From: a virus
Lineage: Duplodnaviria; Caudoviricetes
Direction: 5' to 3' (one strand)
Virus record (IMG/VR): IMGVR_UViG_3300020236_000037
Coordinates: 2,051-66,050 of that record
Length of the DNA stretch: 64,000 nucleotides
Below the pieces are notes generated by a model. That model had not been told where the DNA came from, ran no database searches, and saw only the letters and a list, made by a program, of their open reading frames with translations. Positions 1 to 64,000 of the stretch are shown here, in pieces (positions within the stretch are counted from its first letter, which is position 1; every line of letters begins with the position of its first letter). A program made the translations under genes and the position numbers.

Positions 1-159
1 GCGCCGGGTCAAGATGGACCGCCTGGACTGCCGGGTGCCGACGGTCGAGATGCCGATCAGGTTGCCTTGCAACAATTGATTGACGAGCAAATCACAGCGA
101 GACTTTCTGAGATCCGTGGAACGATTCGGATTCCGATTCGTGCGACCGCGGGTAATTGA
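1..159 (+). CDS. 3' end of a collagen-like (Gly-X-Y) protein, truncated by the window edge
   Basis: Frame 1 reads APGQDGPPGLPGADGRDADQVALQQLIDEQITARL...GN-stop (TGA 157-159). Confidence 0.6.
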   Translation, partial: APGQDGPPGLPGADGRDADQVALQQLIDEQITARLSEIRGTIRIPIRATAGN

Positions 160-181
160 GTTCGATTTTAGGGAGATCGAA

Positions 182-406
182 ATGGCATTTAGCGATCGTT
201 CAGAGGAGTCGATGGAGCTGGTCTTGCAAAGCCAATCGCAAGGTTTTGCATTCATCATGGAGCAAGGCCGAGCTGGCTTGCTCGAAGGGAAAGTTGGCAT
301 GCGTGAAGGTCTGACGCAGCGAATTATCGGTGAGTCGGGCGGTGGCCAGTCTCGCGCACAATTGCCTGGTGGCATGGGTGGCGTTCCGACGGTGACTGGC
401 GCGTAA
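182..406 (+). CDS. hypothetical protein
   Basis: ATG at 182 preceded by GGGAG; tightly packed with neighbours. Confidence 0.55.
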   Translation: MAFSDRSEESMELVLQSQSQGFAFIMEQGRAGLLEGKVGMREGLTQRIIGESGGGQSRAQLPGGMGGVPTVTGA

Positions 407-407
407 C

Positions 408-644
408 ATGGCAACACCAGATAGTGAGGTGGTTCGATTGGCGGCGGGTAACGCGCGGCGGTTGCTCCAGCTTCGTGGCGCGTTACTTGATCCGCAGATT
501 GACTTTCAGGAGGTGGCCCGCAATGCTCGGAATGAGTTGGCCATGGAACTGGGGCGGATCGAAGTCGGAGACATTTGGCGAGACAATTCGGGAGGCGACG
601 CAACAAACGTACGGGAAGAAGACGAAGTTGGCAACGGCGCTTGA
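408..644 (+). CDS. hypothetical protein
   Basis: Starts 1 nt after the upstream stop; operon-like packing. Confidence 0.5.
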   Translation: MATPDSEVVRLAAGNARRLLQLRGALLDPQIDFQEVARNARNELAMELGRIEVGDIWRDNSGGDATNVREEDEVGNGA

Positions 645-663
645 AGCTGCATTTGTCGACGAT

Positions 664-1017
664 ATGGCTGACAACCTAGCCAAGAGTCGCGCGAACGTCC
701 AAGCGTATACCGCAGCAAAAGTACCTGGCATTGCGGCAAGCAAGGGCGGTGCTGACATGGATAGAGCAGGTATCATCGTTGCGGACAACATCCGATACGA
801 CAACAGCAAGACAGGAGGAGCGTGGCGGTCAGTAGCTGCAATCATACTCGGCCTGGCCACGATCATGGCCATGACATCTGCACTGCCGATACTACTGGAA
901 ATGATGCGAGACAGCGGGACGGCAGCGGTAGCTCCGGCTGATCGAGAGATTGTGCTTTCTTACGAGTGGAGTAACGAGTCCAACACGATCGAATTCACAG
1001 AGGAAAAGCCAGAATGA
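664..1017 (+). CDS. small membrane protein
   Basis: Likely start at MADNL (664) within ORF 424..1017; one hydrophobic segment VAAIILGLATIMAMTSALPILL. Confidence 0.5.
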   Translation: MADNLAKSRANVQAYTAAKVPGIAASKGGADMDRAGIIVADNIRYDNSKTGGAWRSVAAIILGLATIMAMTSALPILLEMMRDSGTAAVAPADREIVLSYEWSNESNTIEFTEEKPE

Positions 1018-1262
1018 AACGTTTCGCAATCATCGCATCGCTCGCTATCGTCGCGTGGTCGCTCGCCGTCCCTGCGTCTGCGTCCGGTTGCCGGAGGTGC
1101 GTCAGACCATTGGTCGTCACACCGGCACCGGCCAGGCGTAGCGAGGTGCTCATGGCTCCGGTCGTCACGCGGCAGGTCTGGGTCGTCAAGCGCCGCTGGT
1201 TCGGCCGTGGCTGGAAGCTGATTCCAAGGCAAGTACCGTTTGTTGTGGTGCCGCCAAAATGA
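1014..1262 (+). CDS. small secreted or membrane-anchored protein
   Basis: Signal-peptide-like MKRFAIIASLAIVAWSLA; ATGA overlaps at both ends. Confidence 0.55.
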   Translation: MKRFAIIASLAIVAWSLAVPASASGCRRCVRPLVVTPAPARRSEVLMAPVVTRQVWVVKRRWFGRGWKLIPRQVPFVVVPPK

Positions 1263-1627
1263 TCAAGCCGCCGCTCGGATACTACCTGCCGTGTAGATGG
1301 GTTTACAACCGTGATGGTGATACCGTTACGGTCAAGCTCCGTACCGGCCAAGAGGTAGCCGTGCGACTGACCGACATAAACGCGGCGGAAAAAAACACCG
1401 ACAAAGGACTCGCGGCGAAACACTGGCTCGATGCATTGTTAGAGCAGAACATCGAGCCAGTTAGCGTGTACCTCACGCTGATCCGTGACCAAAATTACAA
1501 CGAGGTAATTGACGTAACGGACGTGCTCAATTCGGCCACGTTTGACCGTTGGCCTGGCCGCGTGTTCGTCGGCGAGGAAGATCTCAACGACCTAATTGTG
1601 CGAGCTGGGCACGCGAAGGAAGTGTAG
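1259..1627 (+). CDS. thermonuclease (SNase-like) family protein
   Basis: DGDTVTV...VRLTDINAAE motif of the staphylococcal nuclease family. Confidence 0.7.
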   Translation: MIKPPLGYYLPCRWVYNRDGDTVTVKLRTGQEVAVRLTDINAAEKNTDKGLAAKHWLDALLEQNIEPVSVYLTLIRDQNYNEVIDVTDVLNSATFDRWPGRVFVGEEDLNDLIVRAGHAKEV

Positions 1628-1629
1628 CC

Positions 1630-4125
1630 ATGGCACTTCAGCCAATGGCAAGATTTGATGTTATCCCCTACCAGAGGATCACTTCGTCTTTTAAGGTAGG
1701 CGTAGTTGCCTTTACGAAGCCAGGCATTGAGAAGGTTGCGTTTTCGTTCAATGGTGGTGCGGTCATCAACGTCACCAATATGACACTCAATGACCGTGTA
1801 GGCGTGTGGGAATACTGGACGACTCTCAATCCAGCCAGCTATGCGAATGGCGAAGTAGTGACAATTGACGCCACGGTGACGGGGAATGACGGCGGAGCTA
1901 GGGCACTGCCACAAATCTCAGTCGTAGCAGACAACAGCGGGACGTATCGCGTCGTCAAAGCGTGGGTCGACACGGCTGGCGATGACAGTACAGGTATAGC
2001 CTCGGCAGCGGAAACAGGCACGAATCCATTCGCGACAATTGGCAGGGCCGCCGATGAAATACAAATTTACCGCAACGCTCAAGGGTGGGGAAATAACGCA
2101 GACGGTGGCGTTATCTATCTCAACGAAGGCGACCATACGTGGGCGTCTCCGACGACAAGGTATCGGATTGTACTACAAGATGAATGGTTGACAATTACGC
2201 GAGACATATCTGCTAGCAAGGCATTGACACGTATTACAGTTCTTGCATTTGGGCTAGGTGTAGATCGCGTAAAAGTGTCTGGGATTACAGCAGACAAATC
2301 GAATAATGGCATCAACGAATTATTTGGCGGGAACACGCTCGCAAACATTGCTTGGATTTGGTTCAACGACCTCGACGGTAGAGGGTACAGTCCAATAGCT
2401 GATCAAAGTATACTTGCAGGCGGCAAAATAGATAACGCTTACTACACGGAATGCACACTGACTGATTTGTGGCGACCAACCGCAAAGGGAAAGATTGCCC
2501 GTAACATTACGATACAAAACTGCGGGAGCGATGCGTTCCGAAATTGCCCATTGATTATCAACGGTGATGTTGATAACGCTTCCCCAGGTGGCACAGGAGA
2601 ACACACGGATCTGGTTCAGTTCTTCAACAACGCTACTGATCCAACGCTAGATTACAACGTTATCGTTTTTAACGTTAAGGGCACAAACCTTGGATACCAG
2701 GGTGTGTTTTGGCGTGGTGACGATGTTGATCCTGGAGGTACAGATGGTGCGGCGTTTGTGAACGTATACGCAGAGGGGAAAAACACAACGCAAGAGTCAG
2801 GGTTTGTGTTTCGCCGTTCCATGGCTCAATTACTGCTTTGGAATTGCGTATCAACTGGTGGTAAAAATGCAGATGGAAGCAGTAACGATTTTGTTGTAGC
2901 AATCTATTCGGATTCAGGAGGGTTGGCAGGTCTGATTTCGCAATCAGAGGTAAACGTAATTGGTTGCTCGTTTAATATGGTCGCTCGGTTTTCTGGAGGG
3001 GTGAACTATACCGACTGGTGGGACAATCATTACAAGTTCGGAATCAACACGCGAAATAGTTGGGTGACGCCCGGTACAAATTTCACACTTGGTGATCCTA
3101 TGCTCGACGCAACTGGGCATCCGCAAACTGGGTCTCCGTTACTTGAACGGATTGCGGTAATGTCAATCAACTCGGATTACGACGGGAACGACAGAACGCC
3201 ACCTTCATCATTAGGGATTTATCGCGGTCCATCAGAAGGTGGAATTAACAGTGTCACACAACAGAATACTGGAGTAGTGTCCGCAGTAAGCCTAGATACT
3301 GTTGTTGCGGCTATCGTTGATGTCAATGTCGGCGTACTAGCAGCGGGAGTAATTACCGTCGTAGCGCTAGATGTAATAATTAAAGAAGATGTCGACATTA
3401 GGATTAACGTACCTATCCTATCGTTGGTATCTGTGACGGCATTCGATCCTGGTTCATTTTGGAGAGCTAGGTTAGCTATTGCATCTGTTGTTGGTTTACC
3501 CACCACGGTAACTACCGGCGTAAAGATATTCAGCGGAATTCCAAAATTTGGGGATTTCGGCCAATGGACACCCGCGATATCGACGCGATGGTCAATTCAA
3601 AGCGATGGAGGTAGCGATCGTTTACTAATCAACACAAGCGATTATGCGGCATTGTCGGGGCAGCGACTTGGCGAGATTGCGGTCGTAAATTCGAATATAT
3701 ACGGCAATTTTTCGGCGCACTTTACGGTTAAGACGCAGGAGTCACTTGGGGCAAATACATACGCCGATTTTGCATTCGTGTTCGGATACGTTGACAGTAA
3801 CAATTACAAGTATTTTATCGTCAATGCCGATCAGGTATCGAACGAGCTATATGATGTTATCGTTGGCAGCAGGGGGGCGGCAATTGGCACGGCAGGCACA
3901 GCAGGCATCGTGGATGAAGCGTACCACGGTTTTGCGGCTACCCGAGAGGGCACGACGCTTACGATAACCCGTGACGGAGCGGCGTTTTTCTCGATTACGA
4001 ATGCAGCCGTTGCGGGCAGAGGTCAGGTAGGTATCGGTGGATACAACGATTCATCGATCTGGGACGATATTAAATTCACATCAGTTACGCCTATTTCGCC
4101 TGCGATAATGCAGATGTCAGTATAG
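1630..4125 (+). CDS. large putative virion surface protein (beta-helix-like core, C-terminal ConA/lectin-like domain)
   Basis: Long ORF with likely ATG at 1630; GDxVYLxxG-type beta-helix start; C-terminal beta-sandwich ending GQVGIGGYNDSSIWDDIKF. Confidence 0.55.
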   Translation: MALQPMARFDVIPYQRITSSFKVGVVAFTKPGIEKVAFSFNGGAVINVTNMTLNDRVGVWEYWTTLNPASYANGEVVTIDATVTGNDGGARALPQISVVADNSGTYRVVKAWVDTAGDDSTGIASAAETGTNPFATIGRAADEIQIYRNAQGWGNNADGGVIYLNEGDHTWASPTTRYRIVLQDEWLTITRDISASKALTRITVLAFGLGVDRVKVSGITADKSNNGINELFGGNTLANIAWIWFNDLDGRGYSPIADQSILAGGKIDNAYYTECTLTDLWRPTAKGKIARNITIQNCGSDAFRNCPLIINGDVDNASPGGTGEHTDLVQFFNNATDPTLDYNVIVFNVKGTNLGYQGVFWRGDDVDPGGTDGAAFVNVYAEGKNTTQESGFVFRRSMAQLLLWNCVSTGGKNADGSSNDFVVAIYSDSGGLAGLISQSEVNVIGCSFNMVARFSGGVNYTDWWDNHYKFGINTRNSWVTPGTNFTLGDPMLDATGHPQTGSPLLERIAVMSINSDYDGNDRTPPSSLGIYRGPSEGGINSVTQQNTGVVSAVSLDTVVAAIVDVNVGVLAAGVITVVALDVIIKEDVDIRINVPILSLVSVTAFDPGSFWRARLAIASVVGLPTTVTTGVKIFSGIPKFGDFGQWTPAISTRWSIQSDGGSDRLLINTSDYAALSGQRLGEIAVVNSNIYGNFSAHFTVKTQESLGANTYADFAFVFGYVDSNNYKYFIVNADQVSNELYDVIVGSRGAAIGTAGTAGIVDEAYHGFAATREGTTLTITRDGAAFFSITNAAVAGRGQVGIGGYNDSSIWDDIKFTSVTPISPAIMQMSV

Positions 4126-4134
4126 GAGACTACC

Positions 4135-4602
4135 ATGGCTCAAGGTTCATTTACACTGTTCGAGGAATTTGCCAAGCAGCTTGGCGATAAAGAACACAAC
4201 TTTGCCGCGGATACATTCAAAGTTGCACTGGTAGACGAAACAGTACCTGTGCCGGTGGCGTCATCTGTAACACCTACGTGGTCGGATTTCTCAGTCAACG
4301 AAGTCGGTGGAACAAATTACACAGCCGGTGGAATCACAATTCCCGTACCGACATATACGGAAGCAGGCGGGGTTGGAACCTTTCAAGATGATGGAACTGG
4401 TTTTATAGAATGGATACAAGATGCGGCCGGGCCGGCGAATATTTTTTATGCGATCTTGTACAATATTACTCATGCTTCAAATATGGCAATTGGTTTTATT
4501 GACATGACATCCGACGGCGGAAGCAGTGCTATTTCTCTTATCGCCGGCAATATCAGAATTACTTGGCATGCGTCTGGTATTTTTCAAGTAACGGTTAGTT
4601 AG
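4135..4602 (+). CDS. putative virion structural protein
   Basis: GGAG RBS; HNFAADTFKVALV...NYTAGG motif common in phage fibre-associated proteins. Confidence 0.6.
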   Translation: MAQGSFTLFEEFAKQLGDKEHNFAADTFKVALVDETVPVPVASSVTPTWSDFSVNEVGGTNYTAGGITIPVPTYTEAGGVGTFQDDGTGFIEWIQDAAGPANIFYAILYNITHASNMAIGFIDMTSDGGSSAISLIAGNIRITWHASGIFQVTVS

Positions 4603-4611
4603 GGGGGGCAT

Positions 4612-5007
4612 ATGGCTGACATTGCAGTTCTGAAAAGCGAACTTACAGCCGATCTTCTCACGAGAGGTTATTCGGGGATGACCGACGCGGCGGCGGCAAC
4701 CGATCTCAATACCGTGTACCGGACACGTAACAGGTCAAGCATGACTGGTAGCGAGATACTTAACGCCATTGTCAAGGCCGAGTTTGTGGCGTTGGCTGTG
4801 GCCGATAAGCAGATGGTATGGGATGTTATCCACCTTGGAGACATCAACCCGTTTGGCATCGAGGCGGATCTTATGACCGATGCTTTCGGTGGCGGCTCAG
4901 CGACGCTTACGGCGTTGGCAGCGGCACGAAAAGACAGCATAAGCCGAGCTGATGAGTTGGGATTGGGACAAGTTGGCGCTCATCATATCGCAACGGCAAG
5001 AATCTAA
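4612..5007 (+). CDS. hypothetical phage protein
   Basis: Packed ORF with G-rich RBS. Confidence 0.6.
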   Translation: MADIAVLKSELTADLLTRGYSGMTDAAAATDLNTVYRTRNRSSMTGSEILNAIVKAEFVALAVADKQMVWDVIHLGDINPFGIEADLMTDAFGGGSATLTALAAARKDSISRADELGLGQVGAHHIATARI

Positions 5008-5018
5008 GGAAATTTCCA

Positions 5019-5504
5019 ATGGCAAATGAAGTGTACCAGGTACTTGGGACTCCTGTATCGTTCGCTAGTGCTGGAGGTGTTGTGTTCAGCGCGGCAAGCG
5101 TTGCGTTTCAAGCTGGTAGGAAGTCAGCTCAATGGGATCGCGGCGCATCGCCTCAGCCAGATGAGTATTCGTGGCGTGCGAAATTGAAGCTGCAATCAAC
5201 TCCAGTGCTTGGCGAAGCCATTGACTTCTACATGGCGACATCCGATGGGACGATCATCGACGGCACAACGACAGCCGGAGACGCGGCGTTTACTGACGAG
5301 GATGCGCTGAAGAACATGCTCTACATCGGCTCGCTAATTGTTGACACGATTGTTACCGACTCGATCCAGGGCAGCGGTACGTTCCGCATGTACGAGCGGT
5401 ACGGCGTGCTCGTGATGTGGAATAACACGGTAGCAGAAACGCTTTCTGCAACCGCCGGTGACCACGACTTCATCGTCACGCCAATCTACATGCAGGGCCA
5501 GTAA
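5019..5504 (+). CDS. hypothetical phage protein
   Basis: Packed ORF; TAATG overlap with the next gene. Confidence 0.6.
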   Translation: MANEVYQVLGTPVSFASAGGVVFSAASVAFQAGRKSAQWDRGASPQPDEYSWRAKLKLQSTPVLGEAIDFYMATSDGTIIDGTTTAGDAAFTDEDALKNMLYIGSLIVDTIVTDSIQGSGTFRMYERYGVLVMWNNTVAETLSATAGDHDFIVTPIYMQGQ

Positions 5505-6352
5505 TGCCGTTCATCATTGTCCCACGACTCGCCACGCCGTCTTACGAGACCGGCTTCGCCCCCCGTGATGGCGCACCTGCGTATCCGGGTCTGCGGAAAG
5601 GGCTTGTTGGTGCTTGGGCTCCGGCGTTGGGTATGACTGGCGGTAAGCTGAGGGATATTAGTGGACGGGGAAATGATGGCACGCTTACCAATATGGACCC
5701 AGCGACTGACTGGAGCAGGAACGAGGGACGGCTCGGTCTGGACTTCACGTCGGCCACGCCTAATGAGTTTGTGAAAATCACAGGTTCTCCTGTTAGTGGA
5801 TCGCAAAATCGCACACTGATTGCACTCTTTAATTGCCGCAGTAACGTTGGTGCCAATGGAAATGGTGTAGCGTCAATGGATGACGGCGGATATGTCACGG
5901 TGGGCGCGCGGTGGTCGTGTAAAATCACTGATGGTTCGCTGCGAATCGAGGTGAACGGTGGGGGGTATGATACATCGCTGTCGCCATCCCTGAACGAATG
6001 GCATCTCGCTGCTTACGTGCTTGAGGGCACTACGTTGGGCGATCACTGGTTCTACCTTGATGGATTGACGGAGTCAGCAACGGGGTCGCTGACAATAAAC
6101 ACCGGATTGAATGATTTGTATTTGGGAGCTTGGTCTGCCTTGGGCATCAATGGGAAGTCTCTGGAAGGCCATCTTGCGCTATGTCTGTTATACGACCGAG
6201 CATTGTCAGTTGAAATGATTCGCCGCATAGATGCCGACCCACTAGCCCCCCTCCGCCTGCGAGATCGAGTTGCGTTTGCTCCGGCTGCGGCGGGTACATT
6301 CCAATCTGCCTGGGCCAACAGAGCCACAACAATAATCGGAGCGGCGTCGTGA
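5504..6352 (+). CDS. LamG/ConA-like jelly-roll domain protein
   Basis: GLVGAW...DISGRGNDGTL...WHLAAYV...FYLDG...LYDRALS pattern of LamG-like domains. Confidence 0.75.
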   Translation: MPFIIVPRLATPSYETGFAPRDGAPAYPGLRKGLVGAWAPALGMTGGKLRDISGRGNDGTLTNMDPATDWSRNEGRLGLDFTSATPNEFVKITGSPVSGSQNRTLIALFNCRSNVGANGNGVASMDDGGYVTVGARWSCKITDGSLRIEVNGGGYDTSLSPSLNEWHLAAYVLEGTTLGDHWFYLDGLTESATGSLTINTGLNDLYLGAWSALGINGKSLEGHLALCLLYDRALSVEMIRRIDADPLAPLRLRDRVAFAPAAAGTFQSAWANRATTIIGAAS

Positions 6353-7560
6353 GAAAGAACATAGCGTCACAGCACGTAGCATTCCAAATGATCAGTACGA
6401 CCGACGGCTCGGACGTAACGACCGGCACACCTGCCGTTTACTACACGATCGACGGCGGCACGCAAGCGACTGGCACGGGTGCAAAGGTGCACGAAGGCAA
6501 TGGCCAATGGTCGTACGTGCTTGGCGCTGCTGGCGAGTCCAACGGAACACACGTTGCGTTTACGATGGTGTTGACGGGTGCGATAAGCCAGACAGTCAAC
6601 GTCTATCCTGTCTCATACGATCCGACAAACGCAACGACGCTCGGATTGACTAATCTTGACGCGGCCATTACATCACGCCTGGCGCCGACGACTGCCGGTA
6701 GGACTCTTGGCATTGACACATCCAATCGCGCTTTTGCAGATGTTGAACGGTGGGGTAATTCAAACATTGCCACGCCAGCAATCGCAGGTGTACCGGACAT
6801 CAATGTCATTCGTGTTGGTGGTACAACGACAAATGTTTCGGCGATGGCTACAAACGCGAACGCTATCCTCAATTCCCTTCAGGCAGCGACAGGGACGGCG
6901 GACAGTGGCACAACACTGACAATGGTTGACGAGGCTCGTGACGAAGCCGATACAGATTATTGGGTTGGTTCTCTGATCTACTTCACGAGTGGAAATATTG
7001 CTGGCCAAACTCGCCTCATAACCGCATTTACTGCTGGAAGCCCAGCTACAATCACGTTTACTCCGGCCACTACGCTGCCCGTTGTGACCAACACATATGA
7101 GATCCGTCCCGCCGCTGCTGGCGTGACTGCTGGTGATATTTCTTCTGGGGTATGGGATCTTACTACGGTTGGGCATATAACAGCGGGAACATTTGGTGCC
7201 CAGCTTAAAACAGTTCTCGATTCGCGAATGGCCGAAGCGAGCATTAACACAACGGCTGGTACTGTTGATACCGTTGCGACAAACACCGACATGCGTGGCA
7301 CGGACAGTGCAGGTGTTCTCACGCAGGTCAACGCAGCAATTGACACGGCGATTCCAGAGTTATCCGTCGGCGCACCGGTAACAACCCCGACGATACGCAC
7401 CGGGATCATGCTCGGCTACATGAAACTCGTAAACCAATTCGTCGTCCAGACCAGCACGGGATCGGAAGCAATCGAGATTTACAACGCTGCCGGAACCAAG
7501 ATCGCATCTAAGTTAATCAACGATGACGGAGCGGATTTCACTGAAGCGAAGGCTGTGTGA
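6349..7560 (+). CDS. modular virion surface/fibre protein A
   Basis: Thr/Ala/Gly-rich; C-terminal about 80 aa paralogous to 9139..9828. Confidence 0.6.
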   Translation: MRKNIASQHVAFQMISTTDGSDVTTGTPAVYYTIDGGTQATGTGAKVHEGNGQWSYVLGAAGESNGTHVAFTMVLTGAISQTVNVYPVSYDPTNATTLGLTNLDAAITSRLAPTTAGRTLGIDTSNRAFADVERWGNSNIATPAIAGVPDINVIRVGGTTTNVSAMATNANAILNSLQAATGTADSGTTLTMVDEARDEADTDYWVGSLIYFTSGNIAGQTRLITAFTAGSPATITFTPATTLPVVTNTYEIRPAAAGVTAGDISSGVWDLTTVGHITAGTFGAQLKTVLDSRMAEASINTTAGTVDTVATNTDMRGTDSAGVLTQVNAAIDTAIPELSVGAPVTTPTIRTGIMLGYMKLVNQFVVQTSTGSEAIEIYNAAGTKIASKLINDDGADFTEAKAV

Positions 7561-9122
7561 TGGCTATCGACACCCAGTCAAAACGCATGTCGATTGTTGG
7601 TAACGGACCGCTTCCTACGGGAGTGATTGATGTTGCCGAGAGGATGTCAGAGGCCGGAATTTACAACGGGAATGTTATTGGAGCGTTAGCGGTGGCAAGA
7701 TTTTGGCTAGGTACAACGTCAGCAGATCCCACCGTAGCAGCCAATTGGTCGGCAACGAGTGGTGGTGCTGGAGGTGCGTCAGTACCCGGTTCAGCCGATG
7801 ATGTGACTTTTGATGGTGGCGGCAACAACGCATGCACGATCGGTGCTGCTACGTCATGGGGTAGCATCTCAATGGTCGTCGGTTACACGGCGACGTTTTC
7901 GTGGTCGAGCTACACAATCACACTGACCGACGGCGGCAATGCAACGTTCGCTGGTGGTGGTGAGGTTGACAATGGTAGCGGTACGCTGTCATTGACCAAC
8001 GGCGACTTCGACAACTCGGCTCAGACGACGTGGACTCGCGGGACGAGTACGTTGACGATGGGCGGGGTTGGGACGCTGACGAATTCATCATCATCTCCTT
8101 TGTGGAGCATTACGGCAAGGGCATCATCCGTAATAACACTAAATGGAACACTACTTTATACCCTCGGACAAGTGCAAGTAGATGGAACACTATCCATTAG
8201 TGCAGGTCTTGATGCGAGATTTTCGCAAGGGGCAAGCGGAGAACTAATTGTCAGTTCAACGGGCATCGTTACTGGCCCAGGGACTGTTACTATTTACTAC
8301 CCTGGCGCTAACATGGGGATCACGTCTCTCTCGCCTAGCGCAGTAATTGATGTCAGTTTACTTATCGTGCTTAATCCGAATGTAGCGGCCATCATCGCTA
8401 GCGGGACATACGATGCTGCTACGACTGTTTTCAAGGCGGTATCTACAAAAACTCTAACCCTTTCCACCGGCGACTACACCTTCACTGGCGGCCTTGAATT
8501 CAGAAACACCGGCACTGGCACGTTAACAATCGCGAACAACACGAACAACCCAAACATCACAGTGCAAGGTGACGTCATCTGGACGAACACCGGCGGCGGG
8601 ACGATCACGTACACGAAGGGTAACGGCACGTTCACGGCGTCTGGTGCAGCGAATCAATCATTGGACTGGGCCGGGTCAACAGTCGAAGAGCTGACGATCG
8701 ACAAGTCGGCCGGCACGCTCACGTTCACGGCCGCCGCAACGTTCGATGCAATCACGCACGCCGATGGCGACGTGGACTACAACGGACAGACCATCGCAGC
8801 TACCGGTGATTGGAACGCATCCTCGCCAGCAACGATGGCTGACCTTGGACTCTCTGCGCTGTCGGCTGGCGGCGATCTCACCTGGTCAGGTACCGCTGGT
8901 AGTGAGCTTGTGATCAGAGATCCTGCGGCCATCTGGACGCTTGCCGTGACAGGTAATGGACGCTTCAATGCATGCGACGTCGAGCGATGTAACGCGGCTG
9001 GATCGGCATCGGCTATTATCGCGGCTAACTCGATAGACAGTTTGAACAACACAAACGTTACGTTTGTCGATGTTGCAGCGGCAAGTGGTGGGATCAACAT
9101 GGGAATGTCAATCTCAATTTAA
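7557..9122 (+). CDS. beta-helix/adhesin-like repeat virion protein
   Basis: FWLG...NWSATSGGAGGASVPGSADDVTFDG start and GTLTL-type repeats. Confidence 0.6.
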   Translation: MMAIDTQSKRMSIVGNGPLPTGVIDVAERMSEAGIYNGNVIGALAVARFWLGTTSADPTVAANWSATSGGAGGASVPGSADDVTFDGGGNNACTIGAATSWGSISMVVGYTATFSWSSYTITLTDGGNATFAGGGEVDNGSGTLSLTNGDFDNSAQTTWTRGTSTLTMGGVGTLTNSSSSPLWSITARASSVITLNGTLLYTLGQVQVDGTLSISAGLDARFSQGASGELIVSSTGIVTGPGTVTIYYPGANMGITSLSPSAVIDVSLLIVLNPNVAAIIASGTYDAATTVFKAVSTKTLTLSTGDYTFTGGLEFRNTGTGTLTIANNTNNPNITVQGDVIWTNTGGGTITYTKGNGTFTASGAANQSLDWAGSTVEELTIDKSAGTLTFTAAATFDAITHADGDVDYNGQTIAATGDWNASSPATMADLGLSALSAGGDLTWSGTAGSELVIRDPAAIWTLAVTGNGRFNACDVERCNAAGSASAIIAANSIDSLNNTNVTFVDVAAASGGINMGMSISI

Positions 9123-9138
9123 TTGGGTGGATGAACTG

Positions 9139-9828
9139 GTGGCGATACAGCATAAAAAGAACACTGCATACTACTTGGCATTTCCAATGGTAGATAAGGT
9201 GACTACTGCCGCATTTAAGAGTGGCGAGACAATCAATGACACCGCGTACTACAAGGACGCCGCTGGTGCATGGACCGTGCTGGCGATAACTGACACAGTG
9301 TCGGAGATATCCACTACTGGAATGTACGAGATCGACCTTACTGCTGCTGAGATGAATCACGATCAGATCATCATAAAGATGACAGGTGCGAACAGTGTAG
9401 ATGCAGCGTTTGTGTTTGACACCAGGACGGAACTTGCTGAAGACCTTGGCAACGGAACTGGCAAGGTATCACTCCTGACAGCAACGCAAGCATCAGTGGA
9501 CGCTATCGAAGCGGATACCAACGAGCTGCAAACAGACGACGTGCCAGCCCTGATAGCGGCACTGAATAACATATCGTCTTCCAGTGTCCTCACGCAGGTG
9601 AACGCAGCACTAGACACTGCGATTGCCGAGTTGGCAGTTGGGTCGCCAACAACAACACCGTCAATACGCACCGGGATCATGCTAATGTACATGAGACTGC
9701 GTGAGAAACTAGTAGTTCAAACGAGCGCAACTGATGCCGTGGAAATCTACAACTCCACCGGAACCAAGATCGCCTCGAAATTGATCTCCGATGACGGGAG
9801 TGATTACACAGAGGAGCGAATGACATGA
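9139..9828 (+). CDS. modular virion surface protein, paralogue of A
   Basis: Likely GTG start at 9139 (MAIQHKKN); C-terminus paralogous to 6349..7560. Confidence 0.6.
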   Translation: MAIQHKKNTAYYLAFPMVDKVTTAAFKSGETINDTAYYKDAAGAWTVLAITDTVSEISTTGMYEIDLTAAEMNHDQIIIKMTGANSVDAAFVFDTRTELAEDLGNGTGKVSLLTATQASVDAIEADTNELQTDDVPALIAALNNISSSSVLTQVNAALDTAIAELAVGSPTTTPSIRTGIMLMYMRLREKLVVQTSATDAVEIYNSTGTKIASKLISDDGSDYTEERMT

Positions 9829-9850
9829 CCAGCGAGAAGGGGCATTAAAC

Positions 9851-12340
9851 ATGGGTGCGTTTTACACGGTCGCAGTAGATCGCGGTGCAACATTTTCGTT
9901 TATGGTGCCGATGGTAAATTCAAGCGGAGACTTGGTTTCTACGCCAACCAACTTAGTCGTAGCTACCGAGTACGTGGACTTTGCTGCCAATGGCACATGG
10001 CCGCACAAGGTGACGTTAGAGGCGGACGCCTCGGCAAAGCTCGTGCTCCTTGGAAAGGGAAGGTGGAGATTTACTGGCACTGTAACGGACTCTGATCCAG
10101 ATCGCGTGTGGCTTAATATAACTGGGAGCAATATAGAAAGCGTCTCGATCGAAATCGGCTGCGGGAATCCTGAAACATTTACTCAGCTCATGCAAGACAT
10201 TGCGCGCGCGCCTGCTGGCGCTCATGTACACTCGAAGCCAGGTGCGACATACACTCAGGGTTCAGGCGATATGATTGAGATCAATCGCCCATTGCACTGG
10301 CATGGCAACAACTGCAAGCTTGTACACAACCGTAACGAAAGAGAATCAACCAATACAATTCAGACTTTGGTCTATATTGGGTCATTACGAACCCTAGAGA
10401 AGTCATGGTTGCCACCAAAACAGCTTTTTATCACTGATGGTGTAACGTCGGGTATTGGAGTCACGACGCTTACAAGTGCCACAGGTGGCTTTATAGCTGG
10501 CATGGTTAACCAGAAAATCCGCCTACATACAGGAACGAATCTTACGCGAGGTGTATACGAGATAACTGCGCACACTGACACAAATACGGTAACACTTGAT
10601 GCTGCACCCGATGACGGAGTTGGAGGGTTGACTGGTGCTTCTGGTTATACACTGTCAACACAGAAGTGGGATATTGCACTTCCGCAATCAATAGTTCCCG
10701 TGGCGGGCTTTACCAAAGCAAACGATGGTGATGACGTAATCATCGATATTGGCAGGTCTCCAGAAGATGATAACGAAAATCATTGGAGCGGCATTATTCG
10801 GTTGTTGTCCGTGAACCAAAAGCAGTTGTGGTATGGCGGTGTTGCGATGGTAAGTGAAGTGCCAACGTTCAACACTAGCGGTACATTCAAGTTATCAAAT
10901 GGCACATGGACAACTGCCGCAATTAACTACAATGCCACATCAGCAAATGTACAGTCAGCTCTCATAGCTGCCGGCGGAACAAATTACACTGTAGATCCAT
11001 TCCGAGGAAACCTTGATACCGCACAGTATCGACTTCTTATAGACACTGGGTCTCAAACAAAAATATCAGACTTGACAATCGTTGACAATTTACTTGTAGG
11101 TGCTCCGAGTGCAGAAACGGTAGCTAACTGGTACGATCCCCTGACGATAGATCAGCCAATCCCTCATGACATTACAGAAGACGGTATAAGGGCCAGCTTA
11201 TTATCCTCAATTGATTCATTAGCTGAAAACATCATCATTGACAACATCAAGACAGAAGATGTGTATTCGGGCGAACCGCTTTGGAAGGTGTTTGATATTC
11301 GTCGTGCCAGAAACGTTGTGATCAATAACCTTGTTTCTGACAATTCCGTTACGTCAGTCGTTTCATGTGCAAGATGCCACAACGTGATGGTAAACAATAT
11401 TGATGCCAGTGGCATTCAAACAGCAACACAAAACGGCACGGACCTTGCGACCCAAAGCGGGCAGCTTATAGATTCGTGGGACGTCAGAAACTTGTCTATC
11501 GAAAACGCACGGCTTGCTTCTGATTCCGTTGGAGTTACAGGCCAAGGAATCCATTGCGAACAAGTGAATAGAGTTCACTCGTATCGTAACATTGGCTATC
11601 ACTCCACTCGTGCTGCAACATCAAAGCGTATGGTATTCCAGATTGGAGCAGCGATTGGTGCGCAGTGCCAAGCGATCACGTTTGATAACTTTATCGTCAA
11701 TGCCGTATCGGGTCAAACGATTGACATTGGTGATAAGGCGGCCGAGAGGGATTCTTTTGTTACGTACACTCACGGTGTCTTGAATACTGATGACGCAATA
11801 ATTCGCAATCAAACATACGAGCGGTTGTGGTTCTACGACTCAACGAAGGACGGGGTGCTAACAGGTACTGGTGACGAGTCACTTCCTTACAACGTCCACT
11901 ACATGCACGACTCAATGCTGGAATATGAAATCAATCGCAAGGTCATGCTAGATGCAAATTTGGATGACGAATGGCTTCTCATTGGTAGCTGCATTGCAAT
12001 CAAGACGATGAGTATTTACTGTTCAAACTGGGCGGGCGTAGGTGGTCAGCTATTGTTGCGAACTGTTGGTGGTGCGTTTCGTAATCTACTTGGAACGCCA
12101 ATTTCCGTACCAAGTAGTGGTGCATCGTGGGCTGTGCTTGGCGGATACGACATGGATATTTACACTAAAGAAAGTTCCACTAAGCCGATGAGCCACACAG
12201 ACACCGCAAATGACAGAATGAAAAAGTTGCGTTATGACACAAACGGAACAATGACGACGTCAGATTTCTTCATTATCCGTGCTACCCTTATCGGCTACAG
12301 AGAAGAAATGGCGTATGAGGTAGACGGGAACGAAGTGTGA
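9851..12340 (+). CDS. large pectin-lyase-like (right-handed beta-helix) virion protein
   Basis: 829-aa ORF; NIIIDNI/NVVINNL/NVMVNNI beta-helix repeats. Confidence 0.55.
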   Translation: MGAFYTVAVDRGATFSFMVPMVNSSGDLVSTPTNLVVATEYVDFAANGTWPHKVTLEADASAKLVLLGKGRWRFTGTVTDSDPDRVWLNITGSNIESVSIEIGCGNPETFTQLMQDIARAPAGAHVHSKPGATYTQGSGDMIEINRPLHWHGNNCKLVHNRNERESTNTIQTLVYIGSLRTLEKSWLPPKQLFITDGVTSGIGVTTLTSATGGFIAGMVNQKIRLHTGTNLTRGVYEITAHTDTNTVTLDAAPDDGVGGLTGASGYTLSTQKWDIALPQSIVPVAGFTKANDGDDVIIDIGRSPEDDNENHWSGIIRLLSVNQKQLWYGGVAMVSEVPTFNTSGTFKLSNGTWTTAAINYNATSANVQSALIAAGGTNYTVDPFRGNLDTAQYRLLIDTGSQTKISDLTIVDNLLVGAPSAETVANWYDPLTIDQPIPHDITEDGIRASLLSSIDSLAENIIIDNIKTEDVYSGEPLWKVFDIRRARNVVINNLVSDNSVTSVVSCARCHNVMVNNIDASGIQTATQNGTDLATQSGQLIDSWDVRNLSIENARLASDSVGVTGQGIHCEQVNRVHSYRNIGYHSTRAATSKRMVFQIGAAIGAQCQAITFDNFIVNAVSGQTIDIGDKAAERDSFVTYTHGVLNTDDAIIRNQTYERLWFYDSTKDGVLTGTGDESLPYNVHYMHDSMLEYEINRKVMLDANLDDEWLLIGSCIAIKTMSIYCSNWAGVGGQLLLRTVGGAFRNLLGTPISVPSSGASWAVLGGYDMDIYTKESSTKPMSHTDTANDRMKKLRYDTNGTMTTSDFFIIRATLIGYREEMAYEVDGNEV

Positions 12341-12341
12341 C

Positions 12342-12593
12342 ATGGGAAACTTACTCAACGATTTACTCGGAGAAACACAAGGCTTAATCGACACGCGATC
12401 CAAGCGGATGTCAATTGCAGGAAATGGCCCATTGTCGACTGGAACGATCAAGTCGTCGTCGAGACTTTCTTCAGCTTGGTGGTACAATGGTAACTCAGTT
12501 GACGTTACGTACGCAGAGATGGACGATTACCAACCAGTTCAAAGTATGGACGATTACCAACCAGTTCAAGGTATGGACGAATTTCTGCTATAG
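12342..12593 (+). CDS. small protein sharing the N-terminal module of 7557..9122
   Basis: IDTRSKRMSIAGNGPL versus IDTQSKRMSIVGNGPL. Confidence 0.6.
   Translation: MGNLLNDLLGETQGLIDTRSKRMSIAGNGPLSTGTIKSSSRLSSAWWYNGNSVDVTYAEMDDYQPVQSMDDYQPVQGMDEFLL
12519..12580 (+). repeat. 27-bp in-frame tandem repeat (about 2.3 copies)
   Basis: atggacgattaccaaccagttcaa(a/g)gt twice plus a partial copy; encodes MDDYQPVQ(S/G). Confidence 0.9.
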
Positions 12594-12601
12594 GTGATGT
12601 A

Positions 12602-12982
12602 ATGGGTGTAATAATTCATCAAGCAACTGTAATCCCAGGTGGCGGCATATCGCTGATGGCAAGGATCAGGAAGTGGGATACTTCATACATCAGGATAGCT
12701 GACATCTCGCAGATAGACTATGACGTATACGACATGGCTGATGGGACCCTTGGGATTAACGGAACTCTCGCAGCAGCAGACGTCGTGTTCGATACGCTGC
12801 AGATCGACCCTGCGTGGGATGCGGACGCGATTGGCTATAACTTCAAATGGGATGCTCCGGAAACGATAACGCCATCATCAAACAAGGTGTACCAGGCGCA
12901 GGTGATAATTACCCTCAGTTCGGGTGCGGACATTGCCATACCTCCATGGGAGCTCACTACGACAAACATCATTGGAAAGTAG
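12602..12982 (+). CDS. hypothetical protein (Ig-like/structural?)
   Basis: Packed ORF with GGTG RBS. Confidence 0.55.
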   Translation: MGVIIHQATVIPGGGISLMARIRKWDTSYIRIADISQIDYDVYDMADGTLGINGTLAAADVVFDTLQIDPAWDADAIGYNFKWDAPETITPSSNKVYQAQVIITLSSGADIAIPPWELTTTNIIGK

Positions 12983-13020
12983 TTTGACACTGCAGTCTTA
13001 ATGTAGATAGCGGGGCATTG

Positions 13021-13302
13021 ATGGATGACAAGAAAAAAGATACGCATGAATTGCAGGTCTGCAAATATCCTGAATGCCAGGGAATCAATCTGTGGGTTGC
13101 CGAACACGACGCCAGGACAAACGCCTGGTGGACACAACAGCACAGGGATAACGAAGCAATGTTCAAAAAACTAAGATGCATTGACACGCGAGTCACCACG
13201 ATCGAGAAGAAGATCATGCTAGTGTGCGGTGTCTTTGCCGGTCTCGGTGCGCTACTTGGTAACGCACTTCCATTTCTTTTCGAACACTGGAAGGGACCGT
13301 AG
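13021..13302 (+). CDS. small coiled-coil protein with C-terminal TM helix (holin/XhlA-like architecture)
   Basis: ...RVTTIEKKIMLVCGVFAGLGALLGNALPFLF. Confidence 0.5.
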   Translation: MDDKKKDTHELQVCKYPECQGINLWVAEHDARTNAWWTQQHRDNEAMFKKLRCIDTRVTTIEKKIMLVCGVFAGLGALLGNALPFLFEHWKGP

Positions 13303-13382
13303 CATGGCACCTGGTGACAAACGAACTGAGAAGGAAGCCGCGGCGCATTGACTGGGACTTACTCTAATACACGAGGCCAAGC

Positions 13383-13634
13383 ATGGCACGTTCAATAGCA
13401 AATATGATCACTCCAGCTGATGGGGCGATATCGATAACCCCAAGCGACACAGTTGATCTAGCGTCAATTTCACGCGCTATATACGTTGGCACACCAGGAG
13501 CCCTCAAGGTCGACATGGCAGACGACACAACAGTAACTTTTGTCGGCATGCTAGGTGGAACAGTGTACCCAATCAGAGCGAAGCGAGTTTATTCAACAGG
13601 CACAGTTGCATCTAACTTAATAGCACTTCTGTAA
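13383..13634 (+). CDS. head spike base protein, RCAP_rcc01079-like
   Basis: ITPSDTVDL..SRAIYVG..GALKVDM.D...VTF..M..G..YPIRAKRVYSTGT.ASNLIAL matches that family from memory. Confidence 0.75.
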   Translation: MARSIANMITPADGAISITPSDTVDLASISRAIYVGTPGALKVDMADDTTVTFVGMLGGTVYPIRAKRVYSTGTVASNLIALL

Positions 13635-13653
13635 GATTTCACAGGGTACATCA

Positions 13654-13860
13654 TTGGAAGACTACACCAACAGCAGGGATGTCAGCTTAATCCTCGGATA
13701 CCTTGTGTATACGATGGGAGGACACATCTCGCTGAGAGAGAAAGACCTCAACAACTTCTCGGTTCTTGCTAGAGGAAAAAGCCTTCAGCTTTACGTAGAT
13801 AGTGATGCCGAGAGGAAGACCGTAGTTGTAATTCCCGCACAAAGAGGCCCAGAAGGATAG
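13654..13860 (+). CDS. hypothetical protein
   Basis: Short ORF filling the gap; TTG start. Confidence 0.35.
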   Translation: MEDYTNSRDVSLILGYLVYTMGGHISLREKDLNNFSVLARGKSLQLYVDSDAERKTVVVIPAQRGPEG

Positions 13861-13867
13861 GATTCGC

Positions 13868-14233
13868 ATGGCTTGGTCAGCAGCTGAAGAGGAAGTCATC
13901 AGGTGGCAGCTCAATATCCCAGGGACTCAAACAGCACCATTAACCTCGCCTGCTGACGGTAGCGTTGCGAAGGCTGCTGAAACTGCAGAAGATGCGGTCA
14001 AATACACCACTGTGGCTACTGGTTCTTCTGCTACGTCGATCGAGACGAACCTTGGATCACCTGCACTAAACTACTATAGGTACGGGGTGCTGGTGTTTCT
14101 CGACTCTGCCAATAAGCCACAGGCAAGGCCAATCACAGCGTCAACAATAACTGGCACGTTGACAATATTCCCTGGAGTTTCACCAACACCTTCATCCGGT
14201 GACAGGATAGTTATTGTTGGATATGCAGGATGA
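13868..14233 (+). CDS. small structural protein sharing a module with 6349..7560
   Basis: GSSATSI...YYRYGVLVFLD...QARPIT resembles SGTTLTM...YWVGSLIYFTSG..GQTRLIT. Confidence 0.55.
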   Translation: MAWSAAEEEVIRWQLNIPGTQTAPLTSPADGSVAKAAETAEDAVKYTTVATGSSATSIETNLGSPALNYYRYGVLVFLDSANKPQARPITASTITGTLTIFPGVSPTPSSGDRIVIVGYAG

Positions 14234-14263
14234 CCCACGCAACCCACACAGTCAGGAATTACA

Positions 14264-15415
14264 ATGAGCAGTGACCTAGCAAGCAACTTACACGCAGCAT
14301 TGAAGGGTGGAGGCGACCTTGGAGATGACGCCATCATCCAGGAGGATGCACTGCTGGACGAGGCAGTCGACACACAGGAAGAAGATTCTGGCGGACAAAA
14401 GGATTCTACTGTCGAAGGCGAGGACAGCTCAGGTAAGCCACCACCTTACGTCAGTGTGCCAGATGAAGTGGCGGCGAAAGAGACCGAGGAGAAGGAGGAT
14501 GGTGAGTCAGAGGCCGAAACTTCCATCATAGAGTACGTCAAGGAGGCGATGGGTGAGGACCTCGGGGAGAAGTACGCAACTGACGACGACATGCTGCGAG
14601 GCCTCCTGAATGCCAGGAAGCTCGTAGGGAAGCGAGAAGAGGACGCTCAGAAGTGGAGAGCTCTAGCCGCGGCTCCCGAAGAGACGCTCAAGTCATGGGG
14701 ATACTCGCGCGAGCAGGCGCAGGATATCCAGCAGGCAGCCGGACAGGCAGCGCAGCAGGCGGCAGCGCCACCGGAGCAGGCCGCACCCGCGGAAAGTCCA
14801 GAGTTCGAGGATGCATGGATGCAGATGGTCGAGAGGGACGAGAATGGACAGATCGTCGGAACGAAGCCTGGGGTTGATCCGACTGTAGCAAGCAAGCTGA
14901 GGACTGCCGAGAAGTTTGCCACGGAGCGGTACAGGGACATGATCTTTCATCCAGAGAAGATCATCTCTCCCATGCTCGACAGGGAGCGTGAGCGTATTAG
15001 GTCCGAAGTTACCGCCTCCATCCAGTCTGAGATGCAACAGAGTCAAGTTGCTGAGCAGGCGTGGGGATACCTTACGAGCGAAGACAACAAAGGGTGGATC
15101 TTCAATAATGGGGATATAAACTCTGGCCTATCAGAAGAAGGAGTCCGGTTCAAGGACTACGTTGAGGAGGCCACAGCTGTCGGACATAACCCAAATGACA
15201 TCAATGGGTTAGTGAAGTACGCAACAGACAAGATGGCTCTTGACTGGCACCGCAGCAAGATGGGGAAATCCCCAGCCGCACCTGGCGCACTGGCCGCACC
15301 TCCGAATGTAGCTCAAGCAAAAGAAGCTGACATAGATACCGAGCTTCGAGAGAACGAAACGCTAGAGGACGCGCTGTTCAGGATGACTGGTGTTGACCCA
15401 ACCAGAAGAAGGTGA
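14264..15415 (+). CDS. putative capsid scaffolding protein
   Basis: Highly acidic, helical and Ala/Gln-rich; lies immediately upstream of the capsid gene. Confidence 0.65.
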   Translation: MSSDLASNLHAALKGGGDLGDDAIIQEDALLDEAVDTQEEDSGGQKDSTVEGEDSSGKPPPYVSVPDEVAAKETEEKEDGESEAETSIIEYVKEAMGEDLGEKYATDDDMLRGLLNARKLVGKREEDAQKWRALAAAPEETLKSWGYSREQAQDIQQAAGQAAQQAAAPPEQAAPAESPEFEDAWMQMVERDENGQIVGTKPGVDPTVASKLRTAEKFATERYRDMIFHPEKIISPMLDRERERIRSEVTASIQSEMQQSQVAEQAWGYLTSEDNKGWIFNNGDINSGLSEEGVRFKDYVEEATAVGHNPNDINGLVKYATDKMALDWHRSKMGKSPAAPGALAAPPNVAQAKEADIDTELRENETLEDALFRMTGVDPTRRR

Positions 15416-15696
15416 CACACTTATGTAATGCCTTCTTGTATTTGTGTGGGGATACGAGAGGGCAGGGTTGGCAGGTCAGGACACCCTGTCACAGGCCCAG
15501 GCCAGCCCGCCCATTAGGACCACACGCTAGTATTAGCACATTACGGGACACCCTGAAGGCCAGGCCCCAAAGAGAAAAACGGCGGGACACCCATAACAGG
15601 CCCTGCACAAATCAATGTTCCCACGCTGGTTTTGTGAGTCCGTGACGTCGCACGACAGATAGATGCCGTCCGTCACCTGACATGGGGAGGTCTGTT

Positions 15697-16782
15697 ATGG
15701 CCGCTACTTATTTCGGTACAAGCACCGACAACTTTTCACGAACAGTCAATTCGACTACCGCTCGCTTCTTCCGAGATGAAGAAAAGAACATCCTACAGAA
15801 GCGCCGACTCACGGCTGCTCTCCAGGCGAAGGGAAAAGTCAGGAAGAATCAGTACGGTGACGAGCTGAAATGGCCCGTCCGGTACAAGAGGACCAAACTC
15901 GTCGTGATTGGCGATGTGGTCAATCTCAACTTCCCTCGTCAGAACAAGAACAAAACAGCAATCCTGCCGTGGGCTGGCTATGCGGTCACTGACAGCATCT
16001 CCGAAAAAGAGAAGGTGCTGAACAAAGGTGAAGCCGCGATCATCCGTCAGGTCTCCGAGATCATGTCCCGCCTGAAGGAAGACATGGAGGATCAGTTCGG
16101 CCTTGAGCTGTACAAGGACAGTGCAGCCAATCCAGGACGAGTTGCCGGCTGTGAGACTGTCTTCGTCGGAGCTACGGGAACCGACAACAACAAGACGTAC
16201 CTTCCCGTGGCTACCTATGCTGGACACAGCACGGCCAGGGGGCTTCTTGGAACATGGAGTGGAAGCTGGCCTGACGGCTCAGGTGACGCTCAGTACGACT
16301 GGTGGAGCCCAATTGTCCTCGACACAGGCGGGTCTGCCTGGACGACATCCGCATGGTCTACCGCGGCACTGGAGCAGCTACGGTACGGAATCTTCGCCAT
16401 GGAACGGACAACTAACCCACTCGATATGGTTCTGCTGACGAGAGGTGCGTACACCGATTTCGCCACGCTCCTTGACTCGAAGGAACAGATCCACACCCTG
16501 CGCAGCCCAGATAATAGCCTGCTCGTCAAGCTCGGCTTCGGAAGTATCTCGAACTTCGAAGGCGTCGACATCACATGGGAAGAAGGCGTCAACACTGGTG
16601 ACTCGACTGCCCTCGGGTATGGGTACACGTTCGACAAGATGCAGATCTGCACTCCGAATAAGCAGCTATTCGAGCCGGCCCCGATCGACTTCAAGATCGA
16701 GAGCTTGTCCGATCGCTACCTGGTTCGGTTCTGGGGCCAAGTACGGTCGAATCCACGAAACTCCATGAAGATTGCAGTGTAA
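15697..16782 (+). CDS. major capsid protein
   Basis: GGAGG RBS before ATG 15697; about 360 aa; HK97-like pattern (ILPWAGYAVTDSIS.KEK..NKGEAAII...NFEGVDITWE); position after scaffold. Confidence 0.8.
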   Translation: MAATYFGTSTDNFSRTVNSTTARFFRDEEKNILQKRRLTAALQAKGKVRKNQYGDELKWPVRYKRTKLVVIGDVVNLNFPRQNKNKTAILPWAGYAVTDSISEKEKVLNKGEAAIIRQVSEIMSRLKEDMEDQFGLELYKDSAANPGRVAGCETVFVGATGTDNNKTYLPVATYAGHSTARGLLGTWSGSWPDGSGDAQYDWWSPIVLDTGGSAWTTSAWSTAALEQLRYGIFAMERTTNPLDMVLLTRGAYTDFATLLDSKEQIHTLRSPDNSLLVKLGFGSISNFEGVDITWEEGVNTGDSTALGYGYTFDKMQICTPNKQLFEPAPIDFKIESLSDRYLVRFWGQVRSNPRNSMKIAV

Positions 16783-16833
16783 GCTGAACCTGAATGGCTG
16801 CAAACCAAAAACAATCATCATGAGGGTAATACC

Positions 16834-17415
16834 ATGAATTCAAGCCTTCCATTTCCGCGAGGGGCAACCTACTTCGACGGGAGCGTCCCCACTGGGTCAA
16901 CGTATGCTAGCGTGGCAGATATCGTTGGCCAGCATTTTACTGTCAAGGCTGATGGCCAGGGAGACCTGGGATCTAGCACTGGATACTCGGCAAGAACCGC
17001 AGGTGATCTTGAGCTTGTTGTGTGCCGGAATGGAGACGCCACGACACTTATCGCCCCAGCAGGCGTGTCGTTCGACGGCGCTAACCCTTACGAGGCTACC
17101 GACTACACCGGGGTAACCGACTACGGGCTACTCATTGATGACGCACATCTGACGGCAATCGCCGTTGGCGACCTGTTCTATTGTGTGGTCCGTGGCCCCT
17201 GCCATGCTAACCACACGGCAGGAGGTGCACCGCTTACGGGAGGGTTGACAGTGCAGTTTGGCGCTGTCGCCGGTGAGGTAACAACTGGCGTTACCACCCC
17301 AGCCTTACACAACATTGGCAGAGTGCTGGGCGAACAAACCGTTGTTGCCGGCGAAGCGGTGCTGGTAATGTGTGGCGACCAAGCTGGAACTGGAAACCAG
17401 GCGCTGACTGTGTAA
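16834..17415 (+). CDS. capsid decoration/cement protein, paralogue 1
   Basis: MNSSLPFPRGATYF...IDD...VGDLFYCVVRGP; directly after the capsid gene. Confidence 0.65.
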   Translation: MNSSLPFPRGATYFDGSVPTGSTYASVADIVGQHFTVKADGQGDLGSSTGYSARTAGDLELVVCRNGDATTLIAPAGVSFDGANPYEATDYTGVTDYGLLIDDAHLTAIAVGDLFYCVVRGPCHANHTAGGAPLTGGLTVQFGAVAGEVTTGVTTPALHNIGRVLGEQTVVAGEAVLVMCGDQAGTGNQALTV

Positions 17416-17440
17416 CCTAACTTACCCGACCTGGAACGGA

Positions 17441-17481
17441 AGAAAAGCGGCGCGTCTCCTTCTCGCGGCGCGCCTCTTTTC
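17441..17481 (+). terminator. possible intrinsic terminator
   Basis: gaaaag-ggcgcg / cgcgcc-cttttc stem followed by T-rich sequence. Confidence 0.4.
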
Positions 17482-17516
17482 AACTTTTGTGTCATTAACA
17501 TAAATGGTGGCGTACC

Positions 17517-18089
17517 ATGAACTCTGAGCTTCCATTCGAACGTGGGTCTACGTATTTCTCTGGTGTCTCTCTCAGTGACGCAAGCAACCCGTACAGTTCC
17601 GTAAAGCATCTGCTTGGACGAACGTTCTCTGTTCAGAACGATGGGCAGGCAGGGATTGGACACGATCCAACGGAAACTGAGCTTATGGTAGTCCGTAACG
17701 GACTAGGAGCTTCCGCAGGCCCAAACTCCGACGGCACTCTTGACGGCAGTATTGGAGTGGAGTATGGAGCCAATGGACATGAAGCCACGGCACTCGCCTC
17801 CGCCGCAGGATACGGTCATGTTGTAGATGACGCCTATGTGGCTGGAAGTATCCCCAGGTTCGATCTTTTCTACGTCGTGGTTAGGGGCCCGGTCTATTTA
17901 TCATCAACCGACGCGACTCTTGCGAATGGGGAAAAGGCCGGGTTCGGTGCAAGTGGTGCTCTTGCAACCGGCGCTAGTGTGACAGCACATGTTATCGGTG
18001 TGGTTCACGGGGACCAGGACGCCACTGCGCAATCAAATCTTGCCGTAGTGAACGTAGGTCATCCGGCCGGCATAGGGCCATTGGCATAA
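17517..18089 (+). CDS. capsid decoration/cement protein, paralogue 2
   Basis: MNSELPFERGSTYF...VDD...FDLFYVVVRGP. Confidence 0.65.
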   Translation: MNSELPFERGSTYFSGVSLSDASNPYSSVKHLLGRTFSVQNDGQAGIGHDPTETELMVVRNGLGASAGPNSDGTLDGSIGVEYGANGHEATALASAAGYGHVVDDAYVAGSIPRFDLFYVVVRGPVYLSSTDATLANGEKAGFGASGALATGASVTAHVIGVVHGDQDATAQSNLAVVNVGHPAGIGPLA

Positions 18090-18103
18090 AGAGGTATTGA
18101 AAA

Positions 18104-18628
18104 ATGACTACGGACCTGCCATTCGAACGTGGCTCTACGTATTTCGAAAGCAACCCGTTCGCACTTGCTGAGTCGACCATTGCTTCTGTAGCTCACCTGC
18201 TTGGGAGAACCTTCACTGTAGAGAGCAACCACGAGGGTGGGACCGATACTGAGATAATGATAGTTCATAACGGAACCGGGCTTGTAATCCCAAAGTCGAT
18301 CGGATTGTCTTTTGACAATAACCCATACGATGCAACTGCAGGCGCTGGCGTTAATGCGTATGGTTTCGTGTCTGACGACGAAATGAATATCGACGTTCCG
18401 GTAAATGACCTGCTCTATGTCGTTACGAAGGGACTTTGCTACACGTTAGTTCAATTCGCTGGAACGTTTTCCAACGGCGACCCAATTAAATTCACCTCCG
18501 CCGGACAGGTTGGCCCAGCTGCAGGAACTGGTCATGTCATCGGCGTTGCGCATGGGACTCAAACTGTCTCTACATCTGGACCTTTGCTCGCAAACCTAGG
18601 ACACCCAGCAGCCATCGGGCCGACCTAA
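18104..18628 (+). CDS. capsid decoration/cement protein, paralogue 3
   Basis: MTTDLPFERGSTYF...SDD...NDLLYVVTKGL. Confidence 0.65.
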   Translation: MTTDLPFERGSTYFESNPFALAESTIASVAHLLGRTFTVESNHEGGTDTEIMIVHNGTGLVIPKSIGLSFDNNPYDATAGAGVNAYGFVSDDEMNIDVPVNDLLYVVTKGLCYTLVQFAGTFSNGDPIKFTSAGQVGPAAGTGHVIGVAHGTQTVSTSGPLLANLGHPAAIGPT

Positions 18629-18639
18629 TAGACGACTTC

Positions 18640-18975
18640 ATGGAAAACAAGGAAGCTGACCTGCTGATAGGTCAACTCATAAAGGCAAAGGACAATGCCC
18701 CCGACACCATCGGCCTGTGGGCCAAGGTGGTGGACACGTTCGGGGGTCAGGACAACTTTGCCGTTGCCGCCAAGAGGATCTTTGACGCCTGCGAGGTAGG
18801 ATCTGCACAGCAGGTGCGCATGATGTCGATGTTCTTTGACCTCTGCAAAACGGCAGCTGACAAGGCAGAGAAGAGTGACCCAGTAGATGAAATGACGCCA
18901 GAGCAACTGAGAGCCGCGCTCAATCACTTCATGCAAGAGGCTGTAACTGATGGCGCACGCCAACCCGACGATTAA
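18640..18975 (+). CDS. putative terminase small subunit
   Basis: Small helical protein overlapping the terL start; DEMTPEQLRA C-terminal motif. Confidence 0.5.
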   Translation: MENKEADLLIGQLIKAKDNAPDTIGLWAKVVDTFGGQDNFAVAAKRIFDACEVGSAQQVRMMSMFFDLCKTAADKAEKSDPVDEMTPEQLRAALNHFMQEAVTDGARQPDD

Positions 18976-21844
18976 CGAGATAGCACGAGAGATCAAGGCT
19001 GGCGTGCCGAAGTCAGCAGACCCTGACGCGCCTGTCGGCAAGGTGTACGAAGTCGCTCTCTCGATGCTTCGTTCGTACGCGGAGAGGATGACCGATGCTC
19101 TCGCAATGTACCGTCCAATCTCGCAGGCAGCCGCCGACTTTCACGCATCCCGCGCGTACTGCAGACTGGTTTCGGCGGGTAACCAATGCCTGTCTGCCGA
19201 CCAAGAGATCTATGATCCAGTTGCCGGGGTGAAGCGAAAGGTCTCTGAGATAGATGGCGACTTCCATGTGCTATCGCTATCTGCCGATGGAGAGTGCCGT
19301 ATATCTGCTGCCGAGAAGCCTTTTCTGAAAACGCACGGCGACTTGTACCGTATTGCGTTCGAGGACGGACGTGAGATCGAATGCACACTCGGACATAGGA
19401 TGGTGTGCTCTGATGGGATCGCGAGGGAAGTTGGGGATATCATCCGGGACGAGATCGAAGTTTACTTTGACGAAATTACCTCGAAGTTGGAATGCCGTAC
19501 TTCTTCATTAGGTAGTACACCGTCTGAAATGGGATGTCCTTCATGTCGGCTATCTCCTGAACACGATATTTCCCGACAAGGTCAGCAAGGTCCTCACGCA
19601 TTATCGCAGGAGGACTCCTGTACGCAGATGACAGTGGAACCCTCAACCTCTTTGCTGTCGCTCGAACTGTCGCCGGACTTACGCTGTACTTTTTCGCCAT
19701 GTCGATCTGTCTCATCGTCATGTAACTCTCGCGGAACTCATCGACGTCCTGAGGAAGTTTCTTCAGGCTGTCGACCCCGACCTGCATGTTCGCCTTGCCC
19801 TCCTCCGTCCATTTCGGAATGCGGCCTTTCAGCTCACTGGCGAGGTGCTTCCCGTTTGTCTCAAATAGCTCTAGATTTGACAGAGAATTATTTGAGCGAT
19901 CGCCGTCTATGTGATGAACAACCTCGCCTGGAGAAAGGTATCTTCCGATCTCTTTCTCCATCACCAACCTATGCTCTCGCACATATCTACCGTCCTTGGC
20001 ATGAGGATGATGCGGCGAGTATCGGAGTATATACCCGCTCTTATCAATCGTCGTACCGCCCCTCCAGCCAGGATGGTCTGGACCACTCAGTGGGCCCGTA
20101 CGACGAATCTCAACCCCACTCTCAATCAGCATCCTGCGAACCGTCCTGTCTGACGATCGGAAGCGAGCAGAAATCTTGCCAATTGATACCTTCTCCTCGA
20201 CGTACAAGCGAACAAGTTCTTCGTGATTCACAGGGACACCCTCTTGGCTACAGGCTAAGGTCATCTGCTTGTAATAGAGTAGCGTATTGCAAGCACCTCG
20301 GCAAGGGTGACGTCTGGGATCTGCACGTTCCGGGAGATCAGACGTACCTCATTGGCGGCAGTGTGCATCTGAACAGTGGCAAAACCACGGTCGCGTGCAT
20401 TGAGCTAGCGCGAATCGCGAGGGGTATGGACCCCTACAAGAAGAGGGAATCCAGCAACCTGAGAATCCTCGTCTGTGGCCTGGACGAGATGCACATAGCC
20501 TCCGTTATCTGGAAGAAGCTGTGGCTTCCAGGAGCCTTCTCTATCGTCAAGGATGAGGTCACCGGGATGTGGAGGTCCGTCCGTTCTGACCCAAAAGATC
20601 CAACCGAGATCGACCCAATCGACAAGGAGCGAGAGAAGGACTGGATGCCGGCACCGCCGCTGCTGCCTCCGTCATGTCTGAAGGCGATCGCTTGGAACAG
20701 AAAGAACATGTCCATCCCGAAGACAGCGACGCTGACTAATGGGACAGAGATCATGTTCTACTCGTCAAAGGGATCTCCGCGTCAGGGTATTGACGTTGAC
20801 GCATTCTTCGTCGACGAGGAGACCGTCAACAAGAACTGGATCACCGAGTCTCAGGCCAGGCTACTGAGGCGAGCCGGGATCATGGTGGCCAGCTTCACTC
20901 CTCAAGCCAGCACGCCGGAATACTTCGACCTTCACAGGAAAGCCGTGAACAAGACCGGCGGCATCGAAGAGTTTCAGCTTACGCTCGAAGCCAATCCCTA
21001 CATCTCAAAGAAGGCAAAGAAGCAACTCTACGACGCACTGAAGCATGACCCGGATGAGCTGGCCGTCAGGTACTACGGGAAGTATGCCATCAAGGGGAGG
21101 CAGTGCTACCCTGAGTTCACCAAGGAGATGCACTGCGTCGAAGACTTCGAGATACCCTCGGACTGGATGAAGATCGTTGCCATCGACCCAGGGGCCCGAT
21201 TCCAGACGTGCACCTACATGGCGATCGACCCTGAGTGCGAGAGCGTCCATGTCTACGATGAAACGCACATGGAGGGTGGAAATGCCAGGATGCTTGCAGA
21301 GGAGATCAAGAACAAGCTAGGGGACACGAAAGCCGAGGTGTTCATCATCGACTATCGTGGCGGAATCCAGCGCCCAATGGGGTACTCCAACACGGTTGCC
21401 GACCACTACCAGAACGAGTTCGAGAATATCGGCCTTGAAAGCAGACTGAGCGGGACTGGATTTACGTACGGATCTGACAACGTCAGCGGAAGAGAACAGT
21501 CACTGAAGAGGTGGATGCGGCCTGGAGAAGACTCTCCTCCAATAATCAAGCTTCACCGAGACTGCACCATGAAGACTCAGGACCAGCTGATAAACCGCTA
21601 CTACTCGAAGACTGATCCGTCAAAAAGAGAAGAGAGGGTGACGCATGACCTGGTGGATGTACTGGAATACGCCTGCGCGTATTTTGATGTCTGCATAGGA
21701 AAGAACCCGGCTGGTCTATATTATGAAGCGCCTGATAGAGTTGACCCAAGACAGTCGAAGACGTTCAAGGCATACAAGGAACTGGACAAGTTTTACAAAG
21801 ACGTAGAGCGGAGGACAATGACTGGGGGAATTTTACTCGGATGA
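18950..21844 (+). CDS. terL: terminase large subunit interrupted by an intein
   Basis: Walker A reconstitutes as AGNQ|SGKTT; Walker B FFVDEE; coupling motif SFTP; nuclease IVAIDPG; C-terminal HDLVDVLEY. Confidence 0.92.
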   Translation: MAHANPTINEIAREIKAGVPKSADPDAPVGKVYEVALSMLRSYAERMTDALAMYRPISQAAADFHASRAYCRLVSAGNQCLSADQEIYDPVAGVKRKVSEIDGDFHVLSLSADGECRISAAEKPFLKTHGDLYRIAFEDGREIECTLGHRMVCSDGIAREVGDIIRDEIEVYFDEITSKLECRTSSLGSTPSEMGCPSCRLSPEHDISRQGQQGPHALSQEDSCTQMTVEPSTSLLSLELSPDLRCTFSPCRSVSSSCNSRGTHRRPEEVSSGCRPRPACSPCPPPSISECGLSAHWRGASRLSQIALDLTENYLSDRRLCDEQPRLEKGIFRSLSPSPTYALAHIYRPWHEDDAASIGVYTRSYQSSYRPSSQDGLDHSVGPYDESQPHSQSASCEPSCLTIGSEQKSCQLIPSPRRTSEQVLRDSQGHPLGYRLRSSACNRVAYCKHLGKGDVWDLHVPGDQTYLIGGSVHLNSGKTTVACIELARIARGMDPYKKRESSNLRILVCGLDEMHIASVIWKKLWLPGAFSIVKDEVTGMWRSVRSDPKDPTEIDPIDKEREKDWMPAPPLLPPSCLKAIAWNRKNMSIPKTATLTNGTEIMFYSSKGSPRQGIDVDAFFVDEETVNKNWITESQARLLRRAGIMVASFTPQASTPEYFDLHRKAVNKTGGIEEFQLTLEANPYISKKAKKQLYDALKHDPDELAVRYYGKYAIKGRQCYPEFTKEMHCVEDFEIPSDWMKIVAIDPGARFQTCTYMAIDPECESVHVYDETHMEGGNARMLAEEIKNKLGDTKAEVFIIDYRGGIQRPMGYSNTVADHYQNEFENIGLESRLSGTGFTYGSDNVSGREQSLKRWMRPGEDSPPIIKLHRDCTMKTQDQLINRYYSKTDPSKREERVTHDLVDVLEYACAYFDVCIGKNPAGLYYEAPDRVDPRQSKTFKAYKELDKFYKDVERRTMTGGILLG
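19476..20231 (-). CDS. HNH homing endonuclease encoded antisense inside the intein
   Basis: HPGWRGG...GYILRYSPHHP...YVREHRLVMEKEIGRYLSPGEVVHHIDGDRSNNSLSNLELF with flanking HTH-like segments; likely GTG start at 20231 with an AAGAGGG RBS. Confidence 0.9.
   Translation of the reverse strand: MNHEELVRLYVEEKVSIGKISARFRSSDRTVRRMLIESGVEIRRTGPLSGPDHPGWRGGTTIDKSGYILRYSPHHPHAKDGRYVREHRLVMEKEIGRYLSPGEVVHHIDGDRSNNSLSNLELFETNGKHLASELKGRIPKWTEEGKANMQVGVDSLKKLPQDVDEFRESYMTMRQIDMAKKYSVSPATVRATAKRLRVPLSSAYRSPPAIMREDLADLVGKYRVQEIADMKDIPFQTVYYLMKKYGIPTSR
20276..20304 (-). promoter_or_regulatory. putative sigma70 promoter for the antisense HNH gene
   Basis: TTGCCG-N17-TACTCT on the minus strand; same -10 hexamer as the TTGACA-N17-TACTCT promoter at 39245. 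Confidence 0.55.
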
Positions 21845-21875
21845 CACGTATCCCACACAAGCGGAGAAGTAAACC

Positions 21876-22199
21876 ATGACTGATCACATTGCCAATATAG
21901 CCGACACGATCCTAGTGTGTGCTGATCCCACCGGTACGAGAGAGTGGTTTCCGGCCATTGTTGAGTCAGCAAGCGACAACGGACAGCTCACTGCCACATG
22001 CTTCATGGCTGGCAACACAGTGTTTGTCGAGGGTGCAAGACATATCGACAACGCCTGGTGGCTCGATTCAACATCAAAGAAGATCGCCATCGAAGAAGGG
22101 ATCTACGTTTGGAAAGAGTCGGACTACGATCGTCCTCCTGAGAAGATTCAACGGAAGCCTAAGATTCTCAAAGAGCAATTGCTCGCACAGCAGGTCTGA
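21876..22199 (+). CDS. hypothetical protein
   Basis: GGAG RBS; lies between terL and portal. Confidence 0.65.
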   Translation: MTDHIANIADTILVCADPTGTREWFPAIVESASDNGQLTATCFMAGNTVFVEGARHIDNAWWLDSTSKKIAIEEGIYVWKESDYDRPPEKIQRKPKILKEQLLAQQV

Positions 22200-22201
22200 G
22201 C

Positions 22202-24223
22202 GTGGAAACACTAGAAGAACTTTCCGGTCTGTGGCTACGGAAGCTGGCAATAGCTAAGCGCCGCAAGCAGGATGAATTCGGACAGTACGCAAATGAAGCT
22301 ATGCAGTTCTACACGGGACCGTATGACTTCCTCTACAAGAAAGCGTACGCAAACACCTCGCTGTCGTTTGTGGTTGAGGGTGTGCGGTCCCCTGCTTTCA
22401 GAATGTCGGTCAACAAAGTCGCTGAACTTGTCGAGCTATTCCTCCCCACTCTCTACCATCAGAACCCCGCCTTCACGGTCGAGCCGAGCAGGATGGAGCT
22501 TGACCAGCAAACCATGATGGGTCTCATTCCTCCCGAGGAAATACAGAGACTCATGATGTCGCAACAGCAGGGCGCACAGGTCCAAGATCCCACCAACAGG
22601 TTCCGCAAGAGTCCAATGGAGATGGCGAGGCTACAGGCAGGGTCTGACCTGACTGAGTACTACCTGAACTCGGCAAGCACTGAGAATGGACTAAGGGAAA
22701 ACATCCGGCAGTCCATCACTGAGGCGCTAATAAAGGGTCGAGGCTTGCAATGGATCGAATTGATCCAGGGTGCAGGCGGCAAGAATGTCGTCGCTAGCCT
22801 GTACGACTCAGTGGACCATCTGTTCATTGATCCTGACGCCGAGGACCTGAAGCATGCAAAGTGGATCGCAAGACGACGGGTGCAGTCGATTCCCGATGTC
22901 TCCAGGAGGTTTGGACTACCCGAGAAGAAGCTGAAGGAGTATGGGAACGCGCTCAGGAAGAGACAGGACAACCTCTCCGAGGATGGAGGGGAGGTCAGCG
23001 TCTACGACAATGATTATGGAGAGAGCTACGAGACGATCGTGTACTACGACTTCTACAGCAGGATGGGTATTGGCGGAGACCTGGCCGGCGTAGACCAGGA
23101 CAAGAAGGAGGCGCTAAAGGACTTTGGTCAACATGCAATGCTGTCCGTAGCTGAGGGAATTCCCTTCCCGCTCAATCTCCCTCCAAGCGCCCTCAGAACC
23201 GAGACGATGTCCGAGCTCAAGGTGAGGATCTCTTGGCCGACTCCATTCTATGAGGATCCTCTTCATCCCTGGCCGTTCGTGAACTTCGACTTCCACCAGA
23301 TCCCAAGGTCTGTGTGGCCTATGTCGCACATCAGGCCGGCGATGGGAGAGCTGAAGGCACTGCAATGGTGCATGAGCTACCTCCTCGGGAAGATCGTCAA
23401 CATCAGCCGCGACCTGATCGTCCTGGACAAGACAGTTGAGGAGGACATCAAGGAGAAGATCATCAATGGCCCTGATCTGACGGTCCTCGAAGTCCCCATG
23501 AGAGGTGGCCAGACGGTAGACAAGCTGATTCAGTGGATCAAGTCTCCTGAGTTCAACCAGTCTATCTGGGAGGTGATAAACGTCCTGGAGAAGAACTTCG
23601 AGAGGCGCACTGGCGTGAGCGAGCTTGCCTTTGGTCAGTCTGGCCGGCAGATGCGGTCAGCCACTGAAGCACAGGTCAAGCAACAGGCTCTCTCTGTACG
23701 TCCAGACGACATGGCGGCCGAGGTTGAGGCTGCGATGTCAGTACTCGCCAAGAACCACGCTATCGCAGCCAAGGTCCACCTGAGTGGAGATGACATCGGA
23801 CCAGTGTTCGGTGAAGTTCCCAGGAAAGGCATGCCGCTTCAGAATGGCGAGACGACGACGCAATATGGTCCGATGACAAACCTATGGATGGACATCTTCA
23901 AGAACCAGGAGATATCAGAGATCGTTTCTGAGTACTCGTTTACGGTAGCCGAGGGTTCTGCCAGGCTAAGGAACAAGGCCGCGGAGCGTGAAGATGCTAT
24001 CCAGATGATACAGAACATCATCCCCATTGCTTCTGGAGATTACCAGCAGTGGGGTGACCCGTCTGTCCTGAACAAGGTCATGGACCAGTGGTACAAGTCT
24101 CTCGACATCCCGGACACTGAGAGAGTGTACTTCACGAACAGGCAGCAGGAAATGCAGCAGATGCAGCAGGCCGCCGCGCAGCAGGATGCAGAGAAACAGC
24201 AACCTCAAGGGACGAGTCAATGA
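22202..24223 (+). CDS. portal protein
   Basis: 673 aa, follows terL; FERRTGVSELAFGQ...SATEAQVKQ clip/stem motif; Gln-rich C-terminus as in P22/T7-like portals. Confidence 0.85.
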   Translation: METLEELSGLWLRKLAIAKRRKQDEFGQYANEAMQFYTGPYDFLYKKAYANTSLSFVVEGVRSPAFRMSVNKVAELVELFLPTLYHQNPAFTVEPSRMELDQQTMMGLIPPEEIQRLMMSQQQGAQVQDPTNRFRKSPMEMARLQAGSDLTEYYLNSASTENGLRENIRQSITEALIKGRGLQWIELIQGAGGKNVVASLYDSVDHLFIDPDAEDLKHAKWIARRRVQSIPDVSRRFGLPEKKLKEYGNALRKRQDNLSEDGGEVSVYDNDYGESYETIVYYDFYSRMGIGGDLAGVDQDKKEALKDFGQHAMLSVAEGIPFPLNLPPSALRTETMSELKVRISWPTPFYEDPLHPWPFVNFDFHQIPRSVWPMSHIRPAMGELKALQWCMSYLLGKIVNISRDLIVLDKTVEEDIKEKIINGPDLTVLEVPMRGGQTVDKLIQWIKSPEFNQSIWEVINVLEKNFERRTGVSELAFGQSGRQMRSATEAQVKQQALSVRPDDMAAEVEAAMSVLAKNHAIAAKVHLSGDDIGPVFGEVPRKGMPLQNGETTTQYGPMTNLWMDIFKNQEISEIVSEYSFTVAEGSARLRNKAAEREDAIQMIQNIIPIASGDYQQWGDPSVLNKVMDQWYKSLDIPDTERVYFTNRQQEMQQMQQAAAQQDAEKQQPQGTSQ

Positions 24224-24726
24224 GACAGGACATCTACAACCACGCCATCAAGACCGGCGCTTCTCCACGCCTCGCTGAGATGCTGGCATGTCAGACAGCA
24301 CCCATGGTCAGGGGTGATGAGTTCAAGAGACTTGGCGTAGAAGACCCCCTAGAGGGAGTTCATCCCAAGATGAGGCCGTACTACATCGACGAGGCCAAGA
24401 AAGCTGGCGTCTCCATGTCAGGGAAGAAGTACCTCCCGTCTCTTGCCGAGCGGCCCGGAGATCCCCGCGCGTACGTCGACAGCTACAGTTCAGCAAAGAA
24501 GCTGGTCGAGGAGCGAGGGTGGTCTGCAGATGGAAGATTTGAGGTCAAGCCTGAGCACAACTGCCACATAGGACTGCCGGAAGAGCTGCCAATAGCAGAC
24601 GATATAGTCGAAGAGAGAGCAATGGACATGCTCCAGGCAGACGGCTGCAGCGGAACATGCACGGTGACGGAATGGGATGACGCAAAAGAAAAGGCGAAGG
24701 TCACCCTGAGCCCAGAGGAAGACTGA
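24220..24726 (+). CDS. hypothetical phage protein
   Basis: ATGA overlap with the portal gene. Confidence 0.65.
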   Translation: MRQDIYNHAIKTGASPRLAEMLACQTAPMVRGDEFKRLGVEDPLEGVHPKMRPYYIDEAKKAGVSMSGKKYLPSLAERPGDPRAYVDSYSSAKKLVEERGWSADGRFEVKPEHNCHIGLPEELPIADDIVEERAMDMLQADGCSGTCTVTEWDDAKEKAKVTLSPEED

Positions 24727-24727
24727 C

Positions 24728-25894
24728 ATGGCCTACAGCCTGACGTACAGGGACGCTATCGACAGCGTCCGGTCGTGGCTTGGCGGTAACGCCACTAGGA
24801 ACGCACACCTGGGAATCATCCAGCCAATCAAGTCTGCGCTCCGCGAGATCACTGGACACAGGAAGTGGAACTACCTGATGTCGCAGGGGAGGCTATACCT
24901 TCACGACAGCTTCACCGAAGGGACAGTTGAGTATGATCTTGCGACCAGGGTAATGACACTCACGCCGCCAGTTTCAAACCCAGGTGCCGTGTGGCCATCT
25001 TGGTCTGAGGACTCTGATATCCGCATCGACGACGTCCTGCACAGAGTTTCCCTAAGGCTTACCGACACGACGCTGCAGATGGACGACACACTATCCCCTG
25101 AGGCAGACGTTGCGTCTGGGACCACATACATCCAGGCAAAGAGGATATTCACCCTTCCAGAAGACTTCGCGCAGACAGACGTTCAGCTCCTGCAGTTCAA
25201 TCTGTGGAATGTCTCGTACGTTCCGCCAAGGGATTGGTTGATTCAGCAAAGGTACGTATCAAGCACTGGTCCTCCGGACAAGTTTACCGTCATGGGACAC
25301 CCGCGGATCCTTAATAGGATGGCGCTCATGATTGAACCGGCAAGCGGGCAAGATGACTCCCTAGACTTCGTGTACTACAGAAAGCCAAGAGAGTTGGTGA
25401 TCACGGGGTACGAAGCATCGCACTACGCAGGGACAGTCTCACGGACCGCAGCATACACGCTCACTGGGGTTACGACGGCATTCGACGCTTCAATGATAGG
25501 GTCACTCATCAGGGTATCGGGGTCAGGAAACACCCCCGGTCAAAACATAGGTCCGTTCCCGTATGCATTCGAGGCCAGGATAACTGCCGTCACGTCTGCT
25601 ACTGTCATTACCGTTGACTCAGACCCGGCAGCGTTCACCGGCAAGGCGTACGTTGTAAGTGATCCTGTCGACATCGACCCGGTAATGACCGATGCGTATC
25701 TACGGTGCTGTGAAAAGCAGACTGGAATACACAGGAGAACTAAGAACGTCAAGGAATTAGACGAATTGTTCCGGGACGCGCTCTACCGAGCAGAGTCCGC
25801 TGACGGCAAGGTGTTCGTGCCTCGAGTTATCGGAGAAGGAAACACATACATCAGATCGTTGAGCAACTATCCGGGAGGCACTGACCAAGCATGA
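24728..25894 (+). CDS. head-tail adaptor / tail tubular protein A-like
   Basis: IKSALREITGHRKWNYL...FTLPEDF...TGPPDKFTV...LDFVYYRKP pattern; position after portal. Confidence 0.65.
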   Translation: MAYSLTYRDAIDSVRSWLGGNATRNAHLGIIQPIKSALREITGHRKWNYLMSQGRLYLHDSFTEGTVEYDLATRVMTLTPPVSNPGAVWPSWSEDSDIRIDDVLHRVSLRLTDTTLQMDDTLSPEADVASGTTYIQAKRIFTLPEDFAQTDVQLLQFNLWNVSYVPPRDWLIQQRYVSSTGPPDKFTVMGHPRILNRMALMIEPASGQDDSLDFVYYRKPRELVITGYEASHYAGTVSRTAAYTLTGVTTAFDASMIGSLIRVSGSGNTPGQNIGPFPYAFEARITAVTSATVITVDSDPAAFTGKAYVVSDPVDIDPVMTDAYLRCCEKQTGIHRRTKNVKELDELFRDALYRAESADGKVFVPRVIGEGNTYIRSLSNYPGGTDQA

Positions 25895-26073
25895 GTGTTC
25901 CTGAGCCATCGTCTGCAGTGGAAATAGACACGTTTACGGGACTCGTAACGAACGCGGACGAGAGTTCGATGCCTCCTGGCGGAACGAAAATCCAACTGAA
26001 CGCCACTCTGATCTCAGCTGGTGAAGTCAGCGTCAGAAAAGGGATGCGAGAAGTTACATTCACAGAGGTTTAA
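25891..26073 (+). CDS. short protein resembling a nozzle N-terminus
   Basis: IDTFTGLVTNADESSMPPG...QLNA......GEVSVRKG. Confidence 0.5.
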   Translation: MSVPEPSSAVEIDTFTGLVTNADESSMPPGGTKIQLNATLISAGEVSVRKGMREVTFTEV

Positions 26074-26075
26074 TC

Positions 26076-26381
26076 ATGTCATACAAAGGACCAGTGGAGC
26101 TCATAGGCTGGCTGTCGTTCGTGATGAGAACAGTCGACGGAAGTGGGGTACCGGTGGTTGCCGACACTGCGCCTATTTTCAACTTACTTGCAGCGGACGG
26201 AACCGCTATGGCGACTACTCAGGTGACAACGGCACTACCTGGATACACAGGACTCTACTTAGTTCGATATCAAATACATCCGGCCGATGGATTTGCATCA
26301 GGATCGTCATACAACGCTGTCGTACAGTGGACTATTTCCGGTTCCGCACGATCAGCTGAGTTCACATTTAACGTGACGTGA
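26076..26381 (+). CDS. small Ig-like structural protein
   Basis: Beta-rich, GLYLVRYQI motif; packed operon. Confidence 0.5.
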   Translation: MSYKGPVELIGWLSFVMRTVDGSGVPVVADTAPIFNLLAADGTAMATTQVTTALPGYTGLYLVRYQIHPADGFASGSSYNAVVQWTISGSARSAEFTFNVT

Positions 26382-26797
26382 TGAAAAAAAGAATTGTTCC
26401 TGGTGAAATACTGGATATCTCATTCGTACCAGTTGATGGTTCTGGAGTAATCACTCTACCTGATGCTACACCTACATATGAAATAATTGACAATGCGCTT
26501 AGTACTTCAGCAACCGGTTCACTCAGCCTGTCAAGTTCAGATCCAATTCTTTTTTCCGCAGAAGCAATAATTCCAGGTTCAATGAGAAATGGTAGTTACA
26601 CCGTAGTCATAACGTACCTAATATCCGGTGACACTTACTATGAGATCAGGGAACTTTTCTCTGCAATTGGGGTTTTTATAGGGATGCCCACCAATGCTTC
26701 GCTTACGACAATAAAGGCGGTCGACAGGATTGGTGGTCAGTGGCTCATGTCACACGGGAACGATTCAACAATACGGGCTGGGTACAAGCCGACATAG
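26378..26797 (+). CDS. small Ig-like structural protein
   Basis: Beta-rich, GSYTVVITY motif; overlap with the upstream gene. Confidence 0.5.
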   Translation: MMKKRIVPGEILDISFVPVDGSGVITLPDATPTYEIIDNALSTSATGSLSLSSSDPILFSAEAIIPGSMRNGSYTVVITYLISGDTYYEIRELFSAIGVFIGMPTNASLTTIKAVDRIGGQWLMSHGNDSTIRAGYKPT

Positions 26798-26801
26798 ATA
26801 A

Positions 26802-28859
26802 ATGCCGACCACGATAATCACAGATTACGACAGAACAAGACCGGTGACATTCGCTCAGGTCCCGAGCGGAGATGTTCTGTTCGCAAATGGAGTCGATAAG
26901 CCACAGATGCTAACTCCAGTGGCAACGTCCTCCGTGAACTCTGGCATGCCTGCTGGGTATCTCGGAATAAACGCCACTGCAATGAAAGTCTTCGCCTTTG
27001 GTTCGGGACCAATAACGGGAGACTACCAGGCGGCAATTAGGTACATAGATTCCAGGGGGTTGCCGGGAGACTTGTCTGCTCCGATTTCATTCACCGCAAA
27101 TAACAACTTGGCGGTTACATACACACCAGTACCCACTGTACCAGGATCTGACCCGAGGGTTGTGTCGGTTGAATTCTGGAGGACAACTGCCGATCAGGTT
27201 TCTGTGTTCTACCTGGATGGCGTTAGAGCAGTCGGGACAGGATTCTTTTCAAGTGCCAAGACAGATGAAGAGCTCCTGGAGAGCATTGCGCTGCCAATCG
27301 TCAATAACGACGGGACTCCGAGCGCACGGAGATTTGGTGTCCCGCCGGACTGGAAGTCAGTCGTAGTCTCTCACCAGGAAAGAACCTTCTGGGGGGTGAA
27401 TGCGGTTATTGAAGATGGACACGCCAGTGTAACGAACGGCTCCGGCACCGTGGTGATTACAGGAGCACACGTACCAGACAACGTCAAGGACAGGCTTTTC
27501 TTTGTTCCCGGTGAACCAACAGGGTACTCAATCTCCTCTGCAACAAGCGGGACGTTGACGATATCTCCAACATATGCAGGTACAACTGACCCATTCTCTC
27601 CGTACGAAATCTCGGTAACGCCTGCTGAAAGCAATAGAATCTACTTTTCAGGCCTCGGTGAACCGGAGTCAGTTCCTTCATTCAACGCAGTCGACCTGGT
27701 CGTAAACGAGATAGACAGAAGCTCACTGGTTGCAATGGTCTCACTGGGGTCATTTATCTGGCCAATGACACAGAACAGGCTCTACCGCTGGACATACCAG
27801 ATACATCCCTCGCAAGACGGTGAGATCTACCTGACTGCAAATAGAGGATGCCTTAACCAGAGGTGCTGGACGCTTGTCGATGGAAATGCCTACATCATGG
27901 ACAGGGAGGGATGCTACATCTTCAATGGAGGAAGCATCCAACCGATCAGTGATAAGATTCAGGACCTATTTCGTCCAGGTGGCGGTATCGTCTGGAATAA
28001 CTCAAAGTGGTTTCACGTCAGCAACTACTACCTTGAAGAGACCATAAAGTTCTTCGTATGCATGGATGGGTCTAAGTATCCGAGGCATGCGCTCTGCTAC
28101 AACTTCAGGACTGGAACGTGGTGGATAGAGGAATACCCGTGGATGATATCAAGCTCTGATGTCCTCTCTAGTCCGGACTCCTCAAGGCTGCTCGTTGGAA
28201 CCATATGGCGGCGCGTAATGATGGCGTCAGAAGGATATCTTGACGGAGCCGGTCCCCGCATTAACGACAGGTATAATGTCACATCCGCTGAAGTCGACAG
28301 CATAGTATGCGACGGCGTCTTTGATGAGGACGACGCTTTCCTCGCCCCTATCTTAATCACGAAGGGGAAGGGGAAGGGTCAACGTCGCATTATCTACGAC
28401 TATCGTCCTGTAACAGGCAGAATCCTGGTTGATGAAGACTGGAATATCGTTCCAGACACTACCTCAGAGGTTCAGATAGGCGGAATTCCCTGGAAGATAG
28501 TAACGAAGGACTTCAGGGTGCTTGATGTTCCCGAAGAGCAGAGCAGGAAGTGCTCGCTGTCATTTACTCCTCTTACAAAGAGCTCTGAGATGAACATCTC
28601 GATATTCGAGGACAGAGAAACCACAGCCAAGGACTACGATATCGATTACGATCGACTTGACGGCATGCAAGTATTCTCAGGAGACCCCGCAGTCGAGGTT
28701 GACCTTTCGGACAACGAGTACGGATGGATCTACTGGACGTTCGATGCGCAAAACGACTATCGGGGTCCTGCTGTCAGATACATATCAGTAGGCATCGGCG
28801 GCGTTTCAAATAATGAGGGAACCGTAATTCACCAGATGACGATCGAGGGAGTACGGTGA
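26802..28859 (+). CDS. tail nozzle / tubular protein B-like (beta-propeller)
   Basis: LFANGVDKP, NRIYFSGLGEPES, GCLNQRCW..VDGNAY.MDREG, LCYNFRTGTWW motifs. Confidence 0.7.
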   Translation: MPTTIITDYDRTRPVTFAQVPSGDVLFANGVDKPQMLTPVATSSVNSGMPAGYLGINATAMKVFAFGSGPITGDYQAAIRYIDSRGLPGDLSAPISFTANNNLAVTYTPVPTVPGSDPRVVSVEFWRTTADQVSVFYLDGVRAVGTGFFSSAKTDEELLESIALPIVNNDGTPSARRFGVPPDWKSVVVSHQERTFWGVNAVIEDGHASVTNGSGTVVITGAHVPDNVKDRLFFVPGEPTGYSISSATSGTLTISPTYAGTTDPFSPYEISVTPAESNRIYFSGLGEPESVPSFNAVDLVVNEIDRSSLVAMVSLGSFIWPMTQNRLYRWTYQIHPSQDGEIYLTANRGCLNQRCWTLVDGNAYIMDREGCYIFNGGSIQPISDKIQDLFRPGGGIVWNNSKWFHVSNYYLEETIKFFVCMDGSKYPRHALCYNFRTGTWWIEEYPWMISSSDVLSSPDSSRLLVGTIWRRVMMASEGYLDGAGPRINDRYNVTSAEVDSIVCDGVFDEDDAFLAPILITKGKGKGQRRIIYDYRPVTGRILVDEDWNIVPDTTSEVQIGGIPWKIVTKDFRVLDVPEEQSRKCSLSFTPLTKSSEMNISIFEDRETTAKDYDIDYDRLDGMQVFSGDPAVEVDLSDNEYGWIYWTFDAQNDYRGPAVRYISVGIGGVSNNEGTVIHQMTIEGVR

Positions 28860-30076
28860 CAGTATTTACTAGCACTGCATCAAACCCGTCATTCACTCGC
28901 ATGCTGAGGAGGAGATGGGGTGCGGACCTGAAAGGTCTGAAACCAGACACAGTAACCAGCAAGGAGTTGTTCGGGATTGTTGAACAGCAGGCTGCGCTCG
29001 TACAGCAGCTTGTCGAAGAGCTTGCTTCATTTATGGGGACGTCGTCGACATTCACACAGTACGCACCGCAGATCATATCGTACAGTCCGTCTACGATTGA
29101 ACGAAGTGCGGATGGGACAGTACCTGGTGGTCCTGGACAAGACAAGACAAGCACAACCTCAACTTCGACGGTAAAGTGCCGTGAAGGCAATATCGCAACA
29201 CTCACCGTAGAGAACCCTGACTCCGAATGGGACGAAGAAAAAGATGAAATACGAGGAGGAATGTCTGGCAAGTTTGATGGCGTTGCCAGCTTCGACGTGA
29301 TTTGTGCAAACGCCATCTACGTAGACCATATAGCAACCCACATAGCATTTCAGCTTCCGCTTACTGGGTTTGGTCCAGAGGAGAATGCTACTGTACTGGA
29401 TTACTACGACGGATTCGATCCGGATCCAGAGTCGCTAGGAGTCTCAGTTCTTGATCCATACAACCTGTTCGTTGACCATATCCCATTCGCAAAGGGCAAG
29501 GCCGTATGGGACCCAAACGACAAGGATTACATCGCAGTAGAGGCTCAGACGGTAGACGTCGCTGGGGGTATTGGCGTTAGCCAGCACATAGCGTTCCAGT
29601 TGCCTCCTGAGGGATTTGGCCTTAATGACAACGCTATCGTCCTTGAGTATTTCGGGGGAGACGACCCGGACCCAGATGACGAAGGTGTCTCGATACTCGA
29701 TCCTGCTGGACTGTTCCCAGACGCCATATGGATGGCAAAGGGAAAGGCCTTTTGGGCGACTATAGACGGGAAGGAAGTCTTCATAGCCGTCGAGGCAGAG
29801 ACAGGACCTCCCGTTGTTTATTCTCCGTGCCTTGAGAACAACTATAACCCATTCATATGTCAAGCGTTTGTTCATGGACCATGTTCATGTGCGCCTGATG
29901 GAGAGAGGCCATACCCTCTGTGTCCGATAGACTGGTGCGACCTTATTACGATAGACGTGTACGTACGGTTTGAGATGAAGGCGGATGGCTTGTATGGGTA
30001 CAAGAAGAAGGTAACGGTCATAACAAACGACACGGAAGAGGAAGCGCTGATATTTGCAACAACTGACTGCGCGTAA
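28856..30076 (+). CDS. putative tail fibre/spike protein with an internal tandem domain duplication
   Basis: Two copies of HIAFQLP..GFG...NA.VL.Y..G.DPDP...GVS.LDP..LF...AKGKA.W...IAVEA.T. Confidence 0.5.
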   Translation: MTVFTSTASNPSFTRMLRRRWGADLKGLKPDTVTSKELFGIVEQQAALVQQLVEELASFMGTSSTFTQYAPQIISYSPSTIERSADGTVPGGPGQDKTSTTSTSTVKCREGNIATLTVENPDSEWDEEKDEIRGGMSGKFDGVASFDVICANAIYVDHIATHIAFQLPLTGFGPEENATVLDYYDGFDPDPESLGVSVLDPYNLFVDHIPFAKGKAVWDPNDKDYIAVEAQTVDVAGGIGVSQHIAFQLPPEGFGLNDNAIVLEYFGGDDPDPDDEGVSILDPAGLFPDAIWMAKGKAFWATIDGKEVFIAVEAETGPPVVYSPCLENNYNPFICQAFVHGPCSCAPDGERPYPLCPIDWCDLITIDVYVRFEMKADGLYGYKKKVTVITNDTEEEALIFATTDCA

Positions 30077-30082
30077 CAGCAA

Positions 30083-30643
30083 ATGCTATATCCTCAATTC
30101 TTCATGAATGGCGGAGCACAGGGTGGTGACACGGTCATCAAAATAGGACCAGATCCCTTTGATGAGGTGCTTCGCAGAAAGGACTACGGAAACAAGATAG
30201 CGATAGACCAGGCGTGCTGCTGTGTGCCTTCACTGTGCTGCGACAGTGGAAGTGCCGGGGGAACGTCGGCCACGGTAAGTATTATCCTGGACCCTGATCC
30301 GCCAGAATATTGCTGCACAACGCTTTCTGGAACATACGTACTCCCGCTGAGGGATGATGAGCCTGACGCATGCTGTAGATGGGACGCTAATATTGGTGCA
30401 GCATGTCCCGTTTGGTTTCCTGGAGTAAGCTTCGATATATATCTGATCTTGTGTAGGACCAGTCCTACGGAAGGTAGAATCGACCTGTTTCTCGTAAAGA
30501 ATACCTTGCCGAATCTCGTAACGAAGTGGGGTGCGGACATAGCCGACTTCACCCCTGGAACATGTGCGTGGGTAGGAACTCTTCCTGTAATCTCTGGAAC
30601 GTGGTGTACGGCATCCGGTCCAGCCATAGTGTCGATAGCATGA
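30083..30643 (+). CDS. Cys-rich hypothetical virion protein
   Basis: Many Cys and CC pairs; tail region. Confidence 0.55.
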   Translation: MLYPQFFMNGGAQGGDTVIKIGPDPFDEVLRRKDYGNKIAIDQACCCVPSLCCDSGSAGGTSATVSIILDPDPPEYCCTTLSGTYVLPLRDDEPDACCRWDANIGAACPVWFPGVSFDIYLILCRTSPTEGRIDLFLVKNTLPNLVTKWGADIADFTPGTCAWVGTLPVISGTWCTASGPAIVSIA

Positions 30644-31014
30644 CTACTGAACCATACACCATCAAGAAGACGTTCAAGTCATTTGCATATGAAACTATGT
30701 TGTGGAAGGCTGTCGGGTCTCCGAAGAGAAGTGAGTCCGAGAAGAAGGAGATCTTCAATATCTGTTCGATCTGCGAGCACCAGTCAAGGGGTAGGTGCTC
30801 AATATGCCATTGTCATATTTATGAAGGATCCAGTAAGATAGCTTGGGGGTCGACAAGCTGTCCTGAAGGGAAGTGGGGTCCGCGGAGTGACCTGGTTGAC
30901 ACGGTGAAACTGATACACGACGTTCACGACAAGGAACGAGAATCAAACAGGCCGCCGCCGCCGGCAAGAAAGTCAAGTGGCGGCTGCTGCGGAGGGAGAA
31001 AGAAAGATGGCTAA
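30640..31014 (+). CDS. Cys-rich small protein (DUF6171-like CxxC..RCxxCxC..CPxGKW)
   Basis: CSICEH...RCSICHC...TSCPEGKW. Confidence 0.6.
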   Translation: MTTEPYTIKKTFKSFAYETMLWKAVGSPKRSESEKKEIFNICSICEHQSRGRCSICHCHIYEGSSKIAWGSTSCPEGKWGPRSDLVDTVKLIHDVHDKERESNRPPPPARKSSGGCCGGRKKDG

Positions 31015-31423
31015 GGCAAGAATGGGTGGGAACCAGCAGGGAAACCAGCTCGGACAAATACTCGCAGCGCTTGGATCCGGAAATGTCTACACCGGCCAGC
31101 GAGCTTTCGGAGGAGTCAACGACCCACGCGGGTTCAACCTTGGCAGCGCGATTGGAGCTGCATACGCCGGGATCAATCCACTCCGGCAAATGAATGCCAG
31201 CGTGTCGGTAGGCAGGAACCAGGGTGTCGCACAGATAAGGTCTGCGCAGGCTGCTGCCGACGCGCAGAAGTTCGCCTCCAGACAGCAAACCGAGCAGGCG
31301 GCGATCAAGGCGTCTGCGCTGTCTGCGCTGCTCGGTCAGTTCATGAACAGTTACCAGGCCGGAGCGCCAAGCATGAACCTCCGTGCCTTCACTACCGATT
31401 ACGGCGCTGGAATAGGAAGGTGA
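31007..31423 (+). CDS. putative internal virion (ejection) protein
   Basis: Gly/Ala/Gln-rich; podovirus-like position. Confidence 0.55.
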   Translation: MAKARMGGNQQGNQLGQILAALGSGNVYTGQRAFGGVNDPRGFNLGSAIGAAYAGINPLRQMNASVSVGRNQGVAQIRSAQAAADAQKFASRQQTEQAAIKASALSALLGQFMNSYQAGAPSMNLRAFTTDYGAGIGR

Positions 31424-31426
31424 CAC

Positions 31427-32278
31427 ATGGCAATTGGAGCACAGCCTTCAGGATTTCTGGCCGCACCGAACCAGAACCGAAAGTCACAGTTCACGCAGAC
31501 ACGGGACGCTTACGGAAACGTGCAGGCGTCAAACGGCTTGCTCGCAGACCGTGCACGGATCAATTACAACTTCCCCACGGACAGCACCAATTACAACACT
31601 TTGCAGTCACCTTACGGGAGTGGCGGGTATGGTGGTGGTGAAAACATGTTCGCTGCGAATGAGTCTCGCCAGTATGGATTTCCAATGCGCGAGAGGGGAG
31701 GCGGCTCACGGAACATCTTCGATATGTTTCCGCAGTGGAATAATCTACCTGAGGACTCAGGCCGTAGAACACAATTCGCAAACAAGGCTGTGTACGACCA
31801 GTGGGCTGCGCAGAGGCTGGAGAAGTTCTACAACAACCTCCCGGAAACCGCTCGGTCAGCTCGTGGCATCCCTTCGTGGTGGAGGCCGGGGATGCCACCG
31901 ATCTACTCGGATGAGACAGGAGCAGGCGGTGGAGTGGGGACCGGGATCGACGTCGGACCAGTCTACGGTGGTGGTCAAGCGAATGACGCCTACAACCAGA
32001 CCCTCAACCCGACAACTCAGCCGGTGACTGACGGGATGAACAATCCACTATCCCAGCAACTCAACACGCTCCGTGGGATCTACGGCTCACAGGATGCCTC
32101 CAAGTTTGCGCGAGGGATGGCGGAGGCGAACAACGCTCAGCTTCTCGCCAGCCAGAAGGCTAGAGCTGGCGCTGGACTGGACTGGTCTAACCTTGGGTTT
32201 GGTGACTACGCTTCCAATCTGAAAAACCAGGTAACGAACCAGAACACTCTGCTTTCGTTACTGCAAGGACTGATCTGA
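31427..32278 (+). CDS. putative internal virion (ejection) protein
   Basis: Gly/Asn/Gln-rich low complexity. Confidence 0.55.
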   Translation: MAIGAQPSGFLAAPNQNRKSQFTQTRDAYGNVQASNGLLADRARINYNFPTDSTNYNTLQSPYGSGGYGGGENMFAANESRQYGFPMRERGGGSRNIFDMFPQWNNLPEDSGRRTQFANKAVYDQWAAQRLEKFYNNLPETARSARGIPSWWRPGMPPIYSDETGAGGGVGTGIDVGPVYGGGQANDAYNQTLNPTTQPVTDGMNNPLSQQLNTLRGIYGSQDASKFARGMAEANNAQLLASQKARAGAGLDWSNLGFGDYASNLKNQVTNQNTLLSLLQGLI

Positions 32279-32286
32279 GGACTATC

Positions 32287-32961
32287 ATGGCACTACCATG
32301 GGGCGCTGATCAAGCTGACAACTGGCTGAACAGGAACAGCGGGGGTGCCGCAATCTACAACCCCTACAACCGCCGCAAGAACCAGATGCTGGTCAATGCT
32401 GCCAAGATGGAAGAGCTGAATAGGCTGCGGGAGACACGAGGAAAACCAGGAAACAGGCTTGGATCTCCAAAGACGGGTCGACGTCTACCGCCAGTCAGCC
32501 AGATTTCCAGAGCGCTAGATAGCGTCGTGAATGGGTTAGGGTTTGGTGGTGGCGGGGGATTCGGCACTATCAACACCTCGATCACACCGCAGAACATCTA
32601 TTCTCCACGCCTGACCAACATGGCGGTGAACCAGGCGGCGGCAAATGCTGCCACTCAAGGGAACCTCCCCTTCCTGCTTCAGCAGGCAGCAAGACCAGGA
32701 ATTGGCTACAAGTCTCCATCGAGGATGTCTGCCGTGATGCCACAGGTCGCCAGAGCATCTGTGGACGCGAATACGGCACGCTATGCTATCCCCTTCTCGG
32801 ATGCCACAGCCAACGCCAAGAACCTCCTGGCCGGACAGGTGGCCCGCGAGGGAGAGGCTTTAGGGTGGGGTGGACTGCAAAACAAGATGCGCGATCTCCA
32901 GCGCGGATACCAGACGTCAACTCAAACCCCCCTTCTGCAATTACTTTCATCTCTGGCTTAA
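32287..32961 (+). CDS. putative internal virion (ejection) protein
   Basis: GAGG RBS; ends LLQLLSSLA like its neighbour (LLSLLQGLI). Confidence 0.55.
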   Translation: MALPWGADQADNWLNRNSGGAAIYNPYNRRKNQMLVNAAKMEELNRLRETRGKPGNRLGSPKTGRRLPPVSQISRALDSVVNGLGFGGGGGFGTINTSITPQNIYSPRLTNMAVNQAAANAATQGNLPFLLQQAARPGIGYKSPSRMSAVMPQVARASVDANTARYAIPFSDATANAKNLLAGQVAREGEALGWGGLQNKMRDLQRGYQTSTQTPLLQLLSSLA

Positions 32962-32971
32962 CAGGTGAACC

Positions 32972-34735
32972 ATGGCTAAGAAGAAGATGACCCTCAAGGA
33001 GGCCGTTGCCATCAAGCGGAAGATGAACGCATCGAGTAAGTCTGGCGCTCAGATGCTAGAGGAGCTGCGCGCAAGGCAAGCAGAGGTGGATGCAGAGCGC
33101 GCTGTAATGAAGAAGGCCAAGAGGGAGAAGGATCTTGCGGCAGCGGCAAAACGCACGAAGGACGCAATGTCTGCACCAGTGCGAGCGGCAAAGGCGTCTA
33201 AGAAGTACGCCGAGAGCCTGAAGAAGAAGGGTCGAACCAAAGTCGGGAGGAGAGCCGCCTCTGGACTTGGTCCACTCCCGATCAACATGCAGAACCGAGG
33301 AGGCGCGAAGTTCGGTGAGAGAATCTCTATGCCGAAAGGTACGGGGAAGTACATCCCGAAGAAGAAGCCAAGTGGACCCGTGAAGGTAGCGAAGGGACGA
33401 GGGGATACCCTGACAAAAGAGCAGAGGGACGCACAGCGAGCTCCGATCAAAAAGCTGTACAAGGACAAGAAGGAGAAGAAGGCGAAGTTTCGCAAGGACC
33501 GGCAGCGACGCATGAGGCTAGAGAAGCTAGGCGTCGAGGACTTCCTGAGAATGGAACAGGAGCGAAGGATAGAGGAAAACTTCCAGCAAGGACTTGACGA
33601 ACTGAATCCTCCTGAAGTTCAGGACCAGGTTCAGGAGGCAGCGGTACAGGATGCAGCCGTTCAAGAGGCAGTTGCAGCAGGACAGACCGGTCCTCCAACT
33701 CAGCTTCCGGCGGAACCTCCAGGACTTCCTGAGTGGGTTAAGCAGCCCGCTCCCCTGTCGGTCGAAGGCAGGACGTTTCCCGCAGACCCTCAGCCGGAAG
33801 GTCCGACGTTTGAGCCTCCTGCATCAACCCTGGCTCCTTCTCCGACGGAGGTTCCAGATCCACTGCCAGGGAGCGTAGATCCCTTGAGGATGCAGTACGG
33901 TGGACTGGACGGCACGCAATTCAGGGAAGCGATGGGAGATATCCCACGACCTGAGTACATGCAAGCACCTCCCCTGGAGTCACCAGTTGCTCAGCCAGGG
34001 GTTAATCCCATCCCGCAGGCGCTGCAGGGACCTCCTGCGATGAGCAATGCGCCGCAGGAATCGCCACTCGCACAGGCCGCTGCATCTCCATTCTCGGGGG
34101 GAGGGCCAGGGTTTTCTGCAACAGAACCAAGCACGTACACCACAACTCAATACCCGGATCTTGTTCCATTCTCGGCGCGATCAACGAAGTACATTGACAA
34201 GTTTACATCGCAGAAGAAAGTCAACGCGGGAACTGGTGAAACGTGGACTCCACAGCAGGAGCAGATGTATCGACAAACAGCAGTGATGCAAGACAAGAAC
34301 GCAGACGACCTTGCGGACAAGAAGAGAGAAGCGGAAAACACCGCAGCGGTCGAGCTCTACAACCAGCAGAAAATTGCGGCTGGAGAATCAGACAAGAAAA
34401 GGCAGGAGCAAGAGGTCGCGCAAGGCTCTCCGTCTGATCAGGTAAGAGCGAGAGCGGACAAGATAGCCGCGTCCACTGTTCCGGAAGACTTCAAGGCGGG
34501 GTATTACAAAGACCTCGTCGAGAGAGCAATAGGGTTGGGAGGCAATGTCATTGACGACTTGTTTATGCACGCATTTGACTCTGGGAATGATGGCCTACGT
34601 CAGGCGATCGACACAGCAAGGGGAGAGGAGTCCACCGGCGCAGAGAAAGGCGGGTTCTTCGGTTTTGATAACCCTCCAAGTTTCCTGAATATTCCAAACT
34701 TCATTCCAATACCGATCCCTAGAATTCGGCAATAA
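32972..34735 (+). CDS. putative internal virion protein (basic N-terminus, Pro-rich middle)
   Basis: 587-aa ORF; Lys/Arg-rich then Pro/Gln-rich. Confidence 0.6.
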   Translation: MAKKKMTLKEAVAIKRKMNASSKSGAQMLEELRARQAEVDAERAVMKKAKREKDLAAAAKRTKDAMSAPVRAAKASKKYAESLKKKGRTKVGRRAASGLGPLPINMQNRGGAKFGERISMPKGTGKYIPKKKPSGPVKVAKGRGDTLTKEQRDAQRAPIKKLYKDKKEKKAKFRKDRQRRMRLEKLGVEDFLRMEQERRIEENFQQGLDELNPPEVQDQVQEAAVQDAAVQEAVAAGQTGPPTQLPAEPPGLPEWVKQPAPLSVEGRTFPADPQPEGPTFEPPASTLAPSPTEVPDPLPGSVDPLRMQYGGLDGTQFREAMGDIPRPEYMQAPPLESPVAQPGVNPIPQALQGPPAMSNAPQESPLAQAAASPFSGGGPGFSATEPSTYTTTQYPDLVPFSARSTKYIDKFTSQKKVNAGTGETWTPQQEQMYRQTAVMQDKNADDLADKKREAENTAAVELYNQQKIAAGESDKKRQEQEVAQGSPSDQVRARADKIAASTVPEDFKAGYYKDLVERAIGLGGNVIDDLFMHAFDSGNDGLRQAIDTARGEESTGAEKGGFFGFDNPPSFLNIPNFIPIPIPRIRQ

Positions 34736-34738
34736 CAA

Positions 34739-37700
34739 ATGTCACAGCTACCATCACTCCAGGGACTTGGTGGCCTGCCTACTCTAGGTGGAATTAGCCG
34801 ACCACAGAATCCAAACTTCATACCGAAGTTCCCCAAGGACGAGCAGGAGTCTCTCAAGAGTACTGTCCTGAACTCTGTGGTTGCGCCTCTTGCGTTCATT
34901 GGTGGTGTGCTTGGTACACCTGGAGGGTTTGTCCGGGACACTCTTGCCGGAAAGAACCCCTTCCCTAACGTCTTCAACCCGGAAGAGCGCACGACTGGAA
35001 AGGATCTTCTCCAGGAATGGGGCGCGCTCGACAAAAACGACGATAGCTGGGGGGGGTTCTTCGCTGGGTTAGGCGCCGAGATTCTTCTCGACCCACTCAT
35101 TTTCCTCACTGGACCAACCAAGGCTGTTACTAGTCTCGGCGTCAAGGGTGGATTACTTGTTGGAGCCAAGAAGGTCGGCAAGTATGGCAAGAAGCTAACT
35201 GGAAGTAACATCACTCGTGTCATCGAGGAGATTGGCGCAGGCGAGCGCGCTCTTGCGGGTCTGAAGGTCCCCTTTGTAAAGAAGCCATTCGCAACGTTCG
35301 GAACTGGCAAACGATCGGCCAACTTGCTTGAGGCAGTTGCGTATGCACCCGGCATCAGGCAGACAAGGCAGATCTTCAGCGCTGTTCCGGGGATGAAGTA
35401 CGGTGCTGAAAAGAAGCTTCAGATGGAAGCTGATATCAACTACTCAAGACTTCTGGATATGACAGCGTCTGCACAGAAGCAGATCTCCACGCACGGAGGT
35501 CAGGTTAACGAGTTCGATGCCTTATGGGAAAACGGACTGAAGAACTTCATCCAAGACCCCGACAACATGGACATTGTGCAGAGGGTTCTTCCTGACGTAG
35601 ATCCAACGAATATCAGTCTTGACGACTTCATGAGGACACTCGCAGAGCAAGCTGCGAAGAAGCCATCGAAGGTAGCCGCGGGTGAGATCGGCACTGCCTC
35701 TAAGACGCTGGCTGACCTTGAGGCAATCAAGCCTACTGCAGCACAACTTCTAAAGGATCTTGGCGCATCAGATAAACTTGTATTAATGGGTAAGGACGCG
35801 GACCAACTACTGAAGCTCAGGGAGACTGTTAAGTGGGTTGATGAATCGACGACACTGAAGGATGTTGCGGACAGGATGGACACTCTCGTTGATGAAGCCA
35901 TTACTCTGAAGGACAGTGTCAACGATCAGGCTAGGGAGCTTGGCCTTACGGCGAACATTCTTGGCGATGAACTTATCGGTCACTTCCCTCGAAGGATACA
36001 AGAGGATTTCCGGCAGGCATTCGGAACGAAGGGACTTGGACTGTGGGCGCGTCTCGGTAAGAAGGGTGGACCGTTCAGTGAGTACATGATCAAGAGGTCT
36101 GATGTAATCCGCGACATACCAACAAAGACATTGAAGGACATGACTAAGGATGATGTCCTCATGTCTACTGTTCGTGTGGTTAACGGCACGCAGAAGATAG
36201 CAACTGAGATCCCTGAGCACTTCACGAACCTTGGTGGAGACGAACTTGCACGCTTAGGTTTTGGTCCAGAGCTTCTCGTTAAGTTCGGTGTTGATCCGTC
36301 GGATCTTGAGAGATATGGATTCGGACCAGAGGAGATAGCTGGCCTTGACTACAAGAAGCTAGATAAGATCGCTGAAGGACCTTCACTCAGCATGGAAGAC
36401 TTCTTCATGTCTTCCGATGAAATAGAGTCTGTGATCAGCGGTGAATTGAAAGCGGTTGACGAACGTGCAATACGAAATGCTGTTGTAAAGCACGGCGATC
36501 TGAGTGATGTCATCAAGTCCGTGCGCAGAGAGCATGTGCGCTTCTCAAGTGTTGTCGACGAGGTATCTGAAGAAGGCGCAGTGAAGGCCGGTGAGATTGA
36601 GAAGTGGATTTACAACATGCCGATGCCTGGTGTTAATGCCAGGCGTGATGTTGCGCAGACAGGTTGGTTCAATCAAACAGTCATGCGAGACTTGAGTGAG
36701 TACACCCGAAACAACATCGACAGAATACAGGGGACTCGGTTTGCACTTAACTTCCTTGCCAGGAGAGCAGAGACGGACCTTCCGGGTGGGATGACCCTTG
36801 CGGAGGTGGTTAAGAAAGCCGGCCTATCAAACAAAGCAGTGAAGTACCTTGCGGCAAAGGGAGTCGACCCGAACCTTGCGATGGTTCCAGAGTCGCTGAG
36901 CAAGCAGCTCAAGAACATGATCGAGTTCCGCGGCAACCCGAAAGCCGAGTCTGCGTTTGGTGAGACGTTTGACAAGATCATGGCGTTGTGGAAAGGCTCA
37001 ATGACGATGCCATTCCCTGCGTTCCATGACAGGAACTTTGTCAGTGGACTCTGGCAGAACACAATGAATATCTCCAGTGGAAGTCCGCTGGAAGTCTTCA
37101 GGGGATACAGGAACGCAGCCTATGCGATGGCTGGGAAGAAGGTGGAAGCTGGTGGCCTTGATCTCGTGACTGAGGCGAAGGCTTACAACCTACTTCCCGA
37201 GGGTGGACTGAAGTCTGCAGACCTTGTGTCACCTCTCATCTCAGGAAGACCTCTCGACATTGAGGCGCTTGGGAAAGAGGCGCTCGGTGTTATTAACCCG
37301 AAGAGCCTAGCAAGACCGGTAGAATCAGGAGCCAAGGTTCACAACTACGTTGAAGGACTCAATAGGCTGTCTGCATTCAGTATGTTGCTTGAGCAAGGGA
37401 AAGACCCTGCCGCGGCTGCACTGGAGGTGATGAAGAACCACTTCGACTACGGATCTCTGGCTAAGAGTCATCCACTCCAGGCGAGGACATTGAAGCGTGT
37501 GATACCGTTCTACACGTTCACGCGATTCAATCTCCCCAGGCAGGTGATGGACCTTGCGATGCGACCTGGGGGAAGACAGGCACAGAACATCAGGCTGTTC
37601 GAGAACATCAGGAGAGAAGCTGCCGGGAACGAGTTCTTCCCGTCCTACCTAAAAGAGGCGCTTGTAATCCCAACTGACGAGTCTGACGGAAGGAAGAATG

Positions 37701-38251
37701 TCCTCAAGTTCAGTGGGTTGATCCCTCTGCAGGAAGCGTTCAACACATTCAGCTTCAAGCGTCCGGCTGAAGGTGGAATTGCCAGCCTTGACTACAAGAG
37801 GACGTTGCAGAAGATCGGGTCACGGATGAACCCCTTTATTGTGGCCGCTGCCGAGGAGGCGTTTGGACAACAACTGTATTCTGGAAGACCTCTAGAGGAA
37901 ATAAAGAGACTCCCTGTTGGGAACTACTGGCTTGATCGCGCACTCGGTGCATCTCCTCTATCAAGAGCTGCCAATCAGATCAACCAAGCCGTATATGGAG
38001 ACGAAGGCGCAGCACAAAACACGGTTAACTTCCTGCTTGGTGGAGTGAAGGCAACGAGCTTCGACCCGGTAATAGGCGCTCGCATTGAGGCGCTGAAGAC
38101 AATTGAAGACCGAATGAAATGGTCTCCTCAGACGAAGGCGTTCAAGCGCATCAGCTACAAGCAGGATCCAAACGAAGAGCCTCTCACCCCCGAGCAGATC
38201 AGGTTAATGAGTCTCTACAACTACCTCATCTCTCGGAGTCGGTCGAAGTAG
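34739..38251 (+). CDS. large internal virion / DNA ejection protein
   Basis: 1170 aa; C-terminal HFDYG...KRVIPFYTF.RFN pattern (LPD38-like); last gene of the structural block. Confidence 0.65.
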   Translation: MSQLPSLQGLGGLPTLGGISRPQNPNFIPKFPKDEQESLKSTVLNSVVAPLAFIGGVLGTPGGFVRDTLAGKNPFPNVFNPEERTTGKDLLQEWGALDKNDDSWGGFFAGLGAEILLDPLIFLTGPTKAVTSLGVKGGLLVGAKKVGKYGKKLTGSNITRVIEEIGAGERALAGLKVPFVKKPFATFGTGKRSANLLEAVAYAPGIRQTRQIFSAVPGMKYGAEKKLQMEADINYSRLLDMTASAQKQISTHGGQVNEFDALWENGLKNFIQDPDNMDIVQRVLPDVDPTNISLDDFMRTLAEQAAKKPSKVAAGEIGTASKTLADLEAIKPTAAQLLKDLGASDKLVLMGKDADQLLKLRETVKWVDESTTLKDVADRMDTLVDEAITLKDSVNDQARELGLTANILGDELIGHFPRRIQEDFRQAFGTKGLGLWARLGKKGGPFSEYMIKRSDVIRDIPTKTLKDMTKDDVLMSTVRVVNGTQKIATEIPEHFTNLGGDELARLGFGPELLVKFGVDPSDLERYGFGPEEIAGLDYKKLDKIAEGPSLSMEDFFMSSDEIESVISGELKAVDERAIRNAVVKHGDLSDVIKSVRREHVRFSSVVDEVSEEGAVKAGEIEKWIYNMPMPGVNARRDVAQTGWFNQTVMRDLSEYTRNNIDRIQGTRFALNFLARRAETDLPGGMTLAEVVKKAGLSNKAVKYLAAKGVDPNLAMVPESLSKQLKNMIEFRGNPKAESAFGETFDKIMALWKGSMTMPFPAFHDRNFVSGLWQNTMNISSGSPLEVFRGYRNAAYAMAGKKVEAGGLDLVTEAKAYNLLPEGGLKSADLVSPLISGRPLDIEALGKEALGVINPKSLARPVESGAKVHNYVEGLNRLSAFSMLLEQGKDPAAAALEVMKNHFDYGSLAKSHPLQARTLKRVIPFYTFTRFNLPRQVMDLAMRPGGRQAQNIRLFENIRREAAGNEFFPSYLKEALVIPTDESDGRKNVLKFSGLIPLQEAFNTFSFKRPAEGGIASLDYKRTLQKIGSRMNPFIVAAAEEAFGQQLYSGRPLEEIKRLPVGNYWLDRALGASPLSRAANQINQAVYGDEGAAQNTVNFLLGGVKATSFDPVIGARIEALKTIEDRMKWSPQTKAFKRISYKQDPNEEPLTPEQIRLMSLYNYLISRSRSK

Positions 38252-38636
38252 CCTCTTGCTCTCTCTTCTTCTCTTCTTCTCGGTTCTGTTCCTCAAAGAG
38301 CTTATTGCTCGAGCCAGGAACAACCAGCTCCGCAAGGCCATTGTCCTTTGCAGCGTCCCTCCTCCAGCACGCAACTTGCTCGACATGCGGTCGGTAGTAA
38401 AGCGTCGTCGAGTCCCTTCTCCAGTACTTGATCTTGTACTTCTTGGCGATCTTGATGATGGATCTCTGCGACTTTATCTCCAGGACCTTCATCGTGTCCA
38501 TGGGTGTCATGAGCTGTCCGATGAGGTGATCAATCTGCGCTTCTACAGGGCCATTCATGGGAATACATTTGGGAACTTCACCCCTGTGAGCGACTGTAAT
38601 TGAGTATGGGAGCTTCACTCTGTGGGTCTCCGGCAT
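38226..38636 (-). CDS. putative HTH DNA-binding protein (Xis/MerR-like)
   Basis: LMTPMDTMKVLEIKSQRSIIKIAKKYKI.YWRR..TLYYRPHVEQV; AGGGTG RBS; only free-standing minus-strand gene seen. Confidence 0.5.
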   Translation of the reverse strand: MPETHRVKLPYSITVAHRGEVPKCIPMNGPVEAQIDHLIGQLMTPMDTMKVLEIKSQRSIIKIAKKYKIKYWRRDSTTLYYRPHVEQVACWRRDAAKDNGLAELVVPGSSNKLFEEQNREEEKKREQEATSTDSER

Positions 38637-38664
38637 TTGACAGCACCCTACTGGGGTGTATGAT
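38637..38664 (+). promoter_or_regulatory. sigma70-like promoter with a palindromic spacer
   Basis: TTGACA-N16-TATGAT; spacer contains CACCC-tactg-GGGTG. Confidence 0.6.
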
Positions 38665-38716
38665 ACACAATACCTATCCAGTCTACAATGGGGTTTTCCA
38701 GAAAGGAGAGTGCGAA

Positions 38717-38914
38717 ATGGAAATTGAAATGAGGGACGGGAGCATCACACTCCAGGACGGATGCGTGACGTTCTCGACAGAAGGGATCGATCTGACCTTT
38801 GAGAACGACGACGAGCTTCATTTGGCTCTGACTCATCTGCTCAAGTTGATGTCGGTCGACTCATGCGTTCATGGGATGGTCTGTTCTTTGTGTCCTGAGT
38901 CCGTCATCTGCTAA
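38717..38914 (+). CDS. small hypothetical protein
   Basis: AAGGAG RBS; lies between a promoter and a terminator. Confidence 0.6.
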   Translation: MEIEMRDGSITLQDGCVTFSTEGIDLTFENDDELHLALTHLLKLMSVDSCVHGMVCSLCPESVIC

Positions 38915-38933
38915 GAACCTCAGAAACCACCAA

Positions 38934-38968
38934 AGGGGAGTCAGCACCAAAAGCTGGCTCCCCTCTTC
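38934..38968 (+). terminator. intrinsic terminator-like hairpin
   Basis: aggggagtcagc-accaaaa-gctggctcccct followed by cttctg. Confidence 0.6.
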
Positions 38969-39244
38969 TGTTGGATGACTTCCATATTTTGTGTAAAGCA
39001 TTCAGTGTTTTCAGGGTGAAAAACCTTGAATCTACAGCAGGGAATACACCCCCCTCACGCTAGCTATATTTTCTGATTCCTACAAAAATCTATGACCCAT
39101 CCTGTGCAGTGTTCGTAGATTGCCGACAAATCCTACAGTAGGCCATGTAACAAGGAAAATGAAATATATCTTCCTGGGGGTTATAGCTATTTACCACCGT
39201 CAAGATTGGGTATTCAGCCGGGTTTTTGCTGGTGAAAACCGGCA

Positions 39245-39273
39245 TTGACACCGAATTCTCAGGATGTTACTCT
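39245..39273 (+). promoter_or_regulatory. sigma70-like promoter
   Basis: TTGACA-N17-TACTCT. Confidence 0.65.
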
Positions 39274-39386
39274 GGCTTCTGTGATGAAGAACGAATCAAA
39301 CACAAGCCCGCCACCCAGAATTCTAGGACCTCTCGGTCCCTGTCTTCATCACAATGGGTGGCGGGTATTTTCCACAGGGTGATCAC

Positions 39387-39701
39387 ATGGAATACGAGAA
39401 TCTACCCCTGGACCTTCAGGCGTTCGTTGACAGGGGAATGATTGACCTGAAGATGGCTGGCGAGCTCACGACTCTGAGGATCCTCCCGGCCGACAGCGTG
39501 GCTCACCTTCGGTATGGAGACAAGGGCCAGCTTCTCACTCCCGCTGCTCGGCTCAAGGCACAGAAGGAGAAGCTGATGAACTACAAGTCTGTCCCTCGGT
39601 GTTGCTGTGATCCGAGGATGAACTACGAATCCAGAAACCTTCCTGACGCTTGGGAAGAATACAAGAAGGGACGCGATGATGGAGTATCACGAACTAGCTA
39701 A
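39387..39701 (+). CDS. hypothetical protein
   Basis: Likely ATG at 39387, downstream of the promoter. Confidence 0.55.
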   Translation: MEYENLPLDLQAFVDRGMIDLKMAGELTTLRILPADSVAHLRYGDKGQLLTPAARLKAQKEKLMNYKSVPRCCCDPRMNYESRNLPDAWEEYKKGRDDGVSRTS

Positions 39702-40578
39702 GGCATTTCCGCAGCTTCAAGGAGAGGCGTTCGACGAGCTGGTGGCCGACGTCAAGGAAAACGGCCTCCGTGAGGCGATCACGACCCACGAGGGGAAGAT
39801 CCTGGATGGTGTTAACCGGCACAGAGCCTGCGAGAAGGCAGGGGTTAAGGCTGAATTCACGCAGCTACAGGGTCACGTAGACCCCGTAGGATTCGTGATC
39901 AGTATGAACCTGAAACGTAGGCACCTCAGTGTGCAGCAGAGAGCCTCGATAGGCTCTGATATCCTAAAGTACGCAAAGGATCACCCCGAATCGAAGGCCA
40001 ATCGTCCCGAGGAACCCACTGAGGCAGAATGTCTGAATTCAGACATTACCCCCACCTCAGAGGCAGAGGTTGCTGAGGTAATGAACGTCCCGAGGAGTTC
40101 AGTTGCTCTCGTCTCTAAGATCAAAAGGGAAGGAACCATCGCTCTGAACAAGGCCATCACAGATGACAGGATCTCCCTGTCTGCCGCAGAGCGAGCCTTG
40201 AAACTCTCACCTGAGGATCAGGACGAAGTAGCCTCACAGAAGACCAAGTCCGCGGCGAACAAGATCCTGAAGGCGAAGCTAGAAGAGCTGACACCTTCAG
40301 GAGACAGCGAGTCGACATCACAAAGCACCGAGGCAAGCGAAGATCCCGTGGTGGAAGAAGACCATGAAGAACCAGAGAATCGGGTTGATCTGAATTTCAA
40401 AGGCCTTCTCAACCCTAACACCATAGTAGACACGTCTTTAGCTGACGTCACAGAGTTCGATTCTGCACCTCTTCATACCCTCGAACACAACGACGGTTAC
40501 TCTCTGATCTACCTCCCCGACTCAATGATCGCCACCCTCAAGGAGGTGGTCTTAGAGCGTGAGGAAATTAACTTCTAG
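39676..40578 (+). CDS. ParB/Srx-like N-terminal domain protein
   Basis: FDELVADVKENGLREAI...ILDGVNRHRAC...FVISMNLKRRHL. Confidence 0.8.
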   Translation: MMEYHELAKAFPQLQGEAFDELVADVKENGLREAITTHEGKILDGVNRHRACEKAGVKAEFTQLQGHVDPVGFVISMNLKRRHLSVQQRASIGSDILKYAKDHPESKANRPEEPTEAECLNSDITPTSEAEVAEVMNVPRSSVALVSKIKREGTIALNKAITDDRISLSAAERALKLSPEDQDEVASQKTKSAANKILKAKLEELTPSGDSESTSQSTEASEDPVVEEDHEEPENRVDLNFKGLLNPNTIVDTSLADVTEFDSAPLHTLEHNDGYSLIYLPDSMIATLKEVVLEREEINF

Positions 40579-40810
40579 GAGAATGACATGTTCAATCAGG
40601 TAGGTTCCTGTTGTATCAGGAGCCACATCGTGGACCTAAAAATATGGGAAAAGGTCTCTGACAGCAAGAATGAAGAACCCATAGCAGTAACCCCGTAGAT
40701 GCCTCTAGAACGCGTCATGGCTCTTCATCGTCTCCCAGAGGGCACGTCCTCTTCAGGAACGCCTCACTGGCGATGCCAGGTGTGCCGTCCCCGGAACCAA
40801 CAAGGCAATC

Positions 40811-41245
40811 ATGAACATCCTCATTATGACAGTAGGACTTCCTCAGAGTGGGAAAAGCACTTGGGCGAGAAGTCAGATATTCCCGATAGTATGTCCCGAT
40901 TCGATCAGACTAGGACTGCACGGGCATCAGTTTGTCAGTCAGGCAGAGCCTTTTGTGTGGGCAATCGCAAAGGTGATGGTCCGCTCTCTTTTTCTATCTG
41001 GTCATGGTACCGTGATCCTTGACGCAACTAATGTAACGAAGAAAAGACGCGATGATTGGGTGTCAGAATCGTGGACCAGGACCTTCAAGGAGTTCAGGAC
41101 GTCGAAAGAAATCTGCGTGGAAAGAGCGTTGAAAACGTTCGCAGGACATGACAACCTGGATGGGGTTCTCGCTGCAATTGATCGCATGAGCAAAAATCTG
41201 GAATGGGTTGATAATGAAGAGTGTGACTGTAAGACCCAGGTATGA
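40811..41245 (+). CDS. AAA_33 / polynucleotide-kinase-like P-loop protein
   Basis: TVGLPQSGKSTW...VILDATNVTKKRR. Confidence 0.8.
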   Translation: MNILIMTVGLPQSGKSTWARSQIFPIVCPDSIRLGLHGHQFVSQAEPFVWAIAKVMVRSLFLSGHGTVILDATNVTKKRRDDWVSESWTRTFKEFRTSKEICVERALKTFAGHDNLDGVLAAIDRMSKNLEWVDNEECDCKTQV

Positions 41246-41281
41246 ACCGTAGCGCATCTGCCAGCATCTGACACAGCTCTC

Positions 41282-41425
41282 GAAGTTTCGTAGCTCCCAA
41301 AGCGTGAGGTGAGCAATGTACGGGTTTTGAAGTTTGAGAGCTCCTAAAGTGTAGGGTGACCTTTCTGTACGGGCTGGGAAGTTTTGTGGCTCCTAAAGTG
41401 GGAGAGTACCCTACATACACGTTCT
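41282..41425 (+). repeat. three degenerate direct repeats with about 47-49 bp period
   Basis: gaagttt..(a/g)gctcc(c/t)aaag(c/t)g at 41282, 41329 and 41378. Confidence 0.7.
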
Positions 41426-41870
41426 AGCCGGTTTGGGGGCCTATGGGGGGTCGGTTTTGGGGACAGTAATACTACTGTGCGCCTACGCGACATCGACGTA
41501 ACCCTATTGGAATTGTATGCTTGCGTCGATACTGCTCCTAATCGGCACGGACACCACCATATACCCTGGTTTCTATCGTTGGTTGGGGGGGGGGCTTCTG
41601 TTCTGGCAGAGAAAATGTGGGGAATTGGGGTGATTCCGTTCTGTTCCCCTTACGCTATCACCCCACCGAGCAGCGGCGCTATCCGTACTCCTCTCTTCTC
41701 TCTTCTCTTATGACGACACAAGGCACCTACGGTGCGATCACGACGCGTCATCCGGGTTTCTGTTACCGTACTATGGCGTTCCTGCTCATCCACCCTACGC
41801 ATGGTAGCGACATTGTCGGTGTCGTGCCGCTGCGTAGGGTGATCGGGTGGAGTCCAGACAATATCGGCTC

Positions 41871-41899
41871 TTGACAACGGGACGACTACACTGTACTAT
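41871..41899 (+). promoter_or_regulatory. strong sigma70-like (early) promoter
   Basis: TTGACA-N17-TACTAT. Confidence 0.7.
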
Positions 41900-42001
41900 T
41901 GGGGTGTTAGGTGACCTTGTTGACACCATACCAACTGACGGGAGGGGACAACTGATTGGAGGACGGAGCGTTTACCACACAACCACTAAACGGAGTTAAT
42001 C

Positions 42002-42592
42002 ATGAACATGACGGATCTTAGAACGCGATGGCAATCAGCCGATGTACACGATGACCTAGTGGACCATGCTGAACGAGTAGCCTACTGCCTGGCACTCGCT
42101 TGCGCTGGAGAGCCAGTACCATCGCTGGCCTGCAGTGAGCGCAGGCAGAATGCTCGCGATATCGCGGATGGCGCGCCGGGTGAGGCATATATCCGCTGCG
42201 CAGCTGCTGTTGATGCGCTCACGGGAGAAGTGGCGCCCTATTACATTGCCAGCGCCAGCCTATGGGCGCGGCAACAATCTACCGTTTGGGGCCGAAGCAG
42301 GGAGCGCGATGCGATCGATTGGTCGGTAATCCCCACCCCCCCAGATCGGCCGTGCTGGGATTACGATCCAGTTGCAGGGTTGCCGCCAGATCTACGTCCG
42401 GTCGCGAGAGGCATCGCGCGCGGCGACACACAAGCCGAGCTGGCGCGCGAGCTAGGTTGCGCGTCGCGCACGATCCAACGGCATATCTCGCGACTCCGCG
42501 GCATGCTCCCGAGCCCCGATACCCTCCTAGGCGGCGCCTATTATGGTCTGCTTGAGTATCTGCGCTCGACCAGCAGGATCGATTGCACCTAG
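42002..42592 (+). CDS. sigma-factor-like / HTH transcriptional regulator
   Basis: C-terminal LPPDLRPVARGIARGDTQAELARELGCASRTIQRHISRL resembles sigma region 4. Confidence 0.65.
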   Translation: MNMTDLRTRWQSADVHDDLVDHAERVAYCLALACAGEPVPSLACSERRQNARDIADGAPGEAYIRCAAAVDALTGEVAPYYIASASLWARQQSTVWGRSRERDAIDWSVIPTPPDRPCWDYDPVAGLPPDLRPVARGIARGDTQAELARELGCASRTIQRHISRLRGMLPSPDTLLGGAYYGLLEYLRSTSRIDCT

Positions 42593-42737
42593 CACCCGAT
42601 CGCCATTTACAGCCCCTCATGGCGTCGTGCCGCGAGGGGCTATTTTTATGCGCTCACATGTCGTGCCAGTGTGTAGGGAGTGCAGAGCGGACCCGTTGGC
42701 GGACCGCACAATATGTACTAGTAGGGAGATCGATGAT

Positions 42738-43115
42738 ATGGCTACCGTAGCCGAAGCAAGCGTACAATTACCCGCCAATATCCAAGCGCAGCTTGACGAG
42801 CTGGCGCAGTACCGCGCCGCCGAGGAGAAGCGCAAGGCCACTGCAGAGCTGGAGCGCCGGAGAGCCGAGGCAACCGAAGGTGTTGCGCTGCCGTCTGGCG
42901 GGAAAATCAAAGTTTCAGACGGTGGAAAGATCGCTATTCACCCGCCAGCAGACGGGACGCGCAAGACGTACCCATCATGGTCGATCAGACCGGAAGACCT
43001 AGAGACGCTCGCCGCTGAAGACTGGCAAGCAGTACTCGATTTTGCGGCATCGCATGTGAAATTCACCATGACCAAAGCAGCCTATATAGCGCTGCGAGAA
43101 AACGGCAAAAAGTAG
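42738..43115 (+). CDS. hypothetical early protein
   Basis: GGGAG RBS, ATG at 42738; followed by a terminator. Confidence 0.6.
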   Translation: MATVAEASVQLPANIQAQLDELAQYRAAEEKRKATAELERRRAEATEGVALPSGGKIKVSDGGKIAIHPPADGTRKTYPSWSIRPEDLETLAAEDWQAVLDFAASHVKFTMTKAAYIALRENGKK

Positions 43116-43120
43116 CTTCC

Positions 43121-43154
43121 AACCCTGTTCCCGTCTTGGGGGGCAGGGTTTTCT
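43121..43154 (+). terminator. intrinsic terminator
   Basis: aaccctgttccc-gtctt-gggggcagggtt followed by ttct. Confidence 0.75.
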
Positions 43155-43221
43155 ACGCGCTGACCTTACCGACCTGACAGGGTCTATTGCGCTCCGATGG
43201 ACCGGCTGGAAAACCAGGGGG

Positions 43222-43400
43222 AATCTGGCCGCATCTTAGCTTTCCCAGGCTCAATCTGGCCGCACCTTGCTGGATAGTGAGTGATTTGGCCGCATCAACG
43301 AAGGGACAATCGCCAATGTAACACCGTACAATGCACGACATTATTGTCGCTAGTAGCCAGTAAAGTTAGGAGGTACAATAGGTTACGCTCCGGCCGCATC
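43222..43400 (+). repeat. four copies of (t/c)GGCCGCA(T/C)C
   Basis: Aligned starts at 43222, 43253, 43283 and 43387. Confidence 0.65.
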
Positions 43401-43516
43401 GCCTAGGGTGAGATATATCTACACTCACCCCCTCCGTCGGGTGGTGTCGTCCGTCGGCGTAGGGTGAGCGAGGACCGATCGGGTTCGCACAACTACCTAG
43501 AAAAGGGAGACGAGAC

Positions 43517-43777
43517 ATGAAGATTATGTTCATTGATGGATCTGGAAATGGACTACTGAAGGAAGCAACCCTACCGTCGGGGACCACCCTCGGCGAGCTA
43601 ATTACCCTGGAGAAGGGACGCTCAAGTGTCGGCGACGGACACATGATCCGTATTCGCCGCGGCATGGATACTCTCGGAGGACAAGGAGTTGATGCACTGA
43701 GTGAAAGTGAAGTTCTCCAGGATGGAGACAAGGTAGCCGTGACAGTTCTTAAACACCAAGGAGGAGTCATTGCGTAG
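43517..43777 (+). CDS. ubiquitin-like (beta-grasp, ThiS/MoaD-like) protein
   Basis: 86 aa; ...EVLQDGDKVAVTVLKHQGG-VIA; di-Gly followed by a 3-aa extension. Confidence 0.8.
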   Translation: MKIMFIDGSGNGLLKEATLPSGTTLGELITLEKGRSSVGDGHMIRIRRGMDTLGGQGVDALSESEVLQDGDKVAVTVLKHQGGVIA

Positions 43778-43890
43778 GCTCCCTGCTAGCTGCCACCCAC
43801 AGTGACAATGTCCGTGACCTTTTGGTTCTAGAGACTGTGTCTAAGGGGTGGTAGCCTGCTGGCAATCTACTAACGAGAAAGGGAAAGACC

Positions 43891-44982
43891 ATGGGTAGAA
43901 GAAAGGACGTGCTAAAGGCATTCCGCATAGCAAGTAAGTTTCACATGCCTGATGTGAACAAACCGCTCGCTGATGCAAGTAAAGCAATCGACCTCTTGAT
44001 GAGTAGCTACAGAGGGAAGGTTACGGTCGCAAGGTTGAGAATGCCATTGGCCAGACGGAGAAGGCCACCCGGAGTGTGCAGGTCTTTTCCGGGAAGAATA
44101 AAGTCTCACGCTGAAGTCATAGAAAACACCACCCGAAACAACACCAGTAAGATAGAGATCCTTAAAGTGAGGATCAACGATGCCAGTCGAGAGATTGAAG
44201 GCATACTCGACAGACTCAAACATGCAAAAGGCGCTCTGGATCTCAATGGCCTGGCAGCCGACATTTTAGCGATTCAGAGCGAGTATAAAGTCAATGCAGG
44301 GACAGACGGTATTTACGTTATCTTCCCAGAGATAACGATCGTAAGTGAAGAGCGCTCGGTTTGTATTGGCAGCGTCACGCTGCTGATAAAGTACGCGATA
44401 TTTTCTGAGGGGAAGCAGCGGTTAATTCGTGTACTGGGAAACGACGAAACAGACTGCCGGCCCGAGAATTACATACACCCTCATGTATTCGCTAACGGGA
44501 TAATATGCTTCGGTGAAGGTGACGTCAGGTCTGCAATTAAGAAAAACAATCTCCTTGGCATTGTAGACGCAGTAAAGAACCTACTCGAATCGTGCAATGA
44601 AGAGGACTGTGTAGAGAGCTTCAATTCCTGGTTCAGTCCAGTGTGCAAAGACTGCGGAAGCGCAGCGAACAATATGTGCGATGCTTGCGGTAAGCCTTGC
44701 TGCTGTGTAAATACGTGCAATCACTGCATGTGCCAGTCTTGCATTGATTGCAGTAAGGGGTTTTCGTTCGATCTAGATCTTTGCTGTGATTGTCACAGTT
44801 TATGCGATACGTGTAGAGAAGACTTCTCAAACAGAGACCTTGAAGATGGTGAGTGTTCCGACTGTATCGAAGAAAGGGAAAATGATGAACGTGAAGAGCA
44901 GGAGCGTATTGAAGAAGAACGAGAAGAACAGGAGCGTATCGAAAAAGAGGAGCGAGAAAGCGAATCGGGCACTGCGGATTAA
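43891..44982 (+). CDS. prokaryotic E2-like conjugating enzyme with C-terminal Cys-rich zinc region and acidic tail
   Basis: YIHPHVFANGIICFGEG (HPH..C motif); numerous CxxC pairs. Confidence 0.75.
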   Translation: MGRRKDVLKAFRIASKFHMPDVNKPLADASKAIDLLMSSYRGKVTVARLRMPLARRRRPPGVCRSFPGRIKSHAEVIENTTRNNTSKIEILKVRINDASREIEGILDRLKHAKGALDLNGLAADILAIQSEYKVNAGTDGIYVIFPEITIVSEERSVCIGSVTLLIKYAIFSEGKQRLIRVLGNDETDCRPENYIHPHVFANGIICFGEGDVRSAIKKNNLLGIVDAVKNLLESCNEEDCVESFNSWFSPVCKDCGSAANNMCDACGKPCCCVNTCNHCMCQSCIDCSKGFSFDLDLCCDCHSLCDTCREDFSNRDLEDGECSDCIEERENDEREEQERIEEEREEQERIEKEERESESGTAD

Positions 44983-45688
44983 GGCATCGGCCTACGCAAA
45001 GCTGTTGTGGTTCCGAGACAATAAGGATGTAGAAATAGGAGGGTTTGGAATATCATCCAAGGAGGACCCTCTGCTTGTTGTTGACTTCATCCTTGCGCCT
45101 CAGACATGCGGTGTGTGCTCGACCCGGTTTGATCCAGACGGCCTTTCTGACATGCACTTCAAGATGTCAGAGCTAGGGTATGACCCTTCGGAGTGGTATC
45201 GAATCTGGATTCACACACACCCTGAAATGCCGGCAGAACCATCGTGCACCGATGAGTGGAACCTAGCCGATGTGTATGGTGATCACAACTGGGCAGTAAT
45301 GGCGATTGTCAGCAAGACGGGTGATCATTATGCTCGTCTTGTCCACAATGAAGGACCACCTTCAGCCGTTCGGATTGACTTCGGAATTGAGACAGTCGAT
45401 TGTTCACCCCCTGTTACTGCCGTCGACGTTAAATCTCTCATCGAAGAGTACGACGAAAACGTCAAGGTAATGGAAAGCTGGATTAACGAACCGCCTGAAT
45501 ATATCGGAGAGCAAAAAGGCTACGTCGGCGGAAACGGCGAGTACATGGAAGACCGTAAGATCCTCGATCTTCATTACAATGAAGTAATCCAATGGTCGAA
45601 GGACAACTACTATCTGCGAGAAGAAGAGGACACCCCTCACGTCGATAGTGAAGAGTACCTCGATCTATTCCTTGAATGGTCCGAGTGA
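44885..45688 (+). CDS. JAB/MPN+ metalloprotease (deubiquitinase-like); start uncertain
   Basis: YAKLLWFRD...EIGGFG...WIHTHPEMPAEPSCTD (E, HxH, S, D residues). Confidence 0.85.
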   Translation: MNVKSRSVLKKNEKNRSVSKKRSEKANRALRIKASAYAKLLWFRDNKDVEIGGFGISSKEDPLLVVDFILAPQTCGVCSTRFDPDGLSDMHFKMSELGYDPSEWYRIWIHTHPEMPAEPSCTDEWNLADVYGDHNWAVMAIVSKTGDHYARLVHNEGPPSAVRIDFGIETVDCSPPVTAVDVKSLIEEYDENVKVMESWINEPPEYIGEQKGYVGGNGEYMEDRKILDLHYNEVIQWSKDNYYLREEEDTPHVDSEEYLDLFLEWSE

Positions 45689-45706
45689 TAACCACGTCCC
45701 TTTCGG

Positions 45707-45744
45707 CGCCAGTGGCCCCTGCGTTGGGGGCTGCTGGCGTTTTT
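45707..45744 (+). terminator. terminator-like hairpin between the JAB and E1 genes
   Basis: cgccagtggccc / gggctgctggcg stem followed by ttttt. Confidence 0.6.
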
Positions 45745-45759
45745 ACCAGGAGATCAAAG

Positions 45760-46425
45760 ATGGACCTATACAGAAGGCAAAGAGGTATCTGTCCTACCAG
45801 AGAGTTTCAGGAGCAGACATTCATTGTTATCGGGGTTGGCGCAGTCGGACATGAAGTTTCTATGCAACTAGCTGCGATGGGTGCGACGAAAGTGCATCTT
45901 GTAGATTTTGATCGGGTTGAAGATCATAACTGCCTGAGCCAGGGGTATCTGACGTCCGACGTAGAAAAAACAAAGGTCGACGCAACTGCACTGTTAATGC
46001 AAAGCGTAACTCCAAGAGGGATGTTAATTGAAGAACACGACTGCAAGGTGCAGGCGGCGGAAAATCTGCCAAAGTCTGCCGTATGGTTCTCCTGTCCAGA
46101 TTCAATAGGAGCAAGAAAGGCAACCTACTTCCGATACCAGAAAGAACAGGGTGCCGCGCTGTTCGATGCCAGGGTCCTAGGTGAGACAATCAGGATCTGC
46201 ACAACACATAGGAGTGCCGACCCCGAGCAGTACAAAGGGACCCTATTTGCCGATGAAGAGGCTGTCCGGGGTAACTGTCATTCACAAATGATCATGTTCG
46301 GAGCGCGTATTGGAGCCAGCCTATTGGTAAGGGAAATGACAGCATGGCTCCGGGGGATCGAGATTGTTCCAGATATGACGTTTAACCTTATGTCCAGAGA
46401 TCTGTACGTCCCCGCAACGGTGTAA
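45760..46425 (+). CDS. ThiF/E1-like activating enzyme
   Basis: YRRQ Arg finger, IGVGAVG, DFDRVEDHN, candidate catalytic Cys in GNCH; AGGAG RBS. Confidence 0.9.
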   Translation: MDLYRRQRGICPTREFQEQTFIVIGVGAVGHEVSMQLAAMGATKVHLVDFDRVEDHNCLSQGYLTSDVEKTKVDATALLMQSVTPRGMLIEEHDCKVQAAENLPKSAVWFSCPDSIGARKATYFRYQKEQGAALFDARVLGETIRICTTHRSADPEQYKGTLFADEEAVRGNCHSQMIMFGARIGASLLVREMTAWLRGIEIVPDMTFNLMSRDLYVPATV

Positions 46426-46438
46426 GACGATGGGTGGT

Positions 46439-46517
46439 TGGTCAGTAGCTCAAACGGAAGAGCGCCGTCGGAATGTACATCCGGCGTAGGTTGCTGGTTC
46501 AAGTCCAGCCTGACCAG
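46439..46517 (+). tRNA. tRNA-like element with an elongated, non-canonical anticodon arm
   Basis: 7-bp acceptor stem TGGTCAG/CTGACCA; D arm GCTC/GAGC with GG; T arm GCTGG-TTCAAGT-CCAGC; 29 nt between D and T stems instead of about 23; no encoded CCA. Confidence 0.65.
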
Positions 46518-46763
46518 TTTGATAGTCGATAGAAAGGGGCCTATCCTGCAATCGGCACACCTTCAGTGCATTGCAGGGCAACACGCGATAGTTGCCTTGA
46601 GCAGGTAAGGTACGGACGTCCGGTTGATACTAGAACTGGTTGGCCATGGCCGCTTTTAATTTCAACAATACACCACTTAGCTTGTAGCCTAGTGGTGGCT
46701 GCCGGCCTGGGTTAATTCTGCCGATGACGCCTAGGCCGGCTCCTTCTCTAAATGGAGTTAAGC

Positions 46764-47450
46764 ATGCCAATTCTAGCGTGGGAAGGACCAAGCAGGGTCG
46801 ATAGATCTCCTGTCATTGTCCTTATTACTGGGTACAAACGAGCGTCAAAGAACGAGAAGACTGGACCAATGATTCAGTCTTGGATACTCCCGAGAGATCT
46901 ACCCCCACATGCCGCACAGAAAACCGGAGCTGATGTTTCAGTGTGCGGACAATGTCCCCTTAGAGGTGGCTCATGCTATGTCATCACGCATTGGGGACCC
47001 TTCCAGGCCTGGAAAAGCTGGAATGAAGGCAATGTCGACCCCCTGGATGCGTGGGACAAGCCTATGCCACTAAGGATCGGCGCCTACGGTGATCCTGCTG
47101 CCGTTCCTGCGTCCGTCTGGACTAAGCTACTCAATCTACCAGTATGCACCGGAAGGACGGCATACACCCACCACTGGAGGCTCAAGAGAGGGTCTCATCT
47201 GAAGGGTCTTGCCATGGCAAGCGTGGAAACTGTCGAAGGTGGACGCGACGCCGTCAAGCAGGGGTGGAAGTACTTCCGAGCTGGCACTGATGGCGCAGCT
47301 GAAGGTGAGATCGAATGTCCGCACTACTCACGCGGAGTCCAGTGTGCAGACTGTAAGCTGTGCGATGGAAGTAAGGCCAACATCTACGTGGATGTCCACG
47401 GCAGCGACTCGAAGAAACTGGCATTCAGCAAGCTAAGGAAAAACTCATAG
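46764..47450 (+). CDS. Cys-rich phage protein (GP88-like family, tentative)
   Basis: NEKTGPMIQSWIL, VCGQCPL...CYV, LRIGAYGDPAAVP, YTHHW, CxxCxLC. Confidence 0.5.
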   Translation: MPILAWEGPSRVDRSPVIVLITGYKRASKNEKTGPMIQSWILPRDLPPHAAQKTGADVSVCGQCPLRGGSCYVITHWGPFQAWKSWNEGNVDPLDAWDKPMPLRIGAYGDPAAVPASVWTKLLNLPVCTGRTAYTHHWRLKRGSHLKGLAMASVETVEGGRDAVKQGWKYFRAGTDGAAEGEIECPHYSRGVQCADCKLCDGSKANIYVDVHGSDSKKLAFSKLRKNS

Positions 47451-47563
47451 TAGACGGGCGATCATGCTGCGTGCAAGACTGACGGACACGACAATAACGG
47501 GAGCCGCAACCCGATCTATTGCGGCTGCGAACGGCCAGCAACACGGCCGACGGAGAACTGATT

Positions 47564-47890
47564 ATGAGAACTGCATACTGCCCGAAATCACACGCGGAAT
47601 TGGCATCTGTTACTGTCGGCACACCGTATGGTCATGTGCCTGGGCACACATATCGGGATGTCGATATCGTTGTTTCGAAAAAGAACGATAAGTTCCGCGC
47701 CCATATTTGCGAAACCTGGGGCTCGGCCCAAGGGTTTGACGAAGAGCACGGGCGGCGAGAAGTTATCGGCCGTGGCGATTCTATTCGAAAATCACTCGAC
47801 GAAGCACTTGACCGCGCAAGAGAAGCCGACATTACGCTGGATCTACTCATCCAGGCCGTTTCACTAGCCGAAGATGAAGCCGACGAGTAA
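47564..47890 (+). CDS. hypothetical protein
   Basis: GGAG RBS, ATG at 47564. Confidence 0.55.
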   Translation: MRTAYCPKSHAELASVTVGTPYGHVPGHTYRDVDIVVSKKNDKFRAHICETWGSAQGFDEEHGRREVIGRGDSIRKSLDEALDRAREADITLDLLIQAVSLAEDEADE

Positions 47891-47891
47891 C

Positions 47892-47951
47892 GCGAAACCC
47901 GCCTAGTGCGGGTCCGATAGACTGGCAATCTATCGCTGACGAGCACGCCAG
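47892..47951 (+). ncRNA. type II hammerhead ribozyme with pseudoknot
   Basis: gc-GAAA-CCCGC/GCGGG-UC (cleavage after 47914)-CGAUAGA/UCUAUCG-CUGACGA-gc; loop CUGGC pairs with downstream GCCAG. Confidence 0.85.
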
Positions 47952-48223
47952 CACCACCAAGACGATGAGCAGCGATACATTCATCACAGTCCAACCAAAA
48001 AAAGGAGAAATGCAAGGCGGGTACTCAGACTGCAGTGTATTCGTCGTTGATGACGGATGCGAAAGACCTCTATCTCACGAGGAATTTAACGAGCTGACAG
48101 AATAATCGGGAGCAATGCATAAAGGGAAACTTGCCGTGAGCAGATACGAAGAACTCGATCCGTACGGAAAGATGGGACCGGCCGATCTTGGCTGGATGGA
48201 CGGAGAAGAGGAGGAGGAAGACG

Positions 48224-48457
48224 ATGAGGACGAATGATACGTTCGACAAGACAGTCGATCAGTACGAGGAGAGAATCAGGCTCTTGCGGGGAGATATCTC
48301 TGAGCTAGGAAAAGAGATCGATCGCTTGGTTATTGCACTTCATGACGCTATCAGGCTTCCGATGGGAGTGGTGCCAGACTCCGCAGACGAGTGGTTCTAC
48401 ACGCCAATGGACATTGAGGCGGAGGAGCGCAGGAAGAAAAGCTCTCGCAATGAATAA
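48224..48457 (+). CDS. small coiled-coil hypothetical protein
   Basis: GGAGG RBS; overlap with the next gene. Confidence 0.5.
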   Translation: MRTNDTFDKTVDQYEERIRLLRGDISELGKEIDRLVIALHDAIRLPMGVVPDSADEWFYTPMDIEAEERRKKSSRNE

Positions 48458-48677
48458 ACTAGCCAAGCGCCTGAATGCTGACGGACAAACCTACTGCGGG
48501 GAGAAGGCCGTCGGATTCGAGAAGAATGGACTTAGCCGCATCTACTTCGGCGTGAACTACGTCACCATCATAGATGGAAAGGCCACTAACAGGGTCCCCT
48601 CGGCCTGGGGAAAGAGTATCGGGAACTCGGCAGTCGAACTCGTTGAACAGTATCTTAACAAGGAGGACAGACAATGA
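48450..48677 (+). CDS. hypothetical protein
   Basis: Overlaps both neighbours. Confidence 0.5.
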   Translation: MNKLAKRLNADGQTYCGEKAVGFEKNGLSRIYFGVNYVTIIDGKATNRVPSAWGKSIGNSAVELVEQYLNKEDRQ

Positions 48678-49315
48678 AGAAGGCTGCAGACTCATGTGAC
48701 GGCACAAGGACGATTGTCATACCGAATCTTCATCTACATCGCATTGTGCTTCGGATTCGAGGCACATCGCCGTATGTACAAAATAGATTCAGTGCCAAGG
48801 CGGCAGCAGCAATTCTGGAGAACCAGCAGTCCACGAAAGCCACCAGGAAGAAGGCTGGGCCACTGGACGTTGAAGAGCAATACCAGAACGCCTTCCATCG
48901 GTCGCCCGACGGAAAGTGCGGTATCCCAGCAACTGCATTCAGAAACGCAATGATCTCTGCCTGCAGGGTTGCTGGATTTCAGATGACAAAGGGAAAGATG
49001 TCTGTCTTTATCGACGCAGACTTCTATGACGAAGTAGACGGCGTTCCGCTCGTTGCCATTTTCGGGGACTACGAGAAACTAGTGGCACCCGTCAGAACGA
49101 GTGACGGCAAGAAGTTTACAATGTCAGTTCGGCCAATGTGGAGGGAATGGAGTGCTGTGGTCAAGATAAACTATGACCCGGGACAGTTCGGCCCGAGGGA
49201 CGTGGCGCACCTCATGATAAGGGTGGGCATCCAGGTTGGCGTGGGGGAAGGGCGCCCTGACTCGAAGAACTCCAACGGTTGTGGTTGGGGTACATACTGT
49301 CTAGAAGAGAAATAG
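48674..49315 (+). CDS. stand-alone RAMP / Cas7-like protein
   Basis: LRIRGTSP (beta1), GIPATAFRNAMISA (IPxSxxKG-like), RPMWREWS, C-terminal Gly-rich loop GIQVGVGEGRP...GCGWGTY. Confidence 0.7.
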   Translation: MKKAADSCDGTRTIVIPNLHLHRIVLRIRGTSPYVQNRFSAKAAAAILENQQSTKATRKKAGPLDVEEQYQNAFHRSPDGKCGIPATAFRNAMISACRVAGFQMTKGKMSVFIDADFYDEVDGVPLVAIFGDYEKLVAPVRTSDGKKFTMSVRPMWREWSAVVKINYDPGQFGPRDVAHLMIRVGIQVGVGEGRPDSKNSNGCGWGTYCLEEK

Positions 49316-49325
49316 GAGGTGTCCC

Positions 49326-49814
49326 GTGGCGAAGTTTAAGGAAAAAGCAACGCTTGAACTTACCAGGATCTACCACAATAATGGGGGACTCAAGGCATCA
49401 GATGTTCTTGATGAGGCAAGGTCCGAGGACTCGCCCATCCATGAGTATTTCGAATGGGACGACAGCGTTGCGGCAAATCTGCACCGCCTCAAGCAGGCAA
49501 GGGTTCTTATCAGGGTGACCCCTGTTGAGATCTCAGAAGGTGTTGAGGAGAAGTTTATTCACGTTTCAGGTGCCAACGCATACTCCGAGGGAACCTATCT
49601 CCCGCCATCTGTAATCGTTCAGAATGGGGACATGTTCAATCGCGCTGTCAGTGAACTGCTAGGCAAGATACATGCCATGCAGTCAACAGTAGAGGATCTG
49701 CGTTCGATCTCAGGGTTTGCCGGCGGCACCGCAGAATCGCGGGTCCAGGTTGCGCTGAGATCACTTGAGGTTGCTGAATCCAGCCTCCAGCTCATGCTGC
49801 GTGAGGCTTCGTAG
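49326..49814 (+). CDS. conserved phage partner protein of the RAMP gene
   Basis: LKASDVLDEARSEDSPIHEYFEWDDSVAA..HRLKQARVLIR motif; GGAGG RBS with GTG start. Confidence 0.65.
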   Translation: MAKFKEKATLELTRIYHNNGGLKASDVLDEARSEDSPIHEYFEWDDSVAANLHRLKQARVLIRVTPVEISEGVEEKFIHVSGANAYSEGTYLPPSVIVQNGDMFNRAVSELLGKIHAMQSTVEDLRSISGFAGGTAESRVQVALRSLEVAESSLQLMLREAS

Positions 49815-50085
49815 CAGGCCGGGCGTAGCTAGGAAAACCAATGAGCTACTTGGCATGGCAGGCTATGCGTGGCAGCGATCTGATCGCCACAGAACTGCAC
49901 TACACGGCAGGCACGGCGCTGCGGGGCCAAGAACGGAATATCACGGCAGGAGATGCAACGCACCGCACCAAGCTGCGGGGCCAAGAACGGAATGACACGG
50001 CAGGCATGACATGGAACGGCATCTCTTGGCCAATCTCAGATTGTCATGGCTACTGGCTGGTCGTCGAGAGATCGGCGGCCAGCCC
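49813..50085 (+). repeat. 5-nt-periodic repeat array (five GGCAG-led units) ending in a hairpin
   Basis: Units at 49813, 49857, 49906, 49945 and 49999; lengths 44/49/39/54, all 5n+4; pentamers about NG(C/A)-NN; terminal stem ggctggtcg/cggccagcc. Confidence 0.8.
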
Positions 50086-50119
50086 CTTTGAGGCGTAAAG
50101 TCAACAGGAGGATAATTTT

Positions 50120-50530
50120 ATGTGTGATGCTCAGACTAAATTACGCAAAGAAATCTACCGTGATCGATGCAATGACCCTGAAAAGCGCAAGGCGTGGGAG
50201 GAATCTGGGCTTGTCCGACTGGACAGCTTGAAAAAGGGAGATGTGTTTGAAAACATTGACGGAGATTTTTTATTCGTGGACAGGCAGGCAGCAAATGGAC
50301 TCATTCACTCCAAGGGATGGGGACACGATGAATTGACGCATATGATACCGTCAGCTCTGGTTCGGCCGGTAATACGGAGAACATACGACAAAATAAGTGA
50401 TATTGAATTCCTCGGAAAAAATCCCACGGACGACGAACTTACTGGGAGACTACTAAATGACAAAAAAAACAAGCCAAGAATTACTTCAGAAGGCCAGGGA
50501 CAATTGCACAAGTATGTTGATCCAGTCTAG
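50120..50530 (+). CDS. hypothetical protein
   Basis: AGGAGG RBS. Confidence 0.55.
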   Translation: MCDAQTKLRKEIYRDRCNDPEKRKAWEESGLVRLDSLKKGDVFENIDGDFLFVDRQAANGLIHSKGWGHDELTHMIPSALVRPVIRRTYDKISDIEFLGKNPTDDELTGRLLNDKKNKPRITSEGQGQLHKYVDPV

Positions 50531-50685
50531 CTCGTCTCTTTTTGAAGGCGACTGTAAATCCACCACACCTGTTGATATCGATGCGATAGCGGAAGGAATC
50601 TACGAGGCAGCAGAGAGGTGGTATCTGGAAAATTCTTCCAGGCCGGACTTGACAGAAGACTGAGAATCTGCCAATATTAGAAAAG

Positions 50686-50725
50686 TCCGGCCGGCCCACA
50701 ATTGACCTGCGGCCGGGTATTTTTT
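50686..50725 (+). terminator. intrinsic terminator-like hairpin
   Basis: ccggccg / cggccgg stem followed by gtatttttt. Confidence 0.55.
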
Positions 50726-50729
50726 GTTC

Positions 50730-51860
50730 AGCGAAGGTTGCTGCCTCCCTGAACCGCATCTACGGATGCCCCGGTGTAACTGGGGCAGGTAGATGATTGG
50801 CTGCTGAGCGGGCTTTTGAAAGGTTGAAGCCTTGCCCGTCAGAAGTCAGCGGGAGCCGTTAAGAAGGCTTCAACCGCAAGACATTGGAGAAGCATTCCAG
50901 CTTAACCATGCCTACGGAAATCATAACACAACCCGACCGGCCGATCAAGCCTGGATACAGGTACAGCCTGGGTTTTCTTCAGATCGATGAGCCAGGAAAC
51001 ACCAACAGCCCACTTGACGCGAGGCCAGGTGAGCTGTTAGGGTTGTATCATGCAACTGAACAACAAACGAATTATCGCACGAACCGAAACATCCTGCAAG
51101 GGCATATTCGCCTTTTCGGGATGTTTTTACAGGTACAGCCTGGTTTTTCTTCGAAAGAGAAGGACCAGGCTGTCTTTGTGTCTGCCCGACTTGAACCTAA
51201 ACCCAACGACGAAGTGTGACGAGCTCTGGGTTCAGGAAGGAAGTGGCACCCAAAGTATGCACCCTGGCCGGAATGTCCGGTGCAGGGGCGGAAGGTGCCC
51301 CGGCGTTTGAAGTGACAGTAGTATTGGAGAAATGACCGCACATTAGTGCAACTGACCACCAAGAACCCAGCGGGAAGCTCAGAAAGGCCGTGAAGCGGTA
51401 TGTGTCTGGACGACATAAAGTCCTGCCGCCTGTTGGCACCGCACCTCGTTTAATCGAGGTAACTACTGTATACTGAGGCACTTACGCTGCCACGCCGTAA
51501 AAAGTGGACTGAGAAACCAGGAGTAGCCTGGACAGTCTTACCGAGGGGGGTTTTGTAGAATGGCCGACCGACTGTGTCTTCCGAAGGTTACGTCAACAGC
51601 TAAGTGAACCTTTTGTACATCGAGTGTCCAGTGTTACGCTCTTGGAGGGTTACGTTGTCTGGTATGAAGACCTTTGAGGGAAGGCAAGCCGAAAGCACGG
51701 TTGAAGACCTGCTTAGGGGTCCTGGGAGATGCACTACTATCTACAGCAGTCAGGAGAACGACGCACTGTGGTACGTATCAGTATCTCCTCTACCCAGCCA
51801 GAGAGGGGTAATGCCGCGTCCGCAAATTGGCGTCTTACCACCACTTGCAAGGGGTGTGGT
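50730..51860 (+). ncRNA. candidate large structured non-coding RNA region
   Basis: No convincing ORF; many perfect stems, including long-range ones (see findings). Confidence 0.5.
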
Positions 51861-51878
51861 CTCGACGAGGAGAAAACA

Positions 51879-52178
51879 ATGGGAGACATGGCGGACTACT
51901 TTCTGGAGGAAGTTGAGGATTTCGAGTGTCGACGACTCGATTACAAATCTGGGAGAATAAGCGACGAGGAGGCATATGACAGGGGAATCATAGATGAGAT
52001 GGGTTATGAATATATTCCTGGCGTGTCGACAGGGAAGGCCGGGAGTCTGGACAACCAATCAAAGACATGTAGAAGCTGTGGAACAGCAAGACTCCACTGG
52101 GGTAAACACAAGGGGAAATGGAGATTGTTCGACTTACATGGACTTCATCAATGCAAGGTAAATCCGCTCATGGGTTAA
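51879..52178 (+). CDS. small zinc-ribbon protein
   Basis: GAGGAG RBS; MGDMAD...TCRSCG...LHW...KWRL...HQC. Confidence 0.6.
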   Translation: MGDMADYFLEEVEDFECRRLDYKSGRISDEEAYDRGIIDEMGYEYIPGVSTGKAGSLDNQSKTCRSCGTARLHWGKHKGKWRLFDLHGLHQCKVNPLMG

Positions 52179-52306
52179 TGGGCGTGAAGTGCAATGTCCG
52201 TGTCAGTGTGTAGGGTGGATGGAATCGGTGGTTCGTGTCAGGTGTTGGAATTCCTGGTGCAACTTCATAGATGATGCCGTTAAAGCAGGGGTTAAAATGA
52301 GGTGGC

Positions 52307-52519
52307 ATGAAAGACACAGTATCATTCAAGGTGGCGGAATGCAGGTCAGTAGCAGTTGATATTTCATCTTCAATTCAATGGAGTTCCTGGGGAAGTGTGA
52401 TATCTGTAGTCAGAATTCCGTATGAAATGTATGAGATATGGTTCAAGTACGATGCCGAGGAAATACGTGCATCGGAAATTGATGATGCTATCAAAACATT
52501 AACCAGGAATGCCTATTGA
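52307..52519 (+). CDS. hypothetical protein
   Basis: GAGG RBS. Confidence 0.4.
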   Translation: MKDTVSFKVAECRSVAVDISSSIQWSSWGSVISVVRIPYEMYEIWFKYDAEEIRASEIDDAIKTLTRNAY

Positions 52520-52530
52520 GTGTGAAATGA

Positions 52531-54387
52531 GTGACCAAGAAAATGAACCAAGGATCGTTTGAGTTCACCAGGAAGGACCTTGAGAAAACAACCTTCGAGC
52601 ATGAGTTCAATGGATACAAGCTGAGACACTATCAGTCAGCCGCGTTAGAGAATGCCTTCAGGATTTGGGACTCCGGGAGCGTGGGTGCTCTGATACGCGC
52701 TGCCACTGGAACAGGGAAGACGCTGACGGCCGCGGCTATCATCGATGAATGGCTGAGGAGGGATAATGAAAGGAATAGGGTAATCATCCTCTGCCACGAG
52801 AGACAGTTGGTGAAGCAGTTCGCAAGGGAGGTGAACAAGTTCCTTGCTATAGAACCAGCCATAGAGATGGCTAGCTTTTCCCCTGATAGGAACACGATTA
52901 ACAGTTCCCTGATAACAGTAGCCAGCCGGCAGACCCTGTACCAGAAGATAAAGGAAGAGGGTGGACCTGTCATCTCAAGGCTGCACAAGTTTGACAACCT
53001 ATTGAACTGGCTGTGCATATGTGACGAGGCGCATCGATACAAGAAGTCAATGAAGTCCGTTCAGCACATCTTCGAGTACTTCGAGCAGAACGTGAAGTCA
53101 GTCAGGCTAGGAATCACCGCGACACCCTGGAGAGACACGGACAAGATCTCTCTTAATTGTCTGTTTGACAAGCCGGCTCTTGATTATCCACTATATTCAC
53201 ATGAAGACAAACATAGCTCGGTCAAGGACGGATACTCGGTTCCCTATCGCGTGTTCAACGTGAAAGTAGAAGGCGTCGATTTCGCACAGATCAAAGAGTC
53301 AACTCTCGGTGGAGTGAAGGACTACAGCGCAGAGGACCTGGAGGCTGCCATGCTCCGGATCGAGGCGCTGTCGTCTGTAGTTCAGCCTACGATCGACATC
53401 GTTGGGAACAGAAGAACTATCGTCTTCTCACCGACTGTGAACATGGCACTGGCAGTACAAGAGCACATCAACACAATAGCCGGCGATGGGTCATGCCGAT
53501 GCATACACGGAAAGACCCCTGACGATGAGAGGACAGCGATCCTCAATGATTACGAGAATGATATGTTCCAGTTTCTGAGTGCCTGCATGATGTGCCAGGA
53601 GGGTTGGGACAGTCCTGGTACAGCTGCAGTTGCTGTGTTCCGTCCTACTAAGAGTCGTGCTCGCATAGAGCAGATGTGTGGCCGTGCATCAAGAGTCCTT
53701 CCCGGTGTGATAGATGGTATCTCGTCCGCAGAAGAAAGGGTCGAGGCGATACGCAAGAGCGACAAGCCTGACGCCTACATCATAAACCTGGTTGGGATGT
53801 CTGGTCTCGGGGGGCAGAAGACAGCAATAGACATCATGGCCGAGGGTCTGCCTGACGAGATTATTGAGCATGCCGTAGAGGCCTCCGAAGGGACCGGTAG
53901 CTATGATCCGATTGAAATTGTTGAAGATGAAAAAGAAAAAGACCGGAAACGAGAAGAAGAGAAGGCGCGAAAGGAGGCGGCGAGACTGCAGGCCGAGAAA
54001 GTCGCAAAAGAACAGAGGAGAAAACACGCCGCTGAAATGCAGGCGCTGAGCCCCAAGGTAAACTACTATATTGGCGATTCAGGAGACCCAAATGATCTAT
54101 CAAAGTCCTCTCAGATAATCATGAAGTTCGGTAAGTTCAAGGGGGTCTACGTATACCAGCTTCCAGACTGGTACCTCAAGGCGTTCGTTGAGAAGAGCGG
54201 AAGTCCCTTCAGATACATACTGATGAAGGAGATCGGTCGAAGAAACAGCGTTCGCAGGGAAGAGAGGATGAACAAAAAGGAACTGCGAGAAACACAACTC
54301 GCCAGAAGCAGAAAGGAGATAGGAGGTCGGAGTGAGACTGCGAGTAAGTCAATTGATGACATCAACAAAATACTTCTAGGAGGATGA
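52531..54387 (+). CDS. SF2 (DEAH-type) helicase
   Basis: AATGTGKT, CDEAH, GITATP, EGWD, QMCGRASR; C-terminal MKFGKFKG..LPDWYL domain. Confidence 0.92.
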   Translation: MTKKMNQGSFEFTRKDLEKTTFEHEFNGYKLRHYQSAALENAFRIWDSGSVGALIRAATGTGKTLTAAAIIDEWLRRDNERNRVIILCHERQLVKQFAREVNKFLAIEPAIEMASFSPDRNTINSSLITVASRQTLYQKIKEEGGPVISRLHKFDNLLNWLCICDEAHRYKKSMKSVQHIFEYFEQNVKSVRLGITATPWRDTDKISLNCLFDKPALDYPLYSHEDKHSSVKDGYSVPYRVFNVKVEGVDFAQIKESTLGGVKDYSAEDLEAAMLRIEALSSVVQPTIDIVGNRRTIVFSPTVNMALAVQEHINTIAGDGSCRCIHGKTPDDERTAILNDYENDMFQFLSACMMCQEGWDSPGTAAVAVFRPTKSRARIEQMCGRASRVLPGVIDGISSAEERVEAIRKSDKPDAYIINLVGMSGLGGQKTAIDIMAEGLPDEIIEHAVEASEGTGSYDPIEIVEDEKEKDRKREEEKARKEAARLQAEKVAKEQRRKHAAEMQALSPKVNYYIGDSGDPNDLSKSSQIIMKFGKFKGVYVYQLPDWYLKAFVEKSGSPFRYILMKEIGRRNSVRREERMNKKELRETQLARSRKEIGGRSETASKSIDDINKILLGG

Positions 54388-54388
54388 A

Positions 54389-54706
54389 ATGGATATTCCC
54401 ACAGCGGAAGCAACCACGGACATCAAGGCCGCGTCGAAGGGGAAGTTCAAGAACCTGACTCTGTATAGGATCCCGAAGTACGATGGCCTGTATCGCCTTG
54501 AGTCACACGCCGGCCGCCTCTTGTTGCCAATGGACCATGGCAATGTCATGGCGCTGACTGCTGGGAAGGCCACTAAGGAAGGCGTGCCAACGCAGGCTGT
54601 CAGCATCTTCAGTAAGTGGCTGGACGTAGAGCCAAGGGTGATCGACCTGGAAGTAGCATTTCCAACAGACGGGACTCCAAACGATGAAGAGAAAGCGCCC
54701 TTCTAA
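54389..54706 (+). CDS. hypothetical protein
   Basis: GGAGG RBS; packed operon. Confidence 0.55.
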   Translation: MDIPTAEATTDIKAASKGKFKNLTLYRIPKYDGLYRLESHAGRLLLPMDHGNVMALTAGKATKEGVPTQAVSIFSKWLDVEPRVIDLEVAFPTDGTPNDEEKAPF

Positions 54707-55088
54707 GTGCCTTCTGGGATACAGGAGCAAGCACGGACGCTGCGCTTTGTGTGGGATACACATCGAGGACACATGGAAGTATCGAGATATCCCAAGGCTT
54801 CAGATGGCACACATCATAGGAGGTGCCAGCAGAAAGAACATTGGATGGAACGTGCTGATGTTATGCAGCGCGTGTCATGGGTCTCAGCATAGCAGCAACT
54901 ATTATGACCGCGGAGTTCGGTGGCCTGACATCACGCATGGGATGCTGTTTGCTGCGAAGAAGCGGCTCACTGAGCTAGAGCCAGCGATGCTAGCTGATTT
55001 GTGGGGTCGCACCGAGGGGTACGTAATCGAGTTGTCTGAAACCAGAATACCAGATGAGATTCTGGAGGAGAGGAAGAAATGGATTTAG
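54684..55088 (+). CDS. HNH-type (NinG-like) nuclease
   Basis: CALCG...MAHII...NVLMLCSACH. Confidence 0.7.
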   Translation: MKRKRPSKCLLGYRSKHGRCALCGIHIEDTWKYRDIPRLQMAHIIGGASRKNIGWNVLMLCSACHGSQHSSNYYDRGVRWPDITHGMLFAAKKRLTELEPAMLADLWGRTEGYVIELSETRIPDEILEERKKWI

Positions 55089-55903
55089 AGAAACTCAAGG
55101 ACAAGTTCAAGCCGAGCGATATCGAGTGGATGATTCAGCCTGGTGGTGTTGGGAAAACATCCCGGGGGTTCTGGGGGAAGACCATTGCGTACATCGACAA
55201 TCGAGCCATCATGGATCGTCTCGACTTTGCATGTGCTCCCGAGAACTGGCGGAACAACTTCCAGGACTTCAAGGGAGGAATAATCTGCAACCTCTCGATC
55301 AACATCCCGGATGCTGGGTGGATCACGAAGTCTGACGGATGTGACTCAAGCGAGGTAGAGCCTTTCAAGGGAGCTATCTCCGGATCAATGAAGAGGGCCG
55401 CCTACCACTGGGGGATTGGAAGATACCTATACGATCTCCCTACTGGGTTCTGTAATATCATCGATGACGCAGAGGTAAAGAGAAGGAGGAACAACAACCT
55501 GTTCGTCGGGTACAATAACTCACAGGACAAGAAGACCAAGGAATGGATCACCTTTTACTGGACTCCGCCTAACCTGCCAGACTGGGCAGTTCCCGAGGAA
55601 TTCAGGGGAAAGGACCACTACAGTCTTGATGCTAGCTTGAAGGAGGAATCCAGTAGGCAGAAGGCCAGCTTACCGAAAACCTCGGCTGACTTGCCTGACG
55701 CTCCGAGCGAAGAAGAATTATCTGTGGCAGTCAAAGCAATGCAGGCTATGATAAAGACAGATGACCCTGAGAAGCTGTACAAGATGTTCGAAAGGATCAG
55801 GGAACGCCACAGTGAGAAACTCATCACAGATACTCAACTAGCTGAACTTCAGCTGTTCCATGACACTAAGAAGGCGGAGCTTAGCACCAGGCCAAAGGAG
55901 TGA
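55079..55903 (+). CDS. Rad52/Rad22-family ssDNA annealing protein
   Basis: FKPSDIEW..AYIDNRAIMDRLD..WITKSDG..KGAISGSMKRAAYHWGIGRYLYDLP. Confidence 0.9.
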   Translation: MDLEKLKDKFKPSDIEWMIQPGGVGKTSRGFWGKTIAYIDNRAIMDRLDFACAPENWRNNFQDFKGGIICNLSINIPDAGWITKSDGCDSSEVEPFKGAISGSMKRAAYHWGIGRYLYDLPTGFCNIIDDAEVKRRRNNNLFVGYNNSQDKKTKEWITFYWTPPNLPDWAVPEEFRGKDHYSLDASLKEESSRQKASLPKTSADLPDAPSEEELSVAVKAMQAMIKTDDPEKLYKMFERIRERHSEKLITDTQLAELQLFHDTKKAELSTRPKE

Positions 55904-56842
55904 TTGATGACCGGCACTGATCTTACAGTGAAAGAGAGTCCCCTGGACACCAAGCTGTTTGACGTCACGTTGACACAGACAGGCATATCACTACCTGACA
56001 ATGCATCCTTTGACCTAAGCTACTCTGAGTGGTTAGCCGTCGGGACCTACCTTAACAGGGTAAGCAAAGCGTTTAGGTGGTGGGTTGGGGACTGGCTCAA
56101 CTATGCTGAGAGCAGGAAAGACCTAAGCGACAGGCTGGACCAGGCCGTCAGCATGTTTGATGCGTCCTACAATACGCTTCAGATGTATGCTAGCGTCGCC
56201 AAGAGGGTCCCCTACGACCAGAGAAGGAAGGAACTGTCCTGGTCGATGCACAATGCCGTATCCTCACTGAGCGTCAGTGAGCAGAAGTACTGGCTAGACG
56301 TTGCTGCGCCAGACGAGGGTGACAAGATCCCAATGACGGTTCGTGAACTAAAGAGCCTGATCAGTGTCGAGAAGGCGCGGACCATGAAGAGGCCTCTTGA
56401 AGAGACGTATCGGTGTATCGTTGCTGACATACCGTGGGAGACGATGTCCATGGACGAGATACGACTGCTAAATCTTCATCGACTGGCAGCGCCTGACGGA
56501 TCGCACATGTTCATGACTCTGTCTCAGCGGACAATCAACGTCGGCTTGGATCTAGTGAAGAGGTGGCACTTCACTTTCCAGGAGCTACTGTGCTGTGTTG
56601 GTGAGCCTCTGCCCAGAGGATCAGGGTGGGCGCAGAACGTAAGGTACTGCATCTTCTCATCAAAGGACAAGCTCGGCATCGTTACGCCGGGACTCCCCGC
56701 GGGCATCACCAGTAACCTGTACGAGCCAACCATATCAGACTTCCTTGGTGTGATCGAGAAGGCAAGTCCTGGACCGAGGATATTCGTATCGAAGGAAAAG
56801 CAGAGTTCAAGCGTCACTGGTTATGATTTCTGGTTGCTGTAA
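55904..56842 (+). CDS. fusion protein with a degenerate MT-A70-like methyltransferase domain
   Basis: N-terminal WWVGDWLNY domain; C-terminal YRCIVADIPW..MSMDEIRLL...LAAPDG (DPPW changed to DIPW). Confidence 0.6.
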   Translation: MMTGTDLTVKESPLDTKLFDVTLTQTGISLPDNASFDLSYSEWLAVGTYLNRVSKAFRWWVGDWLNYAESRKDLSDRLDQAVSMFDASYNTLQMYASVAKRVPYDQRRKELSWSMHNAVSSLSVSEQKYWLDVAAPDEGDKIPMTVRELKSLISVEKARTMKRPLEETYRCIVADIPWETMSMDEIRLLNLHRLAAPDGSHMFMTLSQRTINVGLDLVKRWHFTFQELLCCVGEPLPRGSGWAQNVRYCIFSSKDKLGIVTPGLPAGITSNLYEPTISDFLGVIEKASPGPRIFVSKEKQSSSVTGYDFWLL

Positions 56843-56860
56843 ACCAAGAAGGAATTTATC

Positions 56861-57067
56861 ATGCTGGTGCTGTCCAGGAGGATAGACCAAAAAGTGTACC
56901 TTCAGATTGAGGGGAGAGAGGACATCGTAATAACAGTTGTCGACTCTTGTTACGTGCGAGGAAAGCCACAGGTCAAGATCGGATTCGACGCGCCTAGTGA
57001 TGTTACGATACTCAGGGACGACATTGGAAACTTGTCACCAAGGGACAGAACAAGGAAGCAAAGGTAA
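56861..57067 (+). CDS. csrA: CsrA-like RNA-binding regulator
   Basis: MLVLSRR..Q.V...I.ITVV...QVKIGFDAPSDVTILR. Confidence 0.85.
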   Translation: MLVLSRRIDQKVYLQIEGREDIVITVVDSCYVRGKPQVKIGFDAPSDVTILRDDIGNLSPRDRTRKQR

Positions 57068-57078
57068 GGAGTTACTTC

Positions 57079-58008
57079 ATGTCTTACTGTGTACTTGAAT
57101 GCGAGAACCGCGATGTGTGGCTTGAGTCGCGCAGGTTAACCGTTGGTGCTTCTGATGTCCCAACAATACTCGGCGTGAACAGATACAAGTCACCGTACTC
57201 ACTGTGGATGGAGAAGCACGGAGACGTTCTGCCGGAAGACTTGAGTGAAAACGAGGCCGTCAAGTGGGGGGATATTCTTGAGCCTGTCGTAAGGAGCGAA
57301 ACTGAACGACGTCTTGGGATGCAGATTCAGTACGACGGCAAGTACAAGATCCTAGTCTCATCCGATCACCCGTTCCTGTCATGCACCCTTGATGGATATC
57401 TGTCAGAACCATCGATGTATATCAGAGAGATGTTCGAGGGGGGAATTGAAGGACCTGGTGTACTTGAGATAAAGACCGCAGGTAAATACGCGAGAGAAGA
57501 CTTTGATAATGGGTCACTTCCTATTCAGTATGTAGTTCAAGTCATGGCGCAGATGATTGTTACGGGATACCGGTGGGGATTGGTGGCTTATCTCCTGGAA
57601 GGGAGTACATTTGGCATAGCTCCAGTTGAGTGGGGTCCCGGGTTGGCCAGGGACATAACGTCCAGTGCCAAGTCCTTCGTCGATTCACTGAGGCGAGGTG
57701 ATGCACCAGACCCAGACCACAGGGACCTCGGCACAATAGCAAGGATGTTCCCTGACGACCACGGAGGAACCATGGAGCTCGACAGTGAGTTCGACGAGAT
57801 AGATACGAGGCTGCTCGAACTCAAGCTGGCCACAAAGAATGACGCAATTGAGATCAAGTCCCTTGAAGCGAAGATAAAGGATGCAATCGGGGATAATACG
57901 TTCGGAGTTTCACCCGGTGGCATTAGGTATTCATTCAAGAGCCAGACAAGGAAAGGCCATTCGGTGTCACCTTCCACCTATAGGGTCCTACGCAGACTCA
58001 AGGTGTGA
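57079..58008 (+). CDS. YqaJ / lambda-exonuclease-like recombinase
   Basis: WLESRRLTVGASDVPTILGVNRYKSPYSLW...CTLDG...LEIKT...QVMAQM. Confidence 0.9.
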   Translation: MSYCVLECENRDVWLESRRLTVGASDVPTILGVNRYKSPYSLWMEKHGDVLPEDLSENEAVKWGDILEPVVRSETERRLGMQIQYDGKYKILVSSDHPFLSCTLDGYLSEPSMYIREMFEGGIEGPGVLEIKTAGKYAREDFDNGSLPIQYVVQVMAQMIVTGYRWGLVAYLLEGSTFGIAPVEWGPGLARDITSSAKSFVDSLRRGDAPDPDHRDLGTIARMFPDDHGGTMELDSEFDEIDTRLLELKLATKNDAIEIKSLEAKIKDAIGDNTFGVSPGGIRYSFKSQTRKGHSVSPSTYRVLRRLKV

Positions 58009-58484
58009 TCATGGACGAATCACTTAAGGTAAACAAAGAACTGTCCGAGCTACACAGCAAGACAGACAGAGTCGCAGGTCTGCGATCTAAGGTATTTAAC
58101 CTTGAGCACGAGGTTGCGTTTCTAAAGGCCACAGCAGAGTCATCTCGGGTAGTCGTCATTCTCTACCATGACGGGTATGTCGAAGTAAAGTCCCGTCATC
58201 CAGTCAAGGCCATGGTAGTCTGCATCCCTCCTGATATAGAGGATTCAGAGGATATGTATGTACCTATTGCATACGAGGACCACTTGCAGGGCAAGGTGAT
58301 TGCTTCCGGGTTCCCGACGAGCATGAGCAAGGAAGAGAGAGTCGACCGCGCATGTGCCAATTACATACTGGAGTGCGTAGATGATAGACAACAACAACAT
58401 CGAGAGGCAACGCAGGATAATACGCGGCCTGGAGAAGAGGATTGCAATACTCAGGGATGCGCTGTCCAAGTATGCAAACCCTGA
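58005..58484 (+). CDS. hypothetical protein
   Basis: Overlap with the upstream stop. Confidence 0.5.
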   Translation: MIMDESLKVNKELSELHSKTDRVAGLRSKVFNLEHEVAFLKATAESSRVVVILYHDGYVEVKSRHPVKAMVVCIPPDIEDSEDMYVPIAYEDHLQGKVIASGFPTSMSKEERVDRACANYILECVDDRQQQHREATQDNTRPGEEDCNTQGCAVQVCKP

Positions 58485-58602
58485 TGAGTGGGAAGAAGGG
58501 AGCCGTGGGTTTAGTGACCTATTCCTCGGCTGCAATAATGGAGTTGATTTGGCAAACACAGCGCTGGACGATGACCTGGAACTTGAAAGGAGGCTCCTGT
58601 GA
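58381..58602 (+). CDS. small coiled-coil protein
   Basis: RIAILRDALSKYA motif common in phage cassette genes. Confidence 0.45.
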   Translation: MIDNNNIERQRRIIRGLEKRIAILRDALSKYANPDEWEEGSRGFSDLFLGCNNGVDLANTALDDDLELERRLL

Positions 58603-58913
58603 GAGATGATATGATAAGCAAGAACACGAGGTGCGATGTCTGCGGAAAGTCCGGCGCCAAGGACTGCTGTACTTGCTTTGGTTGCGGAAGGGTGTCGTGC
58701 CGATTGTGCTCATCTCCATGGGATAGCAATCCATTCATCATGAATGACTTACCGGCGTCGTATACTCATGTATGTATCCACTGCGATACGCTGTCGAAGG
58801 CATACATCAGCGAAGCACTCGGGGCTTGTGAAGACACGAAGGAGAGAATTGAATCATTGCACATGGACTGGGTTGAGCACTGTGAGAAATCACTGTCTCA
58901 GCGGAAAAGATGA
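58599..58913 (+). CDS. small Cys-rich zinc-finger protein
   Basis: Four CxxC pairs. Confidence 0.55.
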   Translation: MRDDMISKNTRCDVCGKSGAKDCCTCFGCGRVSCRLCSSPWDSNPFIMNDLPASYTHVCIHCDTLSKAYISEALGACEDTKERIESLHMDWVEHCEKSLSQRKR

Positions 58914-58941
58914 AGGCCACGATGTACGATTGGAGGAACGT

Positions 58942-59169
58942 GTGATAGACCAATTAAGACACGCCGCAGACTCAACTGAGATTGAGATAAGCAAGCTTAC
59001 AGACAATGGATGGGATGTTTCCATCGGGAGAAACAATGATGAAAACTGCATATACGTAGTAAGAGCGATCAATGGTAACATGCTTGTTGCATCTGCCAGT
59101 ACGTCAATACCATGGGCGCTCAGGCGGCTCAACAGCGCGATCATCAAGAGGGGAATGAAACGGGAATGA
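58942..59169 (+). CDS. hypothetical protein
   Basis: GGAGG RBS with GTG at 58942. Confidence 0.5.
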   Translation: MIDQLRHAADSTEIEISKLTDNGWDVSIGRNNDENCIYVVRAINGNMLVASASTSIPWALRRLNSAIIKRGMKRE

Positions 59170-59819
59170 ATAGATACCGAGAGGGAGACGACAGGAGTTG
59201 GCATGCGAAGGCAGTGCCTGGTATCTACGTTACGATCAGGAATCACTTCGACTGCGGTGAGATAACTGAGATTGGCACTCCAGGTCCAGACCAGAGGGAC
59301 TTCGACGTCTCCCTTGACGGCTCGACTGTTGTGGCCATCAGAATAAACATGAGGCCGAAGAACTCAGGTGAGCTGAACTTCTTCATCGGAGACGTTGATA
59401 TACCAACAGCCTTTGCCAAGCACGACTATCTATGGATGGGGTGGCCTGGCGTTGACCAGAGGTTCTCACCTAACGTTCACGACTACTTGATAGGAGATAT
59501 GGCACTTCTCCGCATGGCGTCCCGTGAGGCTGGGTTCCATTATGATCGTGACTCAAACTGCATTACAACAATCAAACTAGTCAGCCTGCCAGATGAGTTC
59601 GTTCTCCACAGAGGTGTTGTAACTGCCAGCACTGAACGTTCAGCGAGATGCACGAGGCACCCTGTCGAAAAGATGATTGACGTCCTGCTGCCGAATGGGA
59701 TGATACGTTCGTCATGTGGTGTCTGTTCCGTGTTCCTTGGACTGAGGCCAAAGGACCTTGGAAAGAAGAAGTCCAGAAAGAAGGTTCGCAAATCCACTAG
59801 GCAAAGGAGCTTGAGATGA
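59166..59819 (+). CDS. hypothetical protein with a C-terminal zinc ribbon
   Basis: ATGA overlap; CTRH...CGVC and basic tail. Confidence 0.55.
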   Translation: MNRYREGDDRSWHAKAVPGIYVTIRNHFDCGEITEIGTPGPDQRDFDVSLDGSTVVAIRINMRPKNSGELNFFIGDVDIPTAFAKHDYLWMGWPGVDQRFSPNVHDYLIGDMALLRMASREAGFHYDRDSNCITTIKLVSLPDEFVLHRGVVTASTERSARCTRHPVEKMIDVLLPNGMIRSSCGVCSVFLGLRPKDLGKKKSRKKVRKSTRQRSLR

Positions 59820-60040
59820 GAAGCGCACTACTGTCAGTTATGATACTTGTTGGAATGTACGGGTATTACGCTCCGTACAGGTACAACCGAGGATACTACC
59901 CCTCGATGTCCGATGCGATCCTGATGGACAAGCTTTCTCAGCCGAACAGGATGCTGATGTACAACTACTATCGGCAGTCGCAGCCGCCACTATTCCCTTA
60001 CCGAGTACAGCCGAGAAGCAACTGGCTCTGGGGTTGGTAA
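59816..60040 (+). CDS. small Tyr/Pro-rich membrane or secreted protein
   Basis: Hydrophobic N-terminus; AAGGAG RBS. Confidence 0.5.
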   Translation: MRSALLSVMILVGMYGYYAPYRYNRGYYPSMSDAILMDKLSQPNRMLMYNYYRQSQPPLFPYRVQPRSNWLWGW

Positions 60041-60128
60041 AGACTGGCGTGAATGTCATTGCCGGAGGTCGGCCTGGTGCGTTCTGAAATAGGCCAGGCC
60101 GGCTTTCGGTACATAGCGGAGAGAAGAC

Positions 60129-60326
60129 ATGCAGTATCACAAGCACGCTACAGGCGACAAGATCCAAGGGACCGACCGCTACTTCGCATGCTGTCAGTGG
60201 TGTGGGACTCCGGTCCAGGTCGCTCGGATCGACCGGTTCCAGCCCGCGACGTGCGAGGTTTGCAAGATGCGGAAGGAAGAGCAAGACGCATCGCCTAAGC
60301 AGATGTTCTTTGACGAGTGGAGATAG
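60129..60326 (+). CDS. small zinc-finger protein
   Basis: CQWCG...CEVC. Confidence 0.5.
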   Translation: MQYHKHATGDKIQGTDRYFACCQWCGTPVQVARIDRFQPATCEVCKMRKEEQDASPKQMFFDEWR

Positions 60327-60419
60327 TCATGGATCAAGCAGAGGGCATACCTCGCGACTCGCAAGAGTATTTCGAGGGACATGCTGCATGCCACAATGAC
60401 GGTGAGAAAGGTTGCACGG

Positions 60420-60764
60420 ATGCGCATTGAGTTGCCATGGCCACCGAGTGTAAATAGATATTGGCGTCGACATGGACACACAATCTATTTGTCAAATGAA
60501 GGTCGTGCATATCGCAAGAATGTTGTAGCAATGCTCTACGACCAAGACTATGACATGATGATTGGACCTATCGACATGGTGGTTGAGTTGCATCCACCAA
60601 CTAAGCGGCTTTTCGATGTGGACAATTTTAACAAGGGTCCGCTCGATGCGCTCGCCTATGCCAAGGTGTACAGCGACGACTCGCAGATCGTGCATCTTGA
60701 TATTTGGAAACGCGAGAAGGTCAAAGGTGGTATGGCAGTCGTCACCGTTCAGGAGCTGACATGA
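60420..60764 (+). CDS. rusA: RusA-like Holliday junction resolvase
   Basis: LPWPPSVNRYW...DVDNFNKGPLDAL...DDSQI. Confidence 0.9.
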   Translation: MRIELPWPPSVNRYWRRHGHTIYLSNEGRAYRKNVVAMLYDQDYDMMIGPIDMVVELHPPTKRLFDVDNFNKGPLDALAYAKVYSDDSQIVHLDIWKREKVKGGMAVVTVQELT

Positions 60765-60979
60765 CTATTCCAGACATTAAAGTTCTTGCGCTGTTCAAAG
60801 GCAACGAGCGTTACGTGTTTCTATTCGACGCCAAGCACAAGACCGAAACGCTTCGCACCATGGGGCGTTTCGCCAGTAACGAGTCGCTTAGCTTTACGTG
60901 GTACGATTGTGCCGTGTTGTGCGAGAAGATCAGGAAGGTTACGCGATTAGATGGTCCAATACCCGAACCGGAGGAGTGA
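60761..60979 (+). CDS. small conserved protein of a type recalled from Planctomycetota
   Basis: VLALFKGNERYVFLFD...TLRTMGRFASN.SLSFTWYD.AVL.EKIR. Confidence 0.65.
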   Translation: MTIPDIKVLALFKGNERYVFLFDAKHKTETLRTMGRFASNESLSFTWYDCAVLCEKIRKVTRLDGPIPEPEE

Positions 60980-60987
60980 ATACTAAA

Positions 60988-61248
60988 ATGAAACGAATCA
61001 TTGAAACATTTGGAGATTCAGGATTTGAAGCGATGCTTGGCGAGAAAGTGTGCATCTGTTGTGGAGTTTACATTTACACGGGCGTATTGTCTGGTGCGAA
61101 CGAAGATCACATCGAACTTGCTGAGCCGAAGCTAGTATACGAGACAGGGCCGTGGACAAGCGGCGAGTGGAAAGACGCTCAGGACCTACCGTCGCCATGG
61201 CGAGTAATGATCCATGGAATCGAAAGCTGGGGGCCAGCAAAATGCTAA
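60988..61248 (+). CDS. Sm/LSm-like small beta-barrel protein (tentative)
   Basis: MLGEKVCICCGVYIYTGVLSGANEDHIEL resembles the Sm1 motif; WRVMIHGIESW resembles Sm2. Confidence 0.55.
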   Translation: MKRIIETFGDSGFEAMLGEKVCICCGVYIYTGVLSGANEDHIELAEPKLVYETGPWTSGEWKDAQDLPSPWRVMIHGIESWGPAKC

Positions 61249-61682
61249 TGCCTTTAGGTAAGAGATCGCGTCCGCGTTCGTTGTCGGGACCTCGTTCATG
61301 GTCTGGCTCGATTTCGTGTTTATGTTCGCGTTCATGGTCTGGTTCGGTTTCGGTTTCGTGTTCGAGTTCATGTTCGCGTTCGCGTTCATGGTCGGGTTCG
61401 AGTTCGAGGTAACAAGTGTGCAAAGAAAGAGGAGGGCCAGCAAAATGCTAATGCCATCCAATAAAAGAAAGCGGTTGGGGTTGTGGATGTGGTCGGGATC
61501 GCGCTCGGGGCCGCGGTCATGGTCTCGCTCGTGGTCGCTGTCGTCGTCGGGGTCGGGGTTGTCGTCATGGTCGCTGTCTGGATCGCGGTCATTATCGGGG
61601 TTGGAAATGTGTACGTGGTCGCTGTCGGGATCGCATTCGTGGTCGCGCTCGGGGTAACAAGTGTGCAAAGAAAGAGGAGGGC
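61231..61682 (+). repeat. two framed units of 6-nt-periodic G(T/G)TC-NN repeats
   Basis: Identical 22-bp leaders (61231, 61434) and identical 30-bp trailers (61408, 61653); unit lengths 203 and 245 differ by 7x6; ORFs 61242..61412 and 61445..61657 read MLMP-basic-(Ser-X)n. Confidence 0.9.
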
Positions 61683-61687
61683 GAAGG

Positions 61688-61903
61688 ATGACAGAAACCC
61701 AAGGTTCCCACTGGCATGACTGCTACAAGTCGCACCATGAATGCGCCATTGCGGAAGTCGAGCGGCTGCGGAAGGCACTGGAGCTTATCGCCGCACCGTT
61801 TAACGCCATCTGTGCAACAGAAAATGAGCTATTGATCGTTGCAACAGCCAGGCAAGATATCGCAATGGAGGCTCTCGATGACAAATGCACTAAACGAATT
61901 TGA
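61688..61903 (+). CDS. small cassette protein
   Basis: Shares HDCYKSHHECA.AEVERLRK with 62257..62514. Confidence 0.55.
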   Translation: MTETQGSHWHDCYKSHHECAIAEVERLRKALELIAAPFNAICATENELLIVATARQDIAMEALDDKCTKRI

Positions 61904-61912
61904 AAAACTATT

Positions 61913-62260
61913 ATGACAACACATTGGAGACCAGTCATGAAATGCCGCAGGTGTGGTGTCAGCTCATTCAGCGATACGGCAGAAGTCGAGCCGCACATCA
62001 TTTCCATCGTGCTTTACGGTGATTATTGCACCGTGTTGTGCGACAACTGCCGAAACGAGTGGGCGCGGTACATGATGAACCATGAGCTGTGGGCTCACAT
62101 TCACAAGCTCGATGCAAAATCTACGTGGTATAATTTGCTCGCAAAAGCAGGCATAGAAGTGCAGCTTAGCGACATAAAAGGGCTGGTGAAAAAGTCCGAC
62201 GCTGCAACCATGAAGGCTTACGAACTGGCCATGAGATTTGTAGAGGAGGACGTGGGATGA
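61913..62260 (+). CDS. hypothetical zinc-ribbon protein
   Basis: CRRCG...LCDNC. Confidence 0.5.
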   Translation: MTTHWRPVMKCRRCGVSSFSDTAEVEPHIISIVLYGDYCTVLCDNCRNEWARYMMNHELWAHIHKLDAKSTWYNLLAKAGIEVQLSDIKGLVKKSDAATMKAYELAMRFVEEDVG

Positions 62261-62514
62261 CCTCGAAAAAACCACAATATTCACCGAATGAAAAGCCGAC
62301 CGACGTGCCACCACCGCCACCTCCACGGAAAACCACCCACCATGACTGCTACAAGTCGCACCACGAATGCGCCGTGGCGGAAGTCGAGCGGCTGCGCAAA
62401 CTGCTGGCCGAATGTATTGAGCATTTCCGTGATTACGAAATGGACGTTGACGGCTTTCCGCCAAACGACCACAAGCGATTCATCTGCCGGTTAAAGGAGG
62501 CTCTCGATGAGTAA
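62257..62514 (+). CDS. small cassette protein
   Basis: Shared module with 61688..61903; ends EALDE. Confidence 0.55.
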   Translation: MTSKKPQYSPNEKPTDVPPPPPPRKTTHHDCYKSHHECAVAEVERLRKLLAECIEHFRDYEMDVDGFPPNDHKRFICRLKEALDE

Positions 62515-62854
62515 TAAAGACTTCCAACTCATTCCACCGGATGGGACCAAGCTACCAGAGTCGTTGTATAGCTGCTGCGATGCAAACGGGTGTACTGCCG
62601 AGGTCAGCAATCCGGCCGAAAGAATGTACTGGTGTCGTGATGGCTGGCGGTGCGAAGATTGCATCGAGTACGGCGATGACCTGGTGGTCGGGATCAGACT
62701 GGACAGGTGGCTTGCTTGCGTGATGGGCAAAGAAATTGAGCGGCTAAAGTCGGCGATGCAAGAAATAATCAGGACAGTCGACGGCACGGAACGAACACGA
62801 GGACAAATCGCAAGTACGTGCTGGCGAATTGCAAAGGAGGCTCTTGATGAATGA
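62507..62854 (+). CDS. small Cys-rich cassette protein
   Basis: Overlap junction; ends EALDE. Confidence 0.55.
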   Translation: MSNKDFQLIPPDGTKLPESLYSCCDANGCTAEVSNPAERMYWCRDGWRCEDCIEYGDDLVVGIRLDRWLACVMGKEIERLKSAMQEIIRTVDGTERTRGQIASTCWRIAKEALDE

Positions 62855-63038
62855 CAAATGCCCGTGGTGCAGTGCAAACCTAGAGCCACCGTATGCATGC
62901 AGCTCAGTGGTACGGTGGTTCGAGTGTGGGACGAAGCCTGGCGGACAACGAGCAAACCAGTGCTACGAGCGCCAGATCGCCAACCTTCAGTCTCAACTCA
63001 AAAGTATTGCCGAAGCAACTCAGCATGAGGCCATATAA
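62847..63038 (+). CDS. small zinc-ribbon protein
   Basis: CPWC...FECG...QC. Confidence 0.5.
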   Translation: MNDKCPWCSANLEPPYACSSVVRWFECGTKPGGQRANQCYERQIANLQSQLKSIAEATQHEAI

Positions 63039-63277
63039 TGGGCGCGAGCCAAAATAGCAACAACAGACCACCATTCAATGGCCGGTACGCGAGAAGGCTC
63101 CAAGCAAAGAGAGCTAGACGACAGTCCATGGCCGGCTACACCGACGAGGACATACACCCCGGCCGATACTGTTCTGAATGTGGCGGAGGGCTGGAGCATG
63201 ATAATCCAGCGTGGGCTTCTGCCGCCTGCTCCATATGTGAATTTTTCATGTATGAGAGAGCGGGGTTGATGGATTGA
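63038..63277 (+). CDS. small zinc-ribbon protein
   Basis: CSECG...CSIC. Confidence 0.45.
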   Translation: MGASQNSNNRPPFNGRYARRLQAKRARRQSMAGYTDEDIHPGRYCSECGGGLEHDNPAWASAACSICEFFMYERAGLMD

Positions 63278-63292
63278 CTAGGGGCAAACTTA

Positions 63293-63658
63293 ATGACAAA
63301 ACAGAAAGATAAACCGATCATAAAAGAGCGAGTCGCAACCACGCCGGAGTACGAGCTAGGCGAGCGTGTGCGGATACTCGCTGGTCATCGGGCCTGGGAA
63401 CAATGCCACGCCGCAGTAGACGAGCTGAGATATTGCGAGGATCGACACAGGCTTGCCGAGCTTCCTCTGTCGTGTCTAGACGAGCTGGATCTTGATACGC
63501 TGGCCAAGCTCGACTACGTGGGGATCACGACCATTGGCGCCGTGCTGGCTCGGCAGCAGGCAGACGTTGACTGGTGGAGGCTGGTGCCTGGCATGACGAT
63601 CAGGCACGCACAGACGCTCGGCCGTGCGATTGAGGCGGAGGGTAGCCGCGGTGGTTGA
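63293..63658 (+). CDS. hypothetical protein (possible RpoA-CTD/HhH-like C-terminus)
   Basis: LDTLAKLDYVGITTIGAVL. Confidence 0.45.
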   Translation: MTKQKDKPIIKERVATTPEYELGERVRILAGHRAWEQCHAAVDELRYCEDRHRLAELPLSCLDELDLDTLAKLDYVGITTIGAVLARQQADVDWWRLVPGMTIRHAQTLGRAIEAEGSRGG

Positions 63659-63745
63659 CGCGCAGGAGCGGATGGACATTGGACATCGTAAAAATTGCAC
63701 CCACCCCTGTTGTGCAATCCCGGAATGTACCAATAATGGATAGGC

Positions 63746-64000
63746 ATGGATGCCACACCGACGCCAATCCGCCGATGGATCGTGCTATTTAGTGGGTTTC
63801 TCCAGCACCGGGGGGACCATTCCGGCATCTCCCGCCTCTGGTCTAAACTCCATGCCACAAGCTGCGGACACGATTCTGTGGTCCTGTTTTTCCCCTGGTC
63901 TGCGGACACAGATGGCATCGCTGAGTGGATGTTTCGCTGCTCACCCACGGCACCGCGGATAATCCTGGCAGGTTACAGTTTCGGCGCTCAAACCGCCTGC
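63746..64000 (+). CDS. alpha/beta-hydrolase-like protein, truncated by the window edge
   Basis: Open from ATG 63746 to the window end; IILAGYSFGA nucleophile elbow (GxSxG). Confidence 0.7.
   Translation, partial: MDATPTPIRRWIVLFSGFLQHRGDHSGISRLWSKLHATSCGHDSVVLFFPWSADTDGIAEWMFRCSPTAPRIILAGYSFGAQTAC

Follow-up and report, generated by a model that had tools for sequence, protein, structure and literature searches.

Inteins whose endonuclease is encoded on the strand opposite to the host gene have been described. In the Synechocystis DnaX and Chloroflexus SpoVR-like inteins, the antisense ORF encodes a LAGLIDADG endonuclease (Gorbalenya 1998; Gogarten 2002; both via bioRxiv 10.1101/2025.01.02.630785), and the accessible part of a study of actinobacteriophage inteins adds antisense LAGLIDADG, antisense VSR-like, and out-of-frame EndoVII-like endonucleases, for which its authors propose the invasion of an intein by a free-standing homing endonuclease (Gosselin, Arsenault and Gogarten, bioRxiv 10.1101/2025.01.02.630785). 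In fractured genes, a free-standing homing endonuclease gene (HEG) of the GIY-YIG or Vsr-like type occupies the endonuclease slot of an intein whose host consists of two trans-splicing ORFs (Dassa et al. 2009, PMC2677866). The ShiLan domain is an HNH endonuclease hidden out of frame within the gene for a phage DNA methylase; it is read from the same strand in the +3 frame, no intein is involved, and the insert stays in the host protein (PMC11855218). Other known HNH units share the reading frame of their intein or, like I-HmuI (PDB 1u3e), are intron-encoded or free-standing.

We analyzed a 64,000-nt stretch of a Caudoviricetes genome (IMG/VR record IMGVR_UViG_3300020236_000037, positions 2,051 to 66,050; hereafter, the window), in which the gene encoding the terminase large subunit (terL) carries an insert of a related kind. 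As in the Synechocystis and Chloroflexus inteins, the splicing blocks flank an antisense endonuclease ORF across which the host frame is open; those inteins, however, as presented in the accessible text of the preprint, are a few LAGLIDADG instances in bacterial hosts, whereas the family represented in the window is of the HNH type, large, mostly phage-borne, located at P-loop sites, and held in one offset register. Like the actinobacteriophage cases, which also include terminase large subunits, it is a phage intein with the endonuclease in another frame or strand and with a filler that has no recognizable predicted structure. In the accessible part of the actinobacteriophage list, though, HNH is found only as an in-frame domain, and the architectures that its authors term rare contrast with a family in which 74 of the 76 large database representatives fit the antisense-shadow profile; a stop-depletion statistic was not found in that part of the preprint. 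With ShiLan, the window shares a homing-type HNH that overlaps a stop-free host ORF and an in-frame reading that forms a disordered loop, but its HNH is antisense and its filler lies within an intein that would splice it out. The occupied endonuclease slot recalls fractured genes, except that the host ORF here is continuous, and the HNH catalytic motif and homing logic recall in-frame intein HNH units and I-HmuI, except that here the HNH is encoded by an antisense gene of its own, which includes helix-turn-helix (HTH) modules. Because the window endonuclease belongs to HNH_3, and is neither LAGLIDADG nor VSR-like as in the described antisense cases, we regard the locus as an instance of that architecture in which the nuclease comes from another family. 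The first-pass annotation of this DNA had suggested that such an architecture was undescribed, a claim that the preprint overturns for antisense LAGLIDADG and VSR-like endonucleases. Only the HNH type of antisense intein endonuclease appears to be unreported: no antisense HNH in an intein was found in the limited collection of literature searched. The features of the locus, in window coordinates, are as follows.

18950..21844, plus strand: terL precursor ORF (from the ORF list), 964 aa with the intein and, once spliced, a predicted 568 aa.
19187..20374, plus strand: intein in the Walker A motif, 396 codons (AGNQ / C...HLN / SGKT).
19187..19475, plus strand: N-terminal splicing (Hint) region, intein residues 1-96.
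19476..20266, plus strand: in-frame "shadow" linker, which is the antisense reading of the HNH gene; about 260 codons, no stops, predicted disordered.
20267..20374, plus strand: C-terminal splicing region, spanning intein residues 361-396, with blocks F and G and a terminal VHLN before Ser+1.
19476..20264, minus strand: putative HNH homing-endonuclease gene of 262 codons if started at ATG 20264 and of 251 if started at GTG 20231; stop codon at 19478..19476.
20239..20245, minus strand: Shine-Dalgarno-like AAGAGGG, 7 nt upstream of GTG 20231, as read from the sequence.
20304..20276, minus strand: candidate sigma-70-like promoter TTGCCG-N17-TACTCT, a consensus match only, inside the DNA coding for the C-terminal splicing region.
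22202..24223: portal-like gene, which comes after terL.

The C-extein matches the terminase large subunit family phrog_2 (E = 3e-18), and a tblastn search with terL retrieved phage terminase large subunits at 21-27% identity. The junctions of the terL ORF read ...SAGNQ/CLSADQEIYDP...GGSVHLN/SGKTT, with boundaries set by profile HMMs made for the N- and C-terminal splicing parts (C-part match, E = 7.5e-15), and joining of the exteins regains the Walker A motif A-GNQS-GKT. The first intein residue is Cys (19187-19189), as in all 122 delimited relatives, in which the block B TxxH motif, the Asp, the terminal Asn, and a Ser, Thr, or Cys at +1 are also conserved. Block B of the window intein reads T67-L-G-H70, and C1, H70, D378, and N396 are invariant in an alignment of 11 sequences. 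The insertion is in frame at a conserved host site, Walker A, and 81 of the 122 relatives have a C-extein beginning with x-G-K. The window intein ends in VHLN/S, with Asn396 and Ser+1 present and with Leu as the penultimate residue, as had been noted in the first-pass annotation. His occupies this position in 110/122 relatives and Ala, Ser, Arg, or Lys in the remaining 12; inteins without the penultimate His can still splice.

Structure prediction with AlphaFold2 gave mostly beta strands with pLDDT values of 91-97 for intein residues 1-90 and, for the C-terminal splicing region, beta strands at residues 365-395 with pLDDT values of 82-97 (>90 for residues 371-396). Foldseek aligned the Hint region to the Mtu RecA, Ssp DnaB, and Npu DnaE mini-inteins (rmsd 1.4-1.7 Å, probability 1.00) over about 86 columns, mainly in the N-terminal part, and the Pfam Intein_splicing match is weak (E = 0.014). 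The motifs and the predicted fold support the assignment of the insert to class 1-type Hint inteins, in agreement with the initial reading of a Walker A intein. That terL is essential and its frame is maintained across the insert is an indirect argument that the precursor may undergo protein splicing.

On the minus strand, an HNH ORF sits between intein residues 96 and 360, that is, between the splicing blocks. It scores 43.1 bits (E = 3.2e-11) with Pfam HNH_3, whose cutoff is 24.8, and 27.4 bits with HTH_23 (cutoff 24.6), other HTH matches being weak, and its best match among the PHROG HNH endonuclease families has an E value of 3e-26. An N-terminal HTH is followed by the HNH core and two further HTH-like helical modules; in the AlphaFold2 model (mean pLDDT 81), the helical modules span residues 14-48, 174-206, and 223-255. 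The catalytic-type residues H98, H117, H118, N126, N130, and H140 are invariant among 10 antisense HNH ORFs. The best solved structure for the model is I-HmuI (1u3e_M; VIA-align Z = 6.7, rmsd 4.0 Å over 82 residues, 26% identity), although a Z score below 8 is not decisive. A Foldseek search of the PDB with the whole model gave nothing at E ≤ 0.001 (I-HmuI, E = 0.13, probability 0.98), and the sequence had no meaningful match to PDB chains. We read the ORF as a free-standing I-HmuI-like HNH gene of putative homing type, and not as an in-frame domain.

The separate antisense gene had been recognized in the first-pass annotation with a start at 20231, but the ORF extends to ATG 20264. The ribosome-binding site claimed for it corresponds to a Shine-Dalgarno-like motif: AAGAGGG (20245..20239) precedes GTG 20231, the only one of the two starts with a Shine-Dalgarno motif upstream, and in 7 of 12 loci a similar motif stands ahead of the start assigned to the HNH. 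The proposed promoter is likewise present at 20304..20276 but weak, with 7 of 12 consensus matches. Across 12 loci, promoter-like sites upstream of HNH starts score 8.5/12 and those in control windows score 6.2/12 (Mann-Whitney, P = 2e-7), values that are consensus matches and not evidence of use.

The overlap of the two frames is most visible in the distribution of stop codons. In the host frame, the intein has no stops, whereas the other two plus-strand frames have 14 and 19. Permutation of synonymous codons within the HNH gene predicts 11.0 ± 2.2 host-frame stops, and window codon usage as the null predicts 11.4 ± 2.7; none of the 20,000 shuffles in either test was free of stops. Position 1 of each host codon lies opposite position 1 of an HNH codon (pos1:pos1), which, in ordinary genes of the window, is the antisense frame with the most stops of the three. 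Read in this register, the 27 other long ORFs of the window contain 4.8 stops per 100 codons (range 2.1-7.7), and their longest open run is 147 codons versus 290 under the HNH gene. HNH codon junctions of the form N(T/C)(T/C)/A, which spell TAA, TAG, or TGA in antisense, appear to be purged because a host-frame stop would destroy terL: 0 of the 45 risky junctions form one. GC and AT skews flip over 19550-20300. The offset frames and the stop-free plus strand, both noted before this analysis, are borne out, the suggested test for depletion of stop-creating codon pairs is positive, and the results support the conclusion that both strands are kept open by selection.

The two strands differ in the kind of selection. 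Among relatives, nucleotide identity at HNH codon positions 1, 2, and 3 is 0.53, 0.61, and 0.35, respectively, third positions being the most variable, and over the same columns the HNH retains 41% amino acid identity and the shadow 20.5%. The linker matches no Pfam family, and intein residues of about 110-360 (~250 residues) are modeled at pLDDT < 50 with no secondary structure, as anticipated for filler and not for a real domain. The divergence pattern indicates that protein-level selection sits on the HNH frame only, while the host-frame filler would only avoid stops. The ~790-nt stretch is therefore open on both strands under two kinds of selection, protein-level selection versus stop avoidance, and offers a clean natural system for the study of sense/antisense dual coding.

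An alternative is that the antisense ORF is a relic or silent, so that the insert amounts to a mini-intein that has become fixed with a long stretch of junk as its linker, and selection acts on the host frame only. The weak promoter match in the window, the lack of an intein-less allele of this terL among our search results, and the existence of mini-inteins in the family, which implies that HEG loss happens, all agree with it. In the search for sequencing runs that contain this DNA, the hydrothermal-vent DNA run from which it came was the sole match, and no RNA run was among the matches. We nonetheless consider this reading unlikely: without selection, an antisense reading frame of 190-330 codons would have closed, yet every one of the 13 loci studied at the DNA level (window included) has an intact HNH ORF, and those of the others are 33-51% identical to the HNH of the window. 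In addition, the invariant catalytic residues, the order of conservation by codon position (pos2 > pos1 > pos3) with the difference in protein identity (41% versus 20%), and the enrichment of promoter-like and Shine-Dalgarno-like signals argue for selection on the HNH protein itself.

The combination of an antisense HNH and a stop-free host frame recurs in each of these 13 loci, which include metagenomic phages, Pectobacterium phage Taid, and Pseudoalteromonas phage PHS3. In the 12 loci other than the window, 4.1-10.2 host-frame stops are expected and none is seen, locus L016 being judged by one open host frame of 930 codons, and the pos1:pos1 register is common to every locus tested for register. 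The 13 loci share one ancestor and are not independent origins of the layout; because their synonymous sites are saturated, however, they are largely independent tests of its maintenance. One locus chosen from the HNH side is likewise inside such an intein. The database representatives of the family also comprise 44 mini-inteins without a HEG, and an HNH profile detected no clear in-frame HNH in 158 host proteins (marginal E = 1e-3 in P0116 alone).

A 134-aa mini-intein occupies the insertion site of the window in P0001, whose splicing regions are 44-46% identical to those of the window and whose C-extein is only 28% identical. P0001 was the only match in a word-indexed search with the intein region, and an IMG/VR search via the C-extein recovered no close relatives of the window terL. 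The first-pass annotation had proposed a comparison of terL alleles with and without the insert; no intein-less allele of this terL was found in these searches.

Intein-plus-HNH hosts include the non-homologous Terminase_3, Terminase_6N (at a second site), AAA, AAA_34/ResIII, and AAA_25 proteins. These data indicate that intein and antisense HNH together form a mobile element of long standing and wide distribution, with a fixed codon register, present in unrelated host genes. The initial suggestion that an inverted HEG had been captured is correct in that an antisense HEG resides in the intein, but not as a local event.

The range of hosts also bears on whether the HNH works for the phage. In some phages, packaging requires small HNH proteins encoded beside the terminase genes. 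The HNH of the window could, by this account, be associated with packaging by the terminase, e.g., in cos cleavage, and be kept in terL for co-inheritance and not for homing. Terminases are the majority of carriers, and HNH genes adjoin cos sites and terminase genes in the accessible part of one report (PMC3592412). Yet the unit also resides in AAA ATPases, AAA_25/primase-like proteins, and giant helicase-like proteins, it is patchy across unrelated exteins with HEG-less mini-inteins at the same site, and the protein, with its multiple HTH modules, belongs to the I-HmuI-like homing type, which together make a packaging role very unlikely.

We give still less weight to the possibility that terL is not read through, its halves being made apart and then trans-spliced in the manner of split inteins and fractured genes, or the region being bypassed. 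Split-intein halves separated by a free-standing endonuclease gene have precedents in fractured genes (PMC2677866), and gene callers or annotators split the host gene in PHS3 and L016. The host is, however, a single ORF of 964 codons with no stop, and likewise in the 12 relatives; a frame that is stop-free in 13/13 loci, far beyond chance, is accounted for only if read-through matters. Finally, the single hydrothermal-vent metagenome source of modest depth (about 12x) could raise the suspicion of misassembly, or of an ordinary in-frame HNH intein with an invertible segment that happened to be sequenced in the "wrong" orientation, but the probability of this is negligible because 12 other independent loci, including complete genomes of cultured phages, carry the layout, no inverted repeats flank the segment (only short, chance-level matches), a plain inversion of an in-frame domain would not yield a stop-free host frame, and the contig of a second assembler, although from the same source run and not independent data, is identical.

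We therefore favor, with a probability of roughly 0.78, the interpretation that a Walker A intein carrying an antisense I-HmuI-like HNH gene between its splicing regions is an HNH homing unit that is spliced from terL. Ribosomes would read terL through the insert along the observed open frame, and the Hint halves are predicted to fold together while the shadow peptide of ~260 residues loops out as a disordered linker. Splicing would proceed via Cys1, block B His70, block F Asp378, Asn396, and Ser+1 to restore A-GNQS-GKT. The HNH would be transcribed from its own antisense promoter within the intein DNA and translated from GTG 20231 or ATG 20264. As the first-pass annotation proposed, homing may in this way be uncoupled from terL expression, and antisense RNA might modulate terL. 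In mixed infections, it may nick or cut intein-less alleles at the P-loop-coding site, after which repair would copy the entire intein-plus-HNH unit. By such homing, the unit may have spread among the P-loop sites of phage terminases, AAA ATPases, and helicases, and loss of the HEG would let it decay to mini-inteins. The patchy distribution of the unit across unrelated exteins and the higher conservation of the intein than of the extein are in line with homing and lend it indirect support.

Tentatively, and at slightly less than even odds, we conjecture that carrying the HEG on the antisense strand may be no rare accident but the usual and stable condition in a large, apparently undescribed family of phage inteins that target P-loops (~97% of full-length members, in one register). 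The HNH promoter embedded in the DNA of the C-terminal splicing region would make the expression unit portable, and head-on antisense transcription might time the HNH relative to late terL.

The locus extends the model of a free-standing HEG invading an intein to the HNH family and suggests that the layout is common, not rare, in environmental phages. Because some carriers are cultured (Pectobacterium and Pseudoalteromonas phages), splicing, antisense expression, and homing are directly testable. The layout also matters for annotation: gene calling and curation leave the host gene split or the nuclease overlooked. The published description of Ymer-genus phages makes no mention of an intein or HNH; in Taid, which belongs to that genus, terL is labelled "hypothetical protein" and its HNH is unannotated. 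The terL of PHS3 is annotated as truncated. In the gene table of P0172, an HNH is located between two opposite-strand fragments, next to a portal gene.

In the window, the gene for the phage terminase large subunit (terL) carries an intein, and an endonuclease of the HNH homing type is encoded on the opposite strand between the two splicing (Hint) regions of that intein:

18950..21844, + strand: terL, a single ORF of 964 aa
19187..20374, + strand: intein of 396 codons, reading ...SAGNQ|CLSADQEIYDP ... GGSVHLN|SGKTT
19476..20264, - strand: HNH ORF of 262 codons, with Pfam HNH_3 and HTH_23 matches

The C-terminal 489 residues of the terL product match phrog_2, the PHROG terminase large subunit family (E 3e-18), its tblastn matches are phage terminase large subunits (21-27% identity), and a portal-like gene lies downstream. 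The Walker A motif, A-GNQS-GKT, is regained once 19187..20374 is taken out of the ORF. The HNH ORF matches Pfam HNH_3 (E 3.2e-11, 43.1 bits; cutoff 24.8) and many PHROG HNH endonuclease families. The ORFs, the HNH_3 match and the restored motif bear out the first-pass annotation, which had placed an antisense HNH gene inside a Walker A intein of terL. This gene is present once in the whole 66-kb record, which is rated complete by CheckV and comes from a hydrothermal-vent metagenome. It is also the sole long minus-strand gene, as all 27 other ORFs of at least 200 aa in the window (crude calls) are on the + strand, and the GC and AT skews flip across it. There are two candidate start codons: ATG at 20264, without a Shine-Dalgarno motif, and GTG at 20231, the start in the earlier gene model, whose proposed ribosome-binding signal is found as the preceding AAGAGGG. 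Just upstream of the terL region are two adjacent paralogous ORFs (17517-18089, 190 aa; 18104-18628, 174 aa), both of which start with M..(E/D)LPFERGSTYF and end with ...GHPA(G/A)IGP.

The Hint and HNH identities are established, and structures were predicted for both proteins. In an AlphaFold2 model of the intein, made from an 11-row alignment, residues 1-90 (pLDDT 91-97) and 371-396 (pLDDT >90) form beta strands, and residues ~110-360 have pLDDT <50 and no secondary structure. The best Foldseek matches of this model are the solved mini-inteins of Mtu RecA, Ssp DnaB and Npu DnaE (rmsd 1.4-1.7 A). The HNH model (mean pLDDT 81) has an N-terminal HTH, a beta-beta-alpha core and two more helical modules; its best solved match, a moderate one, is the homing endonuclease I-HmuI (Z 6.7, 82 residues, 26% identity). 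The penultimate residue of the window intein is Leu, a caveat for splicing; among 122 delimited relatives, this residue is His in 110 and another residue in 12.

The host frame, that is, the terL frame through the intein, is open across the HNH gene beyond chance. HNH codon position 1 lies opposite host codon position 1, and a host stop therefore arises wherever TT, CT or TC ends an HNH codon and the next codon starts with A. The window HNH has 45 such stop-capable junctions, none of which forms a stop. When the synonymous codons of the HNH were permuted within the gene, 11.0 ± 2.2 host-frame stops were expected, and 11.4 ± 2.7 when its codons were redrawn from the window codon usage; zero stops, the observed number, occurred in 0 of 20,000 shuffles in both tests. 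Stop-creating codon pairs are thus depleted, in line with a check that the first-pass annotation had proposed. As a control, we examined the same antisense register in the 27 other long ORFs, where it contains 4.8 stops per 100 codons (range, 2.1-7.7), more than either of the other two antisense registers. Open runs in that register reach at most 147 codons in the control ORFs; the run under the HNH is 290 codons long.

The same layout recurs in relatives. A scan of IMG/VR with the window HNH identified locus L001. Its terL (847 aa) differs strongly from that of the window and is interrupted by an intein in the same position (GGNR|CLGAEQEIYDPV...ISHN|SGKTQ); the opposite strand encodes a 243-aa HNH that is 40% identical to that of the window. 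A phmmer search with the 396-aa window intein against 1.84 billion representatives returned 156 matches, for eight of which we examined the DNA (L005-L009 and L011-L013). We added two GenBank loci of cultured phages, L014 (Pectobacterium phage Taid) and L015 (Pseudoalteromonas phage PHS3), and L016, which was chosen via the HNH side and not via the intein. In all 13 loci, window and L001 included, a homologous HNH ORF is antisense within the intein (E-values of 1e-37 to 1e-70 for the relatives against the window HNH or the family profile) and the host frame is stop-free, while permutation predicts 4.1-11.7 stops across loci. The codon register is the same in 12 of the 12 loci tested for it. 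The HNH ORF of L001 (3974-4705) reaches within 27 codons of the intein N-terminus, and its tail therefore overlaps DNA for the conserved N-terminal splicing blocks; the window HNH, unlike that of L001, ends 96 codons into the intein.

To compare the two frames, we used the 158 codon columns that are free of gaps in an alignment of seven loci. Nucleotide identity is 0.53, 0.61 and 0.35 at HNH codon positions 1, 2 and 3, respectively, amino acid identity in the same DNA is 41% in the HNH frame versus 20.5% in the host frame, and the catalytic residues of the HNH are invariant. This pattern indicates that the HNH is under protein constraint and the host frame is constrained only against stops. 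Hence, selection does hold both strands open, as had been claimed from the window alone.

The family has spread across unrelated hosts. Its carriers include Terminase_3-type and Terminase_6N-type terL genes and, beyond terminases, AAA ATPases, an AAA_25/primase-like protein and a 3963-aa AAA_34/ResIII helicase-like protein. Profile HMMs of the two splicing parts delimited 122 inteins in representative proteins, with bimodal lengths (44 mini-inteins of 121-200 aa and 76 large inteins of 250-440 aa). Most are inserted at x|(S/T/C)GK(S/T); in one Terminase_6N-type terL, the intein is instead at a second site, G.D.D.|...|CWFDEE. We also made a profile of seven "shadow" translations, the host-frame readings of DNA antisense to the HNH, and it matches 74 of the 76 large inteins. 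Save for one marginal match, a search of the host proteins with the HNH profile found no in-frame HNH. That match (E 1e-3) is in P0116 (898 aa), a possible in-frame HNH relative; its intein (aa 55-308) and just one other large intein are not matched by the shadow profile. In the terL P0001, the site used in the window terL is occupied by a mini-intein of 134 aa; identity to the window is 28% in the C-extein and 44-46% in the splicing regions. HNH homologues (E ≤ 1e-10) have already been called as metagenome genes in at least 151 clusters. One protein, P0065 (1940 aa, Helicase_C), has two large family inteins (aa 746-1106 and 1255-1613).

We propose that the intein would be spliced out of the terL precursor, that the HNH would be transcribed antisense to terL, and that intein and HNH would home as a unit. 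The promoter earlier proposed for the HNH, TTGCCG-N17-TACTCT, is present at 20304..20276 but weak, matching 7 of 12 consensus positions. For each HNH start in 12 loci, we took the preceding 150 nt, DNA that doubles as coding sequence for the C-terminal splicing region, and scored its best sigma-70-like site. Scores are higher than in 511 same-strand control windows in host genes (8.5/12 versus 6.2; Mann-Whitney test, P = 2e-7), four of the 12 loci score ≥9 compared to 1.4% of control windows, and the distance from the end of the -10 element to the HNH start is 30-33 nt in five loci. Because the starts were picked by eye, this apparent enrichment of promoter-like sites is suggestive only.

While the first-pass annotation was right about dual-strand selection, it erred in regarding the architecture as undescribed. 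Antisense LAGLIDADG, antisense VSR-like and out-of-frame EndoVII-like endonucleases are reported in actinophage inteins, including those of terL (Gosselin, Arsenault and Gogarten, bioRxiv 10.1101/2025.01.02.630785), and for the DnaX intein of Synechocystis and an intein of Chloroflexus, the same preprint cites LAGLIDADG ORFs in antisense orientation (Gorbalenya 1998; Gogarten 2002). This preprint terms such layouts rare and gives HNH only as an in-frame domain; the antisense endonucleases it describes are LAGLIDADG or VSR-like, whereas those of the window family are HNH. An out-of-frame HNH is also known from a methylase gene (Arsenault et al., PMC11855218), but it is on the same strand and without an intein, and split inteins with a homing endonuclease gene in between were described by Dassa et al. 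2009 (PMC2677866). We found no description of an antisense HNH in an intein in the literature searched. Therefore, the antisense-endonuclease intein is already known, and what appears to be new is its HNH-type, large, register-fixed, P-loop-targeting variant.

Existing annotations break up or omit these genes. In phage Taid (PQ008975.1, 1122-3386), terL with the family intein is a 754-aa "hypothetical protein" beside the portal gene, and the antisense HNH carries no annotation. The same tblastn match occurs in seven related phages (six Pectobacterium phages and Dickeya phage Setonix); a paper on Ymer-genus Pectobacterium phages makes no mention of an intein or HNH. The GenBank entry of PHS3 has the HNH annotated and the "terminase large subunit" cut to the part downstream of it; in the DNA (KX912252.1, 664-2787), one 708-codon frame is open across the HNH and includes both splicing regions. 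In L016 (1235-4024) and P0172, the host gene was called as two separate fragments that flank the HNH on the opposite strand; the L016 DNA has one open 930-codon frame.

Follow-up and report, generated by a model that had tools for sequence, protein, structure and literature searches.

The four-gene cassette and its products

In the window, that is, the whole 64,000-nt stretch of viral DNA analysed here, positions 43517-46425 harbour four intact and consecutive open reading frames (ORFs) on the + strand in the order Ubl-E2-JAB-E1, as a previous sequence-only reading of this DNA had located them. The genes and the parts of the E2 protein are as follows:

43517..43777, + strand: Ubl precursor, 86 aa, C-terminus ...KHQGGVIA
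43891..44982, + strand: E2 carrier enzyme with zinc-finger tail, 363 aa
E2 residues 1-112: long helices (N-terminal helical arm)
E2 residues about 113-250: UBC-fold core with H196-P197-H198 and putative catalytic Cys206
E2 residues about 252-325: eight CxxC pairs, zinc-finger array
E2 residues 323-359: acidic C-terminal helix
44882..45688, + strand: JAMM/JAB metallopeptidase, 268 aa from ATG 44882
45760..46425, + strand: minimal E1, ThiF/MoeB-type adenylyltransferase, 221 aa, single adenylation domain

Two of the ORF starts should be shifted relative to the longest ORFs, which span positions 44786-45688 (300 aa) in the case of JAB and 45676-46425 (249 aa) in the case of E1. We place the start of E1 at ATG 45760, corresponding to Met29 of the longest ORF, because the homologues as well as the public gene call begin at this residue; the sequence AGGAG is located 8 nt 5' of this ATG. 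JAB must start at ATG 44882 or 44885, with TTG 44909 as the latest option; these codons are located within the 3'-terminal part of the E2 gene. With the start shifted to 44882, both genes share 101 nt, JAB being read in the +1 frame, and an overlap of E2 and JAB is unavoidable in 55 of 71 loci. The Ubl start codon is preceded by the Shine-Dalgarno-like sequence AAGGGAG. An Rfam scan of positions 41200-43520 returned no match, and scans for promoters and terminators yielded signals at chance level only.

The Ubl is a ThiS/MoaD/SAMP-like beta-grasp protein. Although the Pfam ThiS model scores it at E 0.13 only, the profile of the Ubl family (alignment A3, 37 sequences) matches SAMP2 (E 0.003, best sequence match), PF1061, MoaD and ThiS. 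An AF2 model (pLDDT 77) displays the order beta-beta-alpha-beta...beta, and its Foldseek matches, all with E about 1e-3, comprise ubiquitin from Caldiarchaeum subterraneum as well as MoaD, ubiquitin and DIX. Gly82 is the sole invariant residue in the alignment and is followed by the four-residue tail G-V-I-A. In every relative the tail beyond this glycine comprises at least one residue, most members ending with ...EGA. As no relative's Ubl terminates at the invariant glycine, C-terminal trimming by a peptidase is predicted to be necessary, which bears out the earlier suggestion that the Ubl must lose its tail.

The E2 is invariant at H196-P197-H198, C206 and G208 among 61 sequences, and the spacing in its core is canonical, with seven residues separating HPH from the cysteine. 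In the AF2 model (pLDDT 83), residues 114-260 superimpose on Ube2W, UBE2S, E2-25K and other E2s (VIA-align Z 7.6-6.4, rmsd 3.2-4.8, 108-129 residues), whereas a wide VIA search with the whole model gave mostly non-specific helical matches to residues 1-132. With the core profile A5, no more than four sequences of the PDB reached E<=10; three of them are E2s (E 0.12-2), and in these PDB alignments HPH pairs with HPN/HPH and the cysteine with the catalytic cysteine. With Z about 7, the structural similarity to E2s is middling, and the profile links the core to E2 sequences weakly (E 0.12).

Both additional parts that had been claimed for the E2, a coiled coil and a CxxC array, are visible in the alignment and in the AF2 model as an N-terminal helical arm and a C-terminal array. 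Searched as a profile of its own, the array retrieved the MID1 B-box (8.5e-4), the RING-like domain of CesA, FYVE, p44 and the TRIM21 RING. These weak matches to B-box, RING and FYVE make a built-in E3-like adaptor plausible, and it is fair to regard arm and array as a putative module of this kind. The likeness of the array to RING and B-box domains is weak and inconsistent, and the eight CxxC pairs in the window E2 compare with a mode of 10 in the family.

The JAB residues E51, H111, H113, S121 and D124, numbered from Met 44882, are invariant in alignment A4 (34 sequences), and the HxH...S..D signature is kept in 106 of 108 family JAB ORFs. The single protein matched Pfam Prok-JAB with E 5.5e-4, which is below the cut-off, and the PADLOC JAB model with 1.2e-4. 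Profile A4 found an Rpn11 homologue from C. subterraneum as best PDB match (8.4e-8), as well as Rpn11 (1.6e-5); judged by these sequence profiles, the JAMM is nearest to Rpn11 homologues.

The E1 retains an invariant GxGxxG motif (G25, G27, G30) as well as R6, D49, K72 and D114, while C173 is nearly invariant (23 sequences). Cys173 is a candidate for the E1 catalytic cysteine, as suggested by its position and conservation. The protein scores above the cut-off of the Pfam ThiF model (8.1e-15, 55 bits), and its homologues measure 208-241 aa and possess one ThiF domain. Profile A1 reached about 1e-15 with ThiF, UBA7, UBA6, UBA1, UBA5 and MoeB, and 6e-12 with BubCD; the best 60 matches listed include no chain under the name of BilD or Cap2. 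The match of the E1 profile to ThiF/MoeB spans residues 16-127 only. Every catalytic motif named in the sequence-only reading is thus present, each being invariant or nearly so in alignments with relatives of 20-40% identity. Conservation of the motifs and synteny of the genes go far beyond chance.

A mobile cassette family of Planctomycetota phages and integrative elements

The window cassette belongs to a large mobile family that is spread over phages and integrative elements of Planctomycetota, a point which the previous reading had overlooked. When a word-indexed search was run across 5.8 billion proteins, the E2 matched itself only; its relatives surfaced upon exhaustive HMMER searching, which yielded 180 cluster representatives (50% identity) of about 350 aa at E<=1e-3. 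One ESM Atlas cluster of this family comprises 2,546 members. A BFVD search returned viral proteins without names only, and the window E2 matched no model in Pfam, PADLOC, NCBIfam or PHROG. Thus, the E2 family is large, yet it is not represented by a model in any of these four collections. A literature search retrieved no paper on the cassette family; a brief earlier mention in print may exist.

The loci are nearly all from Planctomycetota. Counting only loci in which the fetched sequence has room, the complete gene set occurs in the same order on 26 of 31 viral contigs and at 47 of 50 genome loci (73 of 81 together). On the same basis, JAB adjoins E1 at 59 of 61 genome loci and 31 of 32 viral loci, and E2 is located upstream at 50 of 52 and 29 of 31 loci, respectively, amounting to 79 of 83. 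Apart from the cassette ORFs, none of the ORFs in the window matches an ORF within the +-6 kb flanks of 35 viral loci. As the flanks are unrelated, the 4-kb cassette represents a mobile unit carried by phages and integrative elements. In line with this, the isolate Planctomicrobium sp. SH527 (NZ_CP195790.1) possesses six copies, of which four share 89-95% nt identity over roughly 4 kb, extending over 7.5 kb in two of them. One SH527 copy is flanked by a TraG-like coupling protein, a serine recombinase and a transposase piece on one side and a tyrosine integrase on the other.

Among five carrier records checked, three have direct terminal repeats and measure 165-180 kb. A search of all five with the phrog_2 terminase found none, and their viral status relies on the terminal repeats and on CheckV estimates. 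The E1 tree contains a clade of related phages, 160-180 kb in size, all of which have retained the cassette. A CDC48/PAN-like AAA ATPase is added in about one third of the relatives and is absent from the window. The same holds for the other accessory genes conserved in relatives (a 320-aa protein, an integrase, a radical SAM protein and others), for which no homologue was found in the window either.

The carrier of the window cassette is an uncultured virus with a record of 66,050 bp, estimated by CheckV to be 100% complete. Matches to terminase, portal and helicase in the window identify it as a phage; a tyrosine integrase was not found in the 66-kb record. IMG/VR scans with the single E1, E2 and portal proteins of the window revealed no close relatives, and GenBank phages gave no match at the DNA or protein level. 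The cassette copy of the window is divergent, and its phage is a smaller one.

Relation to known ubiquitin-like systems

The sequence-only reading had likened the locus to the Bil operons (BilABCD, types I and II), which encode an ISG15-like ubiquitination of bacteria directed against phages. This comparison holds for the gene order, which is the same and is found here in a phage genome, but the cassette is not a member of Bil, as its E1 has a single adenylation domain. Shared with Bil are, besides the order Ubl, E2, JAB, E1, a Ubl glycine followed by a short removable tail, corresponding to Gly97-Ala98 at the C-terminus of BilA from E. aridi (10.1101/2023.09.26.559546, PMC11601596), and the location on a mobile element. 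Moreover, neither system has a separate E3, wherefore the E2 is thought to pick the targets. In contrast to Bil, the cassette E1 consists of one ThiF domain (221 aa; 208-241 aa in homologues), the E2 keeps the classical HPH-Cys arrangement flanked by the helical arm and the CxxC array, and this copy resides in a phage genome rather than in a host defence island. None of the PDB profile matches listed for E2, JAB and E1 is a Bil-named chain, the Bil content of the PDB set being unconfirmed, and the prokaryotic-E2 models of PADLOC and Pfam did not match the cassette E2.

The operon of C. subterraneum and Asgard type (Ub, E1-like, E2-like, small RING finger protein, Rpn11; PMC5654768) has in common with the cassette an Rpn11-type JAMM, a pro-Ubl that the JAMM matures or, in the cassette, is predicted to mature, a UBC E2 with a canonical HPN/H...Cys motif and a cysteine-rich zinc module paired with the E2; in addition, the Ubl model has C. 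subterraneum ubiquitin as one of its best structural matches. However, the zinc module of the cassette forms part of the E2 protein itself and lacks a clear RING character, and a separate gene for a small RING finger protein is missing. The Fig. 1 legend of PMC5654768 mentions a C-terminal UBL domain of the archaeal E1-like proteins, for which the 221-aa cassette E1 is too short, and the cassette Ubl resembles ThiS and SAMP, with a single invariant glycine instead of the Gly-Gly of true ubiquitin. Sampylation by SAMP, UbaA and HvJAMM1 resembles the cassette in its small ThiF-type E1, SAMP2-like Ubl and JAMM peptidase. Archaeal sampylation is not known to involve an E2, whereas in the cassette family an E2 is nearly obligatory.

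The Bub system (6E/DUF6527) is likewise carried by mobile elements and comprises an E1, an E2, a Ubl and a peptidase, and BubCD is a detectable relative of the cassette E1 (6e-12). In Bub, oxyester intermediates are formed via a Tyr of the E1 and a Ser of the E2, proteins are fused, and the protease is of the DUF6527 type (PMC11601596). The cassette differs in having an invariant Cys206 in E2, a nearly invariant Cys173 in E1 and separate genes, and DUF6527 models matched none of the window proteins scanned. As to PRTRC, the PRTRC ThiF model TIGR03736 reached 21.3 bits, its cut-off being 144.75, and no NCBIfam model matched the nearby ParB-like gene or other neighbours at E<=0.01. Thus, when compared with both families, the cassette belongs neither to Bub, given its cysteine residues and the lack of DUF6527, nor to PRTRC. 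CBASS Cap2/Cap3 was also considered and rejected: the cassette genes are separate, and the PADLOC E1-E2 models match the adenylation domain only. A CD-NTase family was not found among the annotated conserved neighbours.

Proposed pathway and biological role

We consider it likely that the four genes constitute a self-contained ubiquitin-like conjugation pathway, which is carried as a mobile accessory module and, by analogy, predicted to operate as Bil does. Our observations comprise the protein folds, catalytic residues that do not vary, a Ubl in need of trimming and a strict synteny of the four genes; all chemical steps as well as the target are inferred from them. The JAMM would cut the short tail of the 86-aa Ubl precursor after Gly82 (or Gly83). 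Subsequently, the 221-aa E1, probably acting as a ThiF-like homodimer, would adenylate the freed glycine and probably bind the Ubl through a thioester at Cys173. The Ubl would then move onto Cys206 of the UBC-type E2, which would transfer it to lysines of target proteins, with the N-terminal helical arm and the zinc-finger array possibly serving as the E3-like part that chooses the substrate. Finally, the JAMM may also undo the tagging. Experiments on Bil (10.1101/2023.09.26.559546) and on the cascade of C. subterraneum (PMC5654768) provide precedent for the same steps.

If active, this pathway would make ubiquitin-style tagging by a bacterial virus amenable to study, and it would contribute a data point on the pre-eukaryote assembly of E2, Rpn11, AAA unfoldases and zinc modules of E3-like type. 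Its build is distinct: a classical eukaryote-type E2 motif fused to zinc fingers is combined with an Rpn11-like protease and an E1 of the smallest kind and, often in relatives, with the CDC48/PAN-like ATPase. Moreover, the machinery resides in phages and mobile elements, whereas the characterised bacterial systems (CBASS Cap2/3, Bil) defend cells.

Most probably, the cassette serves in conflict, either of the phage or element with its host (takeover, counter-defence) or with rival elements (exclusion, Bil-like), the two sharing this probability roughly evenly and a minor share being left for functions of another kind. The suggestion of the sequence-only reading that host proteins are tagged or co-infecting phages sabotaged is speculative. 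That Planctomycetota phages and integrative elements use the cassette offensively, i.e. that host or rival proteins are tagged for extraction or inactivation during infection, is a tentative proposal with a modest chance of being correct. It would imply a viral ubiquitin-segregase system in bacteria, equipped with an AAA unfoldase in one third of the cases, and a reversal of the defensive use made by Bil. It is somewhat easier to imagine, albeit still short of an even chance, that the same chemistry protects the carrier by defence or superinfection exclusion, tagging structural proteins of competing phages and thereby spoiling their assembly. The characterised bacterial relatives Bil and CBASS Cap2/3 are all anti-phage systems and Bub is suspected to be one (PMC11601596), and occurrence as modular cargo of phages and integrative elements, in multiple copies in one isolate, is consistent with such a role. 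However, retention across the clade of 160-180 kb phages looks more like a function in the life cycle, and no known defence regulator (CapW, CapH/CapP) was encountered among the conserved neighbours.

Stable inheritance in one large-phage lineage would also agree with modification of the phage's or element's own proteins, e.g. of the virion or of replication, serving as a switch for maturation or timing, and Ubl-fold proteins are known from lambdoid tail assembly (TAPI; PMC1779556). We regard this as improbable: the same cassette is found between unrelated flanks on non-phage integrative elements, making a target specific to one virion type unlikely. More doubtful still is a sulfur-carrier pair of the ThiS/ThiF or MoaD/MoeB type with a JAMM maturase, as in CysO/Mec+, which would deliver a thiocarboxylate for cofactor synthesis or nucleic-acid thiolation and which had been named as the alternative to conjugation. 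ThiF models are indeed the best named matches of the E1, which is small like ThiF, and the Ubl profile matches MoaD, ThiS and SAMP2. Nevertheless, the equivalog ThiF models score 41-48 bits compared with cut-offs of 152-275, an E2 with an invariant cysteine accompanies the pair in 79 of the 83 loci with room, the E1 lacks a rhodanese domain, and no sulfurtransferase, desulfurase or thiamine/Moco family is found among the annotated conserved neighbours. Hardly any weight is left for the cassette being an inactive relic in the window phage. The copy is the most divergent one seen, its E2 being 18-25% identical to relatives and having eight CxxC pairs where the mode is 10, but its four ORFs are open, ribosome-binding sites are present and all family-invariant residues are kept.

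Gene content and conserved motifs of the cassette

The virus record has a length of 66,050 bp and is rated 100% complete by CheckV, with the window representing its bases 2051-66050. Nearly all long ORFs of the window are located on the + strand, and PHROG matches comprise terminase large subunit, portal, virion protein and DNA helicase. No tyrosine integrase was found in the 66-kb record. The cassette is positioned after the structural block (to ~38 kb) and before the helicase (52.5 kb), with a ParB-like, a small kinase-like and an HTH/sigma-like gene on its 5' side:

43517-43777, + strand: Ubl, the ubiquitin-like tag; open frame, 86 aa, good Shine-Dalgarno sequence
43891-44982, + strand: E2, the carrier enzyme; open frame, 363 aa
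44882-44982, + strand: E2/JAB overlap; 101 nt, out of frame, JAB +1 relative to E2
44882-45688, + strand: JAB, a JAMM metallopeptidase; open frame with the E51/H111/H113/S121/D124 motif
45760-46425, + strand: E1, a ThiF-type activating enzyme; open frame, 221 aa, one ThiF domain above the Pfam cut-off
46438-46518, + strand: tRNA-Tyr (anticodon GTA), starting 13 nt past the E1 stop codon, where the cassette ends

The tRNA is the sole tRNA and the sole Rfam match in the window. Promoter and terminator scans remained at chance level. The stretch at 41250-42000, 5' of the HTH/sigma-like gene, is poor in ORFs and gave no hit to Rfam at a threshold as loose as E<=1.

To gather relatives, we used an E1 alignment, which yielded 35 IMG/VR loci and, from at least 399 genome matches, the best 80. 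The full four-gene set recurs in the same order in 26 of 31 viral and 47 of 50 genome loci with enough room. The sequence-only reading had proposed this order as matching the BilABCD anti-phage ubiquitylation operons (Bil) and had described intact motifs in all four genes; both held, as detailed below.

Ubl is barely visible to HMM libraries (Pfam ThiS, E 0.13), but its family profile matches SAMP2, PF1061, MoaD, ThiS and Urm1, and its AF2 model is a beta-grasp, with Foldseek matches including MoaD, ubiquitin and the ubiquitin of the archaeal, eukaryote-like C. subterraneum operon. In related loci, the gene 5' of E2 is a Ubl homologue. Gly82 is the only invariant residue in a 37-sequence alignment; most members end in K-I-E-G-A plus 0-3 residues, the window copy ends in K-H-Q-G-G-V-I-A, and none of the relatives compared stops at the conserved Gly, in line with the suggested need for trimming.

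The window E2 and 60 relatives matched no library model. An exhaustive HMMER search returned 180 cluster representatives that differ little in length, and in the ESM Atlas E2 lies near an unnamed, mostly planctomycetotal cluster of 2,546 members and also near viral clusters. At 18-25% identity, the alignment retains H196, P197, H198, C206, G208, W247 and the array cysteines as invariant, the HPH being separated from Cys by seven residues as in canonical E2s. When a profile of the E2 core only (A5; residues ~113-250) was compared with PDB sequences, just four matched at E<=10, three of them ubiquitin-conjugating enzymes; in two of these three, HMMER aligned HPH with HPN, Cys with the catalytic Cys and the L..YN..SP stretch with L..PNP.SP. 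In the AF2 model (pLDDT 83), residues 114-260 align to Ube2W, UBE2S, E2-25K, UbcH8 and many other E2s with Z 7.6-6.4, Z ~7 being middling, and in a Foldseek-independent structure search all matches listed for this core were E2s. The predicted identity as an E2 rests jointly on fold, motif and operon context. Also borne out were an additional N-terminal part of long helices (residues 1-112) and a CxxC array, counting eight pairs at residues 252-325 (family mode ten, long forms up to 21). The array profile weakly matches the MID1 B-box (8.5e-4), a cellulose-synthase RING-like domain, FYVE, TFIIH p44 and the TRIM21 RING, and a few E2 members match Pfam Siva, B-box or FYVE models; the array may represent an E3-like module.

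Homology of JAB begins at about residue 45-60 of the longest ORF. As all start codons ahead of the conserved block lie inside E2, the genes overlap by 101 nt, and minimally by 74 nt; the shared stretch encodes an acidic E2 tail in one frame and a basic JAB N-terminus in the other. Among related loci, 55 of 71 likewise cannot avoid an overlap, which measures 30-140 nt in most relatives. This arrangement suggests translational coupling. The JAB motif (E51, H111-x-H113, S121, D124) is invariant in the family, whose profile finds the C. subterraneum Rpn11 homologue (8.4e-8) and then proteasomal Rpn11 as best solved relatives. In E1, the Arg finger, GxGxxG, Asp, Lys and Asp are invariant and Cys173 nearly so. 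Its profile finds ThiF, UBA7, UBA6, UBA1, UBA5 and MoeB at a similar level (~1e-15), with BubCD as a weaker match, and ThiF models reach 41-48 bits versus cut-offs of 152-275. E1 is therefore of a generic minimal type, outside any named equivalog.

Carriers and mobility

Nearly all genome loci belong to Planctomycetota, and three of five carrier virus records examined have direct terminal repeats, measure 165-180 kb and are rated complete. Comparison of window ORFs with the ±6-kb flanks of viral loci gave no match beyond the cassette ORFs. Six copies are present in the complete isolate genome of Planctomicrobium sp. SH527 (NZ_CP195790.1; loci L117-L122), four of which are 89-95% identical at the nucleotide level across the ~4-kb cassette. 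In two of the four, the similarity extends over 7.5 kb; apart from this, the flanks differ. One copy is bordered on one side by a TraG-like coupling protein, a serine recombinase and a DDE transposase piece, and on the other by a tyrosine integrase abutting lptF/G; an integrase family recurs 3' of the cassette in 10 genome loci. Taken together, similar copies in differing flanks, mobile-gene neighbours and a recurrent integrase family indicate that the cassette travels as a module among phages and integrative elements.

In a midpoint-rooted FastTree phylogeny of E1, viral sequences form deep branches and Planctomycetota copies a shallow crown; the window E1 groups with a metagenomic protein of 64% identity, and this pair has a single viral contig as its sister. 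That the diversity of the cassette lies in viruses is only hinted at by this tree, because its genome set was picked by best match to an alignment dominated by planctomycete sequences, and its root is arbitrary.

Far longer forms occur in four viral loci (L003, L004, L007, L028), with Ubl of 221-245 aa, E2 of 700-800 aa carrying ~20 CxxC pairs and JAB of 450-1333 aa.

Predicted mechanism and relation to known systems

Most likely, the cassette parallels the Bil and C. subterraneum cascades. In Bil, JAB trims after a conserved Gly, and E1 and E2 thioesters follow (10.1101/2023.09.26.559546); in C. subterraneum, Rpn11 matures pro-ubiquitin (PMC5654768). By analogy with Bil, JAB would pre-process Ubl after its conserved Gly, whereupon thioesters would form with E1 and E2. 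A sulfur-carrier system is an unlikely alternative reading of the same genes: the cassette nearly always includes an E2, whose Cys is invariant, E1 lacks a rhodanese domain, and none of the annotated conserved neighbour families matched a sulfur-transfer family.

As a conjugation system, the cassette shares gene order and predicted mechanism with Bil. However, its single-ThiF-domain E1 departs from the E1 architecture that defines Bil, and no sequence link between the E2s of both systems was detectable among Pfam, PADLOC and PDB profile matches. Assignments to Bub or CBASS were rejected, as was PRTRC, whose ThiF model scores 21 bits versus a cut-off of 145. The archaeal eukaryote-like operon is nearer in E2 motif, JAMM and pro-Ubl, but differs in that the cassette has a fused zinc module and a minimal E1. 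A literature search, with incomplete coverage of Aravind-group work, found no paper on this family. Regarding its role, modular carriage on diverse elements would fit a conflict system, and its persistence throughout a clade of large phages would fit a life-cycle function.

Accessory genes in related loci

In about one third of the loci, eight of them viral, a classic AAA ATPase of ~500 aa (PF00004, 2.6e-27; phrog_8638, 3e-83) is found with the cassette, together with a 320-aa protein of no assigned family. Both are located 5' of the cassette in genome loci and 3' in several large phages; neither was found in the window. Among NCBIfam models, CDC48 (6.6e-20) and PAN (4e-15) fit the ATPase best, although its scores stay far below the cut-offs. 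That a CDC48/PAN-like ATPase accompanies Ubl, E1, E2 and an Rpn11-like JAMM is suggestive, with no direct bearing on the window copy. In a clade of 160-180 kb phages, isochorismatase-family and radical SAM genes are found near the cassette, each in 6-8 contigs. Examples are:

L038:742-2295 and L038:2324-3262: AAA ATPase and 320-aa protein
L012:1499-2062 and L010:7538-8461: isochorismatase-family and radical SAM genes

Follow-up and report, generated by a model that had tools for sequence, protein, structure and literature searches.

The closest described counterparts of the locus analysed here are the systems named VIPR (Viral Interference Programmable Repeat), and the background given below follows two 2026 preprints. 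According to these, Vipr is a minimal RAMP protein that is mostly phage-encoded and is usually accompanied by one accessory gene, vap (bioRxiv 10.64898/2026.04.26.720920, 10.64898/2026.04.26.720927). Its guides, the vrRNAs, consist of tandem GGY-NN pentamers, each pentamer being occupied by one Vipr protomer with the GGY flipped out (bioRxiv 10.64898/2026.04.26.720920, 10.64898/2026.04.26.720927). The NN dinucleotides pair with DNA in such a way that every third base of the target is skipped, and the transcription of competing mobile elements is thereby silenced (bioRxiv 10.64898/2026.04.26.720920, 10.64898/2026.04.26.720927). Seven types and 667 representative systems have been reported, an array being called from at least four tandem YNNGG repeats; the same preprint speaks of "frequently observed internal degeneracy" and lists NNNGG, YNNNG and NNNNG as alternative repeats (bioRxiv 10.64898/2026.04.26.720920). 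In addition, vrRNAs that overlap by one nucleotide are termed "staggered arrays" there (bioRxiv 10.64898/2026.04.26.720920, fig. S18 legend).

In this work, we analysed a stretch of 64,000 nucleotides (hereafter the window) from a single contig that is 66,050 nt long. Its genes include those for a major head protein, the large terminase and the portal, which mark it as a tailed phage. A hydrothermal-vent metagenome was the only sequencing run found to contain the phage DNA, no RNA run being listed, and is probably its source; megablast of 24 kb of the phage against 50,697 phage records returned no relative. Among small phage ORFs and a helicase gene lies a locus that is best explained, with good probability, as a VIPR locus of this uncultured 66-kb phage, arranged as vipr-vap-staggered vrRNA array. 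That it belongs to VIPR as a kind is a conclusion we draw with high confidence.

Results

A Vipr homologue and its partner

All elements of the locus lie on the + strand in the order vipr, vap, array, with a hairpin following. The two protein genes are:

48674..49315, + strand: vipr, encoding a 213-aa Vipr-family RAMP protein (assigned from the ORF, a profile and the predicted fold)
49326..49814, + strand: vap, a conserved neighbour encoding a 162-aa accessory protein (TAG stop codon at 49812-49814)

A RAMP protein had been proposed for the first of these genes in a preliminary description of the locus, and both sequence and structure comparisons agree with that proposal. A profile built from 33 family members, the window protein included, matched the 'SUSP1 Vipr protein' (PDB 36pp_D) with an E value of 2.2e-7 and over nearly the full length (query positions 21-195 against positions 2-180 of 202 in the target). 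The AF2 model of the protein (pLDDT 85.8) was used for fold comparisons, in which the best Foldseek matches were all Csm3, type VII Cas7 or Cmr4, while VIA-align gave Z scores of 8.1 for both Csm3 and Cmr4, the top 25 matches all being CRISPR RAMPs. Its features are an RRM core, a thumb arginine (R153) and a C-terminal G-loop (Q187-S197). By profile homology and by its predicted model, the window protein is homologous to Vipr and has a RAMP fold.

The family is a large one. Homologues of Vipr numbered more than 1100 at the level of a word search, and a profile search collected 4207 representative clusters at E<=1e-3. In PHROGs, the protein falls in phrog_4652 (function unknown); Pfam, NCBIfam and PADLOC hold no model for either Vipr or Vap. 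In the family alignment, the G-loop Q-V-G-x-G-E-G-R-P-D-S and the thumb motif R-P-M-W are invariant, and the window Vipr retains 42 of 42 family-invariant residues. Of the SUSP1 residues that contact GGY, the arginines R138 and R179 (the latter in the G-loop) correspond to R153 and R194, both retained. D177 and W178 are replaced by E192 and G193, and both of these changes are family-wide. At the place of H17 the window protein has N37; across family members this position can be H, A, N, L or C, also in loci whose arrays are perfect. The three replaced contacts count against the main reading. As a side observation, G1 conservation was about 0.75-0.82 versus about 0.9 where the H17 equivalent is N or C, which is a weak lead given that the loci are not phylogenetically independent.

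The partner gene, described earlier as conserved, is indeed so: in 63 of the 80 related loci, vipr is directly followed by a vap homologue of the same orientation, and among phage records the vap homologue and vipr occur in exactly the same 33. Vap falls in phrog_15946. Its AF2 model (pLDDT 93.8) combines an N-terminal helical domain bearing a beta-hairpin wing with a long C-terminal helical hairpin. Over its full length, Vap was matched best in Foldseek by PadR/MarR-type regulators (4nb5, probability 0.97, E 0.02), a weak result, and the VIA-align matches were limited to the generic C-terminal helical hairpin. Such regulators resemble Vap in the N-terminal winged-helix-like domain followed by a C-terminal helical hairpin; however, the E value reaches only 0.02 and Vap shows no sequence family match. 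We consider Vap, on its predicted model, to be probably a winged-helix protein that binds DNA, in agreement with the preprint in which several vap genes are said to encode winged-helix-like DNA binders (bioRxiv 10.64898/2026.04.26.720920).

A 5-nt-periodic array of five units

From the vap stop codon onwards, about 240 nt carry no convincing gene. A 5-nt-periodic tract extends there from 49817 to 50051 and can be read as follows, each unit being a series of 5-nt slots closed by a 4-nt slot:

49813..49816, + strand: AGCA, a junction-like array start that overlaps the vap stop codon (read from the sequence)
49817..49860, + strand: vrRNA unit 1, 44 nt, 8 slots + GGCA; NN = CG GT TA AA AA GC TT AT
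49861..49909, + strand: vrRNA unit 2, 49 nt, 9 slots + GGCA; NN = TA GT AG TC TC AC AC AC AC
49910..49948, + strand: vrRNA unit 3, 39 nt, 7 slots + GGCA; NN = AC GC GG CA AC AT AC
49949..50002, + strand: vrRNA unit 4, 54 nt, 10 slots + GGCA; NN = GA AA AC AC GC GG CA AC AT AC
50003..50051, + strand: vrRNA unit 5, 49 nt, 9 slots + GGCT; NN = AT AT AC AT TT CA TC TT AT

The unit lengths (44, 49, 39, 54 and 49 nt) are every one of the form 5n+4. The 3′ limit of unit 5 is less certain: the scan described below stops at 50032, and the GGCT variant lies at 50048-50051. The units meet at GGCAGG junctions beginning at 49857, 49906, 49945 and 49999; the + strand of the 64-kb window holds this hexamer only 25 times in all, four times within these 143 nt of the array. 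Five units, the four complete ones with 5n+4 lengths, and a closing hairpin had been described before, and all of them are present. The NN strings given at that time were reproduced too, except that the first slot of each unit had been left out.

To score the periodicity, chains of slots starting with GGY were scanned with a step of 5, or of 4 at junctions. The chain at 49817-50032 scored 16.5, the unique maximum on both strands of the 64-kb window, where the runner-up reached 8.0. When the tract was shuffled 2000 times with its composition preserved, the highest score was 10.5 and 16 was never attained. A strict search of the window revealed no run of at least four tandem GGY-NN repeats, so that the array falls short of the published call, a point against the main reading, and the array tract was not called by Tandem Repeats Finder. 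The 5-nt periodicity is real, and it is also weak.

The whole NN string of unit 3, seven dinucleotides long, recurs at the end of unit 4 (14 of 14 bases), and the six differences between the two segments are all confined to the triplets; shared NN beside differing triplets had been noticed in the preliminary description. By our own estimate, the chance of such a pattern is about 0.03. The earlier idea that the information lies in the NN positions has one duplicated segment as its basis here and is only suggestive; a recent duplication of 38 nt, together with its ragged edge, would account for the likeness as well. Units 2-4 share a framed end, AGAAC-N8-ACGGCA. This end recalls the constant GAACACGGCA boundary found in the closest clade.

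No significant RNA structure was predicted for the array tract (z -0.66), as would be expected for a single-stranded scaffold coated by protein. An Rfam search gave no family in the array, and no hammerheads were found in 20 family loci.

The same architecture in related loci

We compared the window with 80 IMG/VR viral contigs encoding homologues that are 44-53% identical to the window Vipr. A GGY-NN chain was present just upstream or downstream of vipr, and on its strand, in 80 of 80 loci, with scores mostly between 40 and 300, so that the periodicity in homologous loci is far clearer than in the window itself. The gene and the pentamer array were found together in every related locus examined. 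In the closest relatives of the window Vipr (five loci, 55-57% identity), textbook arrays flank vipr-vap on both sides, and GGY-NN arrays were also found in the cultured phages Cyanophage Cy-LDV1, Mycobacterium phage Saal and Gordonia phage ODay. These 80 IMG/VR loci, 5 closest relatives and 3 cultured phages make up the 88 loci used below.

Family arrays are split into units by a 4-nt slot, with GGCA|GGC as the junction logo and unit lengths peaking at 44, 49 and 54 nt. The boundary CA[CT]GGCAGG is shared by 65 of the 88 loci and by all four junctions of the window. Locus L001 resembles the window in that its array sets in at the stop codon of the gene before it. GGY occupies 96% of the first slots of family units and about 65% of the internal ones, with a per-unit mean of 0.72. 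The window tract has the architecture of the family arrays, namely 5-nt slots, 4-nt GGCA|GG junctions, units of 39-54 nt, location on the vipr strand and a start at a stop codon. Because the family arrays fit the staggered vrRNA arrays of the preprints, the kind of system is already known.

A degenerate scaffold with intact junctions

The preliminary description had likened the locus to VIPR and had pointed to its more degenerate triplets; the homology to SUSP1 Vipr bears out the first point and the slot counts the second. Only 8 of 38 internal slots of the window array (21%) are GGY versus about 65% in the family, whereas the first slots keep GGY in 4 of 5 cases. In units 2-4, the GGY counts are 2/9, 3/7 and 1/10, respectively, and just 2.4% of family units fall below 0.3. 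The chain score of 16.5, as against at least 40 elsewhere, is the lowest of the examined loci that are not cut by a contig end. The deviant triplets (TGC, CGC, GGA, GAC, AGA) are mostly one or two substitutions away from GGC, and the second G (G2) is the best-kept triplet position (20/26). The four internal junction hexamers, by contrast, show no deviation (24 of 24 bases), while conservation at the internal triplet positions amounts to only about 60%. The window array thus stands at the extreme of a family-wide GGY gradient between the first slot and the internal ones.

Is this array still at work? We favour, with some reserve, the reading that it is still in use, the loading of Vipr being directed by the GGCA-GGC motif at the junction and first slot together with cooperative 5-nt spacing. 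The reason is that the junctions, the first slots and the phasing are intact despite the degenerate triplets; a uniform neutral decay would spare neither the junctions nor the phase nor the framed ends, and this leans towards a working array.

The strongest competing explanation, which we regard as distinctly less probable but worth serious attention, is a VIPR locus with a decaying relic array, where vipr and vap are intact and the guide triplets have mutated so far that the guides no longer load or find a target. It would account for the low share of internal GGY, for the lowest chain score among the complete loci and for odd triplets lying mostly within one or two substitutions of GGC. The terminal branch of the window Vipr is long (0.76 versus a median of 0.29), and no target was found in the searches that were made (see below); both agree with decay. 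Moreover, perturbation of the GGY motif abolished silencing in SUSP1 (bioRxiv 10.64898/2026.04.26.720920, 10.64898/2026.04.26.720927), so that guides as degenerate as those of the window might not load. On the other hand, neutral triplet divergence of about 40% should also have damaged the junctions and added indels, but the hexamers are perfect and all units are 5n+4. Nor does decay sit well with first slots that are still GGY in four of five units, with the framed AGAAC-N8-ACGGCA end kept by units 2-4, or with the intact invariant residues of Vipr.

It is also conceivable, though we find it rather doubtful, that Vipr in this lineage has no need for GGY in each repeat, the internal triplets either drifting freely or carrying extra information. 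Should this be true, the array would be a natural relaxed-scaffold VIPR, and the guide code could do with far fewer constant bases than are needed in the systems published so far.

Search for natural targets

Each unit was coded as an NNx string, and matches were sought in the phage's own sequence, IMG/VR, JGI metagenomes and GTDB genomes, with exact matches only in the large collections. The phage contained no NNx self-match. In IMG/VR, unit 4 had no exact match, and unit 2 had four, all of them in unrelated trinucleotide repeats and in the wrong codon phase. Units 5 and 1 had 13 and 15 matches there, which proved to be redundant copies of a few lineages, and codon-aligned sites were not enriched among them. 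For unit 4, one JGI metagenome match and two GTDB matches (a Fibrobacter MAG gene twice, and a Rubripirellula MAG) were obtained, which is about the number expected by chance. The exact scans thus yielded 0-15 matches per guide that were low-complexity, redundant or out of codon phase, again about as many as chance would give. Likewise, the guides had no matches in the vipr/vap loci of relatives above shuffled-order controls. The gapped search with NN strings that had been suggested as a route to the targets therefore gave none above chance, and the absence of a natural target among exact matches in the large collections is weak negative evidence.

The end of the array and the overlapping ORF

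Two further features lie in or next to the tract:

50055..50084, + strand: GC-rich hairpin of 13 bp closing the array (-29.9 kcal/mol, z -3.5)
49841..50098, + strand: ORF of 85 aa overlapping the array, judged spurious

The hairpin likely serves as the transcript end or as 3′ protection. The U run after it is weak, a simple scan made no terminator call, and members of the family do not generally have such a hairpin behind the array.

The ORF raises the question of whether the tract mainly codes for an 85-aa protein, the periodicity being a coincidence or the remains of an array that was overprinted. An open frame does span the tract, with AGGA six bases before the ATG. However, GC-rich repeats are often open by chance, and this AGGA is a weak ribosome site, while vipr is preceded by a strong one and GGAGG stands at the genes beside the ORF. 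Searches among 5.8 billion proteins returned no homologue but the ORF product itself, none was found in the 80 related loci, and neither Pfam nor PHROG gave a match. It is for the missing homologues and the weak ribosome site that we judge the ORF spurious. Furthermore, the period is 5 and not 3, the differences between the duplicated units are non-synonymous, and the frame runs through the terminal hairpin, all of which makes a mainly coding tract highly improbable.

As for the notion that the RAMP-like gene is an unrecognised CRISPR-Cas remnant or has another RNA-binding role, with the adjoining tract unrelated, it can practically be set aside: the fold matches are CRISPR Cas7-type proteins, but, in line with the earlier claim that CRISPR is lacking, Tandem Repeats Finder detected no CRISPR-like array in the 64-kb window, the two locus proteins screened (Vipr and Vap) match no cas or defence family in PADLOC or NCBIfam, the homologue of solved structure found by sequence is Vipr and not Cas, and the gene never parts from the pentamer array in the related loci examined.

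Discussion

By analogy with SUSP1 and P. fulva, the locus would work as follows. The array would be transcribed together with vipr-vap as the 3′ end of an operon, and the transcript would be cut at or near the junctions to release five vrRNAs of 7-10 pentamers. One Vipr protomer may then cover each pentamer, flipping out the triplet and presenting the NN, so that the NN string could read double-stranded DNA with one base skipped per pair (NNx). The resulting filament, joined by the probably DNA-binding Vap, would silence the transcription of a competing mobile element.

With this locus, a phage of probable hydrothermal-vent origin joins the VIPR systems described in 2026, and the survey of 88 loci documents the anatomy of staggered arrays: the GGCA|GGC junction, units of 44-54 nt, and GGY in 96% of first slots versus about 65% of internal ones. 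If the window array works, it shows how little of the GGY scaffold Vipr can manage with in nature, a lower limit that matters for the engineering of minimal guides. If it is dead, it provides an example of a VIPR locus that loses its guides before its proteins.

Among known systems, the class 1 CRISPR backbone RAMPs (Csm3, Cmr4, type VII Cas7, Csf2) resemble the window Vipr in fold (Z 6-8), in the G-rich loop and in the presumed binding mode, i.e., thumb-mediated periodic base flipping. They differ in that the window has no cas partners at the locus, no CRISPR repeats or spacers, and a ruler of 5 nt instead of 6 nt; on the Vipr side, three guide bases would be flipped per unit by a single RRM devoid of elaborations.

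Closer is type II VIPR, represented by Escherichia phage SUSP1 and a P. fulva prophage (PDB 36pp; bioRxiv 10.64898/2026.04.26.720927), which shares with the window a homologous Vipr having the thumb and G-loop arginines, pentamer-coded guides and a probably DNA-binding accessory protein. The SUSP1 vrRNAs, however, are about 100 nt long, comprise 9-16 repeats and end in an invariant 3′ pseudoknot tail, whereas the window units are 39-54 nt long and tailless, with the junction motif only. The SUSP1 G-loop reads D-W-R and is accompanied by H17, where the window has E-G-R and N at the equivalent position, and the window vap is not recognisably the same as SUSP1 vap1 at the BLAST level.

The nearest counterpart is the VIPR with staggered arrays. 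Like the window, it has a stand-alone Vipr RAMP, an adjacent vap and a phage context, and its pentamer units abut with a one-base offset, which takes the form of the 4-nt GGCA slot here and gives the 5n+4 lengths. Unlike it, the window has internal triplets far more degenerate than those of any of the 88 loci, and no run of four perfect YNNGG. The candidate non-CRISPR system put forward in the preliminary description is hence of a kind already published in 2026, staggered arrays and degenerate repeats included, and what distinguishes the phage locus within it is a strongly degenerate scaffold with intact junctions.

A variable Vipr position and the Vap N-terminus

Residue N37 of the window Vipr corresponds to H17 in the characterised Vipr of Escherichia phage SUSP1. 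Across the related IMG/VR loci (L001-L080) this position was found to be variable, being occupied by H, A, N, L, C or Q. In SUSP1 Vipr, H17 contacts G1 of the triplet, according to the structural preprint (bioRxiv 10.64898/2026.04.26.720927). Among the same loci, which are not independent of one another, the first triplet G is somewhat less conserved in those bearing N or C at this position.

The N-terminus of Vap (residues 6-34, window 49326-49430) bears a weak likeness to a single TAL-effector repeat (L-T-P-E-Q-V-V-A-I-A-S), its consensus in alignment A2 being G-x-L-x-P-x-x-V-V-x-x-A-R. The Vap profile matched Hax3/TALE chains with an E-value of 1e-10, solely through the sum of 12 weak repeat matches. 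This likeness may be due to chance, or it may reflect a common helix-loop-helix DNA-reading unit.

Palindromes, a hammerhead-like sequence and 6-nt periodicity in the window

Small palindromes sit in the most degenerate parts of array units 1 (49827-49851; GTAGCT...AGCTAC) and 2 (49861-49909; GCGATC-T-GATCGC); despite them, the folding energy of the whole array tract was not significant. Two further features were observed outside the array:

47890-47952, + strand, candidate type II hammerhead ribozyme (RF02276), a full-length match 0.72 kb upstream of vipr
61293-61590, + strand, two tracts of 6-nt periodicity, 3′ of a small gene

The hammerhead match scored 33.8 bits (E 4e-4), slightly below the RF02276 gathering score of 37, and four small ORFs lie between it and vipr. 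No hammerheads were found in the 20 loci of the window's VIPR family that were searched. Ribozyme-interspersed arrays are reported for other VIPR types in the discovery preprint (bioRxiv 10.64898/2026.04.26.720920); in the window, by contrast, the intervening ORFs separate the hammerhead match from vipr.

The 6-nt tracts comprise units such as TTCGTG and GGTCGT, with repeated leader and trailer sequences on either side. In Tandem Repeats Finder they register with a period of 6 and 15.7 copies, and they are also readable as Ser-X repeat peptides.

VIPR loci in cultured phages and in the closest relatives

Staggered GGC-NN arrays accompanied by vipr and vap are present in Mycobacterium phage Saal (27 related mycobacteriophage records), Gordonia phage ODay and Cyanophage Cy-LDV1 (L093-L095), whose VIPR loci are annotated solely as hypothetical proteins. 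The Saal array adjoins the immunity repressor/antirepressor/excisionase region, and the annotated start of Saal gp51 extends into the array. The arrays of Saal and of L085, a member of the clade closest to the window Vipr, are located as follows:

NC_023580, record 36584-36834, Saal array locus (L094)
L085, 3024-3128 and 3666-3933, arrays

In this closest clade (L085-L087), every unit is closed by the invariant 10-nt GAACACGGCA, after which the next GGC follows. GAACACGGCA has the look of a short constant handle. The unit boundary in this clade thus involves no net frame shift, whereas most of the family has a 4-nt junction instead.

Follow-up and report, generated by a model that had tools for sequence, protein, structure and literature searches.

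Sm rings classically bind RNA, and eukaryotic SmD1, SmD3, SmB and LSm4 carry tails of Arg-Gly dipeptide repeats, SR/RS domains being likewise eukaryotic. The Sm/LSm tails are C-terminal fusions, free of Trp, and are methylated or phosphorylated. Small basic peptides are also known as Trp/Arg-rich cationic peptides (indolicidin, tritrpticin, synthetic (RW)n) and as Arg-rich dipeptide repeats such as poly-GR. In Borg elements, a canonical Sm protein, recognisable by its Sm1/Sm2 motifs, carries a tandem repeat as an N-terminal fusion (aaTR-Sm), the units of Borg aaTRs being 4-17 aa long (Schoelmerich et al. 2023, PMC9879509). A different kind of short-period repeat is found in VIPR, where the Vipr RAMP protein is accompanied by vrRNAs composed of 9-16 YNNGG pentamers, hypervariable at NN and furnished with a structured, invariable 3' tail; no Sm or hexamer variant is mentioned in the VIPR preprint (bioRxiv 10.64898/2026.04.26.720920).

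The locus considered here lies in a tightly packed run of small plus-strand genes, just downstream of a gene for a RusA-type Holliday-junction resolvase (60381..60764), in a 64-kb stretch of phage DNA that was analysed as a whole (hereafter the window; Table 1). An Sm-like gene is followed by two leader-tract-trailer units, and the anatomy given for them in the first-pass annotation proved accurate: the leader GGGCCAGCAAAATGCTAATGCC and the 30-bp trailer occur exactly twice each in the window, with no copy of either expected by chance, and unit 2 (61434-61682, 249 nt) is longer than unit 1 (61231-61437, 207 nt) by 42 nt, which equals 7 hexamers. The first unit does begin within the end of the Sm-like gene, whose product ends in ...ESWGPAKC and whose TAA stop (61246-61248) falls inside leader copy 1. 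This copy comprises the last Sm-like codons, a G-rich Shine-Dalgarno-like run and then the stop/start overlap ATGCTAATG, which contains the TAA together with both candidate starts of ORF A (the alternative being at 61248), in the -1 frame relative to the Sm-like gene. ORF A ends within trailer copy 1, which supplies its final Gly codon and TAA stop and continues with AAGAGGAGGG, readable as the ribosome-binding site of ORF B. The description of the products as MLMP, basic residues and (Ser-X)n is correct for both ORFs, the repeat of ORF B being broken once, by LEMCT. Periods of 6, 12, 18 and 36 were found in both tracts with Tandem Repeats Finder, and no other Ser-X periodic tract is present on either strand of the window. 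A BLAST search of the 2-kb region against phage records gave no match, and no RNA run is among the sequencing runs listed for the locus; in the only run listed, the probable source from a hydrothermal vent metagenome, a single contig runs across the arrays, with no length variants among contigs.

Table 1 Features of the Sm-like gene and Ser-X peptide locus (positions are those of the window)
Feature	Position	Strand	Description
64-kb window			Positions 2051-66050 of an IMG/VR virus record of 66,050 bp that is rated complete
Sm-like gene	60988..61248	+	86 aa, acidic, net charge -6, pI 4.7
Leader copy 1	61231..61252	+	Exact 22-nt repeat, overlaps the end of the Sm-like gene
ORF A	61242..61412	+	56 aa, MLMPLGKR leader then (Ser-X)n, net charge +9
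Trailer copy 1	61408..61437	+	Exact 30-nt repeat
Leader copy 2	61434..61455	+	ORF B start inside; without an overlapped upstream gene
ORF B	61445..61657	+	70 aa, MLMPSNKRKR leader then (Ser-X)n, net charge +8
Trailer copy 2	61653..61682	+	ORF B stop and ribosome-binding site for the next gene (ATG 61688)

The 86-aa upstream protein is confidently predicted to have an Sm fold, and the earlier Sm-like call thus stands. An AlphaFold2 model built on the family alignment (mean pLDDT 86.8) places a helix first and strands after it, giving the N-terminal helix and bent five-stranded beta-sheet small barrel of the Sm/LSm/Hfq fold. The top rows of a Foldseek search with this model are all Sm/LSm (TM up to 0.83, normalised by target), and VIA-align aligned 66/69 residues to an Lsm chain (Z 10.2, rmsd 2.0 A), its top 30 rows being Sm/LSm-fold proteins without exception. 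At the sequence level the Sm1/Sm2 signature of the superfamily was not detected, Pfam (E<=0.1) and PHROG offer no family for either the Sm-like protein or the peptides, and a 41-member profile of the Sm-like family retrieved nothing at E<=10 from PDB sequences; LSM, Gemin7 and Phage_Hfq clusters of the ESM Atlas (0.81-0.84) are weak leads. No relative was found when the single sequence was searched against viral_contigs. The family itself is large and very conserved: JGI metagenomes contain 526 of its loci, clusters at 63-76% identity number 198, and clustering at 50% leaves 445 representatives. Longer database entries carry their extra length always at the N-terminus, and all end in ...AKC. 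The family is acidic (median net charge -5, median pI 4.67), a property that, judged from sequence, neither proves nor excludes RNA binding.

Homologues were collected and inspected for linked 6-nt arrays, as had been suggested; the survey covered 80 loci from metagenomes, two from genomes and a few more, and 76 distinct peptide ORFs were gathered from these relatives. Among the 65 loci with at least 60 nt downstream of the Sm-like gene, 60 have a Ser-X tract no more than 400 nt from it, and in the remaining five the tracts are degenerate or upstream. Arrays also accompany remote Sm-like relatives of <50% identity (L137, L138, L139 and L140), and one array-bearing relative less than 50% identical to the family lies in a Chlamydiia MAG. 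Each locus has one Sm-like gene and from one to five peptide genes in tandem (e.g., four copies in L071 and L073, three in L093 and L106). The predicted peptides begin with a basic leader (MLMPxNKK, MLSRKV, MLTRK and others) and continue as (Ser-X)n; complete ORFs encode 26-88 aa (median 63), with a median net charge of +10 and a median pI of 12. Ser occupies every second position of the repeat body and accounts for ca. 40% of the peptides overall, and at X we found mostly Gly (36.7%), Arg (31.9%) and Trp (25.0%), these three residues together filling 94% of units. Genes for replication and recombination (such as RusA, helicases, DnaB, SNF2 and methylases) surround the module, and the only conserved partner of the arrays is the Sm-fold protein, with no other and no linked modifying enzyme.

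Arrays break assemblies: of 82 contigs, 40 break off in the 350 nt downstream of the Sm-like stop, as against 8 whose beginning falls in the 350 nt upstream of the Sm-like start. A 16-mer leader pattern gave 50 matches in viral_contigs, only one of which is a true relative (L014), the rest being due to chance. The literature was searched for this module and no published description was found, so that the combination of an Sm-like protein and Ser-X peptides is apparently undescribed.

On what the tracts encode, the first-pass annotation offered two readings. It preferred a nucleotide-level constraint (constant GKTC, variable NN) and proposed unit RNAs loaded on an Sm ring; SR-like peptides were its fallback. 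Such RNAs would serve as guides or scaffolds, and the ORF would be incidental or a second use. Several features speak for RNA: the first base of the X codon (X1) is highly variable while the rest of the hexamer hardly changes within an array, a GG returns every 6 nt in each array regardless of the Ser codon, the partner has an RNA-binding fold, and VIPR provides a precedent for periodic repeat RNAs serving as guides, a VIPR-like pentamer locus being reportedly present in the same phage. However, the triplet that stays constant encodes Ser, in the frame of the start codon, in all 76 arrays. The dominant codon is TCG in 25 arrays, AGC in 23, TCT in 20, TCA in 5 and AGT in 3, i.e., 50/76 arrays use mainly TCG, TCT or TCA and 26/76 mainly AGC or AGT. 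Given that five constant triplets, all Ser and drawn from both codon families, are in use, a nucleotide motif is no explanation, and AGY-coded Ser-X arrays, which had been named in advance as evidence against RNA, are indeed among the homologues (e.g., within L002-L005).

The limits of the arrays are likewise those of genes. Their ATG or GTG starts always overlap or abut the Sm-like stop (in the forms TAATG, TGATG, GTGA and ATGCTGA), and in all but one of the 61 complete ORFs (60) the repeat comes to within 0-15 nt of the in-frame stop, without resumption beyond it; arrays bounded in this way do not look like unit RNAs. Indels between related arrays are mostly multiples of 6, and in L061 and L073 slips of 3 nt shift the Ser/X register and break the 6-nt period but keep the frame. 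At the Ser codon, minor bases make up 1.3% at position 1 and 1.5% at position 2 as against 3.0% at the synonymous position 3. We consider it very likely, from these coding signatures, that each tract forms the body of a tiny phage gene encoding a strongly basic Ser-X peptide, which makes the fallback the better of the two earlier readings; this degree of confidence applies to the coding module, and the mechanism is graded separately.

Direct searches for an RNA element point the same way. The arrays have no match in Rfam and no excess structure on folding (z-score +0.57), no promoter-like or terminator-like site was found between the units on the plus strand, and our own inspection of the sequences after the arrays revealed no trailer or tail conserved across loci, the trailers differing from one locus to another. 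The variable dinucleotides of the window were compared with the phage's own 64 kb in the manner of VIPR (skips 0-4) and matched no better than shuffled orders, so the NN strings yielded no targets there. The acidity of the Sm-like protein is a further point against RNA tracts. The defining features of VIPR, of which the tracts had been called a hexamer analogue, were each looked for and each failed to appear: the sole conserved partner has an Sm fold and is no Vipr (RAMP/RRM-fold) protein, the repeat is a 6-nt ORF bounded by start and stop rather than a series of non-coding YNNGG pentamers, and in place of a structured 3' tail the window has a trailer made of a stop and the next ribosome-binding site. 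Contradicted by the codon evidence, the RNA reading appears largely refuted, and we hold it to be extremely improbable.

The nucleotide-level idea has some substance at the X codon. X codons are NGG in 91.5% of cases (GGG 564, TGG 401, AGG 303, CGG 199) and synonymous alternatives are scarce (GGH 24, CGH 9, AGA 0); taken alone, this dominance could suggest a nucleotide-level GG constraint. X1 is the sole strongly variable base of the hexamer (53.8% minor bases, entropy 1.53 bits), the other five positions having 1-5% minor bases within arrays. The constraint noticed in the first reading is real in so far as third-base variants of X are as few as 3.0%, but at Ser the synonymous third base varies equally little (3.0%). 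Moreover, AGG and CGG are mixed in only 5 of 68 arrays, whereas 42.6 would be expected by random draw. As these two Arg codons are rarely mixed, an array appears to be built from three unit types (Trp, Gly and one Arg), and its variable base represents a three-residue alphabet and not a four-letter code, which again argues against RNA tracts. Trp would in addition anchor the third base of X, since it is encoded by TGG only, TGA being a stop and TGY Cys.

The uniformity of both third bases and the unmixed Arg codons fit recent duplication and deletion of units by slippage and do not fit a nucleotide code; we infer that the simplest account is a continuing gain and loss of copies of a few ancestral hexamers, point mutation being infrequent. 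Significant internal block repeats in the X1 strings (p<=0.05) were detected in only 9 of 57 arrays, and the slippage history is thus deduced from the indel sizes and the three-unit alphabet; the order of X looks largely unconstrained. X1 contributes 209 of 251 pairwise mismatches, but indels of whole units, once misaligned, also register as mismatches at X1, and we do not read the count as a sign of targeted mutation. Three other explanations were rejected. A diversity-generating retroelement acting on X1 is contradicted by the A of AGC and the A of TCA, which do not vary, and hypermutation at X1 by the near absence of AGG and CGG from the same array. A -1 frameshift at A_AAA_T, fusing the Sm-like protein to the peptide in the -1 frame, was considered, but the slippery run is not conserved (it is changed in relatives, e.g., to GCGAAATGC and GGCAAGTGA), each later tandem copy starts from an ATG and ribosome-binding site of its own, and the longer Sm-like database entries are extended at the N-terminus only.

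Such turnover raises the question of whether the peptides have any function, i.e., whether the tracts are selfish or neutral slippage-prone microsatellites hitch-hiking beside the Sm-like gene. The very fast change of length and order would agree with this, as would a premature stop within the array of a relative (L077) and the state of the window's own arrays. In the latter, Ser is encoded by TCG, TCA and TCT, X comprises R, W, G, C, S, L, V, I, P and H, a degeneracy greater than that of most relatives, both arrays have Leu, Val, Ile and His at X, and array A is, by our reading, mostly NGT-TCG, which gives Cys where relatives have Trp; the window's arrays could be decaying copies. Elsewhere, however, composition is near constant: Trp is present in all 57 long arrays, and the standard deviations across arrays of the R/K, G and hydrophobic fractions (0.115, 0.128 and 0.096) exceed only slightly the sampling errors of 0.095, 0.098 and 0.094. 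The roughly held composition is about one-third R/K, three-eighths G and one-quarter W or other hydrophobic residues. Linkage is also kept across relatives <50% identical with independent codon sets, the frame, the start coupling and the stop placement are maintained, and the non-synonymous positions of Ser are more conserved than the synonymous one. Functionless microsatellites are, for these reasons, very unlikely.

The peptide ORFs are often missed by gene callers, or the opposite strand is called, as happened in L003 and L004, and the window itself offers two minus-strand ORFs (60998..61423 and 61186..61668; 141 and 160 codons) with the same beginning (TTG start, HTCY), which might be taken for the real genes, encoding acidic Glu/Asp-X repeat proteins. 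The E/D-X pattern is not conserved (in our translation the AGC arrays give P-A, L-L or S-C), no ribosome-binding site was seen for these ORFs, they would overlap the conserved Sm-like gene in antisense, and the trailer, read in reverse complement, fully accounts for the start that they have in common. We attach a vanishingly small probability to them.

We propose that the Sm-like and Ser-X genes form a conserved two-part phage module, in which a gene for an acidic Sm-fold protein would be followed by at least one tiny peptide gene, the first of these being translationally coupled to it through the stop/start overlap. The peptides would be intrinsically disordered polycations, with a short basic leader and then Ser alternating mostly with Gly, Arg or Trp, and their hexanucleotide bodies would grow, shrink and reshuffle by unit slippage, which leaves length and order hypervariable and composition roughly constant. 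What the sequences themselves show is the coding signatures, the fold, the linkage of the genes and the opposite charges of the two partners (medians of -5 for the Sm-like protein and +10 for the peptides). Charge and aromatic contacts may attach the basic peptides to the acidic Sm-like oligomer, together with which they may act on nucleic acid, probably RNA, during the early or replication phase of infection, i.e., as a trans-supplied counterpart of the Arg-rich disordered tails of Sm/LSm proteins or of the disordered tandem-repeat extensions of Borg Sm proteins. This joint action is a tentative proposal, to which we give somewhat less than an even chance. It is possible that the putative Sm-like ring additionally interacts with the array mRNA. 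A true dual use, in which the peptides are translated and the periodic mRNA is also bound specifically by the ring as a programmable or autoregulatory RNA element, would make this mRNA a coding cousin of periodic-repeat guide RNAs such as the vrRNAs of VIPR, and is in our opinion exceedingly doubtful. Less far-fetched, yet still unlikely, is a ribonucleoprotein condensate that the phage would build inside bacterial cells from the acidic ring and the Ser-Arg/Gly/Trp peptides.

The same gene arrangement admits another interpretation, namely that the peptides are harmful effectors (directed at the host membrane, ribosome, nucleic acid or a competing phage) and the Sm-like oligomer is their co-translated neutraliser or chaperone, comparable to an antitoxin encoded ahead of its toxin or to nucleoplasmin with protamines. 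The gene for the acidic protein precedes that for the basic peptide, with overlapping stop and start, and the charges of the products are opposite; the likeness to type II toxin-antitoxin systems consists of this order, the overlap and the charges only. Further, the Trp and Arg composition resembles that of cationic membrane-active peptides, and one to five peptide genes accompany a single Sm-like gene. On the other side, the peptides have no signal or export sequence and no hydrophobic segment, half of the residues in their repeats are Ser and many are Gly, in contrast to known Trp/Arg antimicrobial peptides, and extra peptide copies without extra Sm-like copies would be odd for a stoichiometric neutraliser. 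We regard an effector and its neutraliser as an improbable account, though it is the main functional rival.

If the proposed Sm-peptide module is real, many uncultured phages carry an unannotated pair of genes (526 loci; 445 clusters at 50% identity) that joins an Sm-fold protein to basic peptides conserved in composition, free in sequence and generated by a six-base stutter. It would be a bacterial-virus case of the design "Sm core plus Arg-rich disordered tail" seen in eukaryotic snRNPs and in Borg elements, here with a tail that has its own gene and can quickly lengthen or shorten. There is a practical warning as well: genes of this type escape gene finders or are placed on the wrong strand, short-read assemblies break at them, and now that periodic guide RNAs of the VIPR type have been described they can be mistaken for non-coding repeat arrays. 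The value of the module lies in the clean hypothesis that it offers, concerning partner binding and activity on nucleic acid or membranes.

Phage-encoded tandem repeats of short period, in which GG is constant and other positions vary, are common to the module and VIPR, and in both they form tandem units between constant flanks, beside a small protein of a nucleic-acid-binding fold; the VIPR period is 5 nt, non-coding and has two freely variable bases, whereas here it is 6 nt, coding and has one position with three units. Like indolicidin, tritrpticin, (RW)n and poly-GR, the phage peptides are small, strongly cationic, Trp/Arg-rich and probably unstructured; they differ from these in their ca. 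40% Ser, their lack of an export signal, their greater length (median 63 aa) and their place in a phage replication-gene region, with an obligate Sm-like partner. Eukaryotic Sm/LSm proteins have in common with the module an Sm fold and disordered dipeptide repeats rich in Arg and in Gly or Ser, but the phage repeat is a separate, apparently translationally coupled peptide with ca. 25% Trp at X and no linked modifying enzyme, and the likeness is one of functional analogy, with membership not claimed. Borg aaTR-Sm comes close in several respects: both systems bring together a mobile element and an Sm-fold protein, and in both a fast-evolving perfect nucleotide repeat, held in frame by selection, would encode an intrinsically disordered low-complexity peptide. 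The phage module differs in its separate downstream ORF or ORFs, its dipeptide unit, its Sm-like protein without detectable Sm sequence motifs and its bacterial hosts. In the sense in which aaTRs were described (PMC9879509), the phage arrays show the same features, i.e., near-perfect 6-nt units in a maintained ORF that evolve fast and encode low-complexity peptide repeats.

Because a RusA-type Holliday-junction resolvase gene lies two genes 5' of the module formed by the acidic Sm-like gene and its Ser-X peptide genes, we place this module within a replication/recombination (i.e., "nin-like") gene block. The two small paralogues on its other side share the motif HDCYKSHHECA(I/V)AEVERLRK, and no convincing family was found for either of them in Pfam or PHROG. 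Elsewhere in the window, the tRNA-Tyr gene is directly 3' of a stretch that is a candidate Ubl-E2-JAB-E1 operon according to the first-pass annotation made from sequence only.

Genes flanking the module and the tRNA gene of the window
Feature	Position in window	Strand	Remarks
RusA-type Holliday-junction resolvase	60381-60764	+	Pfam E 1.8e-15; PHROG 34, E 2.5e-35
Small paralogous protein, 71 aa	61688-61903	+	just 3' of module
Small paralogous protein, 85 aa	62257-62514	+	just 3' of module
tRNA-Tyr (GTA)	46438-46518	+	sole tRNA gene of window

Short-read assemblies (the metagenome contigs L056-L135) tend to terminate within the 6-nt-periodic arrays that form the bodies of the peptide genes: of 82 contigs, 40 end no more than 350 nt past the Sm-like stop codon, and eight begin no more than 350 nt ahead of the Sm-like start. 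It is likely that arrays are both under-represented and mis-sized in databases. On one contig of 69 kb (L071, 3399-4324), no array directly follows the Sm-like gene; four peptide genes with differing leaders (MLPLNRK, MLINKK, MLITKK) are found 140-1000 nt 3' of it, and a CsrA-family gene is located ca. 1 kb upstream. In another relative (L077, 2416-2640), alone among 61 complete ORFs, the array resumes in frame past the stop codon (...GSGS* SRARSRSRSG...), which looks like a nonsense mutation within the array.

Among the more remote Sm-like proteins, some carry two Sm-like barrels per chain in a tandem two-domain architecture (P0122, P0127, P0240, and P0264) and others have long N-terminal extensions (P0138, 346 aa), and a C-terminal Ser-X tail is absent from all of them. 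Among species-representative genomes, the Sm-like gene occurs only in a Thermoguttaceae (Planctomycetota) and a Chlamydiia MAG (L136, L137). Given these two MAGs, together with a DUF1559 protein (a family known chiefly from planctomycetes) encoded in one flank, there are hints that phages with this module infect hosts of the PVC group.
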